From: Candidatus Aenigmatarchaeota archaeon
Lineage (GTDB): Archaea; Aenigmatarchaeota; Aenigmatarchaeia; CG10238-14; SpSt-28
DNA length: 64,000 nucleotides
Assembly (NCBI GenBank): GCA_038997165.1
Contig: JAWBAK010000001.1
Coordinates: 128,001-192,000, forward strand
Reading direction: 5' to 3'
Shown here: positions 1-64,000 of the stretch, piece after piece
Position numbering within the stretch: the first letter of the stretch is position 1
Layout: the number at the start of each line of letters is the position of its first letter
The notes under the pieces: generated by a model
Told to the model about the DNA's origin: nothing
Database searches by the model: none
Seen by the model: only the letters and a program-made list of their open reading frames with translations
Made by a program: the position numbers and the translations under genes

Positions 1-397
1 TAATCCAAAGACGAAATAATTCTATTGAAAAAAATAAAGATAATAAAATAGATGGTAAAAAGATTAAAAATATAATCGCATATAGAATCAAATGTACTAA
101 AAATACTTTAAAATAATAGTTCTTTAAACCATCTCTTATAATTTTTTTATATTCGATTTTCTTTCTTTTTATTTTTAGATGACTAGCTAAAACTAAAGAA
201 GTAAAAATTATAGGAGTGTAAAGAAATAAAAAGATTACATAAAAAAGAGAGATAAAGCTAGAAAAATATTCTAAATAAATTGCAAGATTAAAAATTATTA
301 GGAAAAAAAGAAATGGTAAATGTAATAACAATGAAAATAAGAATATTTCTTTATTAAATATGCTATCGATTCCATACCTTACACTCTCTGAAATCAT
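1..397 (-). CDS. Hypothetical multi-pass membrane protein (partial, runs off window start)
   Basis: Manual translation from ATG 397 (ATGA overlap with ppa stop): [29 protein letters not shown]..., open to position 1, with hydrophobic stretches. Not in the ORF track. Confidence 0.7.
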
Positions 398-915
398 ATT
401 TTACTCACTTTTTTTAAATATTCTAAAGTGAAATTTAAATCTTTCCATTCTTTTACTTTTACCCATTTTCCTGGTTCCAATTCTTTGTAATGTTCAAAAA
501 AATGCTTTATTTCATTTTTTAGTGCTTCAGGAATATCTTTCAAATCTTTTATAAAGCTAAATGTTGGATCTATTTTTTCACTTAATACAGCAATTAATTT
601 TTCATCTTTTCCTTTTTCGTCTTCCATTTCCAATAATGAAACAGGTCTAGCTTTTACTATTGTACCAACTTGTAAAGGTAAAGAAGAAATAACTAAACAA
701 TCTAAAGGATCTCCATCTTCGCATAATGTAGAAGGTATAAATCCATAATCTAATGGATAATGCATACTAGTATACAAAATTCTATCTAGCACAAATGCTT
801 CTAATTCTTCATCATACTCATATTTCAATTTACTTCCTCTAGAAATTTCAATCACTACATATATTTCGTTTGGAAATTTATCTTTTGGGCCTGGAGGCAA
901 TTTTTTTAGATTCAT
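394..915 (-). CDS. ppa: Inorganic pyrophosphatase (family I)
   Basis: [33 protein letters not shown] and [16 protein letters not shown] motifs. Confidence 0.97.
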
Positions 916-948
916 AAATACAATATATTTAAAGAAATAAATAAATTT

Positions 949-1359
949 ATGGAAGTTGAAGAAAAAATAAAAAAAGTTCCTGTTTTTATAAAAATTGAAA
1001 GATACAAAGATTTGATAGACATTTTAAACTCATTACAATTAGAAAGTTTAAAACTTAAAAATTATTTAGAAATATCGGCAAAAATAAAAGAATTAGAAAA
1101 AAATATAGTTTTAAAAGAAAAGGAAAGTGTTGAAAAAATAATAGAAAATTTGAAAAAAATTTTTGAAATGTTATTAGGAAAAAGAGAGGAATCGAAAGAA
1201 ATTAACGAATTAAAAGAAAGATTGGAAGAAGTTAAAACATCTTTAGAGGAAATATCAAAAAAAGTTGAAGAAAAAGAAAAAAAGGTTGAGGAAATTGAAA
1301 TAAAAAGTAGTGATTTAAAAGAAGAAATCGATGTAATAAGAGAATACAAGCCCAAATAA
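949..1359 (+). CDS. Hypothetical coiled-coil protein
   Basis: 136-aa E/K-rich heptad ORF with an N-terminal PVFIKIERY segment. Confidence 0.7.
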
Positions 1360-1384
1360 ATTTTAAAAATAAGAAATTTTTCTT

Positions 1385-1624
1385 ATGAATGATTTGATTT
1401 TTATTATTGGCTTAGGTTTAATTTTTATTGGAATATTCCTTATAATTTTATCAGTATTTTTGAATAGTAAAAAAGAGGCAAAAAGTGAAAGTGGATTTGT
1501 AATAGTTGTTTGGCCTTTTTTTGTTGCTGGTGGAAATGAAAAAATCGTACCAATTTTATTGATCTTAGCTATAATTTTATCGATTATTTTGTTTGTTCTT
1601 TTTATTCTTAAAGTTTTTCATTAA
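1385..1624 (+). CDS. TIGR00304/DUF131-like small membrane protein, copy 1
   Basis: Two TM helices around SESGFVIVVWPFFVAGG; near-identical to 4291-4518. Confidence 0.75.
   Translation: MNDLIFIIGLGLIFIGIFLIILSVFLNSKKEAKSESGFVIVVWPFFVAGGNEKIVPILLILAIILSIILFVLFILKVFH
1409..1588 (+). repeat. Direct repeat, left arm of duplicated block (partner about 4312-4491)
   Basis: About 180 bp near-identical within the two DUF131 genes, offset 2903. Confidence 0.9.
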
Positions 1625-2593
1625 TTTTTCAGAGATGTATATTTCTTTAAATTTATAATCTAAAAGTTTTTCAAAATTTTTAATTCCGCTATCTCCAAAA
1701 TTTAATTTTTTAGCAATTTTTAATATTTTTTCTTTACTATCTAATTCAAATAATTCATAAAATCCCTCTTCATAGATTCTTCTAGCAATATATAAATTTT
1801 TAAATGGGTGTTGAATAAAGACTAAAAAAATATAAAATGGATATCTCATCCAAATGTTTTTGGGTTTGTTAAAAAGAGTAGTGTATATTTCTAGCATAGT
1901 TAAATAAATTAAAAAAGATAAAAAGAAAAATAGATAACTATATCTAGAAAATTTTGAAAATAGCTTATAATACTTAAATTTTTCAGATACAGAAGTTTCA
2001 ATTCCTTCAGAAGATAAAACTGATGCATAAAGTAATTTAGCTGGAGATTGAAATGATTCGATTTTAGTATATTTTATGAGATATCTTGTATAGATATCCT
2101 TAAAAGCTTCTTCTTTTCCAGTGCTTATAAAGTATTCTTTATAATCTAATTTTTTATAATTCTTAGTTTTGACACTCATAACCCAGTGAATCATTCCTAA
2201 TGGATATGCAACGTTTTTCTTAAATAATCTAAATAAATGAACATCTCTAAAAATTTTATACGCATCGTATTTATCATTAATTAATTTTCTTAAATCTTTT
2301 AGTAATTTCTTATTTGGGAAATCATCTGCATCTAATTGAAGAATCCAATCATATTTACATTCATTAATTCCAATTTTATAATAAAAATCAGCTATTCCAA
2401 TAGGAGGTAGCCAAACTACTTTAACTTTCTTATATTTTTTTGATAAATTTTTCATTAACTTTTTTTGATTTTTATCGGTAGAACTATCTATAATTACTAT
2501 TTCATCGACATATGGATAAAGAAGTTCTACCTTAGGTTTTATTAATTCATATTCATTTATTGAAAAAATTAATGCTGAAATTTTACTTTTCAC
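1577..2593 (-). CDS. Glycosyltransferase family 2, copy 1
   Basis: GT-A motifs DEIVIIDSS and WILQLDADD; C-terminal hydrophobic segment. Confidence 0.88.
   Translation of the reverse strand: MKSKISALIFSINEYELIKPKVELLYPYVDEIVIIDSSTDKNQKKLMKNLSKKYKKVKVVWLPPIGIADFYYKIGINECKYDWILQLDADDFPNKKLLKDLRKLINDKYDAYKIFRDVHLFRLFKKNVAYPLGMIHWVMSVKTKNYKKLDYKEYFISTGKEEAFKDIYTRYLIKYTKIESFQSPAKLLYASVLSSEGIETSVSEKFKYYKLFSKFSRYSYLFFFLSFLIYLTMLEIYTTLFNKPKNIWMRYPFYIFLVFIQHPFKNLYIARRIYEEGFYELFELDSKEKILKIAKKLNFGDSGIKNFEKLLDYKFKEIYISEKLMKNFKNKKNKQNNR
2252..2584 (-). repeat. Direct repeat, right arm of duplicated block (partner about 5153-5485)
   Basis: About 330 bp near-identical 5' parts of the two GT2 genes, offset 2901. 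Confidence 0.9.
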
Positions 2594-3252
2594 TTTCTAA
2601 CAACAATAATTGCATGATCCTTTTGATATGGATCTAACTCGACTCTTTCAATTATTTTTAGATTTCTTTCTTTCAAATAATTTTCAACTTCCCTATAAAC
2701 TTCTTTAGGTTTTTTAGTAACATCTATACTTCTAGATTTTATAGCTATCATTCCATAGCAATTCTCTTTTCCAAACTTTTCAATATTATCTACAAAAATT
2801 CTTGGCTCATCTTGCTGAGCAACATCGCAATAAACAAAATCTACTTTTTCTAAAATTAAAAAAGAATAAGTTTCTGGTTTTCTTGCATCTGCTAATATAG
2901 GAACTATGTTTTTTCTTTTTTCTGCTAATATCTTTAATTTTGCCAAAGGAATTTCACTAACTTCAATTCCATATATAATTCCGTTAATAGCTATATCGCT
3001 AAAATGAGAAGCAGTAGTTCCGCTAGCAATTCCTAAATATAAAATTTTGGAATTTTTAGTTATTGGAAAATTTTTTAATCCATTTTTTAGTGCAGCAGCT
3101 GGTTTAGACCTATAATGATCCCAAAATCTATATTCTTCGTTATTTATCTTTACTAATTTTTCCCCATATACACTTTCCCCTTTAACTAAATTTTTTGTAT
3201 AGTAATCATTATTTATCTTATATACACCTTCAAATATTTCTTTTATTTTCAT
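2590..3252 (-). CDS. flpA: Fibrillarin-like rRNA/tRNA 2'-O-methyltransferase
   Basis: VYGEKL, YRFWDHYRSK, ILYLGIASGTTASH, DVAQ, LDPYQKDH. Confidence 0.97.
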   Translation of the reverse strand: MKIKEIFEGVYKINNDYYTKNLVKGESVYGEKLVKINNEEYRFWDHYRSKPAAALKNGLKNFPITKNSKILYLGIASGTTASHFSDIAINGIIYGIEVSEIPLAKLKILAEKRKNIVPILADARKPETYSFLILEKVDFVYCDVAQQDEPRIFVDNIEKFGKENCYGMIAIKSRSIDVTKKPKEVYREVENYLKERNLKIIERVELDPYQKDHAIIVVRK

Positions 3253-4262
3253 TTTTCTGATAATATTTCTTTTATTCTTGCATCTAATTCTTCTTTTAAT
3301 TTTTCATTTTTTCTTTTACTAAAATAATCTAATTTAGCTGCTTTTGCTAAATAATTAGCTAAAACTCTTGAAACTTTTCCTCTTAATTTTTTTGGTGCTT
3401 GCTGAATATATGGATGAATAAATATGTATCCATGCTTAGGGCTTTTTCCTTTACCTCTTAAAAATCTAAACAATGCTTTTTCTGCTCCAACTAATTGAAT
3501 TCTTGTAGATGGACTTTTTGCAATTTTTTCTAAACTTCCAATTCCTTTTATTAGTTTTGCTGCCAATTTATAGCCAGCAAGCATAGTTAAATTTGGAGCA
3601 TATTCGCTAACAATTTTTTCTAATCTTTTTTCTAATTCATTATTAAATTCAATTAAATCTAAAATCTTTGAAGCAAAGGATTTTATAAATTCTAATAATT
3701 CGTCACTTATTTCACTTCCAACACTTTTTAAAGCTAATTCTTTATCTACACTTTCTCTTTTTGGATTTTTTGCCAGGTTTTTAACAAATTTTTCTAATGA
3801 AGTTTCTTTTTCGACATATTCTGGAAAATATATTTGATAAATTCTTCTTAATCTTTCTACCAATAAATTGATAATTTTTTCATTATCTTCTATCGCTTGA
3901 ATTAATTGAGAAATTATTCTATCTAATACTCTTTGCTCAGCCTCTAATTTTAATAATTTTTCACTAATTTTTTTACTTCTTTCAATAATTTCTTCTCTTG
4001 AAAATTTCAAATTATTTACTAGAAAATTTAAAATTGTTTCGCTAAAATCTTTTGGTTCATACTTATAACCAAATTTTGGGTATGTAAAAATAATTTCTTC
4101 GCCTAAATCTTTAATAAATTCTTTTTCAAAATCACTTAATTCTTCTTTTTTAATTTCTAAGATTAAATTTATTTGATTTTCATCAAAGAGTTTATACTTT
4201 ACTATTTCGTTTTTTTCATTAATTGCATAAATTCCTATTGCATTTATTGAAATGTATATCAT
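3249..4262 (-). CDS. nop5: C/D-box sRNP core protein Nop5 (Nop56/58)
   Basis: APNLT, IQLVGAEKALF, SPKHGYIF, RGKVSR; adjacent to fibrillarin. Confidence 0.95.
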   Translation of the reverse strand: MIYISINAIGIYAINEKNEIVKYKLFDENQINLILEIKKEELSDFEKEFIKDLGEEIIFTYPKFGYKYEPKDFSETILNFLVNNLKFSREEIIERSKKISEKLLKLEAEQRVLDRIISQLIQAIEDNEKIINLLVERLRRIYQIYFPEYVEKETSLEKFVKNLAKNPKRESVDKELALKSVGSEISDELLEFIKSFASKILDLIEFNNELEKRLEKIVSEYAPNLTMLAGYKLAAKLIKGIGSLEKIAKSPSTRIQLVGAEKALFRFLRGKGKSPKHGYIFIHPYIQQAPKKLRGKVSRVLANYLAKAAKLDYFSKRKNEKLKEELDARIKEILSEK

Positions 4263-4290
4263 AAAAATATAACAGCATAAATTTAAAATT

Positions 4291-4518
4291 ATGGATACTT
4301 TGTTTTTAATAGGCTTAGGTTTAATTTTTATTGGAATATTCCTTATAATTTTATCAGTATTTTTGAATAGTAAAAAGGAAGCAAAAAGTGAAAGTGGGTT
4401 TGTAATAGTTGTTTGGCCTTTTTTTGTTGCTGGTGGAAATGAAAAAGTTGTACCAATTTTATTGATCTTAGCTATAATTCTATCGATTATTCTTTTTGCA
4501 TTTTTTCTCTTAAAATAG
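4291..4518 (+). CDS. TIGR00304/DUF131-like small membrane protein, copy 2
   Basis: Near-identical paralog of 1385-1624. Confidence 0.75.
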   Translation: MDTLFLIGLGLIFIGIFLIILSVFLNSKKEAKSESGFVIVVWPFFVAGGNEKVVPILLILAIILSIILFAFFLLK

Positions 4519-5494
4519 CTTCCTTTAATCCGTTATTTAATAGTTTTTTAAAATTTTCTAAACTATTGTTATCTAAATTTAATCTTTTTGATAATTTTAA
4601 TACTTCTTTTTTATTTTCTATTTTTAAGAATTTAAAAATTCCCATTTTGTATTGAAAATTATAAATTAAGTATTTATAATGAAAATTCTGAAAAATTTTA
4701 AAAAGAAATAGAGTCGAATATTTTATCCAATTTACATTAAATTTTTTCTCTCTTTTTATTAATAAAATAACATAAGAATAGTTTCATAGTATTATCAAAA
4801 TAGCAAAGCCAAATTTACCTAATTTGAATAAATAATTTACAAATTTTTTAATTGCATTAAAGTATTTTGGATATTCAAACCATAAATACGCATTTCTATT
4901 AAAGAAAAAAAGTATTTTTGTTCCAATCTGGTATAATTCTATAGTATTATATATAGTTACCTTTTCTATAAGATTTTCACGTCTTATGTTTCTGTACTTA
5001 TGTTCTATGAAGTATTTTCTAGGATTCAATTCTATATAATTTTTTGAAGAAGATGCCATTACCCAATGAATTAGTCCAGTTGGATATGCAACATCTTTCT
5101 TAATTAATCTAAATAGAAATTCTCTAGATTCTTTATCCCTATACTTTCTATAAATCTTATATGCATCATATTTATCATTAATTAATTTTCTTAAATCTTT
5201 TAGTAATTTCTTATTTGGGAAATCATCTGCATCTAATTGAAGAATCCAATCATATTTACATTCATTAATTCCAATTTTATAATAAAAATCAGCTATTCCA
5301 ATAGGAGGTAGCCAAACTACTTTAACTTTCTTGTATTTTTTTGATAAATTTTTCATTAACTTTTTTTGATTTTTATCGGTAGAGCTATCTATAATTACTA
5401 TTTCATCAACATATGGATAAAGAAGTTCTACTTTAGGTTTTACTAATTCATATTCGTTTATTGAAAAAATTAATGCTGAAATCTTTCTATGCAT
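4487..5494 (-). pseudogene. Glycosyltransferase family 2, copy 2, with a single in-frame TGA at 4784-4786
   Basis: Start MHRKISALIF (ATG 5494). The frame continues 98 codons past the TGA to TAA at 4487 and aligns with the copy-1 C-terminus; 335 aa if read through. Confidence 0.8.
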
Positions 5495-5620
5495 GAATAA
5501 ATATAAAGAAATACAAATTTTAAAATTGCCCATAGGCTTTTGGGGCCGATCCATTTATCATTTGAAATTTAAAAAGAAAAAACTTAAAAATTTAAATATT
5601 AAAATTTGGCAAACTAATTT

Positions 5621-6667
5621 ATGAAATTTATTATAGTCAGTAGATTAGAAAAAATTAAAAATATTGATATTGTTATAAAAGTTTTTAACAAATTAAAAGA
5701 CGATGAACTCTGGATAGTAGGAAAAGGAAAATATGAAAGCGAATTAAAAAAATTGGCTAAAGCAAAAAATATAAAATTTTTTGGTTTCGTTGATGAAAAA
5801 ACACTAAAAAAATTGTATAAAGAAGCAGATGTATGTATAATGCCACATATTAATGAACCCTTTGGATTAGTTCCATATGAAATAGCAAAATTTGGTAAAC
5901 CAAGTATTATTAGTAAATTAAGTGGAATCGCGGAATTAGCAAAAGAATATAAATTTGGATTAATTTTTGATCCTTATGATGAAAATGACCTATTAGAAAA
6001 AATTAAAACTATAAAAATTAAGAAGATTTATAAGCAACTAAGTAGAAATGCCAATAATCTTAAAAAGTATATTAATCCCAATACCGAATTTAAAAAATTT
6101 TTAGAACACATACCAAAAAACACTAAAAGAATTCTAATAATTCATTCTCAGTTCATTGAAATTGGTGGAGCAGAAAAATCAATAATAGGAATGTACGAAA
6201 AACTTAAAAGAATTTATAATTGTGAAATCTATTTTGAAATAGATAAGAATTATAAAAAATGGAAAATTTTATATAAATCGAAAATAAGGAAAATTGCGTA
6301 TATCTTTAGAATTTTTAACTCATTAAGCAATTTAATTAAAAAATTTAAAAATAATGATATAGTAATTGTTTCGCTAACTGGAAATATTTTATCTATACCA
6401 GCATATTGGTCAAGCTTAATTCTTGGTAATCTCATTAATAAAAAAATTATTATTTATTTACATGAACCACCACTGAGTTCTTGGTCCATCAGAAAAATCG
6501 AAAAAATTCTACTATTTCCAATAATTTTCTTAGACATTTTATTATCGAAAAATTTACTTCGAAATAATTTTACAATAATAGCAAATTCTGATTTTTCAAA
6601 AAAATATTTTATTAAAAGATATAAAAAAGCTATAAAAGACATTATATATCCAATTTTTCACTTATAA
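5621..6667 (+). CDS. GT4 (GT-B) glycosyltransferase with circularly permuted domain order
   Basis: Donor-binding domain first (VSRLEKIKN, WIVGKG, FFGFV, EPFGLVPYE), acceptor domain second (RILIIH, GGAEK, YLHEP, IANSDFSK, IIYP). Confidence 0.85.
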   Translation: MKFIIVSRLEKIKNIDIVIKVFNKLKDDELWIVGKGKYESELKKLAKAKNIKFFGFVDEKTLKKLYKEADVCIMPHINEPFGLVPYEIAKFGKPSIISKLSGIAELAKEYKFGLIFDPYDENDLLEKIKTIKIKKIYKQLSRNANNLKKYINPNTEFKKFLEHIPKNTKRILIIHSQFIEIGGAEKSIIGMYEKLKRIYNCEIYFEIDKNYKKWKILYKSKIRKIAYIFRIFNSLSNLIKKFKNNDIVIVSLTGNILSIPAYWSSLILGNLINKKIIIYLHEPPLSSWSIRKIEKILLFPIIFLDILLSKNLLRNNFTIIANSDFSKKYFIKRYKKAIKDIIYPIFHL

Positions 6668-6729
6668 AATTCTTTTGTTCCTTAGAGTATTAAATTTAAT
6701 TTCAAATTAAAAACGTTACTGTAAAATAG

Positions 6730-7563
6730 TTAAAAGAGTTTGGATTTAAAGTATAAAATATTTATATCAAGATATTCAACTGAAACAATTCCCTTAAGAT
6801 CAAACTCATTTTTAATAAATTTCCCAAATATTAATCTAGAAATCTCTAATGAATGACATTCTATAATCCATTCAGGAATTTGTTTTATTAAATCATTATC
6901 TACAGAAACTAGAAACTTTTCACAACCTTCGCAATCTATTTTAGCTATATCTACTTTTTCCTTAATTGCTTTTTCTAGAACTTCTTTCCAACTTATACAC
7001 TTAACTTTTATTTCTTTTGGTTTGTTTACTTTATTTTTAAATAGAGATAAGCCACTAGATTCATATTCGCTTTCTTCAATTATAAATTTCATTGTGCCAT
7101 TTTCTTTACAAACTGCATAAGGATATATTTCGCAGTTAATATTGAATTTTTTAATAATCTTATTAGCAAATTCTACATTTTCTTTGATTGGTTCGTATGC
7201 TATAATCCTTTTGGTTCCGAGCTTATGAAAAAGTAAAATGCTATCCCCTATCCATGCACCAACATCTAAAACAACTTTATTTTTAAATTTTATTTTAAAT
7301 TTTAAGTAATTCCTAGCATCAGAAAATACATATCCGCTTAATAAAGAAATTTTATTATACCTATTGTTAAGAAAATGAATTAATTCCAAATATTCTTTAA
7401 AAATTCTGTGCCCATCTTTAAAATAAATCTTTCCTTTCTTTTTACCTAAGCGCAACCCTATAAAATTCAACAGATTATTTATTACATATTCCTTTTTACT
7501 TATTGAGATTAAAACAAAAATATCTCGAAATAAATTTAAAATCTTTTTACTAAAAATTCTCAT
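6730..7563 (-). CDS. FkbM-family SAM methyltransferase
   Basis: VLDVGAWIG, AYEP, KIDCEGCE, IIECH. Confidence 0.9.
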   Translation of the reverse strand: MRIFSKKILNLFRDIFVLISISKKEYVINNLLNFIGLRLGKKKGKIYFKDGHRIFKEYLELIHFLNNRYNKISLLSGYVFSDARNYLKFKIKFKNKVVLDVGAWIGDSILLFHKLGTKRIIAYEPIKENVEFANKIIKKFNINCEIYPYAVCKENGTMKFIIEESEYESSGLSLFKNKVNKPKEIKVKCISWKEVLEKAIKEKVDIAKIDCEGCEKFLVSVDNDLIKQIPEWIIECHSLEISRLIFGKFIKNEFDLKGIVSVEYLDINILYFKSKLF

Positions 7564-7565
7564 TG

Positions 7566-8165
7566 CTACACCTTATTTTTTACTTCAATTAATTTTTCCA
7601 AAATCAAATTAACAGCTTCTTCAAATAATTCCTCTGGCTTATAAAAACTTGTTGTTTCAATATTAAAAATAAATTCTGAATCATTATAAGAATAACCACA
7701 ATTTCCTGCTTGCCATTTTGCATGCTCTTTTCCTAAACCAAGCTGAGCAATTGCTTCTAATTCTAATTCTTCATCTTCATTTAAATAAGTAATTGGAATT
7801 TTATCATATAATGGCTTAACTTTTTCATCACTACTTTTTAAATCTCCACTATAAACATATCCTGGTCCTTTTTTATAAAGATATAATTTTACTTGACATT
7901 TTACACAACCTTTTCCTTCGCAATCGCATTTATTTGGTAAAGTATGAAAATTTTTATCAAAAGTTAGTGGAATTAAACCTAATCTATGAGCAATTGCTTC
8001 ATCTGGCAAAACGCTATCGTTTTTATAAAAATCCACCCATTCAATAGCCATTGTAGGTATTTCTGCAATTATAACTCTTCTTATTATAGCTGCAATTCCT
8101 GGAGTAATTCCCTTTACTTTAAGTTTTATTTCATCTCTATTTTTTTCTATTACTTCAATTTCCAT
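7566..8165 (-). CDS. rpoD: DNA-directed RNA polymerase subunit D (Rpo3)
   Basis: IRRVIIAEIPTMAI, AHRLGLIPL, Cys cluster, GKEHAKWQ. Confidence 0.95.
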   Translation of the reverse strand: MEIEVIEKNRDEIKLKVKGITPGIAAIIRRVIIAEIPTMAIEWVDFYKNDSVLPDEAIAHRLGLIPLTFDKNFHTLPNKCDCEGKGCVKCQVKLYLYKKGPGYVYSGDLKSSDEKVKPLYDKIPITYLNEDEELELEAIAQLGLGKEHAKWQAGNCGYSYNDSEFIFNIETTSFYKPEELFEEAVNLILEKLIEVKNKV

Positions 8166-8196
8166 AAACTATTTCATTTAAACTTTAAATAATTAT

Positions 8197-8312
8197 GCGG
8201 GGGTCGCCTAGCCTGGACAAGGGCGGCGGGCTCAAGATAGAATTGAGCTTTGAATAGTGATAAGAAACCCGCTGGCTTAGTGCCTTCGTGGGTTCAAATC
8301 CCACCCCCCGCA
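8197..8312 (+). tRNA. tRNA-Leu(CAA) with a 30-nt intron at 37/38 (8237-8266)
   Basis: Acceptor GCGGGGG/CCCCCGC-A, anticodon stem GCGGG/CCCGC, CT-CAA-G, long variable arm, GTGGG-TTCAAAT-CCCAC. Confidence 0.9.
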
Positions 8313-8328
8313 AATTATTCAAAATTTT

Positions 8329-8808
8329 TTATATTTCTATGTTTTTAATTAAATAATAAGCTAAATATGTTTTCAAATCTTTAGATTCTTTTAGTTTTTC
8401 TACATCAAAAATTCTTATTTCTTTAATTTCTTTTCTATTAAAATCTCTAACTTTTTTCAAATCATATGCTAAGAAAAAATGAAACTTTTCATTAGAAATT
8501 CCAGGAGTAACATAAAAACTTCCAATTTTTTTAATTTTTCCAATATAGCCAGTTTCTTCTAACAATTCTCTTTTAGCAGCTATATATTCGCTTTCGTTCC
8601 TTTCTATTTTTCCAGCAGGTAATTCCCACAAATTTTTTCTAATAGGAAATCTATACTGTTTAACTAAAATTACCTTATCTTTATCTATTAAAGGTATTAT
8701 TACAACAGCTTTAGAAACTTTTATAAATTCTATAGTTTTGTTTTTTAATTCATAAACAAAAAAAGAAATTTTATTACCTTCAAATTTTAACTTTAGAAAT
8801 TTTTTCAT
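8329..8808 (-). CDS. NUDIX hydrolase (ADP-ribose pyrophosphatase-like)
   Basis: QYRFP, WELPAGKIE...AAKRELLEETGY Nudix box. Confidence 0.92.
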   Translation of the reverse strand: MKKFLKLKFEGNKISFFVYELKNKTIEFIKVSKAVVIIPLIDKDKVILVKQYRFPIRKNLWELPAGKIERNESEYIAAKRELLEETGYIGKIKKIGSFYVTPGISNEKFHFFLAYDLKKVRDFNRKEIKEIRIFDVEKLKESKDLKTYLAYYLIKNIEI

Positions 8809-9212
8809 TTTTTACCTAAAATTTCTATTATAACTTTTCTTTCTCTGCTTCTATCTAATTCGATAAGTAATATTCTTTGCCAAGTACCTCTTATTAACTC
8901 ATTATTTTTTATTGGAAAAATCAAAAATTGTTTTAAATAGGAAGATGCTAAATGTGCTGATGCATTATCATCTATAAAATTATGTCTCCAATTACCTTCA
9001 AAATCTTTTTTTATTTTTTCAATTATATCTTCTTTTAAATTTTCCTCATTTTCATTAGCTATTAAGCAAGTAGTTGCGTGTGGTAAAAATATTAAGCAAA
9101 TTCCCTCTTTAATATTTGAATTCCTTACAAAATTTTCTACTTCATTAGTTAAATCTACTATTTCATATTTTCTTTTTGTTTTAATGGTAAATTCTTTAAA
9201 AATAATTTCCAT
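8805..9212 (-). CDS. YjbQ/UPF0047 family protein
   Basis: PHATT, NENE, WRHN..DDNASAH, GTWQRILLIELD. Confidence 0.9.
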   Translation of the reverse strand: MEIIFKEFTIKTKRKYEIVDLTNEVENFVRNSNIKEGICLIFLPHATTCLIANENEENLKEDIIEKIKKDFEGNWRHNFIDDNASAHLASSYLKQFLIFPIKNNELIRGTWQRILLIELDRSRERKVIIEILGKK

Positions 9213-9221
9213 AAAAATTTA

Positions 9222-10097
9222 ATGAAATTAGAAGAATATTTTGAAGAATATAAAAAGAGATTTAATAAACTAAAGAAAATTTCAGAAGAAGTTTGGAATT
9301 ATATTGATAAGAATATAGAAAATGCTAATATATTAGAATTGGCAAAAAATATAGAAGAAAAAATAAAAGAATTAGGAGCGAAGCCAGCTTTTCCTGTAAA
9401 TATTTCAATTAATGAAATCGCCGCCCACTATACGCCAGAGGAAAATTTCTACATAGATTTAGAAAAACATATGGTAAAAATAGATTTTGGAATTCATATA
9501 GATGGTTATATTTTTGATACTGCAAAAACATACTATAAAGGAACTTATCAAGAAATTATAGAGGCAACAAAAAAAGCTTTTGAAGAGAGTTTAAAAGAAA
9601 TAAAAAGCGGAAATAAAATAAATATTCCTGGAAAAATTGTAGAAGAAATTGCTAGCGAATATAAATTAAAACCTATAAGAAATTTAGGCGGACATGGATT
9701 AGGATATTTTAAAATTCATGATAAACCTAACATATTAAATATATTTTTTAAAACAGCAGAAGAGTTTATAAGTGGAATGCCGATTGCTTGGGAAGTTTTT
9801 ATAACAAATGGAAATGGATACGTAAAAGATAGTTATCCAGCTCTAATATTTGAAATCAAAAACATAGATAAAATAAATTTGATTAGAGTTGCAGAATTGA
9901 GAAAAATAATAGAACATGCTTATAAAGAATTTAAAACTTTACCTTTTGCAAAAAGATGGCTAAATTTTGAAAAAAATTTAGTTGAGTTAGCAATTAATGA
10001 AGGTGTAAAGAAAGATATAATATATGAATATCCTGTTTTAAAAGAATCTAAAAATTCTTTTGTTGCTCAATTTGAAACTACTATTATAGTAGAATAA
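9222..10097 (+). CDS. map: Methionine aminopeptidase type II
   Basis: AFPVNISINEIAAHYTP, KIDFGIHIDGYIFDTA, NLGGH, VAQFETT. Confidence 0.95.
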   Translation: MKLEEYFEEYKKRFNKLKKISEEVWNYIDKNIENANILELAKNIEEKIKELGAKPAFPVNISINEIAAHYTPEENFYIDLEKHMVKIDFGIHIDGYIFDTAKTYYKGTYQEIIEATKKAFEESLKEIKSGNKINIPGKIVEEIASEYKLKPIRNLGGHGLGYFKIHDKPNILNIFFKTAEEFISGMPIAWEVFITNGNGYVKDSYPALIFEIKNIDKINLIRVAELRKIIEHAYKEFKTLPFAKRWLNFEKNLVELAINEGVKKDIIYEYPVLKESKNSFVAQFETTIIVE

Positions 10098-10529
10098 AAT
10101 TAAAATTAAATATAAAATTATTGGTTGAAAAATGTTTTGAAAATTATAAAAAAAGAAATCTAAATTTATTTTAAAATTTAATATTAAAAATGTTTCAAAA
10201 ATTATTCGAAAGAAATTTTGAAAATAAGCCAAAAATAAAAATAAAAAAATTAGCTTAAATTTTTTTCTTAATAAAAAAAACGGAAATATTAATAAAAAAG
10301 ATGAAATTTTTAAACAATCTTTTGAAATTACAAATTCTATGTTATTTATATAAATTTTTTCATTGATTCTAGTTATTTCAGAAAAATAAAAATTTAAAAG
10401 TTTTTCAATAATTATTGCATTTAAAATTTGAAAATAAAAAATATCTAAATAATCAAAAAGATAAACTAAGAATATTCCTATACTTAACGATATTAATATT
10501 TCAAAATACTTAGTAATTTTTCTTTCCAT
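10038..10529 (-). CDS. Exosortase/archaeosortase-like membrane protein
   Basis: Multi-TM protein with FVISKDC (Cys) and QNFFRI (N-x-x-R) motifs. Confidence 0.5.
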   Translation of the reverse strand: MERKITKYFEILISLSIGIFLVYLFDYLDIFYFQILNAIIIEKLLNFYFSEITRINEKIYINNIEFVISKDCLKISSFLLIFPFFLLRKKFKLIFLFLFLAYFQNFFRIIFETFLILNFKINLDFFFYNFQNIFQPIILYLILILFYYNSSFKLSNKRIFRFF

Positions 10530-11446
10530 TTGTTTTTTAAATATTCTAATTTAATTTTTCCAATTTTTTCATATTTTGATGTATTATCAAAAATTAATTT
10601 GAAGTTCCAAATATTTTCTATTTTTTTATCAGTTATTACAAATTCGACTCCTAAATTCTCAATTATATAAAATTTTTCTATTTGATTTGATACAATAGCA
10701 AAATTATTTATATATTGCTTAATAATTTTTAGGAAATCTTCATTAATTTCTTCTATCTTTAAATATGGAATTTCATTATCTTCTAACTTTAATTTCAAAA
10801 TCTCTATAACAGTTTTTAAAGCTTCGTTTTCTATTTCTAATTTTCTATCTCTTACTTCTCTAAATTCAATTATCTTTCTTTCTATTATTCTTTTATTTTT
10901 TAATTCTTCAATCAAATCTTTTAATTTTTTGTTTTCTTCTTTTAGAATTTTTATTTTTTCTACTAATCTTTTAACATCTATTGAATTATAACTTTTGTAA
11001 TTTTTTATAAGTTCTTTATTATCTTTATCTTTATTTGAATCGTTTTTTTCGATTAAGTTTTTTGTCTCAACTTTTTTATTCAATAATTTTTTTCTTAAAA
11101 ATTTCATAGCTACTATTGCTGAAAATATTGCATCTCTTTCATGCCAATTATTATAAGAATAATTCGATGTTAACTTTTGTTTTTTGCTTTCTCTTACATT
11201 TTCTTTAGGATGAAAAATTTTAACTCCTAAAGACTTTGAAATTTTTATTATTTTTTTTGGAACTTTAGCTACATCACAAGAAATTAATAAAGGCTTTCCA
11301 AATTTTATTATATCATCTATCATTTCACTTATTTTATATTCTTTTTTACTTTTTAAAAATAATACATTAAGATTTTTATCTAAAATACAAATTGCAGAAG
11401 TTGTACCGACATCAATACCTACAACTATTTCATTCTGAATATTCAT
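10493..11446 (-). CDS. DUF460-domain protein (RNase H-like N-terminus plus coiled coil)
   Basis: VVGIDVGTTSA, GKPLLISCDV, HERDA. Confidence 0.8.
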   Translation of the reverse strand: MNIQNEIVVGIDVGTTSAICILDKNLNVLFLKSKKEYKISEMIDDIIKFGKPLLISCDVAKVPKKIIKISKSLGVKIFHPKENVRESKKQKLTSNYSYNNWHERDAIFSAIVAMKFLRKKLLNKKVETKNLIEKNDSNKDKDNKELIKNYKSYNSIDVKRLVEKIKILKEENKKLKDLIEELKNKRIIERKIIEFREVRDRKLEIENEALKTVIEILKLKLEDNEIPYLKIEEINEDFLKIIKQYINNFAIVSNQIEKFYIIENLGVEFVITDKKIENIWNFKLIFDNTSKYEKIGKIKLEYLKNKWKEKLLSILKY

Positions 11447-12074
11447 AATTTATTATTTTTAAAAATTTTTTAGCTCTTTTTTCGCCCAAAATATCTACTA
11501 ACTTATGTTTTTCTGCATTAATAAAATTTTTTATTGATTTAAATTTTTTTAAAATTTTTTCTGCTGTTTTATATGAAATTCCAGGAAAATTAATTAAGAT
11601 CGAAATTACTAATTTTTTCATTTCTTCTTGATTTTTCTTAATTCTTCTTTTAGCTTTAGGTAAAACTATAAAATCTGAGGAATATTTTTTACATATTTTT
11701 ATTAATAATTTTGCAGTTTCGTAAATGTTTTCTGTAAATATTACTGAAATATTTGTAGATGCTAAAATTTTGCTTAAAATTCCATAAAAAATCTCTTTTT
11801 TATCCTCTTCTATATAACTTCCTTCTAATATTAAAATATACTTTTTAAATTCGTTTTTATTTTCTATTTGCTCAAAAATTCTTTTATCAAAAGTTGAATT
11901 TAAGAAATCATTATATGTTTTTCTCTCAATTGCAATATCCCCTATTATAAAATCAACATTTAAATTTTCTTCAATTACATTTATTTCTTTTTCATTTTTT
12001 AAAATTTCAATTATTTCTTTCTCTCTATAATCTGCAATTATTATTGGTTTTTGAACTAATAATTTTTGTATCAT
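11430..12074 (-). CDS. ERCC4/XPF-family structure-specific nuclease (Hef nuclease half)
   Basis: ADYRE, DF...IERKT..DF, LILEG, HhH motif FPGIS...AEKIL. Confidence 0.9.
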   Translation of the reverse strand: MIQKLLVQKPIIIADYREKEIIEILKNEKEINVIEENLNVDFIIGDIAIERKTYNDFLNSTFDKRIFEQIENKNEFKKYILILEGSYIEEDKKEIFYGILSKILASTNISVIFTENIYETAKLLIKICKKYSSDFIVLPKAKRRIKKNQEEMKKLVISILINFPGISYKTAEKILKKFKSIKNFINAEKHKLVDILGEKRAKKFLKIINYEYSE

Positions 12075-13594
12075 TAGTTATTATTCATCAATTCTTTCTT
12101 TATATCCATAATTATTTTTCTCATTCTTTTTTCTTTATGAAATGCAGACCAATAATATGCTTCGTCTCTTGTATTTTTTGTTATTAAAATTATAACTTTT
12201 CCATGTTCTTGTCTTCCAACTCTTCCTCTTCTTTGAATAGCTCTTATTTCACTAGGAACAGGCTCATAAAATATTGCATAATCTGTTTTTGGAATATCTA
12301 AACCTTCTTCTCCAACACTAGAACAAACTAATACATTATAAATTCCATGAGCAAAATTTCTAATTACTTCGGCTTGTTCTTTTTGTGTCATTCCATCATA
12401 CTTATCTCTCTTTGCTTGTCCAACAAGCTTTGCAACTTTTATACCCTTTGATTTTAATTCATTATATATAAATTCTACTGTAGCTCTATAATTTGCAAAA
12501 ACAATGATTTTTACATTTTGATTTTGAGAAATTAAAAATTTAATTATTTCTTCTAATTTTTCTAATTTTGGATGTGGTAATTTTTTGTTAATATAATCCC
12601 TAACTATACTTTCTGCAATTTTTATTCTTATATCATTAACTAAAGCTCTTTCATATATTTTATTACTGTTTTTTAATTTTTCCAAATATTCTAAAAAATA
12701 AACAGAGCTTTGAGTTTCTATTAATTCTAACAAATATTCAACTTTAATTAATTGAAGTAACTTAAACAAGATTTCTCTAAATATTTTTTTATCCAAAATT
12801 TCTGATTTTCCTAAAAATTCTTCATAGACTTTTATTAATTCTTTTTTTGTAATATCTTCGCTATTTAATATTCCTAAATTTTTTAAATTTTTTATTAATT
12901 CATTTCTAACTTTTTCAATTTCTTCTTTAGCTCTTTTTATTTCGTTTGGTAACTCTACAGAAACAAAAATTTTTTCTATTTTTTTAATATAGGGTCTAAT
13001 ATCTTTATCGTATTCGCTTCTAATTTCAATATACTCTATATTCAAATGATTTTTTATTTCTTCAATTCTTTCTTTTTCACTTCCTGGAGAAGCAGTTAAT
13101 GCTAATATTAAAGGAAATTTTGATTGCTCTAAATATTTTTTTGCAACATATGTATATGAATATTCTTTTACACATCTGTGAGCTTCATCAAAAATTATTA
13201 AGCTAAAATCACTAAGATTTAATATATTTTCTTCTAAATCGTTTTGAATGGTTTGTGGAGTTGCAATTATTATTTTTGCAAATTTATATAAAAATTTTCT
13301 ATCTTCTTTTGGAATTTTTCCTGTAATATCAACAATTCTATTTCTATCTATTTTAAAGAGTTTTCTAAAAGTTTCTGTATGTTGTAAAACAAGTGGTCTT
13401 GTTGGAGCTAGCATCATTATTTTGCTTTCTGGATATTTCATTAATCTATTTGCGGCAACAATTATAGCTATAATTGTTTTACCAGTTCCTGTTGGTAAAA
13501 TAACTAACGAATTTCCTTTAATCGCTGTATTAGCAATATTTATTTGATATTCTCTAATTTCAATTAATTCTGTTCTTAATAGATCGCTTATCAT
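12074..13594 (-). CDS. Hef/FANCM-like SF2 helicase
   Basis: REYQ, LPTGTGKT, DEAHR, TASPG, EEGLDIP, IQRRGRVGR. Confidence 0.93.
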   Translation of the reverse strand: MISDLLRTELIEIREYQINIANTAIKGNSLVILPTGTGKTIIAIIVAANRLMKYPESKIMMLAPTRPLVLQHTETFRKLFKIDRNRIVDITGKIPKEDRKFLYKFAKIIIATPQTIQNDLEENILNLSDFSLIIFDEAHRCVKEYSYTYVAKKYLEQSKFPLILALTASPGSEKERIEEIKNHLNIEYIEIRSEYDKDIRPYIKKIEKIFVSVELPNEIKRAKEEIEKVRNELIKNLKNLGILNSEDITKKELIKVYEEFLGKSEILDKKIFREILFKLLQLIKVEYLLELIETQSSVYFLEYLEKLKNSNKIYERALVNDIRIKIAESIVRDYINKKLPHPKLEKLEEIIKFLISQNQNVKIIVFANYRATVEFIYNELKSKGIKVAKLVGQAKRDKYDGMTQKEQAEVIRNFAHGIYNVLVCSSVGEEGLDIPKTDYAIFYEPVPSEIRAIQRRGRVGRQEHGKVIILITKNTRDEAYYWSAFHKEKRMRKIIMDIKKELMNNN

Positions 13595-13601
13595 TAAATA
13601 T

Positions 13602-14618
13602 TTAAATTTTTACTAAATTAATTGGATTTCCATTTATAAAGCTTATAATATTTTCTAATGTAACTCTTCTAATTTCTTGAATTGCTTCGTAAGTATTAAA
13701 AGCATTATGTGGAGTAATTATTACATTTTTTTCTTTATCTTCCAATTCTATTAGAATATGATTTGCAATTAAACTTTCTAAACTTTCCCTCTCTAATTTA
13801 CCTTTTAATAATAGTTCTATTTCTTCTTTTATTAAACTTTCTCCCTCTAATACATCTAGACCTGCTGCTTTTACTTTTCCACTCTTTAAATATTTGACAA
13901 GCGCTTTTGTATCTATTAAAGCCCCTCTAGCAGTATTTATAATTATTACACCATCTTTCATTTTTTCAAAGGCTTCTTCATTAAGTAAATGAAAATTTTC
14001 TTTTGTTAAATTTGCATGAATAGAAATTATATCAGAATTTCTTAATAATGTATCTAAATCTACATATTCATATCCAATTCTTTTAGCTTCTTCATAATTT
14101 GGATAAATATCGTAGCATATAACTCTCATTCCAAAAGCTTTTGCTATTTCAGCAACTCTTCTACCAATTTTTCCAGCGCCAATAATTCCTAAAACTTTTC
14201 CCTTTAATTCGAATCCTCTCAAATTTTCTAAGCTAAAATCTCCTTTTCTTGTTCTTTCAAAACTTTCTATTATTTTTCTAGAAATTGCCAAAATTAGTGC
14301 AAAAGTATGCTCGGCAACGCTTTCTATTCCATAAGATGGTACATTAGAGACTAAAATATTCCTTTCTTTACATACCTTTAAATCTATATGATCATAACCT
14401 GTACTTCTTGTACAAATAAATTTTAATTTTTTTGCGTTTTTTAAAATTCTTTCATTAATTTTTGAATAAATAAATATACTTACTATATCTGAATTTTCTA
14501 TTAAATATGAATTTTCTTCATTTAACGGAAAATCATAAAATTCTAATTCAAATTCTTTTAGATTGTTCTTAAAAAATTCAATATCTTCGTTCGTTACTTC
14601 AAAAAAAGTTATTTTCAT
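13602..14618 (-). CDS. D-2-hydroxyacid dehydrogenase (D-lactate dehydrogenase-like)
   Basis: RSTGYDHID, VAEH, GAGKIG, INTARG, GLDVLEGE, TPHNAF. Confidence 0.9.
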   Translation of the reverse strand: MKITFFEVTNEDIEFFKNNLKEFELEFYDFPLNEENSYLIENSDIVSIFIYSKINERILKNAKKLKFICTRSTGYDHIDLKVCKERNILVSNVPSYGIESVAEHTFALILAISRKIIESFERTRKGDFSLENLRGFELKGKVLGIIGAGKIGRRVAEIAKAFGMRVICYDIYPNYEEAKRIGYEYVDLDTLLRNSDIISIHANLTKENFHLLNEEAFEKMKDGVIIINTARGALIDTKALVKYLKSGKVKAAGLDVLEGESLIKEEIELLLKGKLERESLESLIANHILIELEDKEKNVIITPHNAFNTYEAIQEIRRVTLENIISFINGNPINLVKI

Positions 14619-15224
14619 TTAATTACATTTAGTATAGCCACATTCAGGATTTATGCAAGTATAACAACCTTCTTCAACTTTTAAAGTTTTCATTCCGCAT
14701 TTAGGACAAATTTGAAATTTATCATTTATATCTTCTTTAATATTAAAATCTAAATTTTTATTTTCTTCCTTTTTCTCTTTTTTTAATATTCCCATTTCTA
14801 TAAAAAATTCTTCTAAAACTTCAGCTAATTCGCAATAAAAAGATGCTATATATTTTCCATTTTTAAAATATCCAGTGCCATTTGGATCATATACACTTCT
14901 TAATTCCTCTAATATAAATGTTGGATCATCTGTTCTTCTAAATATCGCAGATAATAATCTAGTTAAAATTGCAAATTCGGCAGCTTTTGTTAAATCTTTT
15001 GAATTTAAAAAAATTTCAAATGGCCTTACTTTATTACCATCTTTTATATATCCAATCGTAACAAAAATACTATGCTTTACAAATTTACTTTTTAATTTAT
15101 ATACTTTAGCATCAATTACATAAGGTCTTTCTAAAGGTTTTGTTAAAGAAGTTTCCTTTAATTCTTTTAATTCTTTCTTATCAGAAACTTCTTTTATTTT
15201 TTTAATTTTGGATAAAACAATCAT
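14619..15224 (-). CDS. nrdJb: Class II ribonucleotide reductase, small (NrdJb-like) subunit
   Basis: RPFEIF, TRLLSAIFR, C-terminal CPKCG...EGCYTC..PECGYTKC; directly downstream of nrdJa. Confidence 0.85.
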   Translation of the reverse strand: MIVLSKIKKIKEVSDKKELKELKETSLTKPLERPYVIDAKVYKLKSKFVKHSIFVTIGYIKDGNKVRPFEIFLNSKDLTKAAEFAILTRLLSAIFRRTDDPTFILEELRSVYDPNGTGYFKNGKYIASFYCELAEVLEEFFIEMGILKKEKKEENKNLDFNIKEDINDKFQICPKCGMKTLKVEEGCYTCINPECGYTKCN

Positions 15225-15226
15225 AA

Positions 15227-17758
15227 TTAATTATTTTCTATTTTTATATTTTCTTCTTTTATTAAATGATAAATTGTTGTCATTCTATTATTTATTACTA
15301 AAATTTCATCTCCTCTAACTCTATAAATTTTTCCATTTTCATCTTCTATTTCAAAAATTTTAGAAGCAATTTCTTCAAATTCGCTTTTTTCTTTTATTTC
15401 TTTTAAAACTGGAAATCTACTTCCTTCTCTATAAATTGTTACACTTTTTAATCCTTTCTTCCAAGCATAGATATATAAATCAGAAATTACTTCTGGATGT
15501 ATATCTGCTGGTAAATTAATTGTGCTTGAAATACTATGATCTACATATTTTTGGGCTATGGCTTGAATTTCTACTCTTCTAAATGGATCTATATAATGAG
15601 CAGTTTTGAAGAAACAAGAAGGTAAAACTTTCTTTAATTCATTAATATCAACATTTTGTGCAATCTCATTTAAATTATTCATATCTAAATAAGCTTGTAT
15701 TGTAGAATGGAAAACTCTAAACATTTTATTTCTTTCAAAACTTTCTGTTCTTCTTAAATAATAAATCGCAAATATTGGTTCAATTCCACCACTAACTCCA
15801 ATATATACTTTTCCATTATATTCAAAACTTTTTACAATATTTGAAATGGTTCCAGTAGGTGCAATACTTAATAAGGCTAAATTTCTTATTCCATACTTAG
15901 AAATTAATCTTCTAGTTTTTTTGCTTAATGCTTCTTTGGCAAAAGGATTTTGTAAATATTTTTCGTAATCAATATCTAACTTTCCTTTTTCTTTAGCTAA
16001 TAACGCACTATATTTGTATGCATAATTAGCTATAAACCTCATTACTTTTTCCAAAACTTTTTGAGCCTCTTCGCTATCATAATCTAAAAGTAATTGAATA
16101 AACATATCTGCAATTCCCATAACTCCTAAACCAATTCTTCTAGTTTTTCTAGAAGCTTCTCTTTGCTTTTCTAATGGATGTAGAAGAATATTCCAACTAA
16201 TTACGTTATCTAAAAATCTTATTGAATGTTTAACTACTTTCTTTAATAAATTAAAATCTATTTTTGCATTTTTAGTAAATGGATATAAAACAAATCTAGA
16301 GAGATTTATAGATCCCAAATTGCAAGCACCACCATCTTCTAACGGAACTTCACTACAAGGATTTGTAGTTATTATTGGAAATCCTACATAATCGCTAGGA
16401 CTATACTTTTTCATTCTACTCCAAAACATTATACCTGGTTCTGCAGTTTTATAATTGCTTTCAACGAATTTATTCCAAATATCTCTTGCTTTTATTAATT
16501 TTAAAATTTTACCAGTTTGCTCACTTTCAAAATATAATAGAAAATCTCCAGCATATCTTATTGCTAAATCAAAATCTTCATTTTCTAATTCTATAACATA
16601 ATCTCCAAAAATATCTCTCTTATTTACATCTTTCAAATCTTCTTCTTTAATATCAACTTTATATTTTTCTTGCAAATATTTTTTCAAATCTTCAAAACTT
16701 TCAAATATTTTTTCCAAATTATATTTTTCTATATCTTTACTAGGAATTCCGTATGAATAATGAATATCTTGAATGTTTTTTACACTTTTTATTATTCCTT
16801 TATAATTTTTTCTATAAACTAATATTTTATTTTCATATTTGTTTTGTTCCTCTAAAGCATGCATGAATTCATCACTAACTTTTATGCTTATGTTTGCAAA
16901 TCTTACTTGAGTATTTTCCATTATCTTTTTTTCAATTTCTTTTAATTCTTCTTCACTAAATTTATTTGAAAACCTTAATTCTTCAATTATTTGAGAAGTT
17001 ATCCAGTTTGGTACATGTTTAGCATCTATAAAATCAAAAACATCTGGATGTTTCACATCTATACTTAACATTAAAGCACCTCTTCTTCCTTCTTGTCCAA
17101 TTAGTCCTGTAGTTAAAGAATATAATTCCATAAAGCTTACGCTACCTGTAGATTTTAATGCAGCATTATGAACTATAGAATTTTTTGGTCTTAAAACGCT
17201 AATATCAATTCCCACTCCACCACCATAAGAATACGTTCTTGCAGCTTCGTATGCTGCTTTATAAATTCCCTCTATGCTATCATCTTCTATAATAACTACA
17301 AAACAATTAGCTAAAGTTTTAACTCTATATAAATCACCAGCACCAGCTAATACTCTTCCGCCTGGTAAAAAATATCCCTCATACATTAAGTTGTAAAAAA
17401 TTCTTGCATATTTAATTGCATTTTCCTCTTTTTCTTCTGCAGAAGCTACAAAGGATGCAACCCTTAAAAATACATGCTCTGGCCTTTCTTCAATAAAATT
17501 TCCATCTAAATCTTTTAAATAATATTTATTTTTATAAATACTTTTTGCTAATTCGTTTGTTGCTAAATAATTTGGATTTGATGGTAACAAATCTTTATCG
17601 TACATTTCTAAAAGTTTGAAATAAATTTTTTTGTACTTTTCTATTCTTTCTATACTTAAAATTTTTACAAGTTTTTTTGAAGGATTATTAAACATTTTTA
17701 ACATCTTTTGAGCTAATTTTATACTTTCTTCTTTTTTTAAAGTTTTTAGAATTTCCAT
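15227..17758 (-). CDS. nrdJa: Adenosylcobalamin-dependent (class II) ribonucleotide reductase, large subunit
   Basis: FLPGGR, ANCFV, GGGVG, GRRGALM, TNPCSE, ACNLGSINL, IAPTGTIS, ISSTINLP, TIYREGSR. Confidence 0.92.
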   Translation of the reverse strand: MEILKTLKKEESIKLAQKMLKMFNNPSKKLVKILSIERIEKYKKIYFKLLEMYDKDLLPSNPNYLATNELAKSIYKNKYYLKDLDGNFIEERPEHVFLRVASFVASAEEKEENAIKYARIFYNLMYEGYFLPGGRVLAGAGDLYRVKTLANCFVVIIEDDSIEGIYKAAYEAARTYSYGGGVGIDISVLRPKNSIVHNAALKSTGSVSFMELYSLTTGLIGQEGRRGALMLSIDVKHPDVFDFIDAKHVPNWITSQIIEELRFSNKFSEEELKEIEKKIMENTQVRFANISIKVSDEFMHALEEQNKYENKILVYRKNYKGIIKSVKNIQDIHYSYGIPSKDIEKYNLEKIFESFEDLKKYLQEKYKVDIKEEDLKDVNKRDIFGDYVIELENEDFDLAIRYAGDFLLYFESEQTGKILKLIKARDIWNKFVESNYKTAEPGIMFWSRMKKYSPSDYVGFPIITTNPCSEVPLEDGGACNLGSINLSRFVLYPFTKNAKIDFNLLKKVVKHSIRFLDNVISWNILLHPLEKQREASRKTRRIGLGVMGIADMFIQLLLDYDSEEAQKVLEKVMRFIANYAYKYSALLAKEKGKLDIDYEKYLQNPFAKEALSKKTRRLISKYGIRNLALLSIAPTGTISNIVKSFEYNGKVYIGVSGGIEPIFAIYYLRRTESFERNKMFRVFHSTIQAYLDMNNLNEIAQNVDINELKKVLPSCFFKTAHYIDPFRRVEIQAIAQKYVDHSISSTINLPADIHPEVISDLYIYAWKKGLKSVTIYREGSRFPVLKEIKEKSEFEEIASKIFEIEDENGKIYRVRGDEILVINNRMTTIYHLIKEENIKIENN

Positions 17759-17775
17759 AGTAGTATATACTACTA
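17758..17775. promoter_or_regulatory. Perfect 18-bp palindrome, candidate operator at the nrdJ start
   Basis: TAGTAGTATATACTACTA lies between a TTTATAAA box and the nrdJa ATG in the nrdJa/rfcS divergent spacer. Confidence 0.55.
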
Positions 17776-17802
17776 AGAATTTTTATAAATTTCTATAATA
17801 TT

Positions 17803-18780
17803 ATGGCAGAATTTGTTATATGGGCAGAAAAGTATAGACCAAATAGAATAGATGATCTAATAGATCAAGAACATGTAAAAGAGAGAGTAAAAATGTTTTT
17901 AAAAGAAAAAAATTTGCCACATATGTTATTTGCAGGCCCACCAGGAACTGGAAAAACTACATTGGCTCTAATAATTGCAAAAGAATTATATGGAGAAAAT
18001 TGGAAAGCAAATGTTTTAGAACTGAATGCTTCTGATGAAAGAGGAATAGATGTTATTAGAGGGAAAGTAAAAGAATTTGCAAGAACAAAAGCTATTGGAG
18101 ATGTTCCTTTCAAAATAATTATAATGGATGAAGCAGATGCATTAACTCAAGAGGCTCAACAAGCATTAAGAAGAACAATGGAAGATTTTTCTTCAGTTAC
18201 AAGATTTATATTATGCTGTAACTATTCTTCTAAAATAATTGAACCTATTCAATCTAGATGTGCTGTTTTTAGATTTAAAGCATTACCAGAAAAAGCTCAA
18301 AGAGAATTTATAGATAGAATTGTTAAAGGAGAAAATTTAGAAATAGATGAAAAAGCGATAGAAGCAATAATTAATATTGCTGAAGGTGATTTAAGAAAGG
18401 TTGCAAATTTATTACAAGCAGCTGCTTCAATATCTAAAAAAATTACTGCAGATATAATATATGAAGTTGCTTCGTTGGCTAAGCCAAAAGAAATTGAGGA
18501 AATGCTAAATTTAGCATTATCTGGAACAATTGAAGGATTTAACAAAGCAAGAGAAAAATTAATATATTTTATAATTAAAGAAGGTTTGGCTGGAGAAGAT
18601 TTAATAAAAGAAATTTATAGACAAGCATTGAAATTAAATATTCAAGATGATAAAAAAATAGAATTAATAGAAAAAATTGGAGAGTATGAATTTAGAATTA
18701 ATGAAGGTGGAGATGCATTAATTCAATTAACAGCTTTATTGGCTCAAATAAGTTTAATTGGAAAATCTATTAAGAAATGA
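17803..18780 (+). CDS. rfcS: Replication factor C small subunit
   Basis: [33 protein letters not shown]. Confidence 0.97.
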
Positions 18781-18977
18781 TAGATAGAGAATTATTAGAT
18801 ATTTTAGCTTGTCCAAAATGTAAAGGAGATTTAGAATTAAAAGAAATGTTTTTAGTATGTTATAATTGTAAATTGGCTTTTCCTATTTTAGATGATGTTC
18901 CAGATTTATTATTAGAAGATGCTTGGAAATTAGAAGATGCTGAAAAAAATAATTTTAAACACCAACTTCACTTATGA
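18777..18977 (+). CDS. Trm112-family protein
   Basis: [14 protein letters not shown]...C..C...[11 protein letters not shown]. Confidence 0.88.
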
Positions 18978-19749
18978 TTTTTTTATATAAATTTCTTGCT
19001 TTTTCATAACTTTTCATATCGTTAATTGGTAACCAAATATCGTGCGAAACAAATAGGCTATATAATTTTCTTTCTTTTGATAATTTAGGTAATATTATAT
19101 CTTCAAATTCTATTGATTTCGACTCATTTAAATCGATATATTCATCTATTAAATCTATTACTTCTTTTTCTAATAAATACATTCCTATAGATACAAAAAC
19201 ATTCATTAATGGTTTTTCAACAAAATCTATAATAAAGTTATTTTCTACTTTTGCAACCCCAAAAGGAAATTCAAAACCATTAGTTAATACAATTGTTCCT
19301 AAGATATCATATCTTTTTCTAACTTCTAAATGGGTTAATAATAATTTAATTGGTAAGAAATTATCTAATTTTAAATCATCTGGAAAAGATATCATAATTC
19401 TTTCTCTTTTCAAAATTCCTACTTCATATGCATATTTTAATGCTTTTCCTTTTCCCCAATTACTTGTTTTAGGATCTATGCAAATTTCATAATTTATTTT
19501 ATCTCTATAGTTTCTTTTTTCTAAATGATCTATTATTTGATCTGCATATTTTCCAAGCAAAAATATGAAATTTTTAAATCCACAACTAAAATATAAATCA
19601 ATTTCTTTATCTAAGAGCGTATAATTTTCAGAAAGCTCTAATAAAGCTTTAGGTTTATCTATATTCATTCTTTTCCCACTTCCACCAGCTAAAATTACTA
19701 CTTTTGTATCTTTAATTTCTTTATCAATTTCTTTAAAAACATTACTCAT
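18955..19749 (-). CDS. Sugar-phosphate nucleotidyltransferase family protein
   Basis: VILAGGSGKRM, KPKAL, PFGV, FVEKP. Confidence 0.88.
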   Translation of the reverse strand: MSNVFKEIDKEIKDTKVVILAGGSGKRMNIDKPKALLELSENYTLLDKEIDLYFSCGFKNFIFLLGKYADQIIDHLEKRNYRDKINYEICIDPKTSNWGKGKALKYAYEVGILKRERIMISFPDDLKLDNFLPIKLLLTHLEVRKRYDILGTIVLTNGFEFPFGVAKVENNFIIDFVEKPLMNVFVSIGMYLLEKEVIDLIDEYIDLNESKSIEFEDIILPKLSKERKLYSLFVSHDIWLPINDMKSYEKARNLYKKIISEVGV

Positions 19750-19784
19750 ATTATATTTATTTTTTAAATACTAATTTAAAAAGT

Positions 19785-20192
19785 ATGATATTAGGTTATT
19801 CCATAACATATTTGAATGCAGAAAAATTTGAAATAAAGGAAAATATAAATAAGCTTGATATAAATACAAATTTAAATATAAAAAATATACAAGAAATGAA
19901 AGTTCAGCAAGAGAAAAAACAACAAAAAGTATTAAAAGTAGATTTCGAATTTTTGATTAATTATGAACCTAAAATTGGAGAAATTAGAATAGAAGGTTAT
20001 TTAATTTATTCTGGAAAAAATATTGAAGAAATATTAGAAAAATGGCAAAAGGATAAAAAAATTGAAAACAAAGAATTTGAAATAGAAGTAAAAAATTTTA
20101 TATTAAGAAGGGGTGTTATAATCTCGACATTTTTAAGTGAATACCTTGCTATTCATCCACCAATACCAATACCTCAAATTTTACCTAAATAA
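19785..20192 (+). CDS. Conserved hypothetical protein
   Basis: 135-aa ORF with FEFLINYEP and C-terminal PPIPIP. Confidence 0.7.
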   Translation: MILGYSITYLNAEKFEIKENINKLDINTNLNIKNIQEMKVQQEKKQQKVLKVDFEFLINYEPKIGEIRIEGYLIYSGKNIEEILEKWQKDKKIENKEFEIEVKNFILRRGVIISTFLSEYLAIHPPIPIPQILPK

Positions 20193-20196
20193 TTTA

Positions 20197-20661
20197 ATGT
20201 TAGAAGAGTTATTAAAAGATTTATCATATTTGGGTTTTTTTATAGCTGGTTTAATAAGCTCTTCAACAATTTTTTTCCCTATACCATTTTATTTTTTAAT
20301 AGTAATTTCGTCAAAATTGGGATTAAATCCTTATATAGCTGCATTATTTAGTGCGGCTGGAGCTACATTAGGAGAATTAACATCATACTTTGTTGGTCAA
20401 GGTATTTCTTCTTATGTATGGAATAAATTAAAAGAAAATAAAACATACAAAAAAATGATAAAATTATTTGAAAAATATGGAAGCTGGATATTAATAGTTT
20501 TTTCTTCTTCTCCTTTACCTTTTGATTTTATTGGAATCATGTGTGGATTTTTAAAATATGATTTAAAAAAATTTTTAATAATAACATTTATAGGTAAGTT
20601 ATTTAAAATGTTAATAATAGCTTATTTTGGAGAAATTGCATTACATTATATAGGATGGTAA
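20197..20661 (+). CDS. DedA/VTT (SNARE-associated) membrane protein
   Basis: GATLGELTSYFVG, PLPFDFIGIMCG, GKLFK; start moved to MLEELL at 20197. Confidence 0.88.
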   Translation: MLEELLKDLSYLGFFIAGLISSSTIFFPIPFYFLIVISSKLGLNPYIAALFSAAGATLGELTSYFVGQGISSYVWNKLKENKTYKKMIKLFEKYGSWILIVFSSSPLPFDFIGIMCGFLKYDLKKFLIITFIGKLFKMLIIAYFGEIALHYIGW

Positions 20662-21005
20662 AAGAAATAAAGCAAGTAATAGTTATTAGAACTGATTTAG
20701 AAATGGGAAAAGGAAAAATGATATCTCAAGCATGTCATGCAAGTTTAGAAGCTTATAAATTAGCTCCGCCATATTTTAAAAATAAATGGAAATTTTTTGG
20801 ATATAAAAAAGTGGTTTTAAAAGTTTCTAGTTTAGAAGAATTATTAAAAATATATGAAGAAGCAAAAAAAGAAAAAATACCTTGTGTATTAATAAAAGAT
20901 GCTGGAAAAACTCAATTAGAAAGTGGAACTATTACTTGCGTTGCACTTGGTCCATACTATTCAGAAAAAATTGATAAAATTACAAAAAATTTAAAATTAT
21001 TATGA
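20655..21005 (+). CDS. pth2: Peptidyl-tRNA hydrolase Pth2
   Basis: KQVIVIRTDLEMGKGK..SQACHA, DAGKTQ, GP...IDKIT. Confidence 0.96.
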   Translation: MVKEIKQVIVIRTDLEMGKGKMISQACHASLEAYKLAPPYFKNKWKFFGYKKVVLKVSSLEELLKIYEEAKKEKIPCVLIKDAGKTQLESGTITCVALGPYYSEKIDKITKNLKLL

Positions 21006-21118
21006 AAAGAAAAAAGAAAAGAATAGAAAAAGAAATCGAAGAATTTGCATTAAAAGAATTTTATAAATTTATTAAGAAGATAAGAAAAAATGAAAAAAAT
21101 TTAAAGTATATTGGCTAG
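21002..21118 (+). CDS. Putative 38-aa microprotein resembling the Cdc48 C-terminal tail
   Basis: [42 protein letters not shown] overlap with the pth2 stop; fills the gap exactly up to the cdc48 stop. Confidence 0.6.
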
Positions 21119-23403
21119 CCGATATATCTTTCCTTTCTCTTCTCTGTTTCCATTACTTTTCTTTTTAATCTTTCTTCGAACTTTTTATAAAATTCTATCA
21201 TTTCCTTAGAAATAGATGGTTTTACAATTTCTAATGCCTTTTCAAAATGAATTGCTTTGACTAACATTTTTTCTGGCTCTATCTTTTTTTCTATAGCTTC
21301 TCTTAAAGCTAAAATAGCAGCTTCTTTACATATTGCTTCTAAATCAGCTCCACTATAATTTTCTGTTTTTTCTGCAATTTTTTCTAAATCAACATCTTTA
21401 TCTAATGGCATGTTTCTTGTATGAATTTTAAGAATTTCTAATCTGCCTTTTGCATCTGGTGGGGGAACATAAATTAATCTATCAAATCTTCCTGGCCTTA
21501 ATAATGCTGGATCTAATATATCTGGCCTATTTGTAGCTGCAATAACTACTACATTTTTTAAATCTTTTATTCCACTCATTTCCGTTAATAATTGTGCAAC
21601 TACATTTTCTGTAACCCTCGTACCAACTTCTAATCCTCTCATAGGAGCAATAGCATCTATTTCGTCTATAAAAATAATGCTTGGAGCAACTTCTCTTGCT
21701 TTTCTAAATATCTCTCTTATTGCTCTTTCGCTTTCGCCAACCCACTTACTAAATATTTCTGGTCCTTTAATAGCAATAAAGTTTGCTCCGCTTTCGTTTG
21801 CAACTGCCTTAGCTAATAATGTTTTTCCTGTTCCTGGTGGACCATATAATAATACTCCTTTTGGAGGTTCTATACCTAATCTTTCAAAATGTTTTGGATA
21901 TTTTAATGGCCATTCAACTATTTCCCTTAATTTTTGTTTTACTTCTTCTAATCCACCAATATCTTCCCATTTAACTTTCGGAACTTCTACAAAAACTTCT
22001 CTCATTGCGCTTGGTTGAACAACTCTTAATGCATATTCAAAATCTTCCTTTTTAACGACCAATTTTTCTAGAACTTCTCTTGGAATTTCTCCTTCTTTAT
22101 AATTTTGAATTTCTGGTAAAACTCTTCTTAATGCATGCATAGCAGCTTCTTTGCATAAAGCAGCCAAATCTGCACCTACATAACCATGAGTAATTTCTGC
22201 AATTTTTTCTAAATCAACATCTTTATCTAATGGCATGTTTCTTGTATGAATTTTAAGAATTTCTAATCTACCTTTTGCATCTGGTGGAGGTACTTCTATT
22301 TCTCTATCAAATCTTCCAGGTCTTCTTAATGCTGGATCTAATGCATTTGGTCTATTAGTTGCTCCAATAACAATAACTTTTCCTCTACTTTTTAATCCAT
22401 CCATTAAAGCTAATAATTGAGCTACTATTCTCTTTTCAACTTCACCAACAACTTCTTCTCTTTTAGGAGCAACAGCATCTATTTCATCTATAAAAATAAT
22501 GCTTGGGGCATTTTTTTCTGCTTCTTCAAAAATATCTCTTAATCTTTTTTCGCTTTCTCCAAACCATTTACTCATTATTTCAGGACCATTAATAGAAATA
22601 AAATATGCTCCGCTTTCGTTTGCAACTGCCTTAGCTAATAATGTTTTTCCTGTTCCTGGTGGACCATATAATAATACTCCTTTTGGAGGTTCTATACCTA
22701 ATCTTTCAAAAATTTCTGGATGTCTTAGAGGTAATTCAACTATTTCTCTTAATTTTTGTTTTACTTCTTCTAAATCTCCAATATCTTCCCAAGTAATTCT
22801 TGGAATTCCTTTTTCTTCTATTTCTATAAATTTCGGTTTTTCTTTCAAAACTTCTATTACAGTTTCATCATCAATAACTACAATTCCAGAAGGTTCAGTA
22901 TTTACTACGTAAAAAGTTATTTGTGGAAATGGATTAAAGAAAAAGAAATCTTCTATATCTTCTCCAAAAATTGTAGATAAAAATTCGTCTCTTCTTCTAT
23001 GCACTGGAGAAGGAACTATTAAATCTCCCTTAATTACAGGCCTTTTTAAAAGGCTTTGCTTTAAATAAGAAATACTAGCTGTAAATATTTTTTCTTCAGC
23101 AGGAGCTAATATAACTTTTTTTGCAATTTTATATTCTGCTTTTCTAACTTTTACGTTTTCTCCAACAGAAACTCTAGCATTTCTTCTTGTAATTCCATCC
23201 ATTCTTATTATATTTAAACCTATATCTGCGGGATAAGCTCTTAAAGCAATTGCAGCTGTTTTTCTTTTTCCTTCTATTTCTACTATTTCCCCTTCTCTAA
23301 CTCCTATTTTTAATAAATTGTTTGAATCAATTCTAACAATTCCTTTATAGGATTCTTCTTTTGCAGTTAATTCTCCAACTCTTAATATAAGCTCTTCTGG
23401 CAT
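21115..23403 (-). CDS. cdc48: CDC48/VCP-family AAA+ ATPase
   Basis: N-domain plus two AAA modules ([31 protein letters not shown]); ends RYIG. Confidence 0.97.
21369..22711 (-). repeat. Intragenic direct repeats between cdc48 D1 and D2
   Basis: 21784-21889 is identical to 22606-22711 (106 bp); 21369-21462 matches 22194-22287 at 93/94. Confidence 0.9.
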
Positions 23404-23455
23404 AATATTTTAGAGTTTAAGTTTTTTATTTAATAATTAGTTGTATTTAATAACT

Positions 23456-24970
23456 TTAAACCTCAATATTTACACTTCTAATTCCAACTAACATATTTGG
23501 ACAAGCATCTATACAATAAATTTCTATTTTCTTAATTATTCCTTTTGGTAAATCTGTTAAATAAATTTCTTTTGATTCTCCAGAATTAAAATTTTTATCG
23601 AGAGTAATATTTCTAGTAATTATTTTTTCATCTTCATAGATTAATTTTATTAAATATCTTTTACCTAAATCGATACCTAAATTTATCATAGTTAGTTTTA
23701 TTATTGGTGAAGTTTCTTCGGTTTGTAGGGAAATTGTTGGTTCTGGATATGAATATTTTCTAACCAACGCTCTTCCAGGATAATTTAATGTTGAATAACC
23801 ATAGTTATTGTATAAATCTAAAATTTCTTCTTGAGTTAAAGCTCTGTTGTAAATTCTAACTTCATCTATTATGCCTTTAAACCAATAAAAAGTTGGAGAT
23901 GTGGGGTAAGAAGCACCAATAGTTATTCCTCTATCGTTCGTATAAATTGGTTGAGGAGTTATTGAAGCTACTTTTTTAGAATACCATTTAAATAAACATG
24001 ATAGGTTCCTGTTGAGCTGTCATAATCAACTACTATATGATTCCAAGCATCGTAGCTAATAGGAACTGAAGCTTCTATAAGAAACCAACTTGTTCCATTA
24101 CCTAAATACCATCTTATCGTTCCTTGAGAAATAGCAAGAAAGTATGTAAATGTTCGCCCAGTTATAATAACTTCAAAATTCCCAGTATTAATGCATTTAA
24201 CCCATGCTGAGATTGCTATCTTATCTGTTAATCGTAAAGTTGGTGAATCTGGAATTCCTACATAATCATCCACTCCATCAAAACTTAAAGCTTTATTAAA
24301 CGGAGAATCTACAAAAGTAGCTCCATAAATTGTTCCATTGTTATTATTTCCACTATAATCATAAACTATATTTCCACTACCTTCATCAAAAGGTAAATAT
24401 AGAACTAATCCATCAATTTCTCTAATAAATACATTTTTAACATTAGATAAAGAATTAGCATTTGGGTTTCCATAATACAAATAAATTATTTTATTTGAAT
24501 TACTAGGAATATTTGGTATTTTTACCCAAATTTTTGTATTTTCTGTATTGCAAGTATTTGGTTCTATCCAATAATTTAATAAAGTTATTCCATCACTATC
24601 TGTAAATCTAATATCTCCACAATCACTTCTCATTTTTCCTTGAGAAATTAAACTTGCAGTATCTAATGTTACTAAAATTTGATAATCAGTTAAATTATTT
24701 CCTGAATTTTCTTTAATTTTTATTGGAATTCTATATTTAAAATCTTTATAAGCATAGCTATCAATTCTTGCTTTTGAACACTCAACAATAGATTTTATTG
24801 TTGTTTCTTCTGTTTCAGAAGTTAATTTTGAAATATATCCACTAAAATATAAATAAAGAATAGCTCCAATTCCAATAGTTATAACAAGAATTATAATTGT
24901 TGCAATATATGCAGAAATTAATTTTTTAAAACTCGAGTTTTTATATATATATATTCACGTTTAGTTTCAT
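23456..24970 (-). pseudogene. Pilin-like protein with an inserted DUF2341-LamG module, interrupted at (AT)6 and at A_AAA_AAG
   Basis: The frame upstream of ORF 24633 reads KKLISAYIATIIILVITIGIGAILY (pilin-like). LamG continues in the -1 frame after 23971 (WFKGIIDEVRIYNRALTQEEI) into ORF 23767-23456. Confidence 0.8.
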
Positions 24971-25020
24971 GTAATTTAAATTTATTGAAATTCATAAAAA
25001 TAAAAATTTAAATAATTTAT

Positions 25021-26778
25021 TTATTTTGATAAGCTATTTACTAAAATATTGCCAATATCTTTTTCATATTCTTTAATTTTTTTTAAGACACCAAACAAAA
25101 AATTTTTAGCTTCATTTAAAACATTTTCCAAAGAATTTTTTCCCTCTATTATTTCATCCATTTTTCTTTCAAAATCTCTAGTTAATTCTTCGCTTAGAAT
25201 TTCTGGACAATATTTTAGAAATATTTCTACTACTGCTTTTCCTAAGTCTGTTATTTTCATTTTATCTCCAATTACATATTTTCTATCATAAAGAGTTTTT
25301 ACTATTTCTGCTCTTGTAGCTTTAGTTCCTAAATTTCTAGTTTCTAACTCCTTTATTAAACTTGCTCTTGTATATCTTGAAGGAGGTTTAGTTTTTTCTT
25401 TTAATAAATTTATTGATTTTATAGGAATTTCTTCATATAAATTCAAAGTTGGTAAAATATTTTCTTCTAATTTAATATAATTTTTATATATTTTTAGCCA
25501 ATTTTCTTTAACTGTTTGATGAAAAGTATTATGAAAAATAAAATTATCAACTTTTGCAATTATTTTAATACTTTTTCTTATTGCTGGTTTATGTAAACAA
25601 ACTAAAAATCTTTTAACAATTAAATCATATAACATAATTTCTGGTTTGCTTAATTCTTTGAAATCAGGAATTTCTTCTGTAGGTATTATTGCTGGATGTG
25701 CAGGATCATCTTTTTTTCCTTCAACAATTTCAATTTTATCAAAAGATAAAATTTCCCTAACAAAATAACTATAAAATGGAATTTTACTAATGGAATTTAA
25801 TATAGGAAAAATATTTATACCTTTTAATTTTTGAGAAGAAGATCTAGGATAAGAAATATATCCTTTTAAATATAAACTCTCTGCAATTTTTAAAGTATAT
25901 TCTGGCCTAAATCCAAAAACATAATAAGCTTCTTCTTGTAAATCTGTAGTGTTAAATGGTGGTAAAGGATTCAATTTATATTCTTCTTCTTTTATTTGAA
26001 CAATTTTTATTTTCTTGTTTTTTATTTTTTCAATAATTTCTTTTGCTTTATTAAAATCTTTAATTTTCTCTTCTATGTAAAACAAATAAAATTTTATTCC
26101 ATTTTTTTCAATTTCCAATTTTATTTTATAATAAATTTCTGGTTTAAAATTTTCAATTTCTTTTTCTCTTAAATAAACTAAATATAAAGCTGGGCCTTGA
26201 ACTCTACCTATTGATAAAATTCTTTTTTCGTTTGAAACTTTTCTTAAACTAATCATTAATGCTCTCGATAAATTAATCCCCCAATACCAATCTAAATAAT
26301 GTCTTGCTAATCCTGCATTTACTTGATTAATCTCAAATTCAATAAGATTACTAAAAGATTTTATTAATTCATTCTTTGTTAACGTACTAAATTTCATTCT
26401 TTTAATTTCTTTATTTAAACCTATTAAATATTTTATTATATTCCATGCAATTACATATCCTTCAATATCATAATCGGTTGCTACAATAACTTTATTTACA
26501 TCTTTTGCTAAATCTTTTATTAATTTTGCAAATTTTTCTGCTTTATTATCTACTATTTCCCAATCGGCATTGAAAATTGGATAATCAAAATTGTTTTCTT
26601 GGGGTTCTAATTTAAATAAATGACCTAAAGCAGATACAATATAGTAAATTTTATTATTATAATAAGAAACAAAATAAGGAATTTTATTGTTAACTATTTT
26701 TTTAGCTACTGGGAATAAACTATATGCAATTTTTTTCATAGCAGTAGGTTTTTCTGTTAAAATAATAATTTTTTCCAT
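25021..26778 (-). CDS. topA: DNA topoisomerase IA
   Basis: TEKP, SALGHL, ATDYDIEG, IGRVQ, GYISYPR, AHPAIIPT, LGTKATR. Confidence 0.95.
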   Translation of the reverse strand: MEKIIILTEKPTAMKKIAYSLFPVAKKIVNNKIPYFVSYYNNKIYYIVSALGHLFKLEPQENNFDYPIFNADWEIVDNKAEKFAKLIKDLAKDVNKVIVATDYDIEGYVIAWNIIKYLIGLNKEIKRMKFSTLTKNELIKSFSNLIEFEINQVNAGLARHYLDWYWGINLSRALMISLRKVSNEKRILSIGRVQGPALYLVYLREKEIENFKPEIYYKIKLEIEKNGIKFYLFYIEEKIKDFNKAKEIIEKIKNKKIKIVQIKEEEYKLNPLPPFNTTDLQEEAYYVFGFRPEYTLKIAESLYLKGYISYPRSSSQKLKGINIFPILNSISKIPFYSYFVREILSFDKIEIVEGKKDDPAHPAIIPTEEIPDFKELSKPEIMLYDLIVKRFLVCLHKPAIRKSIKIIAKVDNFIFHNTFHQTVKENWLKIYKNYIKLEENILPTLNLYEEIPIKSINLLKEKTKPPSRYTRASLIKELETRNLGTKATRAEIVKTLYDRKYVIGDKMKITDLGKAVVEIFLKYCPEILSEELTRDFERKMDEIIEGKNSLENVLNEAKNFLFGVLKKIKEYEKDIGNILVNSLSK

Positions 26779-26803
26779 ATTTTAAAATCGGATAAAATAT
26801 TTT

Positions 26804-28993
26804 ATGTATGTTATAGGAATTACTCCTGGTGCTTTTCAAATTGCTAGAGCTGCTGGTGCTGAAGTTGCAAGGGAATTTGCGGGAATAGAAGAAAAATTAA
26901 GATATGGATATACTGTTGGATGTAATTTCTTTCAAATAGATCAAGAAGTTTTTGGAGAATTTGTAGAACCAAATTTAATAAAAAGAATTTCTAGATTAAT
27001 TCAAGAAATGAATATTCAATGGGCATTACATGGATTATTAATTGGAGAAATTTATCAAACATTAGAACCAATAAATTATATTCTTTGGAAATTATCTCAT
27101 TTAGTTCTAAATAGAGATTTAATTTTTTTATACGAAATCTTGCAAGAAATAAAAAGGAGTAATTATTCAAAAGAAGTTTTTCCGCACTATACAATTTATC
27201 ATGCAAGTAGAGAATTAGTTGTTGGTTATGCCTTATTTAGAGAAAAAGAAATAATTTCAGAAATTTTAACTGCAACCCCAGAAGGTAATACAGATTGGGA
27301 TAGTTTCTTAGAAAAAAGAAAAAAATTAAAAGAATGGTTTCTAGAAAATTTATTTGAAATATTATTTAAAAGAGAAGTTTCTAGAAGATTTGCAGGTTTT
27401 ATTCCTTCTCCACTATCTCTTGCTCTAATTAATTCATTATATATTCCTTTTAAAGATAATAAAATATCTGAAGAAGACTTAAGAAAAATTTTAGAAAATA
27501 TAAAAGAAGATGTAAAAGAAATTAATATAGATAATATTGTTAATTCTTTTAATAATCTTAAAGGAATTGGAATTAAGTTAATTGATGAAAATATAATAAG
27601 AATTGAAGAAAAAGTTGGTAGTCCTTATTTAATTAATTTTTTAAGAGATATTTATCCAAAAATTAAAAAAATATTTGAAAAAGTAGAAAATTTTTTTAAG
27701 GAAAAAATTTTAGAAAACGAATTTAAAAAAGCAAAATTAGAAAGTTTGGAAAATTCTTATTTAACATATAAGCAACAGTATGAAAGAGGAATAGCAAAAG
27801 ATGCAATACTTTATGAAGATATTGTTATAGCGCTAGTATGCAAAGATGTTGAATTTGGATATTTAGATTCAAATTATGAATCCTTCTTATCAAAAAAAAC
27901 TTGTGAATTTTTAATTAAAAGATTATTAGATGGTAAAAAAATTGAAGAACATGTAAAAGAAACCTATAAAAAATTAGATGGTAAATTTGAAAAAGAATTA
28001 ATAGATATTGAAAGAGGAGAAATAAATTTAACTCCAGAATTAAATGTTTTAGCTTCAATTGTTTATTCAATTTCTCATTTTTTAGTTGGTATAGAAAATT
28101 TTCCTGAAATTTTGGATGAAACAAAAAGAAGAACTATTCATTTAAATGAAGAAGAAAGAAAAAAAATTGAAGAATTTGCAAAAAAAAGTCCATATGAAAA
28201 ATTGAAAATATTAATAGAGGAACTTAGAAAAATTGGAATAGATAGAGAAGAAGCCTTTTTTATTGCAATAGAAACTCCAGAAGCTTCTCCACCTTATGAA
28301 GGTTTAAGAAGAATATGTAGATTAAAAGATGTCTTTATTACAAGTGAGGCTTTGAACCTAGAATTTCAAATTAGATATAATACAAATGAAAAAGCCTTTG
28401 CTGCATGTATTGATACAGAACATCTATTATCCAATGCATTTAATATAAACAATGAGATAGAAGAACTAATTAAATATATTGAAAAATGGAAAAACGAAAT
28501 TTATTCAAGAATTGCAATATATCATATAGGAATTCCAAAACCATATTTTGGAACTACACACATTCCATTCGATATTGGAAGTGATGAGCAATATTTAATT
28601 TATGAATATTCGTTTAAACTAAAAAAAGCTGGATTTAACGATGAAAAGAAAAATAATTTAAAAAGATATAGTTATTTAATTTTTGAAAGAGGTGGTGGAC
28701 AACTGCCATTTCAATTTTTAAGAAGTGTAATATTAGCATTAAGAATAATTAAAAAATATTTAGAAATGAATATAGAACCAAACGAAATAGAAAAGAAAAA
28801 AGAATATTATTCTGAATTTTTTGGGTTTGATGAACAATTTATTAGAGAAAAAGAAATTATTTTTCAGCATGCACTAGAACCACTAAAAGGACTAATTGTT
28901 TGGCCAGAAGAAACACATACAATTTTAGGAAGAGAAGCAATAGAAAGATTTAGAAAAAGACCAGAAGAGTGGGCAGGAGAAGAATATAAATAA
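26804..28993 (+). CDS. Large hypothetical protein, probable xylose-isomerase/AP-endonuclease-2-like TIM barrel with a large insertion
   Basis: Ordered motifs ALHG, IYHAS, IAIETP, CIDTEH, IYHI, THIP, IFER. Confidence 0.55.
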   Translation: MYVIGITPGAFQIARAAGAEVAREFAGIEEKLRYGYTVGCNFFQIDQEVFGEFVEPNLIKRISRLIQEMNIQWALHGLLIGEIYQTLEPINYILWKLSHLVLNRDLIFLYEILQEIKRSNYSKEVFPHYTIYHASRELVVGYALFREKEIISEILTATPEGNTDWDSFLEKRKKLKEWFLENLFEILFKREVSRRFAGFIPSPLSLALINSLYIPFKDNKISEEDLRKILENIKEDVKEINIDNIVNSFNNLKGIGIKLIDENIIRIEEKVGSPYLINFLRDIYPKIKKIFEKVENFFKEKILENEFKKAKLESLENSYLTYKQQYERGIAKDAILYEDIVIALVCKDVEFGYLDSNYESFLSKKTCEFLIKRLLDGKKIEEHVKETYKKLDGKFEKELIDIERGEINLTPELNVLASIVYSISHFLVGIENFPEILDETKRRTIHLNEEERKKIEEFAKKSPYEKLKILIEELRKIGIDREEAFFIAIETPEASPPYEGLRRICRLKDVFITSEALNLEFQIRYNTNEKAFAACIDTEHLLSNAFNINNEIEELIKYIEKWKNEIYSRIAIYHIGIPKPYFGTTHIPFDIGSDEQYLIYEYSFKLKKAGFNDEKKNNLKRYSYLIFERGGGQLPFQFLRSVILALRIIKKYLEMNIEPNEIEKKKEYYSEFFGFDEQFIREKEIIFQHALEPLKGLIVWPEETHTILGREAIERFRKRPEEWAGEEYK

Positions 28994-29017
28994 TAGTTAA
29001 CATAATTATTACTACCA

Positions 29018-29031
29018 AAAAGTATTTATAT
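29018..29031 (+). promoter_or_regulatory. BRE-TATA promoter (AAAAGTATTTATAT)
   Basis: TTTATA 29 nt upstream of ATG 29054; identical 14-mer at 32615-32628. Confidence 0.55.
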
Positions 29032-29053
29032 ATATTCTATAAAATTTATTTTT

Positions 29054-31723
29054 ATGATTATTGAATTTCGAGAAAATTGTTTAAAATCTAAGGAAATTAT
29101 TGAAAAGTTATTTGAAAAAATAAAATTACTTAAAGATAGTGAAAAATTATTTGCCGAAAAACTTATTAATAACAAGAAATTAATTGAAATGACATGTCTA
29201 ATAAATGATCCAGATGTTGCCATTGAAGTAGTTAAAATTACTAGTAGATATCCAGAAATGGGTGAAGAAATTTTTGATGATTTATATGGAATTGCTGATT
29301 TGCTTTGGATGATTAAGGAAGAAGAGATTATTCCTGAAAAGGTTGAAATTAAAGATATTGTTTTTGAAATAGCTGAAACTATAAAAAATTATAAAGAAGA
29401 AGTTGCCTTTAAAATTTCTAATTGGTTGATATCTACTACTCACGAAGTTTTTGAATCTTATGATAAAATAAATAATATAGAGATTATTAAGAAGATATGT
29501 GAAGCTTTAAGAGATAAAGAGGTGATCCAAACAATTGGAAAATTTGAAGAAGAGATTGGTAGAGGAATTGTTCATGAGTTAAGTAGAATCGAATATATAT
29601 TTGAAAAATATTTTTCAAAAAGAGATAAAAATTTTGAGGATATTAAAAATATCATTATTGAAGCAGTTAAAACTATTAGAAAATATAAAGGAAAAGCTGC
29701 TATAGCAGTTGCTTATGAAATAATTGATACTACAATAGTAACAGAAGATATAAATTTTGGTAAAACAATGTGTGAAATTTTTAGAAATGATGAAATTGTT
29801 AGTATTGTTGAAAAATATGAAGAAAAATTTTCTAAATCATCTTTATTTAAAGAAGAAATTAGTGAAAGAATTGTTCACGAATTAGGTAGAGCTGCCTTTT
29901 TATTAGAAGAACATTTATTTGAAGAAAAAGACATTAAAGATTTTATTGTTGAATTTGCTAAAATTATTGGAAAGAGGAAAGGAAAAATTGCTGCAGAAAC
30001 TGCTGAAATAATTACTAAAGGTATAAAAGAAATTATTAAAGAAACTGATGATATAAATATTGTTAGAATAATAGCCGAGGCTTTAGGAGATGATGAAATT
30101 ATTAATATTTTTATAAAAAGGATTCCAAGAGATGATGAAATAATTAATATTTTTACAAAAGATGATAAAACTTTTTTCTTTTATATTAGAGACCTTGATA
30201 AAGAAATTAAAAAAATTATTAGATATTTATTAAAAAATAAAGATATTATTACTAGAGCTATTAAAAATCTTGGAATAGATGAAAATGAGTATGTTGAAAA
30301 AATTATTAAATTATTAAGTAAAAATTATGAACAACTTAAATCTATTGAAAAAAACAAAATTATTAAAAAATATGAAAAGTCATCTGATAAAGATAAAATT
30401 ATTCATATACTAAATGACATAGAAGAAAAAATCGAAAGAAATTTTAGAGAAAGAAGTGATGTTGTTTTGGAAGCATTTAGAACTATTGGAACTTATGATG
30501 GAGAATTAGGTATAAATATTGGGGAATGGATGATTGAAGAAATTCAATGTGCCCGCAGAAAAAGAGATTTAAACATACTTAAACAGATGTGTAAAATCTT
30601 AAGAGAAGATGAAGTAATTGAAATTATTAAAAAATATGAATGGAAAATTGCAAAGAATTTTATTAATTTAGTATATAGAACTTTCTATGAACTAAAAAAT
30701 AAGGATAAACCATTTAGAATGATAAAAATGTTGAAAAACGGTGGAATTGATGCACTTAAATATATAATTTCCCATCCACGATATAACATTATTCTTCCTA
30801 AAGAAATAGATCAAAATATTTATGAAATAATAAAAGAAAATTTAGATGGACTAGTTACAGATAGAAATAGTTTTTTGGCTGTTCTTATTTATTTTCTTTC
30901 AAATAAAAAATTACCCAAACCAAATGAAAATAATATAAAAGAATATGAAAATATTGCTTCAGAAGAAATTAAAAATATGTATAAAATAAATAAAAATTTG
31001 AATTTAAATCAAATGCTTGTTTTCTTTTCATTAGATAAAAGTATTGTTATTAATACTGGCTTTCTAGAATATTCCCCACATGAAGATAAAACTATATACA
31101 TGGATAAAAATGCTATTATTAAAAGAATTATAGAGTTAGTTAATAATTCTGAGGAGATTGATCCAAAGTTTTATACCCTTTCAGAAAATAGTATGAAAGC
31201 AGTTGAAAGTAAAAATCCCTTAGACTATGATGATAGAGTTCTAATTTTAAATCTATTAACTGATGTTTATCTTCCAGGAGGATTTAAGATTAAAAGGGGT
31301 ATACTTAGATACTGTGAAGATGAGAATATAATTCTAGTAGGATATAAAATAGATGGTCAAACATTAGGAAGTGCAATTTGTTTTTATGATAAAGAGAATA
31401 AAATATTTTTAGTAGATTCTATAGAAGGTCATGAAGAGTTTAGAAAGGAAGAAATATTTGAAATCGTTTATAATGATTTAAAAGCAAGAGCAAACAAAAG
31501 AGGAGCTCAAAAAATTGTATTTAATACTTTAAATATTTCTGATGTAAATGAACTTGATAAAACACCTAGAATGTTCAATGAATATTTAAAGAATAAAAAG
31601 AAATTAGAAGAAAAAGAAATTGAAATAAATATAAATACAAAGGCGTATTTAAGAAGTACTGAAAGTGATATATGGAATGTTAGAAAGAAAGTAAAAGGAT
31701 ATGTTATCAATTTAAATAATTAA
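29054..31723 (+). CDS. Hypothetical 889-aa helical-repeat protein with a possible C-terminal GNAT-like domain
   Basis: Recurring roughly 85-95-aa units (K.CE.LR..E.I..I.KY...IVHEL.R); C-terminus LVGYKIDG..LGSAICF...FLVDSIEG. Confidence 0.65.
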   Translation: MIIEFRENCLKSKEIIEKLFEKIKLLKDSEKLFAEKLINNKKLIEMTCLINDPDVAIEVVKITSRYPEMGEEIFDDLYGIADLLWMIKEEEIIPEKVEIKDIVFEIAETIKNYKEEVAFKISNWLISTTHEVFESYDKINNIEIIKKICEALRDKEVIQTIGKFEEEIGRGIVHELSRIEYIFEKYFSKRDKNFEDIKNIIIEAVKTIRKYKGKAAIAVAYEIIDTTIVTEDINFGKTMCEIFRNDEIVSIVEKYEEKFSKSSLFKEEISERIVHELGRAAFLLEEHLFEEKDIKDFIVEFAKIIGKRKGKIAAETAEIITKGIKEIIKETDDINIVRIIAEALGDDEIINIFIKRIPRDDEIINIFTKDDKTFFFYIRDLDKEIKKIIRYLLKNKDIITRAIKNLGIDENEYVEKIIKLLSKNYEQLKSIEKNKIIKKYEKSSDKDKIIHILNDIEEKIERNFRERSDVVLEAFRTIGTYDGELGINIGEWMIEEIQCARRKRDLNILKQMCKILREDEVIEIIKKYEWKIAKNFINLVYRTFYELKNKDKPFRMIKMLKNGGIDALKYIISHPRYNIILPKEIDQNIYEIIKENLDGLVTDRNSFLAVLIYFLSNKKLPKPNENNIKEYENIASEEIKNMYKINKNLNLNQMLVFFSLDKSIVINTGFLEYSPHEDKTIYMDKNAIIKRIIELVNNSEEIDPKFYTLSENSMKAVESKNPLDYDDRVLILNLLTDVYLPGGFKIKRGILRYCEDENIILVGYKIDGQTLGSAICFYDKENKIFLVDSIEGHEEFRKEEIFEIVYNDLKARANKRGAQKIVFNTLNISDVNELDKTPRMFNEYLKNKKKLEEKEIEININTKAYLRSTESDIWNVRKKVKGYVINLNN

Positions 31724-31810
31724 GTAAGATTTATAAATTTTAAATACTAATTAAAGGATTTGAAGATTCTATCTTAAAAATTTATGATAAACTCTTTAAA
31801 AATAACATAA

Positions 31811-31896
31811 GGGCCGGTAGCTTAGCGGAAAAGCGCCGCCTTCGCATTTTAAAAAGAAAAAGGCGGAGACCCCGGGTTCAAATCCCGGCCGGTCCA
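31811..31896 (+). tRNA. tRNA-Ala(CGC) with a 14-nt intron at 37/38 (31847-31860)
   Basis: Acceptor GGGCCGG/CCGGTCC-A with G3.U70, anticodon stem CCGCC/GGCGG, TT-CGC-A, CCGGG-TTCAAAT-CCCGG. Confidence 0.92.
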
Positions 31897-31955
31897 GTTT
31901 AATTTATTTTACTATATTTTACTATTTATTAAAATTATTAAAAAACAAAAAAATT

Positions 31956-32534
31956 ATGAATAAAAAATATGTTGTTGAAATGACAAAAAACTTATATTCT
32001 AATTCTAGCTCTTTTTGTATAATAATTCTAACTGGTGGTTATGGATATATACCTCGAAATATAGAAAGAATAATGGTTGCTAAAAAATTAAATAAAATAT
32101 TAAATAAGTATGGAATTAAACCGCTTAATATTATTAGTGGTGGCTATACAACAAAAAGAAATTTAAGCGAAGCAGAAAGTATTTCTCCATATTTTGAAAG
32201 AAATAATATAAAAGTTTTAAAAGAAGAGTTTTCTTTTGATACTTATACTAATTTTTATTGGTTAAAATTTATTATTGAAAAAGTAAAACCACAACCAAAA
32301 AGATTGTTTTTTGTTACATCTGATTTTGCTTATCCTAGAGTATATAGAATTGCTAAAGAATTTAATTTTAAAAATTCGAATTTTGTAATACCCCAAATTT
32401 CATATTCTATTGTAAAAAAATTATTATATTTAACTTCTAGTGCTCCAATTTATTTACTTTGGAAAATAACAAAAAATAATGTTTTTGCATATGAAAAAAT
32501 CAGTAGAAAAATTTTAAGAAGAATTCCAAAATAA
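31956..32534 (+). CDS. YdcF/DUF218 (ElyC/SanA-like) protein
   Basis: IILTGG, ER, IISGG, SEAE, EE.S.DTYTN, VTSDF...R. Confidence 0.8.
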   Translation: MNKKYVVEMTKNLYSNSSSFCIIILTGGYGYIPRNIERIMVAKKLNKILNKYGIKPLNIISGGYTTKRNLSEAESISPYFERNNIKVLKEEFSFDTYTNFYWLKFIIEKVKPQPKRLFFVTSDFAYPRVYRIAKEFNFKNSNFVIPQISYSIVKKLLYLTSSAPIYLLWKITKNNVFAYEKISRKILRRIPK

Positions 32535-32614
32535 CATTTTATTCCGATTAAATAATTAATTTTTATTGTTTAAATTTAAAATATTAAAAAAATTTATATC
32601 ACTACATAGAAACG

Positions 32615-32628
32615 AAAAGTATTTATAT
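32615..32628 (+). promoter_or_regulatory. BRE-TATA promoter (cgAAAAGTATTTATAT)
   Basis: TTTATA 27 nt upstream of ATG 32649; matches 29018-29031. Confidence 0.55.
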
Positions 32629-32648
32629 TTTTCCCTAATTTATTTTTT

Positions 32649-33347
32649 ATGTTTAAAAAGATTATTGAAAAGATAAAAAAATATCCAGGAGAAATAACTA
32701 TGGGAACTGGATTAGTTGGAACAGGAATACTGATTGGTAGTTTATCACCCTTTTTATTACCCATTTCTATTTCTTTGGCTGCTATAGGTGGATCATTAAC
32801 TGCTTATATAGCTCATCAACATAAAAAAGCTTATGAAGAATTCAAAAAAGCAGAATTTTTTAAAGAAAAAACTTTGGAAAACGAAAATAGAATAAAAGAA
32901 CTTGAACCAGCATTGTTTGTAATAGATAATAATCAAAAATATGAAAGTGTAAATGCACTTTTAAAAGATATTGAATTTGGAAGTGAAAAAATATTAGAAA
33001 AAATTAAATTGGCTTATATAAATGGAAAAATAGATGAAAACATAAGTAGAATTTTAACAAAGTATAGTGGTTCAGATGTATATGAAGAATATGGAAGAAG
33101 AAAAAATTGGGAAAGAATATCAGAAGAAATAAAAACTGCATTAATAAATAGATATGAAAACCTTCTTAAACAATTAGAAAAAGAATATAAAGGAAGAAAA
33201 AAATATGCCGATAAAAATGAAAAATTAGAAGAAATTAAAAATAAAATAGATGAAATAAAAAATGAAATAAAAAGAATAAAAGATTATAAATCGTATATAA
33301 GATATGTAGTAATTGAAAAAGAAAAAGAATGTTGTAAATGTTGCTAA
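32649..33347 (+). CDS. Hypothetical protein: Gly-rich TM hairpin, coiled coil, C-terminal CCKCC
   Basis: GTGLVGTGILIG...AAIGGSL hydrophobic pair; ends ECCKCC. Confidence 0.7.
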   Translation: MFKKIIEKIKKYPGEITMGTGLVGTGILIGSLSPFLLPISISLAAIGGSLTAYIAHQHKKAYEEFKKAEFFKEKTLENENRIKELEPALFVIDNNQKYESVNALLKDIEFGSEKILEKIKLAYINGKIDENISRILTKYSGSDVYEEYGRRKNWERISEEIKTALINRYENLLKQLEKEYKGRKKYADKNEKLEEIKNKIDEIKNEIKRIKDYKSYIRYVVIEKEKECCKCC

Positions 33348-33418
33348 CTATTTAACAAAAAATTAAAATTAAAAAGTTAATTTTTTTCTCATTTAAAAAG
33401 TAAATTTTTTATGTTGTT

Positions 33419-33838
33419 ATGAAAAAAAATATTAGTTTTTTTGTTAAAATTGAAAAATTAAAAGAAGCTAGAAAAAGAGAAAAAGCAAGTGAAAAAGAGA
33501 TATTTGAAATATTGAAAGATGCTTATAGTAAAAAAATTGTTTTTAAATCTCAAGATAAACTTCTAAAATATTTAAAAGAAAAAGTTGGTAATAAAAATTT
33601 ACCATCTAAAGAAAAAATTAGAAAAATTATAATTAAAGTAGGTTATAAAATTAAATATTTTACAAAAAAAGTTGATAAAGAATTAAATAAATGTCCTATA
33701 TGTTTTTCTCCATTATTTGAAAAATATTCGATAAATTTAAAAAATGAAAAAGTTATTGAATATTATTATTGCAAATTTTGTAATTTTAAAACAAAAGATA
33801 AAAGAGATTTGCCAATAAAACTTAAATTTATTCTGTAG
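33419..33838 (+). CDS. Hypothetical protein with a C-terminal Zn ribbon
   Basis: CPIC...CKFC. Confidence 0.65.
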   Translation: MKKNISFFVKIEKLKEARKREKASEKEIFEILKDAYSKKIVFKSQDKLLKYLKEKVGNKNLPSKEKIRKIIIKVGYKIKYFTKKVDKELNKCPICFSPLFEKYSINLKNEKVIEYYYCKFCNFKTKDKRDLPIKLKFIL

Positions 33839-34574
33839 CTCTTGGAGCTACAACAAAGTCTAATATCATTTTATCAGTTTCTTTAAATGTTAACTTAATT
33901 GGATAATCTGTTGCCCATTGAATTATTACTGTATCTGCAACTTTTGCTACTTTACTCATTGCAACTAAATAATCTAATGGATATCTTGCTCTACTATTTT
34001 CTTCTACCTGTAAATCAAATAAAATGTCTTGACCTCTCTCGATTTCTATATCTAAAGAACTTAACTCACCAATAGCATAAAATCTTATTTTATTTCCATT
34101 CGTAGATATTTCTATTTCATCAGCAATCTGTTTTGCATCATCTAAAATTCTTTTAAAACCTTCACTAGCTATTTCCGCTCTTGCTTTAAATGTTAAAGCA
34201 TCTATATTTGGTAACTCTTCTTCTGTTAAAGTCAATATTGGCATAGTAAACTTTCTTTTTGCAGAATTTTCGAAAGAAATTACTAGTTTACCTGCTTCGT
34301 CATACATTACTAATTTATCTTTTTTTGTTCCTCTTTTTAAAATTGTTTTTAATTCATCTAAATTTACTCCTATAGATTCTTTTTCAACCTCAAATTCTTC
34401 AAAAGCTATTGGTAATATATTAAGTCTTATTACTGAAATTAAAGCTTTGTCTGCAGCGGTAAATATTAAACCTTTATCTTTTTCAAATTTTATTACACCT
34501 TCTTCTACTAACTTACTTATACTATCAAAAACATCTTTAAACATTGTTGTTTCGTATGTTGATACTCTGAACAT
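33828..34574 (-). CDS. pcn: DNA polymerase sliding clamp PCNA
   Basis: ISKLVEEG, GVNLDELKTILKR, ARYPLDYL, DYPIKL, VAPR; start set at MFRV. Confidence 0.95.
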   Translation of the reverse strand: MFRVSTYETTMFKDVFDSISKLVEEGVIKFEKDKGLIFTAADKALISVIRLNILPIAFEEFEVEKESIGVNLDELKTILKRGTKKDKLVMYDEAGKLVISFENSAKRKFTMPILTLTEEELPNIDALTFKARAEIASEGFKRILDDAKQIADEIEISTNGNKIRFYAIGELSSLDIEIERGQDILFDLQVEENSRARYPLDYLVAMSKVAKVADTVIIQWATDYPIKLTFKETDKMILDFVVAPRATE

Positions 34575-34590
34575 AAAAATAATATTTAAT

Positions 34591-34872
34591 TTAAATATAA
34601 AGGTTTTTATACTTAAAGAAAATTTCATTTACTTTTTTGAATTTTTCAAAATCAATTTTCTGAACTATATCAACTATAAAATCTTCTTTATCTTTTGTAA
34701 AAAAAATTCTTACAAAATCATTTTTATTTACTTTAAATATAGAAAGAAAAAAAATATTACAGTCTTCTATTTTAAAACCTTCATCTCTAACCTCAATTAT
34801 TTTAGAATAAGTAAAATATTTTCCATCTTTTAATTCTTTCGAAATTTCCTTAGGATCAATATATTTATACAT
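34591..34872 (-). CDS. Hypothetical protein
   Basis: 93-aa ORF co-oriented between tfs and pcn. Confidence 0.55.
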   Translation of the reverse strand: MYKYIDPKEISKELKDGKYFTYSKIIEVRDEGFKIEDCNIFFLSIFKVNKNDFVRIFFTKDKEDFIVDIVQKIDFEKFKKVNEIFFKYKNLYI

Positions 34873-34910
34873 AAATTTTTATTAACAGAAACAATTTTAA
34901 ATTATTCATA

Positions 34911-35237
34911 TTATTCATATCCCCTCCAAGAATAATTACATTTTGTACATATATAAAACACTGTTGGTGGCTCATCAGCACTTCTCATTTGTTGCATATA
35001 ATAATATGCTTCTTCATTACCACATTTCGGACAAATAACTTTTGTTTTTGGTAAATTTTTTTCTGACTCTTTTTTAGTAATTAAAATTGCTTCCTCGCTT
35101 TCCTTCTTTACTTTAGTTGTTATTTTTATATCATCTTCAAAAGAATAGTTTTTATCGCATTTTTTACAATAAAAAACTATTCCTTTTTTTGTTCTTTTTG
35201 GTATTAATATACTTCCACATTTTGGACATGTCCTCAT
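34911..35237 (-). CDS. tfs: Transcription factor S (TFS/RpoM)
   Basis: Two Zn ribbons; QMRSADEPPTVFYIC. Confidence 0.93.
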   Translation of the reverse strand: MRTCPKCGSILIPKRTKKGIVFYCKKCDKNYSFEDDIKITTKVKKESEEAILITKKESEKNLPKTKVICPKCGNEEAYYYMQQMRSADEPPTVFYICTKCNYSWRGYE

Positions 35238-35309
35238 TATATATAAGAAGCATTACCTTTTTATATTTTTTTATAAGAATAAATAAGAGTATTTGAAAAT
35301 AAATTATTT

Positions 35310-35756
35310 ATGAAAGGAATATCTCCATTAATTGCTACAATAATTTTAATAGCCTTAACAATTGCTATTGCTGGGATATTAGGTTTATGGGCAGCAAGTT
35401 ATGTTGGTACCCAAACCACTCAAATTAATAAATCTTCAGAGGAAATTATTACAATAGAATGTTCTGCAATGAAATTTGAAGTTATTTCGTGTACAAAAAA
35501 TAATGATCAAGTTAGAATAATACTTTTAAACAATGGACCAATAGTCATTAATGGTTTAAAAATAAATTTTATCGAAAAAGATGAAAATGGAAATATTATA
35601 GATGTTGCTTCACAAGATCTTAATGAAAAAATTAATAGAGGAGATTATAAAGCAATTACTCAAGAAGTTCCTTCTAATTTTCAAAACAAAAATTTTACTT
35701 TAGAAATTAGAAGCATTCAATGCCCAGATGTAAAAAGAGAAATTATATGTAGATAA
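35310..35756 (+). CDS. Archaeal type IV pilin
   Basis: Class III signal peptide MKG|ISPLIATIILIALTIAIAG. Confidence 0.9.
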   Translation: MKGISPLIATIILIALTIAIAGILGLWAASYVGTQTTQINKSSEEIITIECSAMKFEVISCTKNNDQVRIILLNNGPIVINGLKINFIEKDENGNIIDVASQDLNEKINRGDYKAITQEVPSNFQNKNFTLEIRSIQCPDVKREIICR

Positions 35757-36563
35757 TTAAATCGAAATTGAAAAAACTATATAACCAATTAACATGAGAA
35801 TTATTGAATATCTTAATCCTGGAATTATGCTTCCTTCGCTCATTTTTCCTATTAACATACCACTAAAGAAACTCTGAATTAAAATTAAATGTATTAAAAT
35901 TTCTTTAATTTCTTGAATATTTATTGCAAGTTGCTGAGATTGTTGAACTGCTGGAAGTAAAAATTTTATTAAAATTATCATTATTATTAAAAACATGAAA
36001 TAAATCATAAAACCATTTATTTTTGTTGGTGCTGCTATCATTTCTCTTTCTCTTCTTACTTTTTCTGTTTCTATAATACTTCTTATAACCGCTTCTATTG
36101 TTGTATTTACATCTCCACCTGCTTTTAAAGCTTCTCCAATAGTTATACTAATTTTTTTGATTAATTTAGATTCACTTCTTCTAGCTAAATTATTCAAAGC
36201 TTTATCAAAAGGTATTCCAAGTTTTACTTCAGAATACATTTTTTTAATTAGAGGTGAAAGGGATTTATAATCAAAATCTTTTAAATTTTCCAATGAGGAT
36301 ATTATATTTCTTCCACTTCTAATATTTTCTGCTAAATCTCTTAAAAAAATTGAAAAGAAAAATTCCATTTCCTTTCTTTTCCTATGTTTTTCATTAAAGA
36401 TCAAAAATATGTTTATTAATGGAATAAAAATTGCTAAAACATTTAAAGAAATTTGAATAACTATATTTTTGAATATTTTAGAGAGAAGAAAATTGTTTAG
36501 AAAAAATATAAATATTCCTAAAAAAATTAATATAAGTATTATTAAAATTTCTTCAAACTTCAT
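35757..36563 (-). CDS. Type IV pilus platform membrane protein (TadC/FlaJ/GspF-like)
   Basis: FLRDLAENIRSG, LGIPFDKAL, KAGG, GKMSEGSI..G. Confidence 0.88.
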   Translation of the reverse strand: MKFEEILIILILIFLGIFIFFLNNFLLSKIFKNIVIQISLNVLAIFIPLINIFLIFNEKHRKRKEMEFFFSIFLRDLAENIRSGRNIISSLENLKDFDYKSLSPLIKKMYSEVKLGIPFDKALNNLARRSESKLIKKISITIGEALKAGGDVNTTIEAVIRSIIETEKVRREREMIAAPTKINGFMIYFMFLIIMIILIKFLLPAVQQSQQLAINIQEIKEILIHLILIQSFFSGMLIGKMSEGSIIPGLRYSIILMLIGYIVFSISI

Positions 36564-37417
36564 ATTTCAACTTCAATGCCCTTTATTATTATTAAAAAAA
36601 TTATGTTTAAAAATGGTAATATTATATATGAAAAAATTTTTAACAAATCTGTTAAAGAAATAAAACCAATGTTTGCTTGAATTGCCGCCATAACAACAAT
36701 TATAGAAACTAGAAGAAGTGGTGCAGAAATTACTAAACCTACATATATTTCACTTATTGTACCTAATTTTTGTAAAAAATCTTCTCTCTTTATTTTCCAA
36801 TCAAACATTAGATAATCATAAGTTATTTTTAAATAATTTTTCAAATCCCCACCACTTTCAATTATAGATGCTATATTATTTAAAAATTTCTGAAATAATA
36901 AAGAACAAGAAGTTGAAGCAACTCCTCTTATTGCAGAAATAAAATCTTCCCCATAAACTTCTACTCTAGTAATTATTTCTTTAAATTCTTTAGAAATTGC
37001 TCCATACTCATCTTCAAATTTGGAAATTATTTTAAAAATTAGATAAGGATTAATATTACTTTCAGCTAAAGAAATCATGTGAGAAACTAATGGTATAAAA
37101 TTTGACTCTATTTGAAATTTATATGAACTCTCGTTTTGAAGTACATTAAAATAGAATGTTAAAAATGTAATAATAGGCAAAATAAATGGAAATAAAAATT
37201 TTAATATTAACAAATTGGTAGGAAAAGAAATAGGTATAAAAAGAAATATTATACCTATTATTAAAGATAAGAAAACAAAGAAAAAAATCCTAGCTAAATA
37301 AACAGAATATAATGTTTTTGATCTTGTAGCTATTAAAGCTTTTCTTATTCTTAAAAAAAATGGAAATTTTTTTGTTCTTTCTACTAACCAAGAAAATAGT
37401 TGATATTCAAAACTCAT
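36560..37417 (-). CDS. Type IV pilus platform membrane protein (TadC/FlaJ/GspF-like)
   Basis: YGAISKEF, G.DFISA, IESGGDLKNYL, SEIYV. Confidence 0.88.
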   Translation of the reverse strand: MSFEYQLFSWLVERTKKFPFFLRIRKALIATRSKTLYSVYLARIFFFVFLSLIIGIIFLFIPISFPTNLLILKFLFPFILPIITFLTFYFNVLQNESSYKFQIESNFIPLVSHMISLAESNINPYLIFKIISKFEDEYGAISKEFKEIITRVEVYGEDFISAIRGVASTSCSLLFQKFLNNIASIIESGGDLKNYLKITYDYLMFDWKIKREDFLQKLGTISEIYVGLVISAPLLLVSIIVVMAAIQANIGFISLTDLLKIFSYIILPFLNIIFLIIIKGIEVEI

Positions 37418-37423
37418 AAATAA

Positions 37424-39028
37424 TTAACTTTCGATTACAAAAATATAGCCTAATTTTTTAGCAAGTAAATTTTCCTTTAATTTTAAGATTATTTTTTTTG
37501 CTTCTTCGTATTCTATTTTTTCTTCAATGATTTTCATTAAAGACTTTTTATCCTTATAATATAATTTTATAACTTCTGCAACTTCTTCATAAGTTCTTCT
37601 TCCATTTTTAAGAAGCCACTCTAAAACTTTTTTTCTATCCTCTATTTCTTTTTTTGCACTTTCCAAAGATAATCCAAACTTTTCACATATCTTTGAAATT
37701 AATATACTTTCATTTATTCTTTCTAAAATATCTTCAAAGGGATTCCATCTAAATACAATATTTTGCATTATATTTCCTTTCTCATCAAGACCAACAATTT
37801 CTACTATTTCTTGAACTCTTCTTGCAAATTCTCCCTTTTCTCTTGCTCTTCTCATCACTATTATTAGATCTAATGCTTCTAATAAACTTACCGGTAATTC
37901 TATTGGTGGAGAAATTAGTCTTTTTACTAGCGATGTTACATCTTCTGCATGAAATGTTGATGCGCTTGCATGTCCAGAAGCCATACCTTGAAACATTACA
38001 TAAACCTCTTTTCCTCTCGTTTCTCCAACAATAACATAATCTGGATTCATTCTAAAACTTTCTCTTAATAAATCAAATAAATTTACCTCTCCATATTTTG
38101 ATCCTGTAGGTAAAGGTAAACCAAAACCAGTTCTAGTAACCAAAGGGACCCAATGTTCATGCATAAATCTTAATTCCCTAGTATCTTCTATGCTAACTAT
38201 TTTTGCTTCTGGTTTAATAAAAATTCCAAGGCTGTTTAATAAGCTTGTCTTTCCACTTCCTACTCCACCAATAATTAAAAAAGAAATTTTATGTTCGATC
38301 AAAAACCAAAGATAAGCTAAAGCTTCTATGTTTATCGTTTTTAATTCTACTAATTCGATTGGAGAGAAAGGTTTTTCAGTAAATTTTCTTATAGTAAAAG
38401 AAGGTCCTCTTTGAGAAACTTCTTCACTAAATGTTGCACTAACTCTAGAACCATCTGGTAAAGAACCTTCTAATATTGGTTCTGCATAAGATACATGCCT
38501 TCCACATCTTTGTGCTAATTTTATAATAAATTCTTTTAATTCATCAACATCATTAAAAATTATATTAGTTCTTATATTTCCAAAATATCTATGTGTTACA
38601 TAAATTGGAATATTTATTCCACTACAGCTTATATCTTCAATATATGGATCACTCATTAAAGGTTCTATTTTACCTAATCCTATAAAATCCCTAGAAATAT
38701 AATAACAAAATTTTAATAAAATTTCGCTATCAATTTTAATTTTTAATATCTTTAAAACTTTTTTAATTGCATCTTCCAATAACTTATTTAATTTTTCTCT
38801 ATCTTTAATAGCTATTATATTAACATCTAAATATTCTAGTATAAGTTCTTTTATCTTTTCCAAATGTTTTTTTTCGCTATCACTTAATTGTGGTTCGACT
38901 ACTTCATAAACTATTGATTTTAAATTTTTATCGTAAAAAATATGAGCATATGCAAAAGATTTTATTAATTCATAAGAAATATTTAGATCTTCTAATTTTT
39001 CTGGAATTCTTATTTCCTTTTCATTCAT
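37424..39028 (-). CDS. Type II/IV secretion (pilus assembly) ATPase, FlaI/TadA-like
   Basis: DPYIEDISC, FTIRKF, GGVGSGKT, SIEDTRE, RMNPDYVIVGETRG, SGH..TFHA. Confidence 0.94.
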   Translation of the reverse strand: MNEKEIRIPEKLEDLNISYELIKSFAYAHIFYDKNLKSIVYEVVEPQLSDSEKKHLEKIKELILEYLDVNIIAIKDREKLNKLLEDAIKKVLKILKIKIDSEILLKFCYYISRDFIGLGKIEPLMSDPYIEDISCSGINIPIYVTHRYFGNIRTNIIFNDVDELKEFIIKLAQRCGRHVSYAEPILEGSLPDGSRVSATFSEEVSQRGPSFTIRKFTEKPFSPIELVELKTINIEALAYLWFLIEHKISFLIIGGVGSGKTSLLNSLGIFIKPEAKIVSIEDTRELRFMHEHWVPLVTRTGFGLPLPTGSKYGEVNLFDLLRESFRMNPDYVIVGETRGKEVYVMFQGMASGHASASTFHAEDVTSLVKRLISPPIELPVSLLEALDLIIVMRRAREKGEFARRVQEIVEIVGLDEKGNIMQNIVFRWNPFEDILERINESILISKICEKFGLSLESAKKEIEDRKKVLEWLLKNGRRTYEEVAEVIKLYYKDKKSLMKIIEEKIEYEEAKKIILKLKENLLAKKLGYIFVIES

Positions 39029-39035
39029 AAAATTA

Positions 39036-39317
39036 CTACATTTTTAGTTTTTTTCTTACTGCTTTTCCTGGTTGAACTACTCCCAAAAATCTTGCACATT
39101 TTGGACAAACTCTTAATTTTACAGAACTCAAACTAATTAAGTTTGGATTTACATTTTTTAATATAAGGGAATCTTTTATTGAATATTTTTTATTTATAAT
39201 AAAGGTTTTATATCTAGGATATAATCCACCACATAAATCACAGTGAATATGATATTCATTACCTCTAGCTTTTGTATGCTGATAAGTTCTTTTATATGGT
39301 GCTTTGCTTATTGGCAT
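39036..39317 (-). CDS. rps26e: Ribosomal protein eS26 (S26e)
   Basis: RG...IHCDLCG...PRYK...CPKCARFLGVV Zn-finger spacing. Confidence 0.75.
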   Translation of the reverse strand: MPISKAPYKRTYQHTKARGNEYHIHCDLCGGLYPRYKTFIINKKYSIKDSLILKNVNPNLISLSSVKLRVCPKCARFLGVVQPGKAVRKKLKM

Positions 39318-39343
39318 ACAAAAATATGTATGAAAATATATAT

Positions 39344-39709
39344 TTAAATTCTTCTTTCTTTTCTTAGATTTTCAAAATCATAAAAAAATGAAAGTTTCTC
39401 AAAAAATCCTTTTAAATCTTTATTACTTTCCAAAATATCTCCTAATATCTTAAATAAATCCCATCTACAAATTGGTAATGTTTTTAGCTTTTCAATTCTT
39501 TCAATTTCTTTTTGATCTACTTTCTTATCTTTCAAAAAATTAATAATTCTTTCTAATATTTCTTTATTAGTATCATTTTTTGGTAAAGTTAAAAATAAAG
39601 GTTCTTTACAAATAATGCAATTTATAATAGAAAGAGGCGATTCTTCATTAGATATTTCAGAGTAATCAAAATCCCAAAAATCTTCATAAAAATCAAATTC
39701 AAAGCGCAA
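39344..39709 (-). CDS. Hypothetical protein (TTG start; frame open upstream to 39829)
   Basis: CIIC...ICRWD; no in-frame ATG. Confidence 0.6.
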   Translation of the reverse strand: MRFEFDFYEDFWDFDYSEISNEESPLSIINCIICKEPLFLTLPKNDTNKEILERIINFLKDKKVDQKEIERIEKLKTLPICRWDLFKILGDILESNKDLKGFFEKLSFFYDFENLRKERRI

Positions 39710-39744
39710 AAAGGAATTAGATAAAATTTTATTTAATTCATTTC

Positions 39745-39912
39745 TCAGCCGGGTTTGAGGACAATTTCCCCCCCGGCTTTTATTTTTGAAAGATTTGTAT
39801 TTATACCTTTCATTTTTAATTTTTCTATATTAGAAAAACAAAAAGAATTATAACTGAATTGGTCTTCTATAAAATTTTTTATTGATGAATCTTTTAATTG
39901 CTCCATATCCAT
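39745..39912 (-). CDS. Possible 55-aa upstream ORF ending just past a GC hairpin
   Basis: MDMEQLKDSSIKNFIEDQFSYNSFCFSNIEKLKMKGINTNLSKIKAGGEIVLKPG*. Confidence 0.3.
   Translation of the reverse strand: MDMEQLKDSSIKNFIEDQFSYNSFCFSNIEKLKMKGINTNLSKIKAGGEIVLKPG
39747..39778 (-). other. GC-rich stem-loop (structured RNA element) downstream of a BRE-TATA
   Basis: AGCCGGG-GGGGA-AATTG-TCCTC-AAA-CCCGGCT; GAAAGG-TATAAATA with TATA at 39805-39798. Confidence 0.6.
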
Positions 39913-39966
39913 CTTTTTATACTATTATTATATAAATTTAAAGAATTTAAAGATTTCTATTGTTTT

Positions 39967-40749
39967 ATGAATTATAAAGTTTTACTAAATTTTTTAAAAA
40001 ATAAAGAAATTATTAAGAAAAAAATAAACGAAATAAAAAACGTTTCAAAATTAAACTTAAAAGAAAAATGGAATTACTATTTACCAAAAGCAAAAGAAGA
40101 TAAATGTATTGCAATAGATGGAAGTTATAATTTCTTAAAGTATAGATCTTTAGTTTTTTATGCAATTAATATTGCTAGCGTAATTTATGAAAACTCAAAA
40201 ATTAAAGTTGATGTTTTTCCAATTTTTGATATAGTAGAAGATTTTATTTATTTAGAAGATTTTTTGAAATCTGAAATGTTAAAAAAGGAGATAGAAATTG
40301 CCAAAAATTGTTGTAAAGAGTTTAATATAATTCTCGATGGTTCTTTAATTTATTTTTTAAATTTTATTCCACCAAATGAAAGAAAAAATTATTTAAATTT
40401 TTTTGAAGAAAGCGATAAATTAATATTTTCAATATCAAAAACCCCAATTAAAAAAACTGAAGAAATTGATATAGGATTTTCAAACGAAATATTTAAAGAA
40501 AAAAATTTTGGAATTATTACGTTTTATTTTAAATTAAAAAAATCTTCACTAGTCTATAAAGTTGAAACTTTTGAGAAAAATAAAGATAGAATTGAAGAAA
40601 TAGTTTCATTGATTAAATTTTTTGACTATAAAGGTTATCCATATATCTTAAAAAAAGCACATAAAGAAGCAAAAATATCCAATAAAGATATGGAAAGGTT
40701 TGCAAAAATTTTAGGAATAAAAGAGGAAACGGGAAGAGAAGTATTATGA
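39967..40749 (+). CDS. nurA: DNA double-strand break repair nuclease NurA
   Basis: IAIDGS, LDGSL, SISK, GYPYILKKAH; overlaps herA. Confidence 0.9.
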   Translation: MNYKVLLNFLKNKEIIKKKINEIKNVSKLNLKEKWNYYLPKAKEDKCIAIDGSYNFLKYRSLVFYAINIASVIYENSKIKVDVFPIFDIVEDFIYLEDFLKSEMLKKEIEIAKNCCKEFNIILDGSLIYFLNFIPPNERKNYLNFFEESDKLIFSISKTPIKKTEEIDIGFSNEIFKEKNFGIITFYFKLKKSSLVYKVETFEKNKDRIEEIVSLIKFFDYKGYPYILKKAHKEAKISNKDMERFAKILGIKEETGREVL

Positions 40750-42197
40750 TAATAGGTAGATGTATTGGGGAGGCAAGAATTAATGAAGTAACATTTATAT
40801 CGACTAAAATGCCAGAAGTTGGACAATATGTTATTTTAGAGTATGACAATAAAAAGATTTTAGGAATGATAGAAGATCTAATAAGATTTAATCCAGCAAT
40901 AAATGAAGAATTGCTAAGTGAAGAAGAAATAGAATCTATTAAAAAATTTGAAGAAAGTTATGTAATAAAAGGAAAAATAAAAATTCTAGGAGATATAGAG
41001 AATTTAAAATTACCAAAAATTCCTCCAGAACCAGGCACAGCAATCAAAATTGCTACTAAGGAAATTTTAGAGAAAATTTTTGGAAAAGATGAAAAGTCTA
41101 TAAGTATTGGAAAGCTTTTAACTAATGAAGATGTTGAAGTTTATGTTAATATAAATAAAATGATTTCTAGACATTTAGCAATTCTATCTATAACTGGAGC
41201 AGGGAAGTCTAATACTGTATGTATAATAGTTGAAGAGTTAGCAAAAAAAGGAATTACAAGTTTAATTTTCGATATGCATAGCGAATATGTAGATGCAGAA
41301 TTTTCGAAAAAAAAGATATTACCAACAAAAATTAATCCAATTCATTTACATTATAAAGAAGCTGCAAGAATGATGAATATTGGAGAGGAAGCATATATTC
41401 AAGAAATGTATTTCAGAAAAGCTTGGGAAAGTGTAAAAGAAAAGATAATTAATATGAAAATTAGTTTGAATATAAACGATTTTTTTAACTCTTTAATTAA
41501 AGAATTAGAGATTTTTGCAAAAAGAGAAAGAAGTTCTGAAGAATCTATATATAAAGTAATTTTAAAAGTTGAAGAATTTAAAGAAAAGTTTGGAGAAATT
41601 TTCGATTTAAGTTATGATGATATTATTAATCAAATAGAAAAAGGAAAAGTTAACATATTAAATTTAGGTTCTGTAGATGATGAGGTAGCAGATATCTTTG
41701 TAAGTCATATTTTAAGAAAGATTTTAGAGGAAAGAAAGAAATTTGTGACAAGTGGTAAAGGATTAAGTTTTCCTATATTCGTTATAATAGAAGAAGCTCA
41801 TATATTAATTCCAAAAGAATTTAATACATTTTCAAAATATTGGGCTTCGAGAATTGCTAGAGAAGGTAGAAAATTTGGAGTTGGATTATGCTTAGTAAGT
41901 CAAAGACCAAAAGCTTTAGATGCAAATGTATTAAGTCAAGCAAATAATATGATAATTTTAAAATTAGTTGAACCTAATGATCAAAAATATGTACAAGCAG
42001 CTAGTGAAATGTTAACCGATGAATTATTAGTTCATTTATCTTCATTAAATATTGGAGAAGCTATTGTTATTGGCCCTATGATAAAAATTCCTGCTTTAGT
42101 TAAAATTCATGAATTCCAAAAAAAGAATATAGGAAAAGATATTGACTTTATTGAAGAAAGTGAAAAAGAGGAAAAGAAAGAAATTGATTTAATATAA
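40746..42197 (+). CDS. herA: HerA helicase/translocase
   Basis: HAS barrel, RHLAILSITGAGKSN, FDMHSEY, IEEAH, REGRKFG, SQRP. Confidence 0.95.
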   Translation: MIIGRCIGEARINEVTFISTKMPEVGQYVILEYDNKKILGMIEDLIRFNPAINEELLSEEEIESIKKFEESYVIKGKIKILGDIENLKLPKIPPEPGTAIKIATKEILEKIFGKDEKSISIGKLLTNEDVEVYVNINKMISRHLAILSITGAGKSNTVCIIVEELAKKGITSLIFDMHSEYVDAEFSKKKILPTKINPIHLHYKEAARMMNIGEEAYIQEMYFRKAWESVKEKIINMKISLNINDFFNSLIKELEIFAKRERSSEESIYKVILKVEEFKEKFGEIFDLSYDDIINQIEKGKVNILNLGSVDDEVADIFVSHILRKILEERKKFVTSGKGLSFPIFVIIEEAHILIPKEFNTFSKYWASRIAREGRKFGVGLCLVSQRPKALDANVLSQANNMIILKLVEPNDQKYVQAASEMLTDELLVHLSSLNIGEAIVIGPMIKIPALVKIHEFQKKNIGKDIDFIEESEKEEKKEIDLI

Positions 42198-42218
42198 AAA
42201 TATTATATATGAGTAAAG

Positions 42219-42569
42219 ATGAGAGTGGTAGCAAAGCATGTATTTGGAAGTTTATATGAATGTGATGAAAAAATTCTTAGTAATATTAATAAATTAAGAA
42301 AAATTGTAAAAGAAGCAGTAAAAATTTCTAATTCTAAGTTAATAAGAATTACTTCTTATAAATTTGGTGGTGGTGGAGGAATTAGTATAATAGCTATTGT
42401 TGCAGAATCTCATATATCTATTCATACTTATCCAGAATATAAATATGCTTTAGTTGATGTTTTTACATGTGGAATTCATACAAAACCGGAAGAAGCTTTT
42501 GAATATATTGTAAAAGAATTAAAAGCAAAAAACTATACCAAAAAAATTGAATTAAGAAATTTAGAATAA
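42219..42569 (+). CDS. speD: Pyruvoyl S-adenosylmethionine decarboxylase proenzyme (arginine-decarboxylase paralog not excluded)
   Basis: AESHISIHTYPE, DVFTCG. Confidence 0.88.
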   Translation: MRVVAKHVFGSLYECDEKILSNINKLRKIVKEAVKISNSKLIRITSYKFGGGGGISIIAIVAESHISIHTYPEYKYALVDVFTCGIHTKPEEAFEYIVKELKAKNYTKKIELRNLE

Positions 42570-42902
42570 CTTAAAGTATTTTTTTGTTTTTATTATTTTT
42601 CTTTTTACTTCTTTAAGAATTTTTTCATCTTGTGTAGCAATTATAAAATTGTCTTTGTACTTAATTATTAATTCGTCTACTTTTCCTTTTTCTTTTATTA
42701 CTTTAATTTTATTGCTTCTAATTAATAATTTCACTGCTTTTAAATATCTTTTATTTATATTTCCTATTTCTCCTAAGCTACCCTCTAGAATATATATTTC
42801 GTAATTTCCAAAATTTTGATCTAAAAAATCTTCAAATAATCTAAATTTTTTTTCTTTTATTAAATAAATTAAAAAATTTGTATCTAGTAATATCTTTTCC
42901 AT
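42561..42902 (-). CDS. PIN-domain protein (Fcf1/Utp24-like)
   Basis: LLDTNFL, VDE, IATQD. Confidence 0.8.
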   Translation of the reverse strand: MEKILLDTNFLIYLIKEKKFRLFEDFLDQNFGNYEIYILEGSLGEIGNINKRYLKAVKLLIRSNKIKVIKEKGKVDELIIKYKDNFIIATQDEKILKEVKRKIIKTKKYFKLF

Positions 42903-42916
42903 ATTTAATTTTCTTT

Positions 42917-43837
42917 ATGAAAATTTATCCGATTGCGTTTGATTCTTTAGGAGTAAGAAGTATGTGTACTTTAGTATGTATCAATAATTTAAAAATAATT
43001 ATAGATCCTTATGCTGCACTAGCTCCAATAAGATTTGGATTTGAGCCAAGTAATTTAGAAATAGATATGCTAAATTTTTATTTGAAACAAATTTACAAAA
43101 TAGGAAATTTTTGCAATTATGCAATAGTTACTCATTATCATTATGATCATCATCCTAGACCAAATGATACTAATTTTTTTGAAAGTTTTAGAAATTGTAA
43201 ATTTCTAATAAAAAATTTTGAAAAAGAACATTATAGTGCAAGAAAAAGAGGAAAACTGTTCGAAGAAAATTTGAAAAAATTTAAAATAGAATATGAATTT
43301 GCAGATAGTGAAGAAATAAAAATTGGAAGAAGTAAAATAATTTTTTCTGAACCTGTATGGCATGGAGAAGTTAAATCAAAAGTTGGAAGAGTTATTATGC
43401 TATTACTCAAATATAAAAAAGAAAAATTCTTTTTTGGAAGTGATGCCCAATTTTTAATAGATGAAAATGCATTAAATTTTGTTTTAGATTATAAGCCAAA
43501 ATATCTTATAATAGATGGCTTTCCAACTATATTAGAAGGATATAAAGTAAAAAAAGAAAGTTTTAAAATTGGAGTTAAACATATGGAAAAAATTTTTGAA
43601 GAAATAAATTACAAGTGGATTATAATTGATCACCACTTATTAAGAGATAAGAATTTTGATAAGAAATTTCCATATTTTGATTATAAAAAAATAACTACAG
43701 CTGCCAAATACTATAATTTGGAAAATTTACTTTTAGAAGCTTATAGAAAAGAAATATTTGAAAATAAAATAAGTTTTGATCTAAATAAATATAAATCTTA
43801 TTTTAGTAATTTGATTAAAAATGTGCTAAGTAATTAA
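42917..43837 (+). CDS. MBL-fold metallo-hydrolase (UPF0282-like)
   Basis: AFDSLGVRSM, THYHYDH, PVWHG, IIDHHLLRD. Confidence 0.88.
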   Translation: MKIYPIAFDSLGVRSMCTLVCINNLKIIIDPYAALAPIRFGFEPSNLEIDMLNFYLKQIYKIGNFCNYAIVTHYHYDHHPRPNDTNFFESFRNCKFLIKNFEKEHYSARKRGKLFEENLKKFKIEYEFADSEEIKIGRSKIIFSEPVWHGEVKSKVGRVIMLLLKYKKEKFFFGSDAQFLIDENALNFVLDYKPKYLIIDGFPTILEGYKVKKESFKIGVKHMEKIFEEINYKWIIIDHHLLRDKNFDKKFPYFDYKKITTAAKYYNLENLLLEAYRKEIFENKISFDLNKYKSYFSNLIKNVLSN

Positions 43838-43842
43838 AAATT

Positions 43843-44463
43843 ATGAGTCAATTTGAAATATTTAAAGAAAGGAAAAAATCTGCAATACGAAATCTTTTAG
43901 AAGCCATTAAAAATAATGAAGTAGATAAGCCAATAGAAAAAGAATTGTTAAAAATTAATGAGTACGAAATTGTTTATTCAACTTCTAGTTGCGCAGGAAG
44001 AATTGCGCTATTAGTTGATAAAGGAAATAAAAAAGATTCATTTTTTATAGGTAAATGGCATGAAAAAGTTAATGCTGAAGAAATAATTAAAAATTTAAAA
44101 GAAAATATAAAAAACGATTTGATCTGGTTTAAACAAGAGCCATTTATTATTCATCTTGTTTTTCCAAAAATAAAATTTGCGAGAGATGTATTAAAAATTG
44201 CGAGAGATGTTGGCTTTAAACATAGCGGTATAATAAGTTTAAAAAAAGAAAAGATTGTTCTAGAGGTTACTGGTTTAGATAGAATAGATTTTCCTATTGT
44301 AATTAATTCAGAATTTACAATTTCTTTAGAAAACTTTATTAAAATAGTTGATTTAGCAAATTCTAAAATGATTAGAAATGCTATTTTGAGGCAGAAATTT
44401 TTTAAATATTTTTTCGAATATTTAGAAAAAAATTCAAAAAAAGAAATTACTTTAACTGTCTAA
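43843..44463 (+). CDS. taw3: tRNA wyosine-derivative methyltransferase Taw3/TYW3
   Basis: VD..I, STSSCAGRI, KWH, PFIIHL, GFKHSGI. Confidence 0.9.
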   Translation: MSQFEIFKERKKSAIRNLLEAIKNNEVDKPIEKELLKINEYEIVYSTSSCAGRIALLVDKGNKKDSFFIGKWHEKVNAEEIIKNLKENIKNDLIWFKQEPFIIHLVFPKIKFARDVLKIARDVGFKHSGIISLKKEKIVLEVTGLDRIDFPIVINSEFTISLENFIKIVDLANSKMIRNAILRQKFFKYFFEYLEKNSKKEITLTV

Positions 44464-44475
44464 ATATTTGATAAA

Positions 44476-45042
44476 TTATTCTTCAATTATTTCTGCTTCA
44501 AACTCGTAAATTTCTGTTTCCTCATCTAACCAACAATCTTTTCTTAAACCAGCTTTTAAACACAAATTTTCTAAAAATTCTTTTTTATCTTTAATTATTT
44601 TCCATACTTGTGGTAAAAATAATGCAGATTGAAATCCTTTAACTATCATATAGCCCTTATTTTTATCTAATATGTTTAGTATATCTATTCTGTTTTTAAC
44701 TTTAGTATCTATTCTTTTCATTTCGCCCAAAATACTTACCTCTATTTTTATATCTTTTAATTCTTCCTCTTTTAACTCTTCAAATCTAGGATCTTTACAA
44801 GCTTCTTTTGCTGCTTTAGATATTGCAATTGCTAAAGGATATATAGGATAAGGAAATCCTATACAGCCTCTTAAATTATTGTTTTTATAAATACTAACAA
44901 AAACTCCTTTTAATTCTGAAAATTGCTTAGGTAAACTATTTAAATCTATTTCAATTTCTTTCTTATTTTTTACGAAATTGACTATCGATTTTTTAGCAAT
45001 ATCTAAAACAACTTTTTTAAAATTATTTTCATTTCCTCTCAT
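44476..45042 (-). CDS. AMMECR1-domain protein
   Basis: GVFVSI, LRGCIG, DPRF, EVSIL, FLPQV, LCLKAGL. Confidence 0.92.
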   Translation of the reverse strand: MRGNENNFKKVVLDIAKKSIVNFVKNKKEIEIDLNSLPKQFSELKGVFVSIYKNNNLRGCIGFPYPIYPLAIAISKAAKEACKDPRFEELKEEELKDIKIEVSILGEMKRIDTKVKNRIDILNILDKNKGYMIVKGFQSALFLPQVWKIIKDKKEFLENLCLKAGLRKDCWLDEETEIYEFEAEIIEE

Positions 45043-45097
45043 TTAATTTATCTATTTTAAAGACAGAAATCTATAAATTTATAATTTTATAATTGTT

Positions 45098-45487
45098 ATG
45101 GCTAAATATCACGAAGAAATTAAGGGAAGAACTCCTTCAGGAGCAAAATTTATTCCTCATTATAAAGTTAAAAAGAAATGTCATTTAGGTGGTGATGAAA
45201 TATTAGTAGAATTAAGTGAAAAAGAAAAAAGAATAATAAAAAGAACTAAAGGTGGAAATAAAAAAATTAAGTTAAGATTTGTAACATATGCGAATGTATT
45301 CGACGGAAAAAATTATAAAAAGGTAAAAATTTTAGATGTTGTAGAAAATAAAGCTCACCCTCTTTATGAAAGAAGAAAAATAATTACAAAAGGTGCAATA
45401 ATAAAAACAGAAATTGGATTAGCTAAAGTAACATCAAGACCTTCGCAACATGGAATAGTTAATGCAGTATTAATTCAAAAGAGTTAA
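45098..45487 (+). CDS. rps8e: Ribosomal protein eS8
   Basis: RTKGGN, IITKGAII, VTSRPSQHGIVNAVL. Confidence 0.96.
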   Translation: MAKYHEEIKGRTPSGAKFIPHYKVKKKCHLGGDEILVELSEKEKRIIKRTKGGNKKIKLRFVTYANVFDGKNYKKVKILDVVENKAHPLYERRKIITKGAIIKTEIGLAKVTSRPSQHGIVNAVLIQKS

Positions 45488-46185
45488 ATTTCTAAAATTA
45501 ATTCATCTTCTGATAAAAATTTAGAAAAAAATCTATTAATATTTTCTAAATCTCTTCTAAATAATTTTTCATAAATTATTGAATCTTCTTTTACTCCATG
45601 ACTAAAATCAATTAGGTAGATTTTATCATTACCAACTAAAATATTGTGCTCGCTTAAATCACCATGTACTAAGCCTATTTTCTTTAATCTTTTTAAATTC
45701 TCAATTACTTGATTATAAAAATTTTTTGCAATTTCATGATCTAACTCAATATCTTTTAGTAAAGGATATGGAATTTCGTTCTCTCCCAAAAATTCCATTA
45801 TTAAAATATTTTGATATGAAGCTATAGGTTTTGGACAATTAACTTTCGCTTTTTCATAAGCAAGTTTCAAATTTCTATATTCCCTATTACACCAATAAAA
45901 AACTATATTTCTTTTCCCTCTTTTTATCCTTTCATATCTAGGGTCTAAAGCTAATAAATTTCTTATCATTTTAAAATCAGAATGATATATTCTATATATC
46001 TTTATAGCAACATAATTTTTTTCAAAATCTTTCCCCAAAAAAACAACACTTTCTTTTCCTTCTTTAATAATTTTTACTAATCCAAAAATTATTTTTCTAT
46101 TTCTTAATTCAACTAAAGCTTTTACAGTTAAATCATCTAAAACCTTAGAATATACTTTTAATTCTTCTTTAAATTCTAGGCTCAT
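45484..46185 (-). CDS. rio1: RIO1-family serine kinase/ATPase
   Basis: GKESVVF, AIKIY, EYRNL, VHGDLSEHNIL, IDFS. Confidence 0.93.
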   Translation of the reverse strand: MSLEFKEELKVYSKVLDDLTVKALVELRNRKIIFGLVKIIKEGKESVVFLGKDFEKNYVAIKIYRIYHSDFKMIRNLLALDPRYERIKRGKRNIVFYWCNREYRNLKLAYEKAKVNCPKPIASYQNILIMEFLGENEIPYPLLKDIELDHEIAKNFYNQVIENLKRLKKIGLVHGDLSEHNILVGNDKIYLIDFSHGVKEDSIIYEKLFRRDLENINRFFSKFLSEDELILEI

Positions 46186-46474
46186 TCGGCAAATTTTTTA
46201 TGTATCCGTTTTTTCTTAACCAATTAGCTTCAGATTGTGTATATACATGTATAATATCGCATCTATCATCCATAAAAGGCCATTTTTTTATTAATACAAC
46301 ATCCCCAACTTTAACCCAAAACTTCCTCGAAATTTTTCCAGCAATTCTTGCCATTCTTTCTTTTCCATCTTCACAAATAACTTTAACTTTATCTCCAGCG
46401 TAAAACATTTCAACTAAAGCATACGTTTCTCCATTTTTTTCATCAGCAATTCTAACTTTAGTTTCCTCACTCAT
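46169..46474 (-). CDS. eif1a: Translation initiation factor aIF-1A
   Basis: CEDGKERMARIAGK, WVKVGDVV, WLRKNGY. Confidence 0.93.
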   Translation of the reverse strand: MSEETKVRIADEKNGETYALVEMFYAGDKVKVICEDGKERMARIAGKISRKFWVKVGDVVLIKKWPFMDDRCDIIHVYTQSEANWLRKNGYIKNLPNEPRI

Positions 46475-47136
46475 ATTTTTCTTATTAATATCGTATCCAA
46501 ATATACTTTTTTTCCTTCTTTTATACCAACCAAAGTTTTTGATATTTTATACTCTATAGGAAATTCTTTAGATATAAAATTCAATATTTCATATGCAGTT
46601 GACTTTGAACCAATATATAAATCTATACCCTCTTTTCTTCTCTCTATTTTTGATATAAAACTTAAAAAGTCTGTCTTATTTCTTTTTTCAACTATATTTT
46701 CAATTTTTTTTAGTAATTCTTCATTAACTTCAAATCTAAGTTGAATTATTGCTTGCTTATAACCGCTATTTTTCATAGCACAAAACTTACAAACAAATGG
46801 TTTTTCTCTTACTTCTATTTCTTTTTTTGAAATAATTATATTATTTTTTAAAAAAGTTATCGATATTCTATTTTCAAATATTTCAAAGTTTTTATCTAAA
46901 TTAATTTTTTTAAAAATATCATAATGAAGAGAAAAGTGAGATAAAGCTTCTTCATAAGAATTAAATAAGTATTTTTTAGATAAGGAATATCTATTACAAT
47001 ATTTACATTTATAAATTGAAATAAATTTAGGAAGTTTAACTTTATTTTCAAAATCGTTTCTAAAACAATCTAAACAAAATTTTTCAATAAATATTTTTGT
47101 TTCTTTTCCACACTTTGGACATATAGTTCTTATCAT
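46471..47136 (-). CDS. nmd3: NMD3-family ribosome maturation protein
   Basis: Four CxxC pairs, GYKQAIIQLR, GIDLYIGS. Confidence 0.85.
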   Translation of the reverse strand: MIRTICPKCGKETKIFIEKFCLDCFRNDFENKVKLPKFISIYKCKYCNRYSLSKKYLFNSYEEALSHFSLHYDIFKKINLDKNFEIFENRISITFLKNNIIISKKEIEVREKPFVCKFCAMKNSGYKQAIIQLRFEVNEELLKKIENIVEKRNKTDFLSFISKIERRKEGIDLYIGSKSTAYEILNFISKEFPIEYKISKTLVGIKEGKKVYLDTILIRKI

Positions 47137-47170
47137 TAAAAATAAATAGTTTAATTATAAAAAACAGTTA

Positions 47171-47764
47171 ATGAAATATACTTTAATACTATTAGCTTTG
47201 ATCTTTATTAGCTTTATTTTTCAAATTTTAATTAAAGGATATACACAATTTCTAGCTTTAATTCCAAGCAAGGTTTTAAGGGGGGAATTTTATAGAATTG
47301 TAACTTCTATTTTTTTACATGGTGATGAAATTCATCTTTTTTACAATTCTTTTGCTCTACTTATATTTGGTAGTGTTTTAGAAAAGGTAATAGGAAGTAG
47401 AAGGTATTTACTTGTTTTTTTCTTAAGTGGAATTATTGGAAGTATTGCATACATTCTTACTAGTATTTTATTAAATGAAATTAATATACCGGCTGTTGGA
47501 GCAAGCGGAGCAATTTATGGAATAATTGGAACTTTAGCAATTTTAAGACCAACAACAATAGTTTTAGTCTATTTCGTTCCAATTCCACTTTTGTTTTTTG
47601 CATTCTTCTGGATTATAGTAGAAAGTTTAGCAACTCTCTTTCAATTTTTTGGTGCAAAAACTGGTATAGCATCTCAAGCTCATTTAGCTGGAATACTTTT
47701 TGGAATATTTTATGGTTATAAGCTAAAGGAAAAAGGTAGAATAAGAATAAGATATGAAATATAA
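47171..47764 (+). CDS. Rhomboid intramembrane serine protease
   Basis: TSIFLHG, HLFYN, GASGAIYG, AHLAG. Confidence 0.94.
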   Translation: MKYTLILLALIFISFIFQILIKGYTQFLALIPSKVLRGEFYRIVTSIFLHGDEIHLFYNSFALLIFGSVLEKVIGSRRYLLVFFLSGIIGSIAYILTSILLNEINIPAVGASGAIYGIIGTLAILRPTTIVLVYFVPIPLLFFAFFWIIVESLATLFQFFGAKTGIASQAHLAGILFGIFYGYKLKEKGRIRIRYEI

Positions 47765-50209
47765 TTAAAATTTAAAAAATTGATGTAAAGATTTTTGTTT
47801 TGTACCTTTAAGTATATCTCTTTCACTAATATTTAGTATAGAAAGTACTCTTAGAGCTGCTGGTAAGATTTGATTGTTTATATAATAATCAATATCTATA
47901 TCTTCTTTTTTTGCAAATAAAACGTATTCTGCTTTTTCAGAAATACTACTACCATATTTTGTAATTACAAAAGGAATTATACTACCTTCAGATAAATTAA
48001 TTCCTCTTTGAACAGCTTTTTTAGCTGCAATTACATGTGGACTAATTTGCTTATATTCGCTTATATCTTTGGTTAATTGCTCATATATAGTAACATCTTC
48101 TAGTTTAAAATCATAATTTTTTAATTTATTTATTTCATTCCTTACATATTCAATTGCTTTATTAACATCATTTTCTTTCAATATTATTTCTAAAACATTT
48201 CTTTGAATATTTTTAGCTAACTTACACCAATCTCTTCGTACTGTTTCAAAACCCCTAATTTCTAATTCGTTGCTTTCGCTTAAAAGTGCATATCTTTTTT
48301 TTGCACCTATCTCTTTTTCTCTTCTTTTAACAAAAATTCCTCTAATATAAAAACCTCTATATTCTAATTCCATTTTACCTTTTAAAGAATTATTAACAAG
48401 ATTCAAAAAATTATTTGCAATCTCAATTAACTGCTCTCTTGTTAAATTTTTATTAGAAACCATTAATGAATCTGTATCTCCATATATTATCTCTAAATTA
48501 AACTTTTTTGCCATTTCTGAAATATTTTTTATATAAAATCTTTCAAAAGCAGTAACACTTTCTGCACACTCTCTTTTATACCATCTAGCACCTATATAAC
48601 CTAAATATCCATAAGTTGCATTTGCTAGAATTTTCAAAGAATATTGAAAACTATCTAATAATTTATATTCCTCGCTGTTTTTATCTATATTTTTAAGAAT
48701 TTTTTTAATTTTTGCTCTTTCTTCAATTAAAAATTCTAAATGTTTAGGAATAAAACCTTTTTTAAATGTACAAAAGTGATAATTCAACTCTGGAACTTTA
48801 TTTTCTTCTTTACATTTTTGATGCTCACAATTAAAAGTATCTATAGATATGTTGTGAGTAACTATAATACTAGGATATAAAGATCTAAAATCAAAAACAA
48901 TTATATTTTCATGTATTCCAGTTTTTGGTTCAAAAACAAAAGCGCCTTTATATGGGGCTTTTAATCTTCTAATTTGTAATTCTTCGTGCTTTGGTCTATT
49001 TGGAGCTATTTGATTATCTTTAAATGCATTTTTTAATAAATATGCTTCAACTAATTGAGAATATGTATTTCTACAAACATCGAATAAAGTTAAATAAGTT
49101 ATTTTTGATAAAGATATTAGTTGAGGTAAGAAAATCTCTAATAATTTTAAAACTAATTCACAATCCCAAACATTATATTCAATAATTTTTTCAATGTTTT
49201 TTCCTTCTTTAAATATTTTTTGCATTTCTTCAAAAGTCATTTCTTTCTTTCCATATCCTAAAAATTCTTTTGCAACTGCATCTAAAGTTAAAACTTCTGT
49301 TTTAATAGTCGGTGACAAAATATGATCTACGTAAACATAAATATCTAAATAAACTCTTCCAGGAATTTTAAAGGTTTTTATCCAACCTCTCTTAACAGTT
49401 TTTATCTTCGAATTTTCTTTGCCTATATTTAATTCTATTCCATATTTTTCGGCTTTTTCTTTCAATAAAGGAAAATCAAAACCATCAGTATTATATCCAG
49501 CTAAGATATCTGGATCTCTTTCTTTTATTATATCAACAAATTTTTTTATTAATTCTTTTTCAGTTTTAAATACTTCACAATTTTCTATCTTAAAATTTCC
49601 AAATTCTAAACTTAATGTTTTCTTAAATCCATCATTTCCAACAATTGAGATTAAAGCGATTTTTTGAGAATTCTTTTCTTCGAAAACTTCTATATCAAAT
49701 GCATATATTTTCATTTTTGGAATTTTTTGAAGCTCTATCTTTTCAATTTTTGTTGCTAAAATTTTTTTATCTTTTTCTATTCCAACAACCTTAATCCAAG
49801 AAGATGGAGAAATGTCATTATCTATTAAAAATCTTCTATAAAAAGGTATATCGTATTCAAACGTTTCTATAACTTCTTCAAAATTATCTTTTATATATTT
49901 TCTAACTTTTGGAACTTTTTTTGGATTGTTTATTACTATTTTTAAAACTTTTAACTCTTTTCCTAAAAATTCTTTTCTTTGAATTTCTATATTTTCAATT
50001 TTTGCTTCAGGGATTTTTGTTTCTTTAATTTTTTCAATAAAAGATGGAATTTTTTCTTCTTCTACATATACATAAAAATATGGTAAAAAATTTTTATAAT
50101 AAACTGTATAATTTTCACCATTCTCATCTTTACAAAAAATTCTTATAACTGGTTTTTCATCTTTTGTTATCAAATAATCAATGTCCAAAATAAATACGAC
50201 TTTTTCCAT
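47765..50209 (-). CDS. polB: Family B DNA polymerase
   Basis: Exonuclease motifs AFDIE, GYNTDGFD; polymerase motifs DFRSLYPSII, KILANATYGY, YGDTDS, KKRYA. Confidence 0.96.
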   Translation of the reverse strand: MEKVVFILDIDYLITKDEKPVIRIFCKDENGENYTVYYKNFLPYFYVYVEEEKIPSFIEKIKETKIPEAKIENIEIQRKEFLGKELKVLKIVINNPKKVPKVRKYIKDNFEEVIETFEYDIPFYRRFLIDNDISPSSWIKVVGIEKDKKILATKIEKIELQKIPKMKIYAFDIEVFEEKNSQKIALISIVGNDGFKKTLSLEFGNFKIENCEVFKTEKELIKKFVDIIKERDPDILAGYNTDGFDFPLLKEKAEKYGIELNIGKENSKIKTVKRGWIKTFKIPGRVYLDIYVYVDHILSPTIKTEVLTLDAVAKEFLGYGKKEMTFEEMQKIFKEGKNIEKIIEYNVWDCELVLKLLEIFLPQLISLSKITYLTLFDVCRNTYSQLVEAYLLKNAFKDNQIAPNRPKHEELQIRRLKAPYKGAFVFEPKTGIHENIIVFDFRSLYPSIIVTHNISIDTFNCEHQKCKEENKVPELNYHFCTFKKGFIPKHLEFLIEERAKIKKILKNIDKNSEEYKLLDSFQYSLKILANATYGYLGYIGARWYKRECAESVTAFERFYIKNISEMAKKFNLEIIYGDTDSLMVSNKNLTREQLIEIANNFLNLVNNSLKGKMELEYRGFYIRGIFVKRREKEIGAKKRYALLSESNELEIRGFETVRRDWCKLAKNIQRNVLEIILKENDVNKAIEYVRNEINKLKNYDFKLEDVTIYEQLTKDISEYKQISPHVIAAKKAVQRGINLSEGSIIPFVITKYGSSISEKAEYVLFAKKEDIDIDYYINNQILPAALRVLSILNISERDILKGTKQKSLHQFFKF

Positions 50210-50235
50210 AAATAAAATGATTCATTAAAACAATT

Positions 50236-50925
50236 ATGAGAATAGCAATTTTATTTAGCGGTGGTAAAGATTCTACTTACACAATTTTAAAATCTTTTGA
50301 AGAAGGACATGAAGTTAAATATTTATTTACTGTTAAACCTAAAAATAAAGATTCATATATGTTTCATTCAGTAGCATTAGATATAACTAAGATACAAGCA
50401 GAATTAATGAATATAAAGCACTTTTATATTGAAGTTAGTGGAGAAAAAGAAAAAGAAGTTGAAGAACTAATTGAAAAATTAAGAGAATTTTCTGGAGAAA
50501 TCGATGCTATAGGAATAGGTGGAATTAAAAGTAAGTATCAATATATTAGATTTAAAAAAGTATGTGATGAACTAAATTTAAAACTATATATGCCTCTACA
50601 TAATATCGATTGCGAAAAATATTGGAAAGTTTTATTGGAAAAGAAATTTAAAATAATTATAACAAAAATTAGTGCTGGAGGTTTAGATAAAGAACTTTTA
50701 GGAAAAATTATAGATGAAAAAATTTTAAATGAATTAATATATAAAAGCAAAAAATTTGGTTTTGACTTATGTTTTGAAGGCGGAGAAGCAGAGACTTTAG
50801 TACTTGATTGCCCTTTATTTAAAAGGGAAATTAAATTAAAAAAATTTAAATTGATATCTGAAAATCTTTCTCATTTTCTAGAAATTGAAGATATAGAAAT
50901 TGTAGATAAGTCTAATTCTTTATAA
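50236..50925 (+). CDS. Diphthine-ammonia ligase (Dph6-like)
   Basis: LFSGGKDS, SYMFH, YQ..R, EGGEAETLVLDCPLF. Confidence 0.88.
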   Translation: MRIAILFSGGKDSTYTILKSFEEGHEVKYLFTVKPKNKDSYMFHSVALDITKIQAELMNIKHFYIEVSGEKEKEVEELIEKLREFSGEIDAIGIGGIKSKYQYIRFKKVCDELNLKLYMPLHNIDCEKYWKVLLEKKFKIIITKISAGGLDKELLGKIIDEKILNELIYKSKKFGFDLCFEGGEAETLVLDCPLFKREIKLKKFKLISENLSHFLEIEDIEIVDKSNSL

Positions 50926-52320
50926 AAGATAAATAATTAAAGAAGAAACAAAAAAGAAAAAAACTACTAAAACAAAATTTATTTTTAATATTTCTACTTC
51001 TTTTCCTTTTAATTCATCTATCATTGTAGTTATTGCTATTATATTAAATAAAGATATCATATTACCCAAACCCGCACCAATATTTTGTAAAGCCACTATT
51101 TTGTTAACATCTAAACCAAATTCTAAAGCTATTTCTTTTTGAATATTTACGAAAGTTAAATTAGATAAAGTCGCAGAACCAAATATAAAAGCACCAAAAA
51201 TTCCTATCAAGGGAGCAATAAAAAAATAAACATCTTTATCAATTTTCATTAGATGTTGATTTATTATATCTAATACACTTGGTGAATTAGTAGAATTTTT
51301 TCCAGAAAAAGTTAAATAACTTGAAAGAAAAGACAAGAAAAATATTATTAGAAATAATTTTAGAGATTTGTTTAATAACTCTAAACTCTCATTATATATT
51401 TTTATTTTTTCCTCTCTTTCTTTTAAAATGATTAAAATTATAGAAATTATTAAAACTATTGGAGCTATGTTAAAATTTGATAAAATCTTATTTATTAATT
51501 CCAAATTTAAAATCTTCAAAAAAACAAAAATTATTATAGAAATAAAAAAAGGATAAAAAACTTTTAAAAAATTTTTAAAAATAGTAATATTTTCAATGAA
51601 TAAATAAGTAATAGCTCCTAATGCTGCAAAAATTATTGTAAAAGCAAAAAATTCTGTTCTAGATAAAACAAAAACTATCATAGAAAAAATTAGAAAAGCT
51701 ATTATTATTTTAATTATTTCATTAAAATTAATATTTTCTTTTTTCTCTAACTTTATATATAAAAAATAAGAAGAAAAAAATATGAAAAAAGCTAGTATAG
51801 AGAAAATATATCCTACTAATTTAACAAAATCTAAACTTTCTAAATCTTTATTACCTATAATAATTGGTGTTGCAAAAGCTCCAAAAGTTGAATATGAATC
51901 AGAAATAAGAGAAACAGAAGCAGAAAGTATTGGATTAAAATTAAGATTATAAAGAGTTTTTGTACATATCATTCCTGGTGTTCCAAATCCAACTAAACCT
52001 TCAAGTAATATAGTAAAAAAAACTCCAATAGTTATAAAAACTAAAAAGTTTTTCTGCTTAAAAGAAAAGAAAAAATTCTTATTTTCCTTTTCTACTATTT
52101 TAAACAATAATAACAAAGAAAAGACTAACAAAAAAACTCTAAAAGCAGTAAATAATGAATCTAAATGAGCAGCTAAAATTTCATGAAAATAAACTCCATA
52201 AATAAACGAAATAATAAGTGTTATTATATAAGTTATTAAAGATGATTTGAATAAATCTCTTAAAAATAAGATAAAAAGAAAAATAGCTAAAAAAGGTAAT
52301 AATACTATAATTTGAATCAT
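50920..52320 (-). CDS. Lactate permease family transporter
   Basis: LEGLVGFGTP, FGAFATPI, P.IG.FGAFI.GSATLSNL.F, ALQNIGAGLGNM. Confidence 0.82.
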   Translation of the reverse strand: MIQIIVLLPFLAIFLFILFLRDLFKSSLITYIITLIISFIYGVYFHEILAAHLDSLFTAFRVFLLVFSLLLLFKIVEKENKNFFFSFKQKNFLVFITIGVFFTILLEGLVGFGTPGMICTKTLYNLNFNPILSASVSLISDSYSTFGAFATPIIIGNKDLESLDFVKLVGYIFSILAFFIFFSSYFLYIKLEKKENINFNEIIKIIIAFLIFSMIVFVLSRTEFFAFTIIFAALGAITYLFIENITIFKNFLKVFYPFFISIIIFVFLKILNLELINKILSNFNIAPIVLIISIILIILKEREEKIKIYNESLELLNKSLKLFLIIFFLSFLSSYLTFSGKNSTNSPSVLDIINQHLMKIDKDVYFFIAPLIGIFGAFIFGSATLSNLTFVNIQKEIALEFGLDVNKIVALQNIGAGLGNMISLFNIIAITTMIDELKGKEVEILKINFVLVVFFFFVSSLIIYLL

Positions 52321-52341
52321 AAAAGATTAAAAGAAAAAAAA

Positions 52342-52656
52342 TTAAATTACCTTAATTTTTACATCGACCTCATTACCAAAATCAATTCTCATAATTTGTT
52401 TTAGTACTCTTTCATCTGGTTGTAAATAAATTAATCTTTTATGTATTCTCATTTCCCAAACTTCCCAAGTTGCGTTTCCATGTCCAGTACCATCTTTTAT
52501 ATTTGCCATAGTATAAACTTTTAATTTTTTTGTTGGTAATGGTATTGGACCTTTAAACATTATTCCATGTTTCTTTGCTATACTAATAATTTCATTTGTA
52601 ACTCTTTGCAATTCCTCTAAATTTCTACTTGCTAATTTTATTATTACTTTATCCAT
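52342..52656 (-). CDS. rps10: Ribosomal protein uS10
   Basis: GPIPLPTKKL, WEVWEMRIHKRLI. Confidence 0.95.
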   Translation of the reverse strand: MDKVIIKLASRNLEELQRVTNEIISIAKKHGIMFKGPIPLPTKKLKVYTMANIKDGTGHGNATWEVWEMRIHKRLIYLQPDERVLKQIMRIDFGNEVDVKIKVI

Positions 52657-52808
52657 TATATTAATTTATTAAATTAACAAAAATATATTGATTTAGCTTA
52701 AATATGAAATATTTATTTATATAATTTTTTATAGAAATCTATATATATTAAAAACAGAAAAATATTTATTTTTATCGATTAAAAACAAATCTACTTCAAA
52801 GTAATAAC

Positions 52809-53876
52809 ATGGAAACACAAAAACCAAAATGTAAAGTTTGTGGAAGTGAAAACATAGTTTTTGATTCAAGTAGAGGTGAATATGTTTGTCAAAATTGTGG
52901 AGCTGTTTTAGAAGATTATGTCATTGACTTATCTCAAGAATGGAGAGCTTTTAGTAGCGAACAATTAGAAAGAAGAGCAAGAACAGGTAGTCCATTATCT
53001 GTTGTTAAGCATGATAAAGGATTATCAACGCAGGTTGGAAAAGGAACAGCAGAATTATATAAAGTTCCTACTGAAAAAAGGTTTCAATATTATAGATTAA
53101 CTCAATGGAGTAAAAGATTGTCAACTTCAAAAGACAGAAACATAAGTTATGCATTATCAGAATTACAAAGAATTGTATCTGCATTACAGCTTCCAAAAAC
53201 TGTTTTAGAAAGAGCGGCAATGTATCATGAACAATTAATAAGTAGAGGTGCTATAAGAGGAAGAAGTCTAGAAGGTATAATTGCCTCTTTAGTTTATTAT
53301 GCTGCAAAAGAATTACATACACCAAGAACATTTGATGAAATTGCTGAAGTTGTTGGAATAGATAAAAGAGAATTAGGAAGAATATATAGATATGTTGCAA
53401 GAGAACTTGGATTAAGAATATTGCCTGCCGATGCAAGAGATTTTATACCTAGATTTTGTAGTTTAATAAATGTAAGTGAAAAAGTTCAAAAAAGAGCATT
53501 AGAATTGTTAGAGCAAGCAGAAAAAGCCGGAATTGTAAGCGGAAAAGGTCCAACAGGAATCGCTGCTGCTGTAATATTTATTGCATCTTTATTAGAAGGT
53601 GAAAGAAGAACTCAAAGAGAAATTGCTGAGAAATGTAAACTAACTGAAGTAACGATAAGAAATAGATATAAGGAAATTGTTGAAAGATTAGGATTAGAAA
53701 ATATTGTAAAAGAAAAAGAAGCTGAACTAGAAAAGGAAGAAATTATAGAAAGGAAAGAAGAAAAAAAAGAGGAAAAGGTTGTAATACCATTAATAAAAAA
53801 AGAAGAGAGAAAAAAAATTAAAAGAGAGAGAAAGAAAAAGAAAAAGAGACAGAAAAAAAATAAAAAGAAAAAATAA
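52809..53876 (+). CDS. tfb: Transcription initiation factor B with a long charged C-terminal tail
   Basis: Zn ribbon, EWRAF, RGRS, PRTFDEIA, GKGPTGIAAA, TEVTIRNRYKE. Confidence 0.96.
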   Translation: METQKPKCKVCGSENIVFDSSRGEYVCQNCGAVLEDYVIDLSQEWRAFSSEQLERRARTGSPLSVVKHDKGLSTQVGKGTAELYKVPTEKRFQYYRLTQWSKRLSTSKDRNISYALSELQRIVSALQLPKTVLERAAMYHEQLISRGAIRGRSLEGIIASLVYYAAKELHTPRTFDEIAEVVGIDKRELGRIYRYVARELGLRILPADARDFIPRFCSLINVSEKVQKRALELLEQAEKAGIVSGKGPTGIAAAVIFIASLLEGERRTQREIAEKCKLTEVTIRNRYKEIVERLGLENIVKEKEAELEKEEIIERKEEKKEEKVVIPLIKKEERKKIKRERKKKKKRQKKNKKKK

Positions 53877-53887
53877 AAAATTATTTT

Positions 53888-55534
53888 ATGAAATATTTAA
53901 TAACAGCTGCTTTGCCTTATACAAACAATTTACCACATATAGGAAATATAGCAGGATCTCATTTGCCTGCCGATATTTTTCAAAAATTATTAAGACTTTT
54001 TGGATACGATGTTCTTTTTGTTGGAGGTACAGATGAGCATGGAAGCCCAATTGAAATAGCTGCAATAAAAGAAAAAACAACTCCAAAAGAATTATGTGAT
54101 AAATATCATATTTTACATAAAAAAATTTATGAATGGTTAAGAATTGATTACGATAACTTTTCAAGAACTTCTAATAAGACTAATCACGAAATGACTCAGT
54201 ATATCTTTAATAAATTATACGAAAACAAGTATATTTTTGAAGATAAAATAATTTTACCATATTGTGAAAACGATAAAAAATTTTTGCCAGATAGATATGT
54301 TGAAGGTACATGTCCATATTGTAAATATGAAAGAGCAAGAGGAGATCAATGCGAAAATTGTGGAAAATTATTAGATCCAAAAGATTTAATAAATCCTAAA
54401 TGTACTATTTGTGGAAATAGACCTATATTTAAAGAATCTAAACATTTATTTATTGATTTAAGAAAGTTAGAAAAAAAATTATTAAAATGGATTAACAAAA
54501 ATAAACATTGGAAAGAAAATGTAAAAAATTTTGCCCTAAGTTGGATTAAAGAAGGATTAAAACCAAGAAGTATTACTAGAGATTTAAGTTGGGGTATAAA
54601 AGTTCCATTAGAAGGATATGAAGATAAAGTTTTTTATGTTTGGTTTGATGCCCCAATAGGTTATATTTCATCGACAAAAGAATATTTCGAAAAAATTGGA
54701 AAAGAAGAAGAATGGAAAAATTATTGGCTAAAGGGATCTAAAGCAAAAATATATCATTTTTTAGGAAAAGATAATATTCCATTTCATACTATATTTTGGC
54801 CCGCAATCTTAATGGGAACTAAGGAATTTAATTTGCCTTATAATGTTGTTGGTTTAGAGTATCTCAATTTTGAAAATAGAAAAATATCTAAAAGTCAAAA
54901 TTGGGGTGTATTTTTTGAAATAGAAAATGATAAAATTTTTATAAGAATTAAAGATAAACTATATGAAATCGATAGCGATTATATAAGATTCTATTTAGCA
55001 TATATTTTACCAGAAAATAAGGACACAAATTTCTTTGTTGAAGAATTTAAAGAAAAAATTAATAAAGAACTAATTGGGAATTTTGGAAACTTTACTTATA
55101 GAGTTTTAAGTTTTATTGAAAAATATTATTCACTAAAAATTCCAAATGCTAAATTAAATAAAGAAGATAAGAAAATTTTAAATATATTTAAAGAATCGAG
55201 AAAAGAAATAAAAGTTTTTATTAAAAATGTTGAAATAAAAAAAGTATTATATAAAATTTTAGAATTATCATCAATAGCGAATAAATTTTTCCAAGAAAAC
55301 GAACCATGGAAAAATGAAGAAAATAGAGATAAGATTATAATGATTAGTGCAAATTTAGTTAAAGATTTAGCTATTTTATTCTGGCCCTTTATAACAAAAA
55401 GTTCAGAAAAAATATTTGATCTGCTTAATTATAATTTTAAACCACAAAATTCAATTAAAAGAATTGGAAAAATAGAATTAAAAAATCACATAATTAAAAA
55501 ACCTGAAATTATATTTAAGCCTTTAGAAATTTAA
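53888..55534 (+). CDS. metG: Methionine--tRNA ligase
   Basis: ALPY, HIGN, GTDEHG, YVWFDA, GKDNIPFH, KISKS. Confidence 0.96.
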   Translation: MKYLITAALPYTNNLPHIGNIAGSHLPADIFQKLLRLFGYDVLFVGGTDEHGSPIEIAAIKEKTTPKELCDKYHILHKKIYEWLRIDYDNFSRTSNKTNHEMTQYIFNKLYENKYIFEDKIILPYCENDKKFLPDRYVEGTCPYCKYERARGDQCENCGKLLDPKDLINPKCTICGNRPIFKESKHLFIDLRKLEKKLLKWINKNKHWKENVKNFALSWIKEGLKPRSITRDLSWGIKVPLEGYEDKVFYVWFDAPIGYISSTKEYFEKIGKEEEWKNYWLKGSKAKIYHFLGKDNIPFHTIFWPAILMGTKEFNLPYNVVGLEYLNFENRKISKSQNWGVFFEIENDKIFIRIKDKLYEIDSDYIRFYLAYILPENKDTNFFVEEFKEKINKELIGNFGNFTYRVLSFIEKYYSLKIPNAKLNKEDKKILNIFKESRKEIKVFIKNVEIKKVLYKILELSSIANKFFQENEPWKNEENRDKIIMISANLVKDLAILFWPFITKSSEKIFDLLNYNFKPQNSIKRIGKIELKNHIIKKPEIIFKPLEI

Positions 55535-55543
55535 TAATTTAGC

Positions 55544-56257
55544 TCAATCTTTTTTATACTTTGGAATGTTTCTTAATGCATCAAACATTGCTTGAATTAA
55601 GTTCATATGCTGTTTAGTTCTTCCAAAAGTCTTACTCCATACATCTTTTATTCCAGCAAGTCTTAGCAATTTTTTACTTTCATCATCTACAACTAATCCA
55701 GTACCTTTTGGAGCTGGAATTAATATTACTTTTACACTTCCACTTTTTCCATAAGTTTTCCATGGAATAGAATGTTCTTCTTTACACCAACATTCCCAGC
55801 TTCCACAACCTCTATAAACCTTTATAATATTTAATTTTGCTTTTCTAACTGCTTTTAAATATGCACTTCTTCCATCTTTTGCTTTTCCTCTTCCTATACC
55901 CACATGTCCATTTTCATCTCCAACAATAACCATTACAGAATATCTTATTCTTCTTCCACTCGCCGTTACTTTTTGACTTCTTTTTATGGGAATTCTTTTA
56001 CCAGCACCTCCTTTAGTTCCTCCCTTTCCAATTAATACTGGTTCTATTTTTAAATTTGGTAATAAAATATCTACTATTTCTGGCTCTAATATTTTTAAAT
56101 TCTTCTCAATAATTTCATCTATACTTTTTATTTTTCCCTCTAAAACTAACTTACCTAGTTTAGTTCTAGGTTTCCAATTAGCCAAAGATTCAGGTAATGG
56201 TAATTTTATTTCCTCTGTTTGTTCTATTTGGTCTTGAACTTCTTCTACATTAACCAT
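55544..56257 (-). CDS. rps5: Ribosomal protein uS5
   Basis: WKPRTKLGKLV, GCGSWEC, PAPKGTGL. Confidence 0.96.
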   Translation of the reverse strand: MVNVEEVQDQIEQTEEIKLPLPESLANWKPRTKLGKLVLEGKIKSIDEIIEKNLKILEPEIVDILLPNLKIEPVLIGKGGTKGGAGKRIPIKRSQKVTASGRRIRYSVMVIVGDENGHVGIGRGKAKDGRSAYLKAVRKAKLNIIKVYRGCGSWECWCKEEHSIPWKTYGKSGSVKVILIPAPKGTGLVVDDESKKLLRLAGIKDVWSKTFGRTKQHMNLIQAMFDALRNIPKYKKD

Positions 56258-56777
56258 AATCTTTTAATATTTGTTCCTTAACTTTATAAAAATCATTTGT
56301 TATATTCTTAAACTTTTCTATATAACTAGCTATATGTCTTCCTTCTATTCTATCTTGCGAAGGTAATATTTTTTCGTTATGTGGAACTTTTAATCCAGCA
56401 TCTATAGCACCTTTTAAAACTGCATATATTCTATTTCCTTTTGTACTTCTATTTAATCCTATATCTAATATTGCTTCTTGAATATTATTTTTTAATGCTA
56501 GCTTACCAATTATTAATCCAGTTAAATAAGCTGCAGGCAGATTTTTACAAGAATATTGCCAATTATATTTATCTTTTAATATTTTTGAAGTTATACCAAT
56601 TATCGTATAATCTTGAGCCTCTTTAGATTTAACCAATTGTGCAATAATATATTTATTTGTTTTTCTTACAACTAATCTTATTTTTCCGCTTTTTAGCAAA
56701 CCAATTCTTTGTCTATAATCTGTTTTAAACTTTCTTCTTCTTTTGTATGGCATTTTATAAGTAGTTTTTTGAACCAT
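56250..56777 (-). CDS. rpl18: Ribosomal protein uL18
   Basis: KTDYRQR, RLVVRKTN, NLPAAYLTG, GAIDAGL.VPH. Confidence 0.96.
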   Translation of the reverse strand: MVQKTTYKMPYKRRRKFKTDYRQRIGLLKSGKIRLVVRKTNKYIIAQLVKSKEAQDYTIIGITSKILKDKYNWQYSCKNLPAAYLTGLIIGKLALKNNIQEAILDIGLNRSTKGNRIYAVLKGAIDAGLKVPHNEKILPSQDRIEGRHIASYIEKFKNITNDFYKVKEQILKDYG

Positions 56778-56778
56778 T

Positions 56779-57198
56779 CTATTCTTTTTCTTTTATTAAT
56801 TTATGTGTCTCAATATATAGTTTTAAATGAGAAACGTTTCTAAAAAATCCCCCTTTAGCCAAACTTCTTAACTTTTTATATGTTTGATTATCTATTTTTC
56901 CTTCCTCTTTTAATTTCTTTAAAAATCTTCTTATTGGTCTAATTCTATTTATCCATTGTCTTTTCCTAGAAATTATAGAGTATTTGCCCCCTTTTCTTAC
57001 ATGTTTTTTTTCTTCTTTATCTTTTCTCTCTAAAAAATCTTTTTTAACTTTAACTATTCCTCTAAATATTAATTTTTTTACATCAGCTGCAGTAATAGCT
57101 TTTTCCGCCTCTTTAATTTGAGATGGGTCTATCCATATTTTACTCTTTCCAACTTTTAATATTCTAGCTGCTAGTCTTTTAACGGTTTCTAATGCCAT
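56779..57198 (-). CDS. rpl19e: Ribosomal protein eL19
   Basis: KRLAARILKVG, IWIDP, WINRIR, KGGFF. Confidence 0.95.
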   Translation of the reverse strand: MALETVKRLAARILKVGKSKIWIDPSQIKEAEKAITAADVKKLIFRGIVKVKKDFLERKDKEEKKHVRKGGKYSIISRKRQWINRIRPIRRFLKKLKEEGKIDNQTYKKLRSLAKGGFFRNVSHLKLYIETHKLIKEKE

Positions 57199-57231
57199 TA
57201 TTATATTTAAATTTTTTATAAATTTTAAAAT

Positions 57232-58161
57232 ATGAAAGTTTTAGTAACGGGAGTTGCAGGATTTATTGGTTCACATATTGCAGAAAAATTAATTGAGATG
57301 GGATTTAAAGTTTATGGAATTGACAATCTCAATACAGGAAATTTAGAAAATATAAAAGATTTAGATATTATTTTTATTAAAGGCAATAGTAGAAAAATTT
57401 TAGAATTAAAAGAAAAAATTGATGTTATATTTCATAACGGAATATATTCTTCAAGCCCTATGTATAAACAAAATCCTTTTTTGGTAAGTGAAGTTATTTG
57501 GGATATGTTAGCTATTTTAGAATATGCAAAGAAAAACAAATGTAAAATAATATTAGCTTCTACATCTAGCTTATATAATGAAAATCCAATTCCGTGGAGA
57601 GAAGATATGGAAATAAAAGTTACAGATTATTATACAGAAGCTAGATATGCTTGTGAAAGATTGTGTAAATTATATGGAAAATTATTTAAAGTTAAATGTA
57701 TATCGCTAAGATATTTTAGTGTATATGGAGAAAGAGAGGAATATAAAGGAAATTATGCAAATGTATTAACTCAAATGATCTGGCATGCCTTAAAACAAAA
57801 GGAATTTGAAATTTTTGGTGATGGAAATCAAAGTAGAGATTTAATATATGTTAAAGATGTTGTAGAGGCTAATATTAAGGCTTTAGAATTTGAAGGTTTC
57901 AATGAAGAAAATTTTGAAATTTTTAATGTTGGTAGAGGAAAACGATATTCTTTTAATGAAATTGCCAGTTTGATTAATAAATTTATAGAATTAAAAATAA
58001 AATACGTTAATAATCCTATATCTAATTACGTATATCATACTTTAGCAGATACAAAAAAGGCCGAGAAAAAACTAAAATTTAAAGCAAAATATGATGTCGA
58101 AGAAATATTACCAAAATTGATTAAATATTATCAAAATAATATAGAAAAAATAAAAATTTAA
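57232..58161 (+). CDS. NAD-dependent sugar epimerase/dehydratase
   Basis: VTGVAGFIGSH, ASTSSLY, LRYFSVYG, GDGNQSRDLIYVKDVV. Confidence 0.92.
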   Translation: MKVLVTGVAGFIGSHIAEKLIEMGFKVYGIDNLNTGNLENIKDLDIIFIKGNSRKILELKEKIDVIFHNGIYSSSPMYKQNPFLVSEVIWDMLAILEYAKKNKCKIILASTSSLYNENPIPWREDMEIKVTDYYTEARYACERLCKLYGKLFKVKCISLRYFSVYGEREEYKGNYANVLTQMIWHALKQKEFEIFGDGNQSRDLIYVKDVVEANIKALEFEGFNEENFEIFNVGRGKRYSFNEIASLINKFIELKIKYVNNPISNYVYHTLADTKKAEKKLKFKAKYDVEEILPKLIKYYQNNIEKIKI

Positions 58162-58164
58162 TTT

Positions 58165-59301
58165 ATGCTTTGGGTTTTTAAATATAGGCCAAAAAGTTTG
58201 AATGAATTTGTAAATCAAAAAGAAGCAATACAAAAATTTATACAATGGTATAAAAATTGGAAAAATATTAAAAAAGCTGCTTTATTATTTGGTCCGCCTG
58301 GAACTGGAAAGAGTTGTTTTGTTGAAGCCTTTGCTAGAGATAATAATTTAGAACTAATACAATTAAATGCTAGCGACAAAAGAGATTATAACTCTATTAG
58401 AAATATTATTGGAAATGCGGCAAAAACTTTAAGTATTTTTAAAAAAGGAAAAATATTTTTTATAGATGAAGTTGATGGAATTTCTGCTAGAGAAGATGTT
58501 GGCGCAGTAAAAGAAATTGTTAGAATTATTCAAGAGTCAAAATTTCCAATAGTTTTAGCAGCTAACGATCCTTTTGATCCAAAATTAAAAGAATTAAGAG
58601 AAAATTGTGAATTAATAGAATTTAAAAGATTAAGTATTTTTGATATTGAAAAAAAACTTATTGAAATATTAGAAAAAGAGGGAATAAAGTATGATAAAAT
58701 TATTGTAAGAGAAATTGCAAGTAGAAATAATGGAGATTTAAGAGGAGCTATAAATGATTTAGAAATTGTTGCTAGAAATAAAAAAGAAATAAAAAGAGAA
58801 GATCTAGAAATATTAGGATTTAGAGATCGAGAACAACAAATATTCGAAGCATTAAAAATTCTTTTTAAAACGAAAAGCGCTATGGCTGCAAAGATGAGCA
58901 TTGTTAATTTAGATATGGAACCAGATGAAATTTTTTATTGGATCGAAGAAAACATTGCAAACGAATATGAAAAAATAGAAGAAATTGCAAACGCATATGA
59001 TTGCCTAAGTAAAGCTGATTTATTTAGAAAAAGAATATTATCTAGACAAAATTGGAGATATTTAGTTTATATGAATGATTTAATGACAATTGGAGTTGCA
59101 TTATCTAAAAAAGAAATGTATAGAAAATTTACAAAATATAGACCACCAAGTATTTTGAAACTACTAGCACAAACAAAACAAATAAGAGAACAGGAAAAAA
59201 TAAAATTGAAAGAATTTGCTGAAAAGTTACACTGCTCAACAAAAAAGATTAAAACAGAATTTATGCCATATTTATCAAAATTTTTTGAAGGAAAAAAATA
59301 A
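58165..59301 (+). CDS. rfcL: Replication factor C large subunit
   Basis: WVFKYRP, GPPGTGKS, LNASDKR, DEVDG, GDLRGAINDL, WIEEN. Confidence 0.95.
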   Translation: MLWVFKYRPKSLNEFVNQKEAIQKFIQWYKNWKNIKKAALLFGPPGTGKSCFVEAFARDNNLELIQLNASDKRDYNSIRNIIGNAAKTLSIFKKGKIFFIDEVDGISAREDVGAVKEIVRIIQESKFPIVLAANDPFDPKLKELRENCELIEFKRLSIFDIEKKLIEILEKEGIKYDKIIVREIASRNNGDLRGAINDLEIVARNKKEIKREDLEILGFRDREQQIFEALKILFKTKSAMAAKMSIVNLDMEPDEIFYWIEENIANEYEKIEEIANAYDCLSKADLFRKRILSRQNWRYLVYMNDLMTIGVALSKKEMYRKFTKYRPPSILKLLAQTKQIREQEKIKLKEFAEKLHCSTKKIKTEFMPYLSKFFEGKK

Positions 59302-59305
59302 TTTT

Positions 59306-62300
59306 ATGAAAAGAAAAGAAAAATTTTTAACTTTTTTATTTTTTACAATTTTTATATATAGTTTATCATTATCTTTTTCTCAAACTTGGCTTTCTAATTG
59401 GCAATACAGAATTCCAATAACAATAACAGAAAGAAGTGGAAATACTTTAACTGATTATCAAGTTTTAGTATCAATAAATACTCAAAATTTAATTTCTCAA
59501 AATAAAATGAGAAATGATTGTGGAGATATAAGATTTACTGATAGTGATGGAATTACTTTATTAAATTATTGGATTGAAGATGGATGTAATACAAATAATA
59601 CAAGAATTTGGGTTAAAGTACCAAATATTCCTGCTAATTCAAATAAAATAATTTATTTGTATTATGGAAATCCTAATGCTCAAAGCTTAAGTAATATTTC
59701 CTTAGTATTTATTTTTAGAGAAAGGGAAATATTTCCAAGTATTTCTAATACAACATGGGGATCTGGAACATCTAATCCAGAAGATACTTTTAATACTTAC
59801 TATCATGATGCAAGAAATGAAATATTAATTAGATCTTCTGATTTTGGAGATTTGGCTCCAATAAATATAACAATGTTAAGAATTTACGTAGTTCAACGAC
59901 CAGGAAGAGATTTAGATAATTATAGAGTAAGATATCAATTAACTAATAGAACTCAACTTACAAATACTTTTACAACTTCAGGATGGATCTTAGTTTTTGG
60001 ACCAGTTAATTTAGGAAGACCATCAGCAGGAACTGTTGTTAGTTTAAATTTAAATCCACAAATAATTTGGACGAATCATTCTTTAAATTTATTGTTAGAT
60101 TTATCCAGAGATACATCTTCATATGTTTCTGGAGGAGGAATGTATAGAAAACTTGTAAATATTCCTAATACAATGTGCACTTTTTGGGGTGATTCTAATA
60201 GGCAATGGCCTTTTGATGGTAGCTGTACTTTAAGAAATTATGTACCAAGCATAATATTTGTTGGATGGTTTAAAAAATACACTTCTCTAGAACCAACAAT
60301 TTCTTTAGGAAATGAAGAATATCAAAGAAATCTAAATCCAATATGGATAATATACACATCTAATACTTCTTATGCTATAATTAATCGGCCTATACTATTT
60401 TCAAGTCTATGGAATGCATCCCAAATTCAATCTAATTTATTTTTGTCACACTATATTTTCTCATATAAATTAGGAAATTCGCAATGGATCAACGAAACCT
60501 ATAAATTTGGCATTGCTTCTCAAACTTGGCTTTCTAATTGGCAATACAGAATTCCAATAACAATAACAGAAAGAAGTGGAAATACTTTAACTGATTATCA
60601 AGTTTTAGTATCAATAAATACTCAAAATTTAATTTCTCAAAATAAAATGAGAAATGATTGTGGAGATATAAGATTTACTGATAGTGATGGAATTACTTTA
60701 TTAAATTATTGGATTGAAGATGGATGTAATACAAATAATACAAGAATTTGGGTTAAAGTACCAAATATTCCTGCTAATTCAAATAAAATAATTTATTTGT
60801 ATTATGGAAATCCAAGTGCTACTTCTATGAGTAATGGAGATAATACTTTTATATTTTTTGATGATTTTAGAATAGCAACATCAATTAATACAAATAAATG
60901 GATTGTTTCAAGATATTCGGGCGATACTAATAATGAATGTGTTATCTCTAATAATGTTTTATGGCTAACAAAAAAAAGTTTGTGGAAAGGTTGTAATATA
61001 TTAGCAAGAAATTTAAATATAAAGTATAATTCTCAATATACAATTCATGTAAAATTTAAAATTGATTATGTATGTGCAGCTTCAAATGATGGAGATGGGC
61101 TTGCTATAGTTATAGATGGAAAAAGTAATTCAGCATCTTATGGATGTAATAAAGGATTCTCTACAACTTCTCAAGGAATTGTTATAGAAATTTTTGATGA
61201 TAGACCAAATGGAGATAATCTTAATGGTATTGGAATAGATGATGAAACAGCAAATTGTAATTTAGAAGGAAGAGTTACTTCTTCTATTCCACAAAAATCA
61301 AGTGATTTAAATGATGGATTATTTGAAATAAAATTAACAGGAACTCAAATTAATGTTACATATTATGATTTAAATCTAGCAAATGGATATTTAATAAGAT
61401 CTTTAATAACTAATACTTGGAATCCAAATGGAAATGGATATTTTATGATTGGTGCGGGTGCTGGATGCTCAGATTGTAATGGAGATGGAAGTTGTAATGA
61501 TCCTGATAGTGAACACGGTATTGAATATATTTTTATAAGAAAATATTCTTCGATAGAACCAATAATTTCTTTAGGAAATGAAGAAACAAATTTACCTTTT
61601 ACGGCATGGGCAAATGTTACAAAAAGTTTTTCTCAAGTTGGAAATTTATGTTGGAGATTCTATGCAAATAATACTATTGGTCTATGGAACTCAACACCAA
61701 TAAACTGCAGCATTAACATAATTTCTCCCGAATTTTCACTAGAAGTTAAATTAATTCGACCAAATGAGAATTCTATAAGTAATCTAATTGTTGGAGAATC
61801 TTTAAATATAAGAGCTCATGTAAAAATGAGATCTCAATACAATTTTTGTATAGATGTAAATGCATATTTAAGATATAATGTTTCATCAAACATGCCAGAT
61901 TCTTTAGTTCCAACATCTTCTAATTCAATAATATCAAATGCTAATCCTATATCTTTTAATTTATGTACAAATCGAGAAATTCCAATAGATTTTACAATAT
62001 ATGCGACCAAACCGAGTTTTAAAGTTTTAGATATAAACTTTTGTGTTTTAAATATCTGTAACGATACTTCAAACTTTTATATTAATATTTCTTTAGTTGC
62101 AACAAGAGATTTTAATTTAAAGAAAGGTTGGAACCTAATTTCAATACCGTATAAATTTATATACTTTGATTTAAATAATGATAACTGTAATATAAAAGAA
62201 AAAATATTTCATCATTATAATGCATCTTCAAATTCTTGGAAATACTTTACCTATGATAAATTAGTTCCAGGTATTTCATATTGGGTTTATAGTGAAAAGG

Positions 62301-62536
62301 ATTGTACCTCTAAAATTGCAGTGAGTGGAACAGTTAACTTAAGCGATTTGCCAAAAGCTATAAGAGGAAGAAAAAATTTTATTGGTTCCTTAACTTCTTT
62401 AACAAACTTAAATCAAGCTGCACAATATATTGGATGTAATAATCCTATACTTAGATATTGGGATACTTCTACTAACTCTTTTAGAGAATCTACAATTTTA
62501 GAACCTTGGAAAGGTTATATACTCGAATGTAGTTAA
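59306..62536 (+). CDS. Large secreted/surface protein with two DUF2341-like modules carrying different inserts
   Basis: Signal peptide from ATG 59306; two copies of WLSNWQYRIPITI...IYLYYGNP; second insert has a GDGLAIV lectin-like motif; C-terminal LKKGWNLISIP. Confidence 0.85.
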   Translation: MKRKEKFLTFLFFTIFIYSLSLSFSQTWLSNWQYRIPITITERSGNTLTDYQVLVSINTQNLISQNKMRNDCGDIRFTDSDGITLLNYWIEDGCNTNNTRIWVKVPNIPANSNKIIYLYYGNPNAQSLSNISLVFIFREREIFPSISNTTWGSGTSNPEDTFNTYYHDARNEILIRSSDFGDLAPINITMLRIYVVQRPGRDLDNYRVRYQLTNRTQLTNTFTTSGWILVFGPVNLGRPSAGTVVSLNLNPQIIWTNHSLNLLLDLSRDTSSYVSGGGMYRKLVNIPNTMCTFWGDSNRQWPFDGSCTLRNYVPSIIFVGWFKKYTSLEPTISLGNEEYQRNLNPIWIIYTSNTSYAIINRPILFSSLWNASQIQSNLFLSHYIFSYKLGNSQWINETYKFGIASQTWLSNWQYRIPITITERSGNTLTDYQVLVSINTQNLISQNKMRNDCGDIRFTDSDGITLLNYWIEDGCNTNNTRIWVKVPNIPANSNKIIYLYYGNPSATSMSNGDNTFIFFDDFRIATSINTNKWIVSRYSGDTNNECVISNNVLWLTKKSLWKGCNILARNLNIKYNSQYTIHVKFKIDYVCAASNDGDGLAIVIDGKSNSASYGCNKGFSTTSQGIVIEIFDDRPNGDNLNGIGIDDETANCNLEGRVTSSIPQKSSDLNDGLFEIKLTGTQINVTYYDLNLANGYLIRSLITNTWNPNGNGYFMIGAGAGCSDCNGDGSCNDPDSEHGIEYIFIRKYSSIEPIISLGNEETNLPFTAWANVTKSFSQVGNLCWRFYANNTIGLWNSTPINCSINIISPEFSLEVKLIRPNENSISNLIVGESLNIRAHVKMRSQYNFCIDVNAYLRYNVSSNMPDSLVPTSSNSIISNANPISFNLCTNREIPIDFTIYATKPSFKVLDINFCVLNICNDTSNFYINISLVATRDFNLKKGWNLISIPYKFIYFDLNNDNCNIKEKIFHHYNASSNSWKYFTYDKLVPGISYWVYSEKDCTSKIAVSGTVNLSDLPKAIRGRKNFIGSLTSLTNLNQAAQYIGCNNPILRYWDTSTNSFRESTILEPWKGYILECS
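59377..60813 (+). repeat. Perfect 297-bp direct repeat (59377-59673 = 60517-60813)
   Basis: Base-by-base identical, offset 1140. Confidence 0.95.
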
Positions 62537-62538
62537 AA

Positions 62539-62961
62539 TTAGCTAGGTTTCCAGCTAAATACAATTATTTCTTTGTAAAAAACCTTACCATCACTAAATA
62601 TTAATTCAACTTCGCTTGTAGTTGGTAACTCTGTTTGTTGAAAAGGATATTGACAAGGAGAAACTCTAACATTTAAAGAAACATAGTATCCAAAGTCCTC
62701 TAATTTTTCTAACATTTTTGCAAATTCTTCAATATTATATTTGAATTCATCGCAGTCTTTAGATAAATTAACGATTTCTAAAAATTTTTCTTTTATATTT
62801 TTAATTAATAATGCATATTCCGGTAAATAATACGATGGGTTAATAAAAAAAATTCTACTAATATTAAAATACAAAGTTATTAAAATACCTACAATTAATA
62901 TAGCTGCTAATGTCATAAATTGAGCTTTACAATATTTGTAAAATGGCATGTTTCTGATCAT
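62539..62961 (-). CDS. Hypothetical protein with a class III signal peptide-like N-terminus
   Basis: KAQFMTLAAILIVGILITLY. Confidence 0.6.
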   Translation of the reverse strand: MIRNMPFYKYCKAQFMTLAAILIVGILITLYFNISRIFFINPSYYLPEYALLIKNIKEKFLEIVNLSKDCDEFKYNIEEFAKMLEKLEDFGYYVSLNVRVSPCQYPFQQTELPTTSEVELIFSDGKVFYKEIIVFSWKPS

Positions 62962-63226
62962 CTATAATTAAAATATTTTTTTCATTAATTAATCCAATTT
63001 TAATAAGCAAATCTACTGAATTTTTTCCAAAGGCATTTATTACATCAAATTTTTCCTTTTTAATTAAATTTATTAATTCGTTTTCATTAACTAATTTTTC
63101 AAAATAAAAATTTTTCGAAACTTTTATTTTTAAATTATTAAAAAAATATTCTTTTTCTAAAACTTCCTCATCACAAATAGCTAAAATTTTAAAACCAAAT
63201 TTTTCATGTATTTTTATACAAAACAT
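62927..63226 (-). CDS. DUF424 family protein
   Basis: ILAICDEEVL, VSKNFY, INAFGKNSV, HA. Confidence 0.85.
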   Translation of the reverse strand: MFCIKIHEKFGFKILAICDEEVLEKEYFFNNLKIKVSKNFYFEKLVNENELINLIKKEKFDVINAFGKNSVDLLIKIGLINEKNILIIDDQKHAILQIL

Positions 63227-63631
63227 CTAATATCTTAGAATCTTTTTATTACCGCATGCCTCACACTTTAAATATCTTATTTTATTTTCCTCTATAATAA
63301 TTGTTTCTGGCTTATTGCATACATCACAAATAACAAAATTCTTTATATACTCTTCTAATTTTTTTCTTAAAATTTCTTTATTGACTAATCCATTTAAAAC
63401 TAATATATCTTTTTCAAATCTTGCAGGAATTCCAACTATTCTAGAGAAATCTCCCTTAAAATCTTCTTCTTTTCTTTTTATTTTAAAAAGTATTTCCTTA
63501 ATATTTAAAATGTAGGTTTTGTTTTTTTCATATTTAACTTCAATTTCTGGAATTGCATATCTATCGCTAGAAATAAAAACATCAGGAAGTTTCTTTAAAG
63601 CTTCTTCTAACATTTCTTCATAACTTTTCAT
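63227..63631 (-). CDS. eif2b: Translation initiation factor aIF-2 beta subunit
   Basis: YEEMLEEA, FVICDVCNKPET, LKCEACG. Confidence 0.9.
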   Translation of the reverse strand: MKSYEEMLEEALKKLPDVFISSDRYAIPEIEVKYEKNKTYILNIKEILFKIKRKEEDFKGDFSRIVGIPARFEKDILVLNGLVNKEILRKKLEEYIKNFVICDVCNKPETIIIEENKIRYLKCEACGNKKILRY

Positions 63632-64000
63632 TTTATAGCTTTATACTTTCCTGGAGCAATTTCATATATTTTTCCTTGATTCATTAAATTATCTATAGCT
63701 TTAATAACTTTTTCTCTATCTAAATTAATAAATGAAAAAATTTCTGAAATAGAAATTCCATCTTGAAATTTTTCTATTATTTCATAAATTTTTTCATCAA
63801 CTTTTTCAATCATTTTTAGTTTAAGTATTTCATTTATTTGAATTTCGTCTAATTCAAACCTTCTTTTTGCTTCTTGAATTAATTCATTATAACTTAAAAT
63901 TTCCGATAATTTTAGAATTTCATTAACTTTTAATGAATTTTGTTTTATTCTTTTTATTATCTTAAGTTTAAAAAAACTTTCAAAAGAAAAATCAACTTTT
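63628..64000 (-). CDS. C-terminal part of a probable RPA32-like (OB plus winged-helix) protein, partial
   Basis: The 61-aa track ORF is open in frame to the window end; winged-helix end DGISISEI...LMNQGKIYEIAPGKYK. Confidence 0.6.
   Translation of the reverse strand, partial: KVDFSFESFFKLKIIKRIKQNSLKVNEILKLSEILSYNELIQEAKRRFELDEIQINEILKLKMIEKVDEKIYEIIEKFQDGISISEIFSFINLDREKVIKAIDNLMNQGKIYEIAPGKYKAIK

Follow-up and report, generated by a model that had tools for sequence, protein, structure and literature searches.

Introduction

Free peptides ending in the HbYX motif are a laboratory tool for opening the gate of the 20S proteasome. In archaea, C-terminal HbYX tails mediate the docking of PAN and Cdc48 to the alpha-ring of the 20S. 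In these tails, a hydrophobic or small residue at the third position from the end (P3) precedes a Tyr or Phe at P2, and the isolated C-terminal 7-mers of both proteins activate the archaeal 20S by opening its gate in vitro (PMC3493965). That study gives Leu-Tyr-Leu as the end of the Cdc48 of Thermoplasma acidophilum, and describes archaea lacking PAN as relying on Cdc48, which it reports to have a canonical HbYX (PMC3493965). PbaB, a PAC2 homologue of Pyrococcus furiosus, is described as binding and activating the mature 20S through Gly-Tyr-Leu, located at the tip of a 'tentacle' made of a helix and a flexible tail; the interaction depends on the Lys of the alpha pocket (PMC3605417). For the human 20S, Tyr at P3 is a requirement, with P5 needed as well; the tail of hRpt5 reads ANLQYYA, and the optimised human-20S peptide NLSYYT (PMC8907193). 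Finally, Pbp11 has been described in Thermococcales as a small tRNA-binding, proteasome-associated protein (PMC9540759).

Here we analyse a microprotein gene of an archaeon of the phylum Aenigmatarchaeota. Among the best matches in open-access papers and preprints, none paired HbYX with a microprotein or a short open reading frame (ORF), and none had the proteasome of Aenigmatarchaeota as its topic. Nor did we find a prior description of such a microprotein in open-access papers and preprints.

Results

A microprotein gene coupled to pth2 and convergent with cdc48

The window, i.e., the whole stretch of 64,000 nucleotides that was analysed (C1:128001-192000), belongs to genome G000. Its host is a hot-spring archaeon of the Aenigmatarchaeota (DPANN), with a genome of 652 kb that is 94.5% complete and has ~24% G+C. 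An initial annotation, made from the letters of the window, had placed a 38-aa ORF between pth2 and cdc48, whose start codon overlaps the pth2 stop as ATGA. This ORF is present as described (Table 1), its ATG overlapping the TGA stop of pth2. The same annotation took this coupling to be common here, and we agree: among the 68 non-overlapping ORFs of at least 80 aa in the window, eight have a stop that overlaps the ATG of a frame of at least 30 codons. An ORF of 38 aa proves nothing on its own because G000 has 1474 ORFs of at least 30 aa that start with Met, only 588 of which have at least 100 aa. RNA data, which included three raw metatranscriptomes of a related study, gave few contigs or reads; their matches (90-99%) fall in conserved parts of cdc48 and probably stem from relatives, and positions 20335-21096 had no coverage, so that these data do not bear on the expression of the gene.

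Table 1. Position of the features discussed in the text. Coordinates refer to the window, except for the PAC2-family protein, which lies on another contig.
Feature	Coordinates	Strand	Evidence or description
pth2 (peptidyl-tRNA hydrolase, 116 aa)	20655..21005	+	PF01981, E 2.4e-40
Microprotein gene	21002..21118	+	38 codons plus TAG; basic N-terminus, one long helix (predicted), flexible L-K-Y-I-G tail
Tail codons L34-K35-Y36-I37-G38 of the microprotein	21101..21115	+	Alignment of 26 family members
20-nt near-palindrome TATATTGGCTAGCCGATATA	21107..21126	.	Two convergent Y-I-G-stop codon sets
cdc48 (762 aa)	21115..23403	-	CDC48_N, CDC48_2, two AAA domains; ends ...KERYIG
Cdc48 tail Y-I-G, codons TAT ATC GGC	21118..21126	-	Read from sequence
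PAC2-family protein (255 aa)	contig C2, 17212-17979		PF09754, E 8.6e-37; ends ...EEKKLSYLG

The members of the family, of ~33-60 aa, begin with a basic N-terminus that varies between them, continue with a single amphipathic helix, and end in a free tail ...E-K-x-L-[R/K]-Y-I-G. In the alignment of 26 members (A2), the consensus reads M-(basic, variable)-KKIExFAxKQLEKYIxIHKKNEKxLRYIG. The Tyr and the Ile of the tail are invariant (26/26, as Y-I-[G/A/S/R]), the E, K, and L at P8, P7, and P5 are conserved in at least 90% of the members, and the last residue is Gly, rarely Ala, Ser, or Arg. The TAG follows G38 directly, so that the motif is the last element of the protein and its carboxylate is free. 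AlphaFold2, given the family alignment, predicts a single helix over residues 2-35 with a mean pLDDT of 83.8, which drops to 57 in the last block. The initial annotation had also listed EFYK among the elements by which the microprotein mimics Cdc48. This part of the likeness is lost outside the window's genus, to which EFYK is confined; other members read QLEKY or QMQRY at this place.

A single helix behind an N-terminus so rich in Lys and Arg (and His-rich in one genus) would also suit a small basic nucleic-acid-binding or ribosome-associated protein. Its YIG would then serve its own fold or its own partner, and the match with Cdc48 and PAC2 would be a matter of convergence or chance. We find this explanation improbable: the N-terminus is variable and is the least conserved part of the family, and the invariant residues are all found in the last 8 positions.

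Distribution and conservation of the family

Our first survey, by tblastn and six-frame reading, covered the cdc48 loci of relatives. The same ORF lies between pth2 and cdc48 in five further genomes of the window's genus, and a genome of another genus (G008) has a 59-aa version, with a gene for a DedA/VTT membrane protein between the microprotein gene and cdc48. We then used two profiles, one of six sequences (A1) and one of 26 (A2). A1 matches short open frames in 50 of the 118 genomes, and 24 of the 46 genera, of the order. Across the phylum, A2 matches 58 of 371 genomes. The window's order, with its 118 genomes, accounts for 57 of these matches (8/18 in family f1, 44/70 in f2, 3/3 in f3, 1/1 in f6, plus G000), and the 253 genomes elsewhere for one. 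This lone match outside the order is weak (E 2.2e-4), and one of the matches within it, in G097, carries an internal TAG. With A2, the microprotein was not detected in family f5 (0/23), nor in genera g2 and g4. When four f5 genomes and one g2 genome were searched with a relaxed threshold (E <=5), nothing matched but the interior of ORFs of 384 and 462 aa. These three groups carry the same tails on Cdc48 and PAC2. The microprotein is hence dispensable.

The reading frame is kept across lengths of 33 to 62 aa, and insertions and deletions involve whole codons, in multiples of three. We computed dN/dS (NG86) over a core of 26 codons in 28 pairs. It ranges from 0.036 to 0.58 in the 12 pairs for which it could be computed; dS is saturated in the remaining 16, where dN is 0.03-0.42. 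Between G000 and G004, for example, there are 13 nucleotide changes and three residue changes, all of the latter conservative. Homologous short ORFs in relatives and their dN/dS were the check set by the initial annotation, and both came out on the side of a gene, with the ORF found in nearly half of the genomes of the order. The conservation makes this ORF more than a product of chance. A product of extension or frameshift of pth2 was considered and rejected: in G004 and G002, the start is set apart from the stop of pth2, and other genera have the gene alone, behind an AT-rich, possibly TATA-like, upstream sequence.

The family is also present in protein databases. A collection of 5.8 billion proteins includes 90 clusters of relatives, all of 33-68 aa and none with a Pfam domain, which are named only 'hypothetical protein' and whose taxa are named only Aenigmarchaeota/Aenigmatarchaeota or 'archaeon'. 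HMMER retrieved 27 proteins of 33-59 aa among 1.84 billion representatives, and 26 of these match to the last residue. Pfam returned nothing meaningful for the 26 members of the alignment (the best E, 0.0026, concerned single members). In particular, the PAC2 domain (PF09754) matches none of the 26 at E <=1, and no ribosomal or RNA-binding family matches any of them, which speaks against a nucleic-acid-binding or ribosome-associated protein. No fused or longer form turned up when 7995 candidates of 105-2000 aa were searched (E <=0.01), which is weak evidence. In summary, this is a real microprotein family, confined to one order of Aenigmatarchaeota, some members of which have already been deposited as hypothetical proteins. 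The gene almost certainly is a conserved, selected protein-coding gene that shares the tail type of Cdc48 and PAC2.

The tail is common to Cdc48 and PAC2

Only five of the 1474 ORFs of G000 end in Y[IVLM][GAS]. Two of them are embedded, in antisense orientation, in longer frames of 188 and 1908 aa, which leaves the microprotein, Cdc48, and a PAC2-family proteasome chaperone. The two other non-embedded ORFs with this tail thus both encode proteasome partners, which weighs against a nucleic-acid-binding protein with a chance match. There is a single Cdc48 in G000. PAN was not found in this genome: TIGR01242 has no matches other than the two AAA domains of Cdc48, which stay below the cut-off of 500 bits with 334 and 329, so that Cdc48 is the sole candidate unfoldase.

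The tails of the two larger proteins are conserved well beyond the window. Across 30 loci of the order, Cdc48 ends in YIG (21) or YVG (8), the remaining locus being truncated where its contig stops. PAC2, in 30 loci from families f1 and f2, ends in YIG (24), YLG (5), or YIQ (1), and the residues before are L[ST]Y- in all but one locus (29/30), the exception being LEYIQ. In f5, all 16 loci have a PAC2 that ends in (E/D)L[RK]YIG. Five genomes from five other families of the class have PAC2 tails of the same kind (ENLRYIG, DDLKYIG, EQLRYIG, EDLKYIG, and DDVRYIG), and their Cdc48 end in RYIG, RYIG, HYIG, TYVG, and IYTG. Tyr thus occupies P3 in 29 of the 30 Cdc48 loci of the order and in all 51 PAC2 loci. 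P5 of PAC2 is Leu, once Val. P2 is Ile in the microprotein, and Ile, Val, Leu, or Thr in Cdc48 and PAC2. The tail of the microprotein, EKxL[RK]YIG, has the form of the PAC2 tails sampled outside the microprotein-bearing families: the microprotein has L-[R/K]-Y-I-G, and PAC2 in the sampled families that bear it (f1 and f2) has L-[S/T]-Y-I-G.

We compared the profile of the microprotein with these tails using hhalign. The matches to PAC2 tails have a probability of 75-83% (P 2.4e-5 to 8.8e-6) and span only 7-9 columns; the match to Cdc48 tails spans 33 columns with 30% identity, at a probability of 54% (P 1.3e-4). Of the two tails, that of PAC2 is the closer fit to the microprotein's (L-[RK]-Y-I-G). 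The likeness to the Cdc48 tail claimed by the initial annotation is upheld for YIG, which is common to Cdc48 across the order, but is weak beyond these residues. That the match to PAC2 extends to P5-P7, as (E/D)-L-[RK]-Y-I-G, also argues against convergence on the tail by an unrelated nucleic-acid-binding protein. Similarity over the full length of the microprotein to Cdc48 or PAC2 did not emerge: when its HMM was searched against all ORFs of G000, it found only itself (E 5e-16), the next match having an E of 0.72 and Cdc48 being outside the top 25. As judged from these sequences, the shared element is a short linear motif of ~5-7 residues, and we make no claim of homology beyond the tail.

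Genomic neighbourhood

We located both the microprotein gene and cdc48 in 24 genomes. In 23 of them, they are on the same contig, with the microprotein gene 0-7.1 kb from the 3' end of cdc48; in G053, they are on different contigs. The two genes are convergent in 22 cases, and in tandem in G003, where the microprotein gene is directly behind cdc48. This persistent proximity is suggestive, but related genomes are not independent, and the linkage could therefore be inherited synteny.

The linkage to cdc48 could also point to a partner other than the 20S: Y-I-G may be read by another receptor shared by the three proteins, or the microprotein may bind Cdc48 or PAC2 directly instead of the alpha-ring. 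Cofactors grip the C-terminal tail of eukaryotic p97, and it is by analogy with these that direct binding has to be weighed. The departure of the tail from the canonical HbYX is in line with such a receptor, as is the persistent association of the gene with cdc48. However, no candidate receptor of the tail was found among the neighbour genes, and both larger carriers of the tail belong to families known for C-terminal docking in alpha pockets. We consider this explanation unlikely.

The gene upstream of the microprotein is less constant. It is pth2 only in genera g1 and g3; elsewhere it is a gene for deoxyhypusine synthase or rhomboid, or else a divergently transcribed CBS-domain gene adjoins the microprotein gene. 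The genes that face it elsewhere encode wHTH regulators or an unnamed protein of 226-294 aa, mostly with a Lys-rich tail. The proteostasis module linked to pth2, as proposed by the initial annotation, is consequently not a property of the family. The coupling to pth2 in the window's genus, and the position after deoxyhypusine synthase in other genera, fit a protein that binds nucleic acids or the ribosome, for which there is a precedent in Pbp11 of Thermococcales, reported to bind both tRNA and the proteasome (PMC9540759).

The palindrome at the convergent stops

The initial annotation had noted that the TAG stops of the microprotein and cdc48 overlap in a near-palindrome. This is what we observe: the arms of 12 nt (21107-21118 and 21115-21126) are 92% complementary, and the two stops share CTAG. 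As RNA, the palindrome folds at -8.7 and -11.6 kcal/mol (z ~ -2.2, equalled by 5-6 of 200 shuffles), and U-rich tracts follow it on both strands. It could be thought that there is no gene here, and that the ORF is an A-rich spacer whose opposite strand provides oligo-T and whose palindrome serves as bidirectional terminator for pth2 and cdc48. The modest excess of folding over shuffles and the U-rich tracts fit this view.

The comparison with relatives does not. The ORF is conserved as a protein at loci that have neither a neighbouring cdc48 nor a palindrome, its dN/dS is far below 1, and its indels preserve the frame. We see the palindrome only beside a directly adjoining convergent gene, in genus g1 and in G008, and it is missing from most of the other 30 loci. 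In G008, a similar palindrome is formed with the stop of the unrelated DedA/VTT gene. Among the five distinct loci of the genus, G000 and G001 have overlapping stops, and a gap of 4-5 nt separates the stops in the remaining three. Across these five loci, the third positions of the Ile and Gly codons, which are free to vary, are the same in both arms in only 4 of 10 comparisons. We therefore rejected selection for a hairpin: nothing beyond the coding constraint preserves the pairing. Two convergent genes that end in TAT-ATH-GGN-stop automatically produce an inverted repeat. Hence, we read the palindrome as a by-product of two tails in a compacted genome, with at most a secondary role in termination, and a palindromic stop is not a functional feature of the family, being present only beside a convergent gene. 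The initial annotation would have given up the gene had the palindrome been kept and the ORF not; we found the opposite. The explanation by a spacer and a terminator is refuted as the sole one, and we regard it as next to impossible.

The 20S as the proposed receptor

G000 has one gene for the 20S alpha subunit (C1:448958-449635) and one for the beta subunit (C1:437601-438215). Canonical HbYX tails occupy the pocket between alpha subunits, where Lys66 provides a salt bridge, and open the gate. The alpha subunit matches solved archaeal alpha subunits (E ~1e-54), and its pocket Lys (...EKIF...), which aligns with EKIF/EKIY in the latter, is invariant in 30 relatives. From its sequence, the receptor thus looks conventional, and the conservation of the Lys weighs against a receptor other than the 20S. 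So does the fact that Tyr at P3 with Leu at P5 has a precedent in 20S binding. A predicted complex of three alpha subunits and the microprotein had a score of 0.00; it was run without controls and is evidence neither way.

Discussion

We propose that the microprotein is a free docking tail for the 20S alpha-ring, which would modulate the gate or compete with Cdc48 and PAC2, and we give this proposal about an even chance of being right. The tail is a putative docking tail because Y-I/V/L-G, often with Leu at P5, also ends Cdc48 and PAC2, which dock on the 20S in other archaea. By analogy with these, Cdc48 and PAC2 of this lineage would dock on the 20S by their Y-Phi-G tails, and Y-Phi-X, with Tyr at P3, would be this lineage's version of the HbYX docking motif. 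The tail of the microprotein would enter the pockets between alpha subunits. There, it might prop the gate open, as the free 7-mers of PAN and Cdc48 do in vitro; alternatively, the microprotein would vie with Cdc48 and PAC2 for the pockets. Binding by a monovalent tail may be weak, and the helix and the basic N-terminus might contribute valency, the capture of substrates, or a tether to nucleic acids.

A bolder version of the proposal, which we regard as speculative and somewhat doubtful, sees in the microprotein a natural 'gate key' that stands alone, with hardly more to it than a helix and a docking tail for the alpha pocket, and that possibly derives from the C-terminal helix and tail of PAC2. 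It would tune the gate or arbitrate between Cdc48 and PAC2 in the absence of PAN, in a class that as a whole would use a Tyr-at-P3 code, so far described for the human 20S, in place of the archaeal HbYX.

If the microprotein is such a tail, it would be a genome-encoded docking tail under purifying selection, and the natural counterpart of the HbYX peptides used in the laboratory. It would also provide a minimal system, with one alpha, one beta, one Cdc48, one PAC2, and one microprotein, and without PAN, which would show how competing tails share seven alpha pockets. Independently of the microprotein, the Y-I/V-G tails found across the class do not fit the Hb-Y-X pattern that is reportedly used by ProEnd and similar screens. 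They conflict with the statement that archaea without PAN keep a Cdc48 with a canonical HbYX (PMC3493965), and they suggest that archaea, too, make use of the Tyr-at-P3 mode of docking known from the human 20S.

Comparison with known systems

Pbp11 is, like the microprotein, small and lineage-specific, and has been proposed as a link between the proteasome and other machinery. It differs in being an 11-kDa OB-fold protein that binds PAN and has no sequence relation to the microprotein, and the available part of its description reports no docking tail (PMC9540759).

The tails of PAN and Cdc48 are closer. Like that of the microprotein, they are short and end in a free carboxylate, their Tyr is essential, and a charged flexible stretch precedes it; moreover, the Cdc48 of this lineage ends in the very same Y-I-G. 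However, these tails sit on an ATPase, whereas that of the microprotein belongs to a separate predicted gene product of 38 aa. The canonical HbYX rule has Tyr or Phe at P2, where the microprotein, which ends in Y(P3)-I(P2)-G(P1), has Ile. That YIG is not a strict HbYX had been recognised by the initial annotation, and it extends to the whole alignment, with Tyr at P3 and Ile as the penultimate residue in all 26 members.

In PbaB/PbaA, the C-terminus of PbaB, a helix followed by a flexible tail, resembles the microprotein. The PAC2 proteins of this class end in (E/D)L[RK]YIG or KL[ST]YIG, the first form being identical to the microprotein tail. The microprotein differs in having no PAC2 domain and in a profile likeness restricted to 7-9 terminal columns, and the PbaB of P. 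furiosus has Gly-Tyr-Leu.

The human Y-Phi rule can be compared by motif only. Here, P2 is an aliphatic Ile, Val, or Leu, and the alpha ring is the homoheptameric one of archaea. The Phe or Tyr that the rule has at P2 is replaced by Ile in the microprotein, while the Tyr at P3 is present (Y36) and the Leu at P5 is matched by L34; P4 is small or polar in PAC2 too. Overall, N-L-K-Y-I-G aligns position by position with the N-L-Q-Y-Y-A given for the human tail, except at P2 (PMC8907193).

Tail of the proteasome chaperone and microprotein occurrence

Comparison across the order showed that the tail of the PAC2-family proteasome chaperone (PF09754; Table) reads L[ST]YIG in f1 and f2, the sampled families bearing the microprotein, and L[RK]YIG in f5, the family without a detected microprotein, as well as in other families of the class. 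The residue at P4 (fourth from the C-terminus) of these tails thus switches in parallel with the presence of the microprotein.

The only microprotein match in genus g2 comes from G018, a 58% complete genome assigned to that genus. One of its contigs carries pth2, the microprotein, and a cdc48 91% identical to that of the window, and the genome also has a second cdc48, with 70% identity (the contigs at issue are C109 and C4). G018 is probably a mixed bin, and this match should therefore not count for g2.

Genomic context and variation of the microprotein

In one relative, G008, the genes for the microprotein and a DedA/VTT membrane protein converge. The two proteins end in SYIR and KIHR, respectively. 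Despite these unrelated tails, their overlapping TAG stops, like those in the window, lie in a near-palindrome, ACATTCGCTAGCGATGT.

Upstream of the microprotein, the overlapping string of genes in the window starts with a 135-aa ORF that matched no Pfam profile. The genus keeps a counterpart of this ORF with a similar C-terminus (…HPPIPxPQIxPK). The N-terminus of the microprotein itself varies: in the orthologues of genus g29 (loci L052, L058, L059, and L063), the Lys-rich extension is replaced by a His-rich one (e.g., MHHHDHFHMHRK…), which may bind metal.

Features of the window and of related genomes
Feature	Location	Strand	Remark
135-aa ORF	window 19785-20192	+	first in string ORF, DedA/VTT, pth2, microprotein
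ORF with repeated segment	window 23968-24633	-	
ORF with repeated segment	window 59216-62536	+	
AAA paralogue	window 58165-59301	+	
AAA paralogue	G000:C3:151-1374 (window's own genome)	-	
PAC2-family chaperone	G000:C2:17212-17979 (outside window)		ends LSYLG
Convergent DedA/VTT gene	L013/L042 (G008:C88)		at microprotein stop
Split Cdc48 match	G003:C1:31773-35549		
Split Cdc48 match	G028:C10		
Split Cdc48 match	G024:C10		
Split Cdc48 match	G053:C1:532678-537582		

Other repeated and interrupted genes

A long repeated segment (…MRNDCGDIRFTDSDGITLLNYWIE…IWVK[IV]PNIP[AS]NSNKIIYLYYGNPNA…) is common to two ORFs of the window, and the 1106-aa ORF of the pair contains it twice. The window also encodes one member of a pair of paralogous AAA proteins (about 380-407 aa). 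By eye, the sequences of both resemble large subunits of replication factor C, and the two are putative members of that family. The second paralogue lies on a short contig, C3, and may have arisen by duplication or through contamination of the bin.

The cdc48 of the window (762 aa) has no intein-like interruption. Many relatives, by comparison, give a Cdc48 match made up of two to four collinear pieces, each set lying in one stop-free open frame of 1100-1885 aa (examples in the Table). These interruptions look like one or more inteins within the AAA domains.
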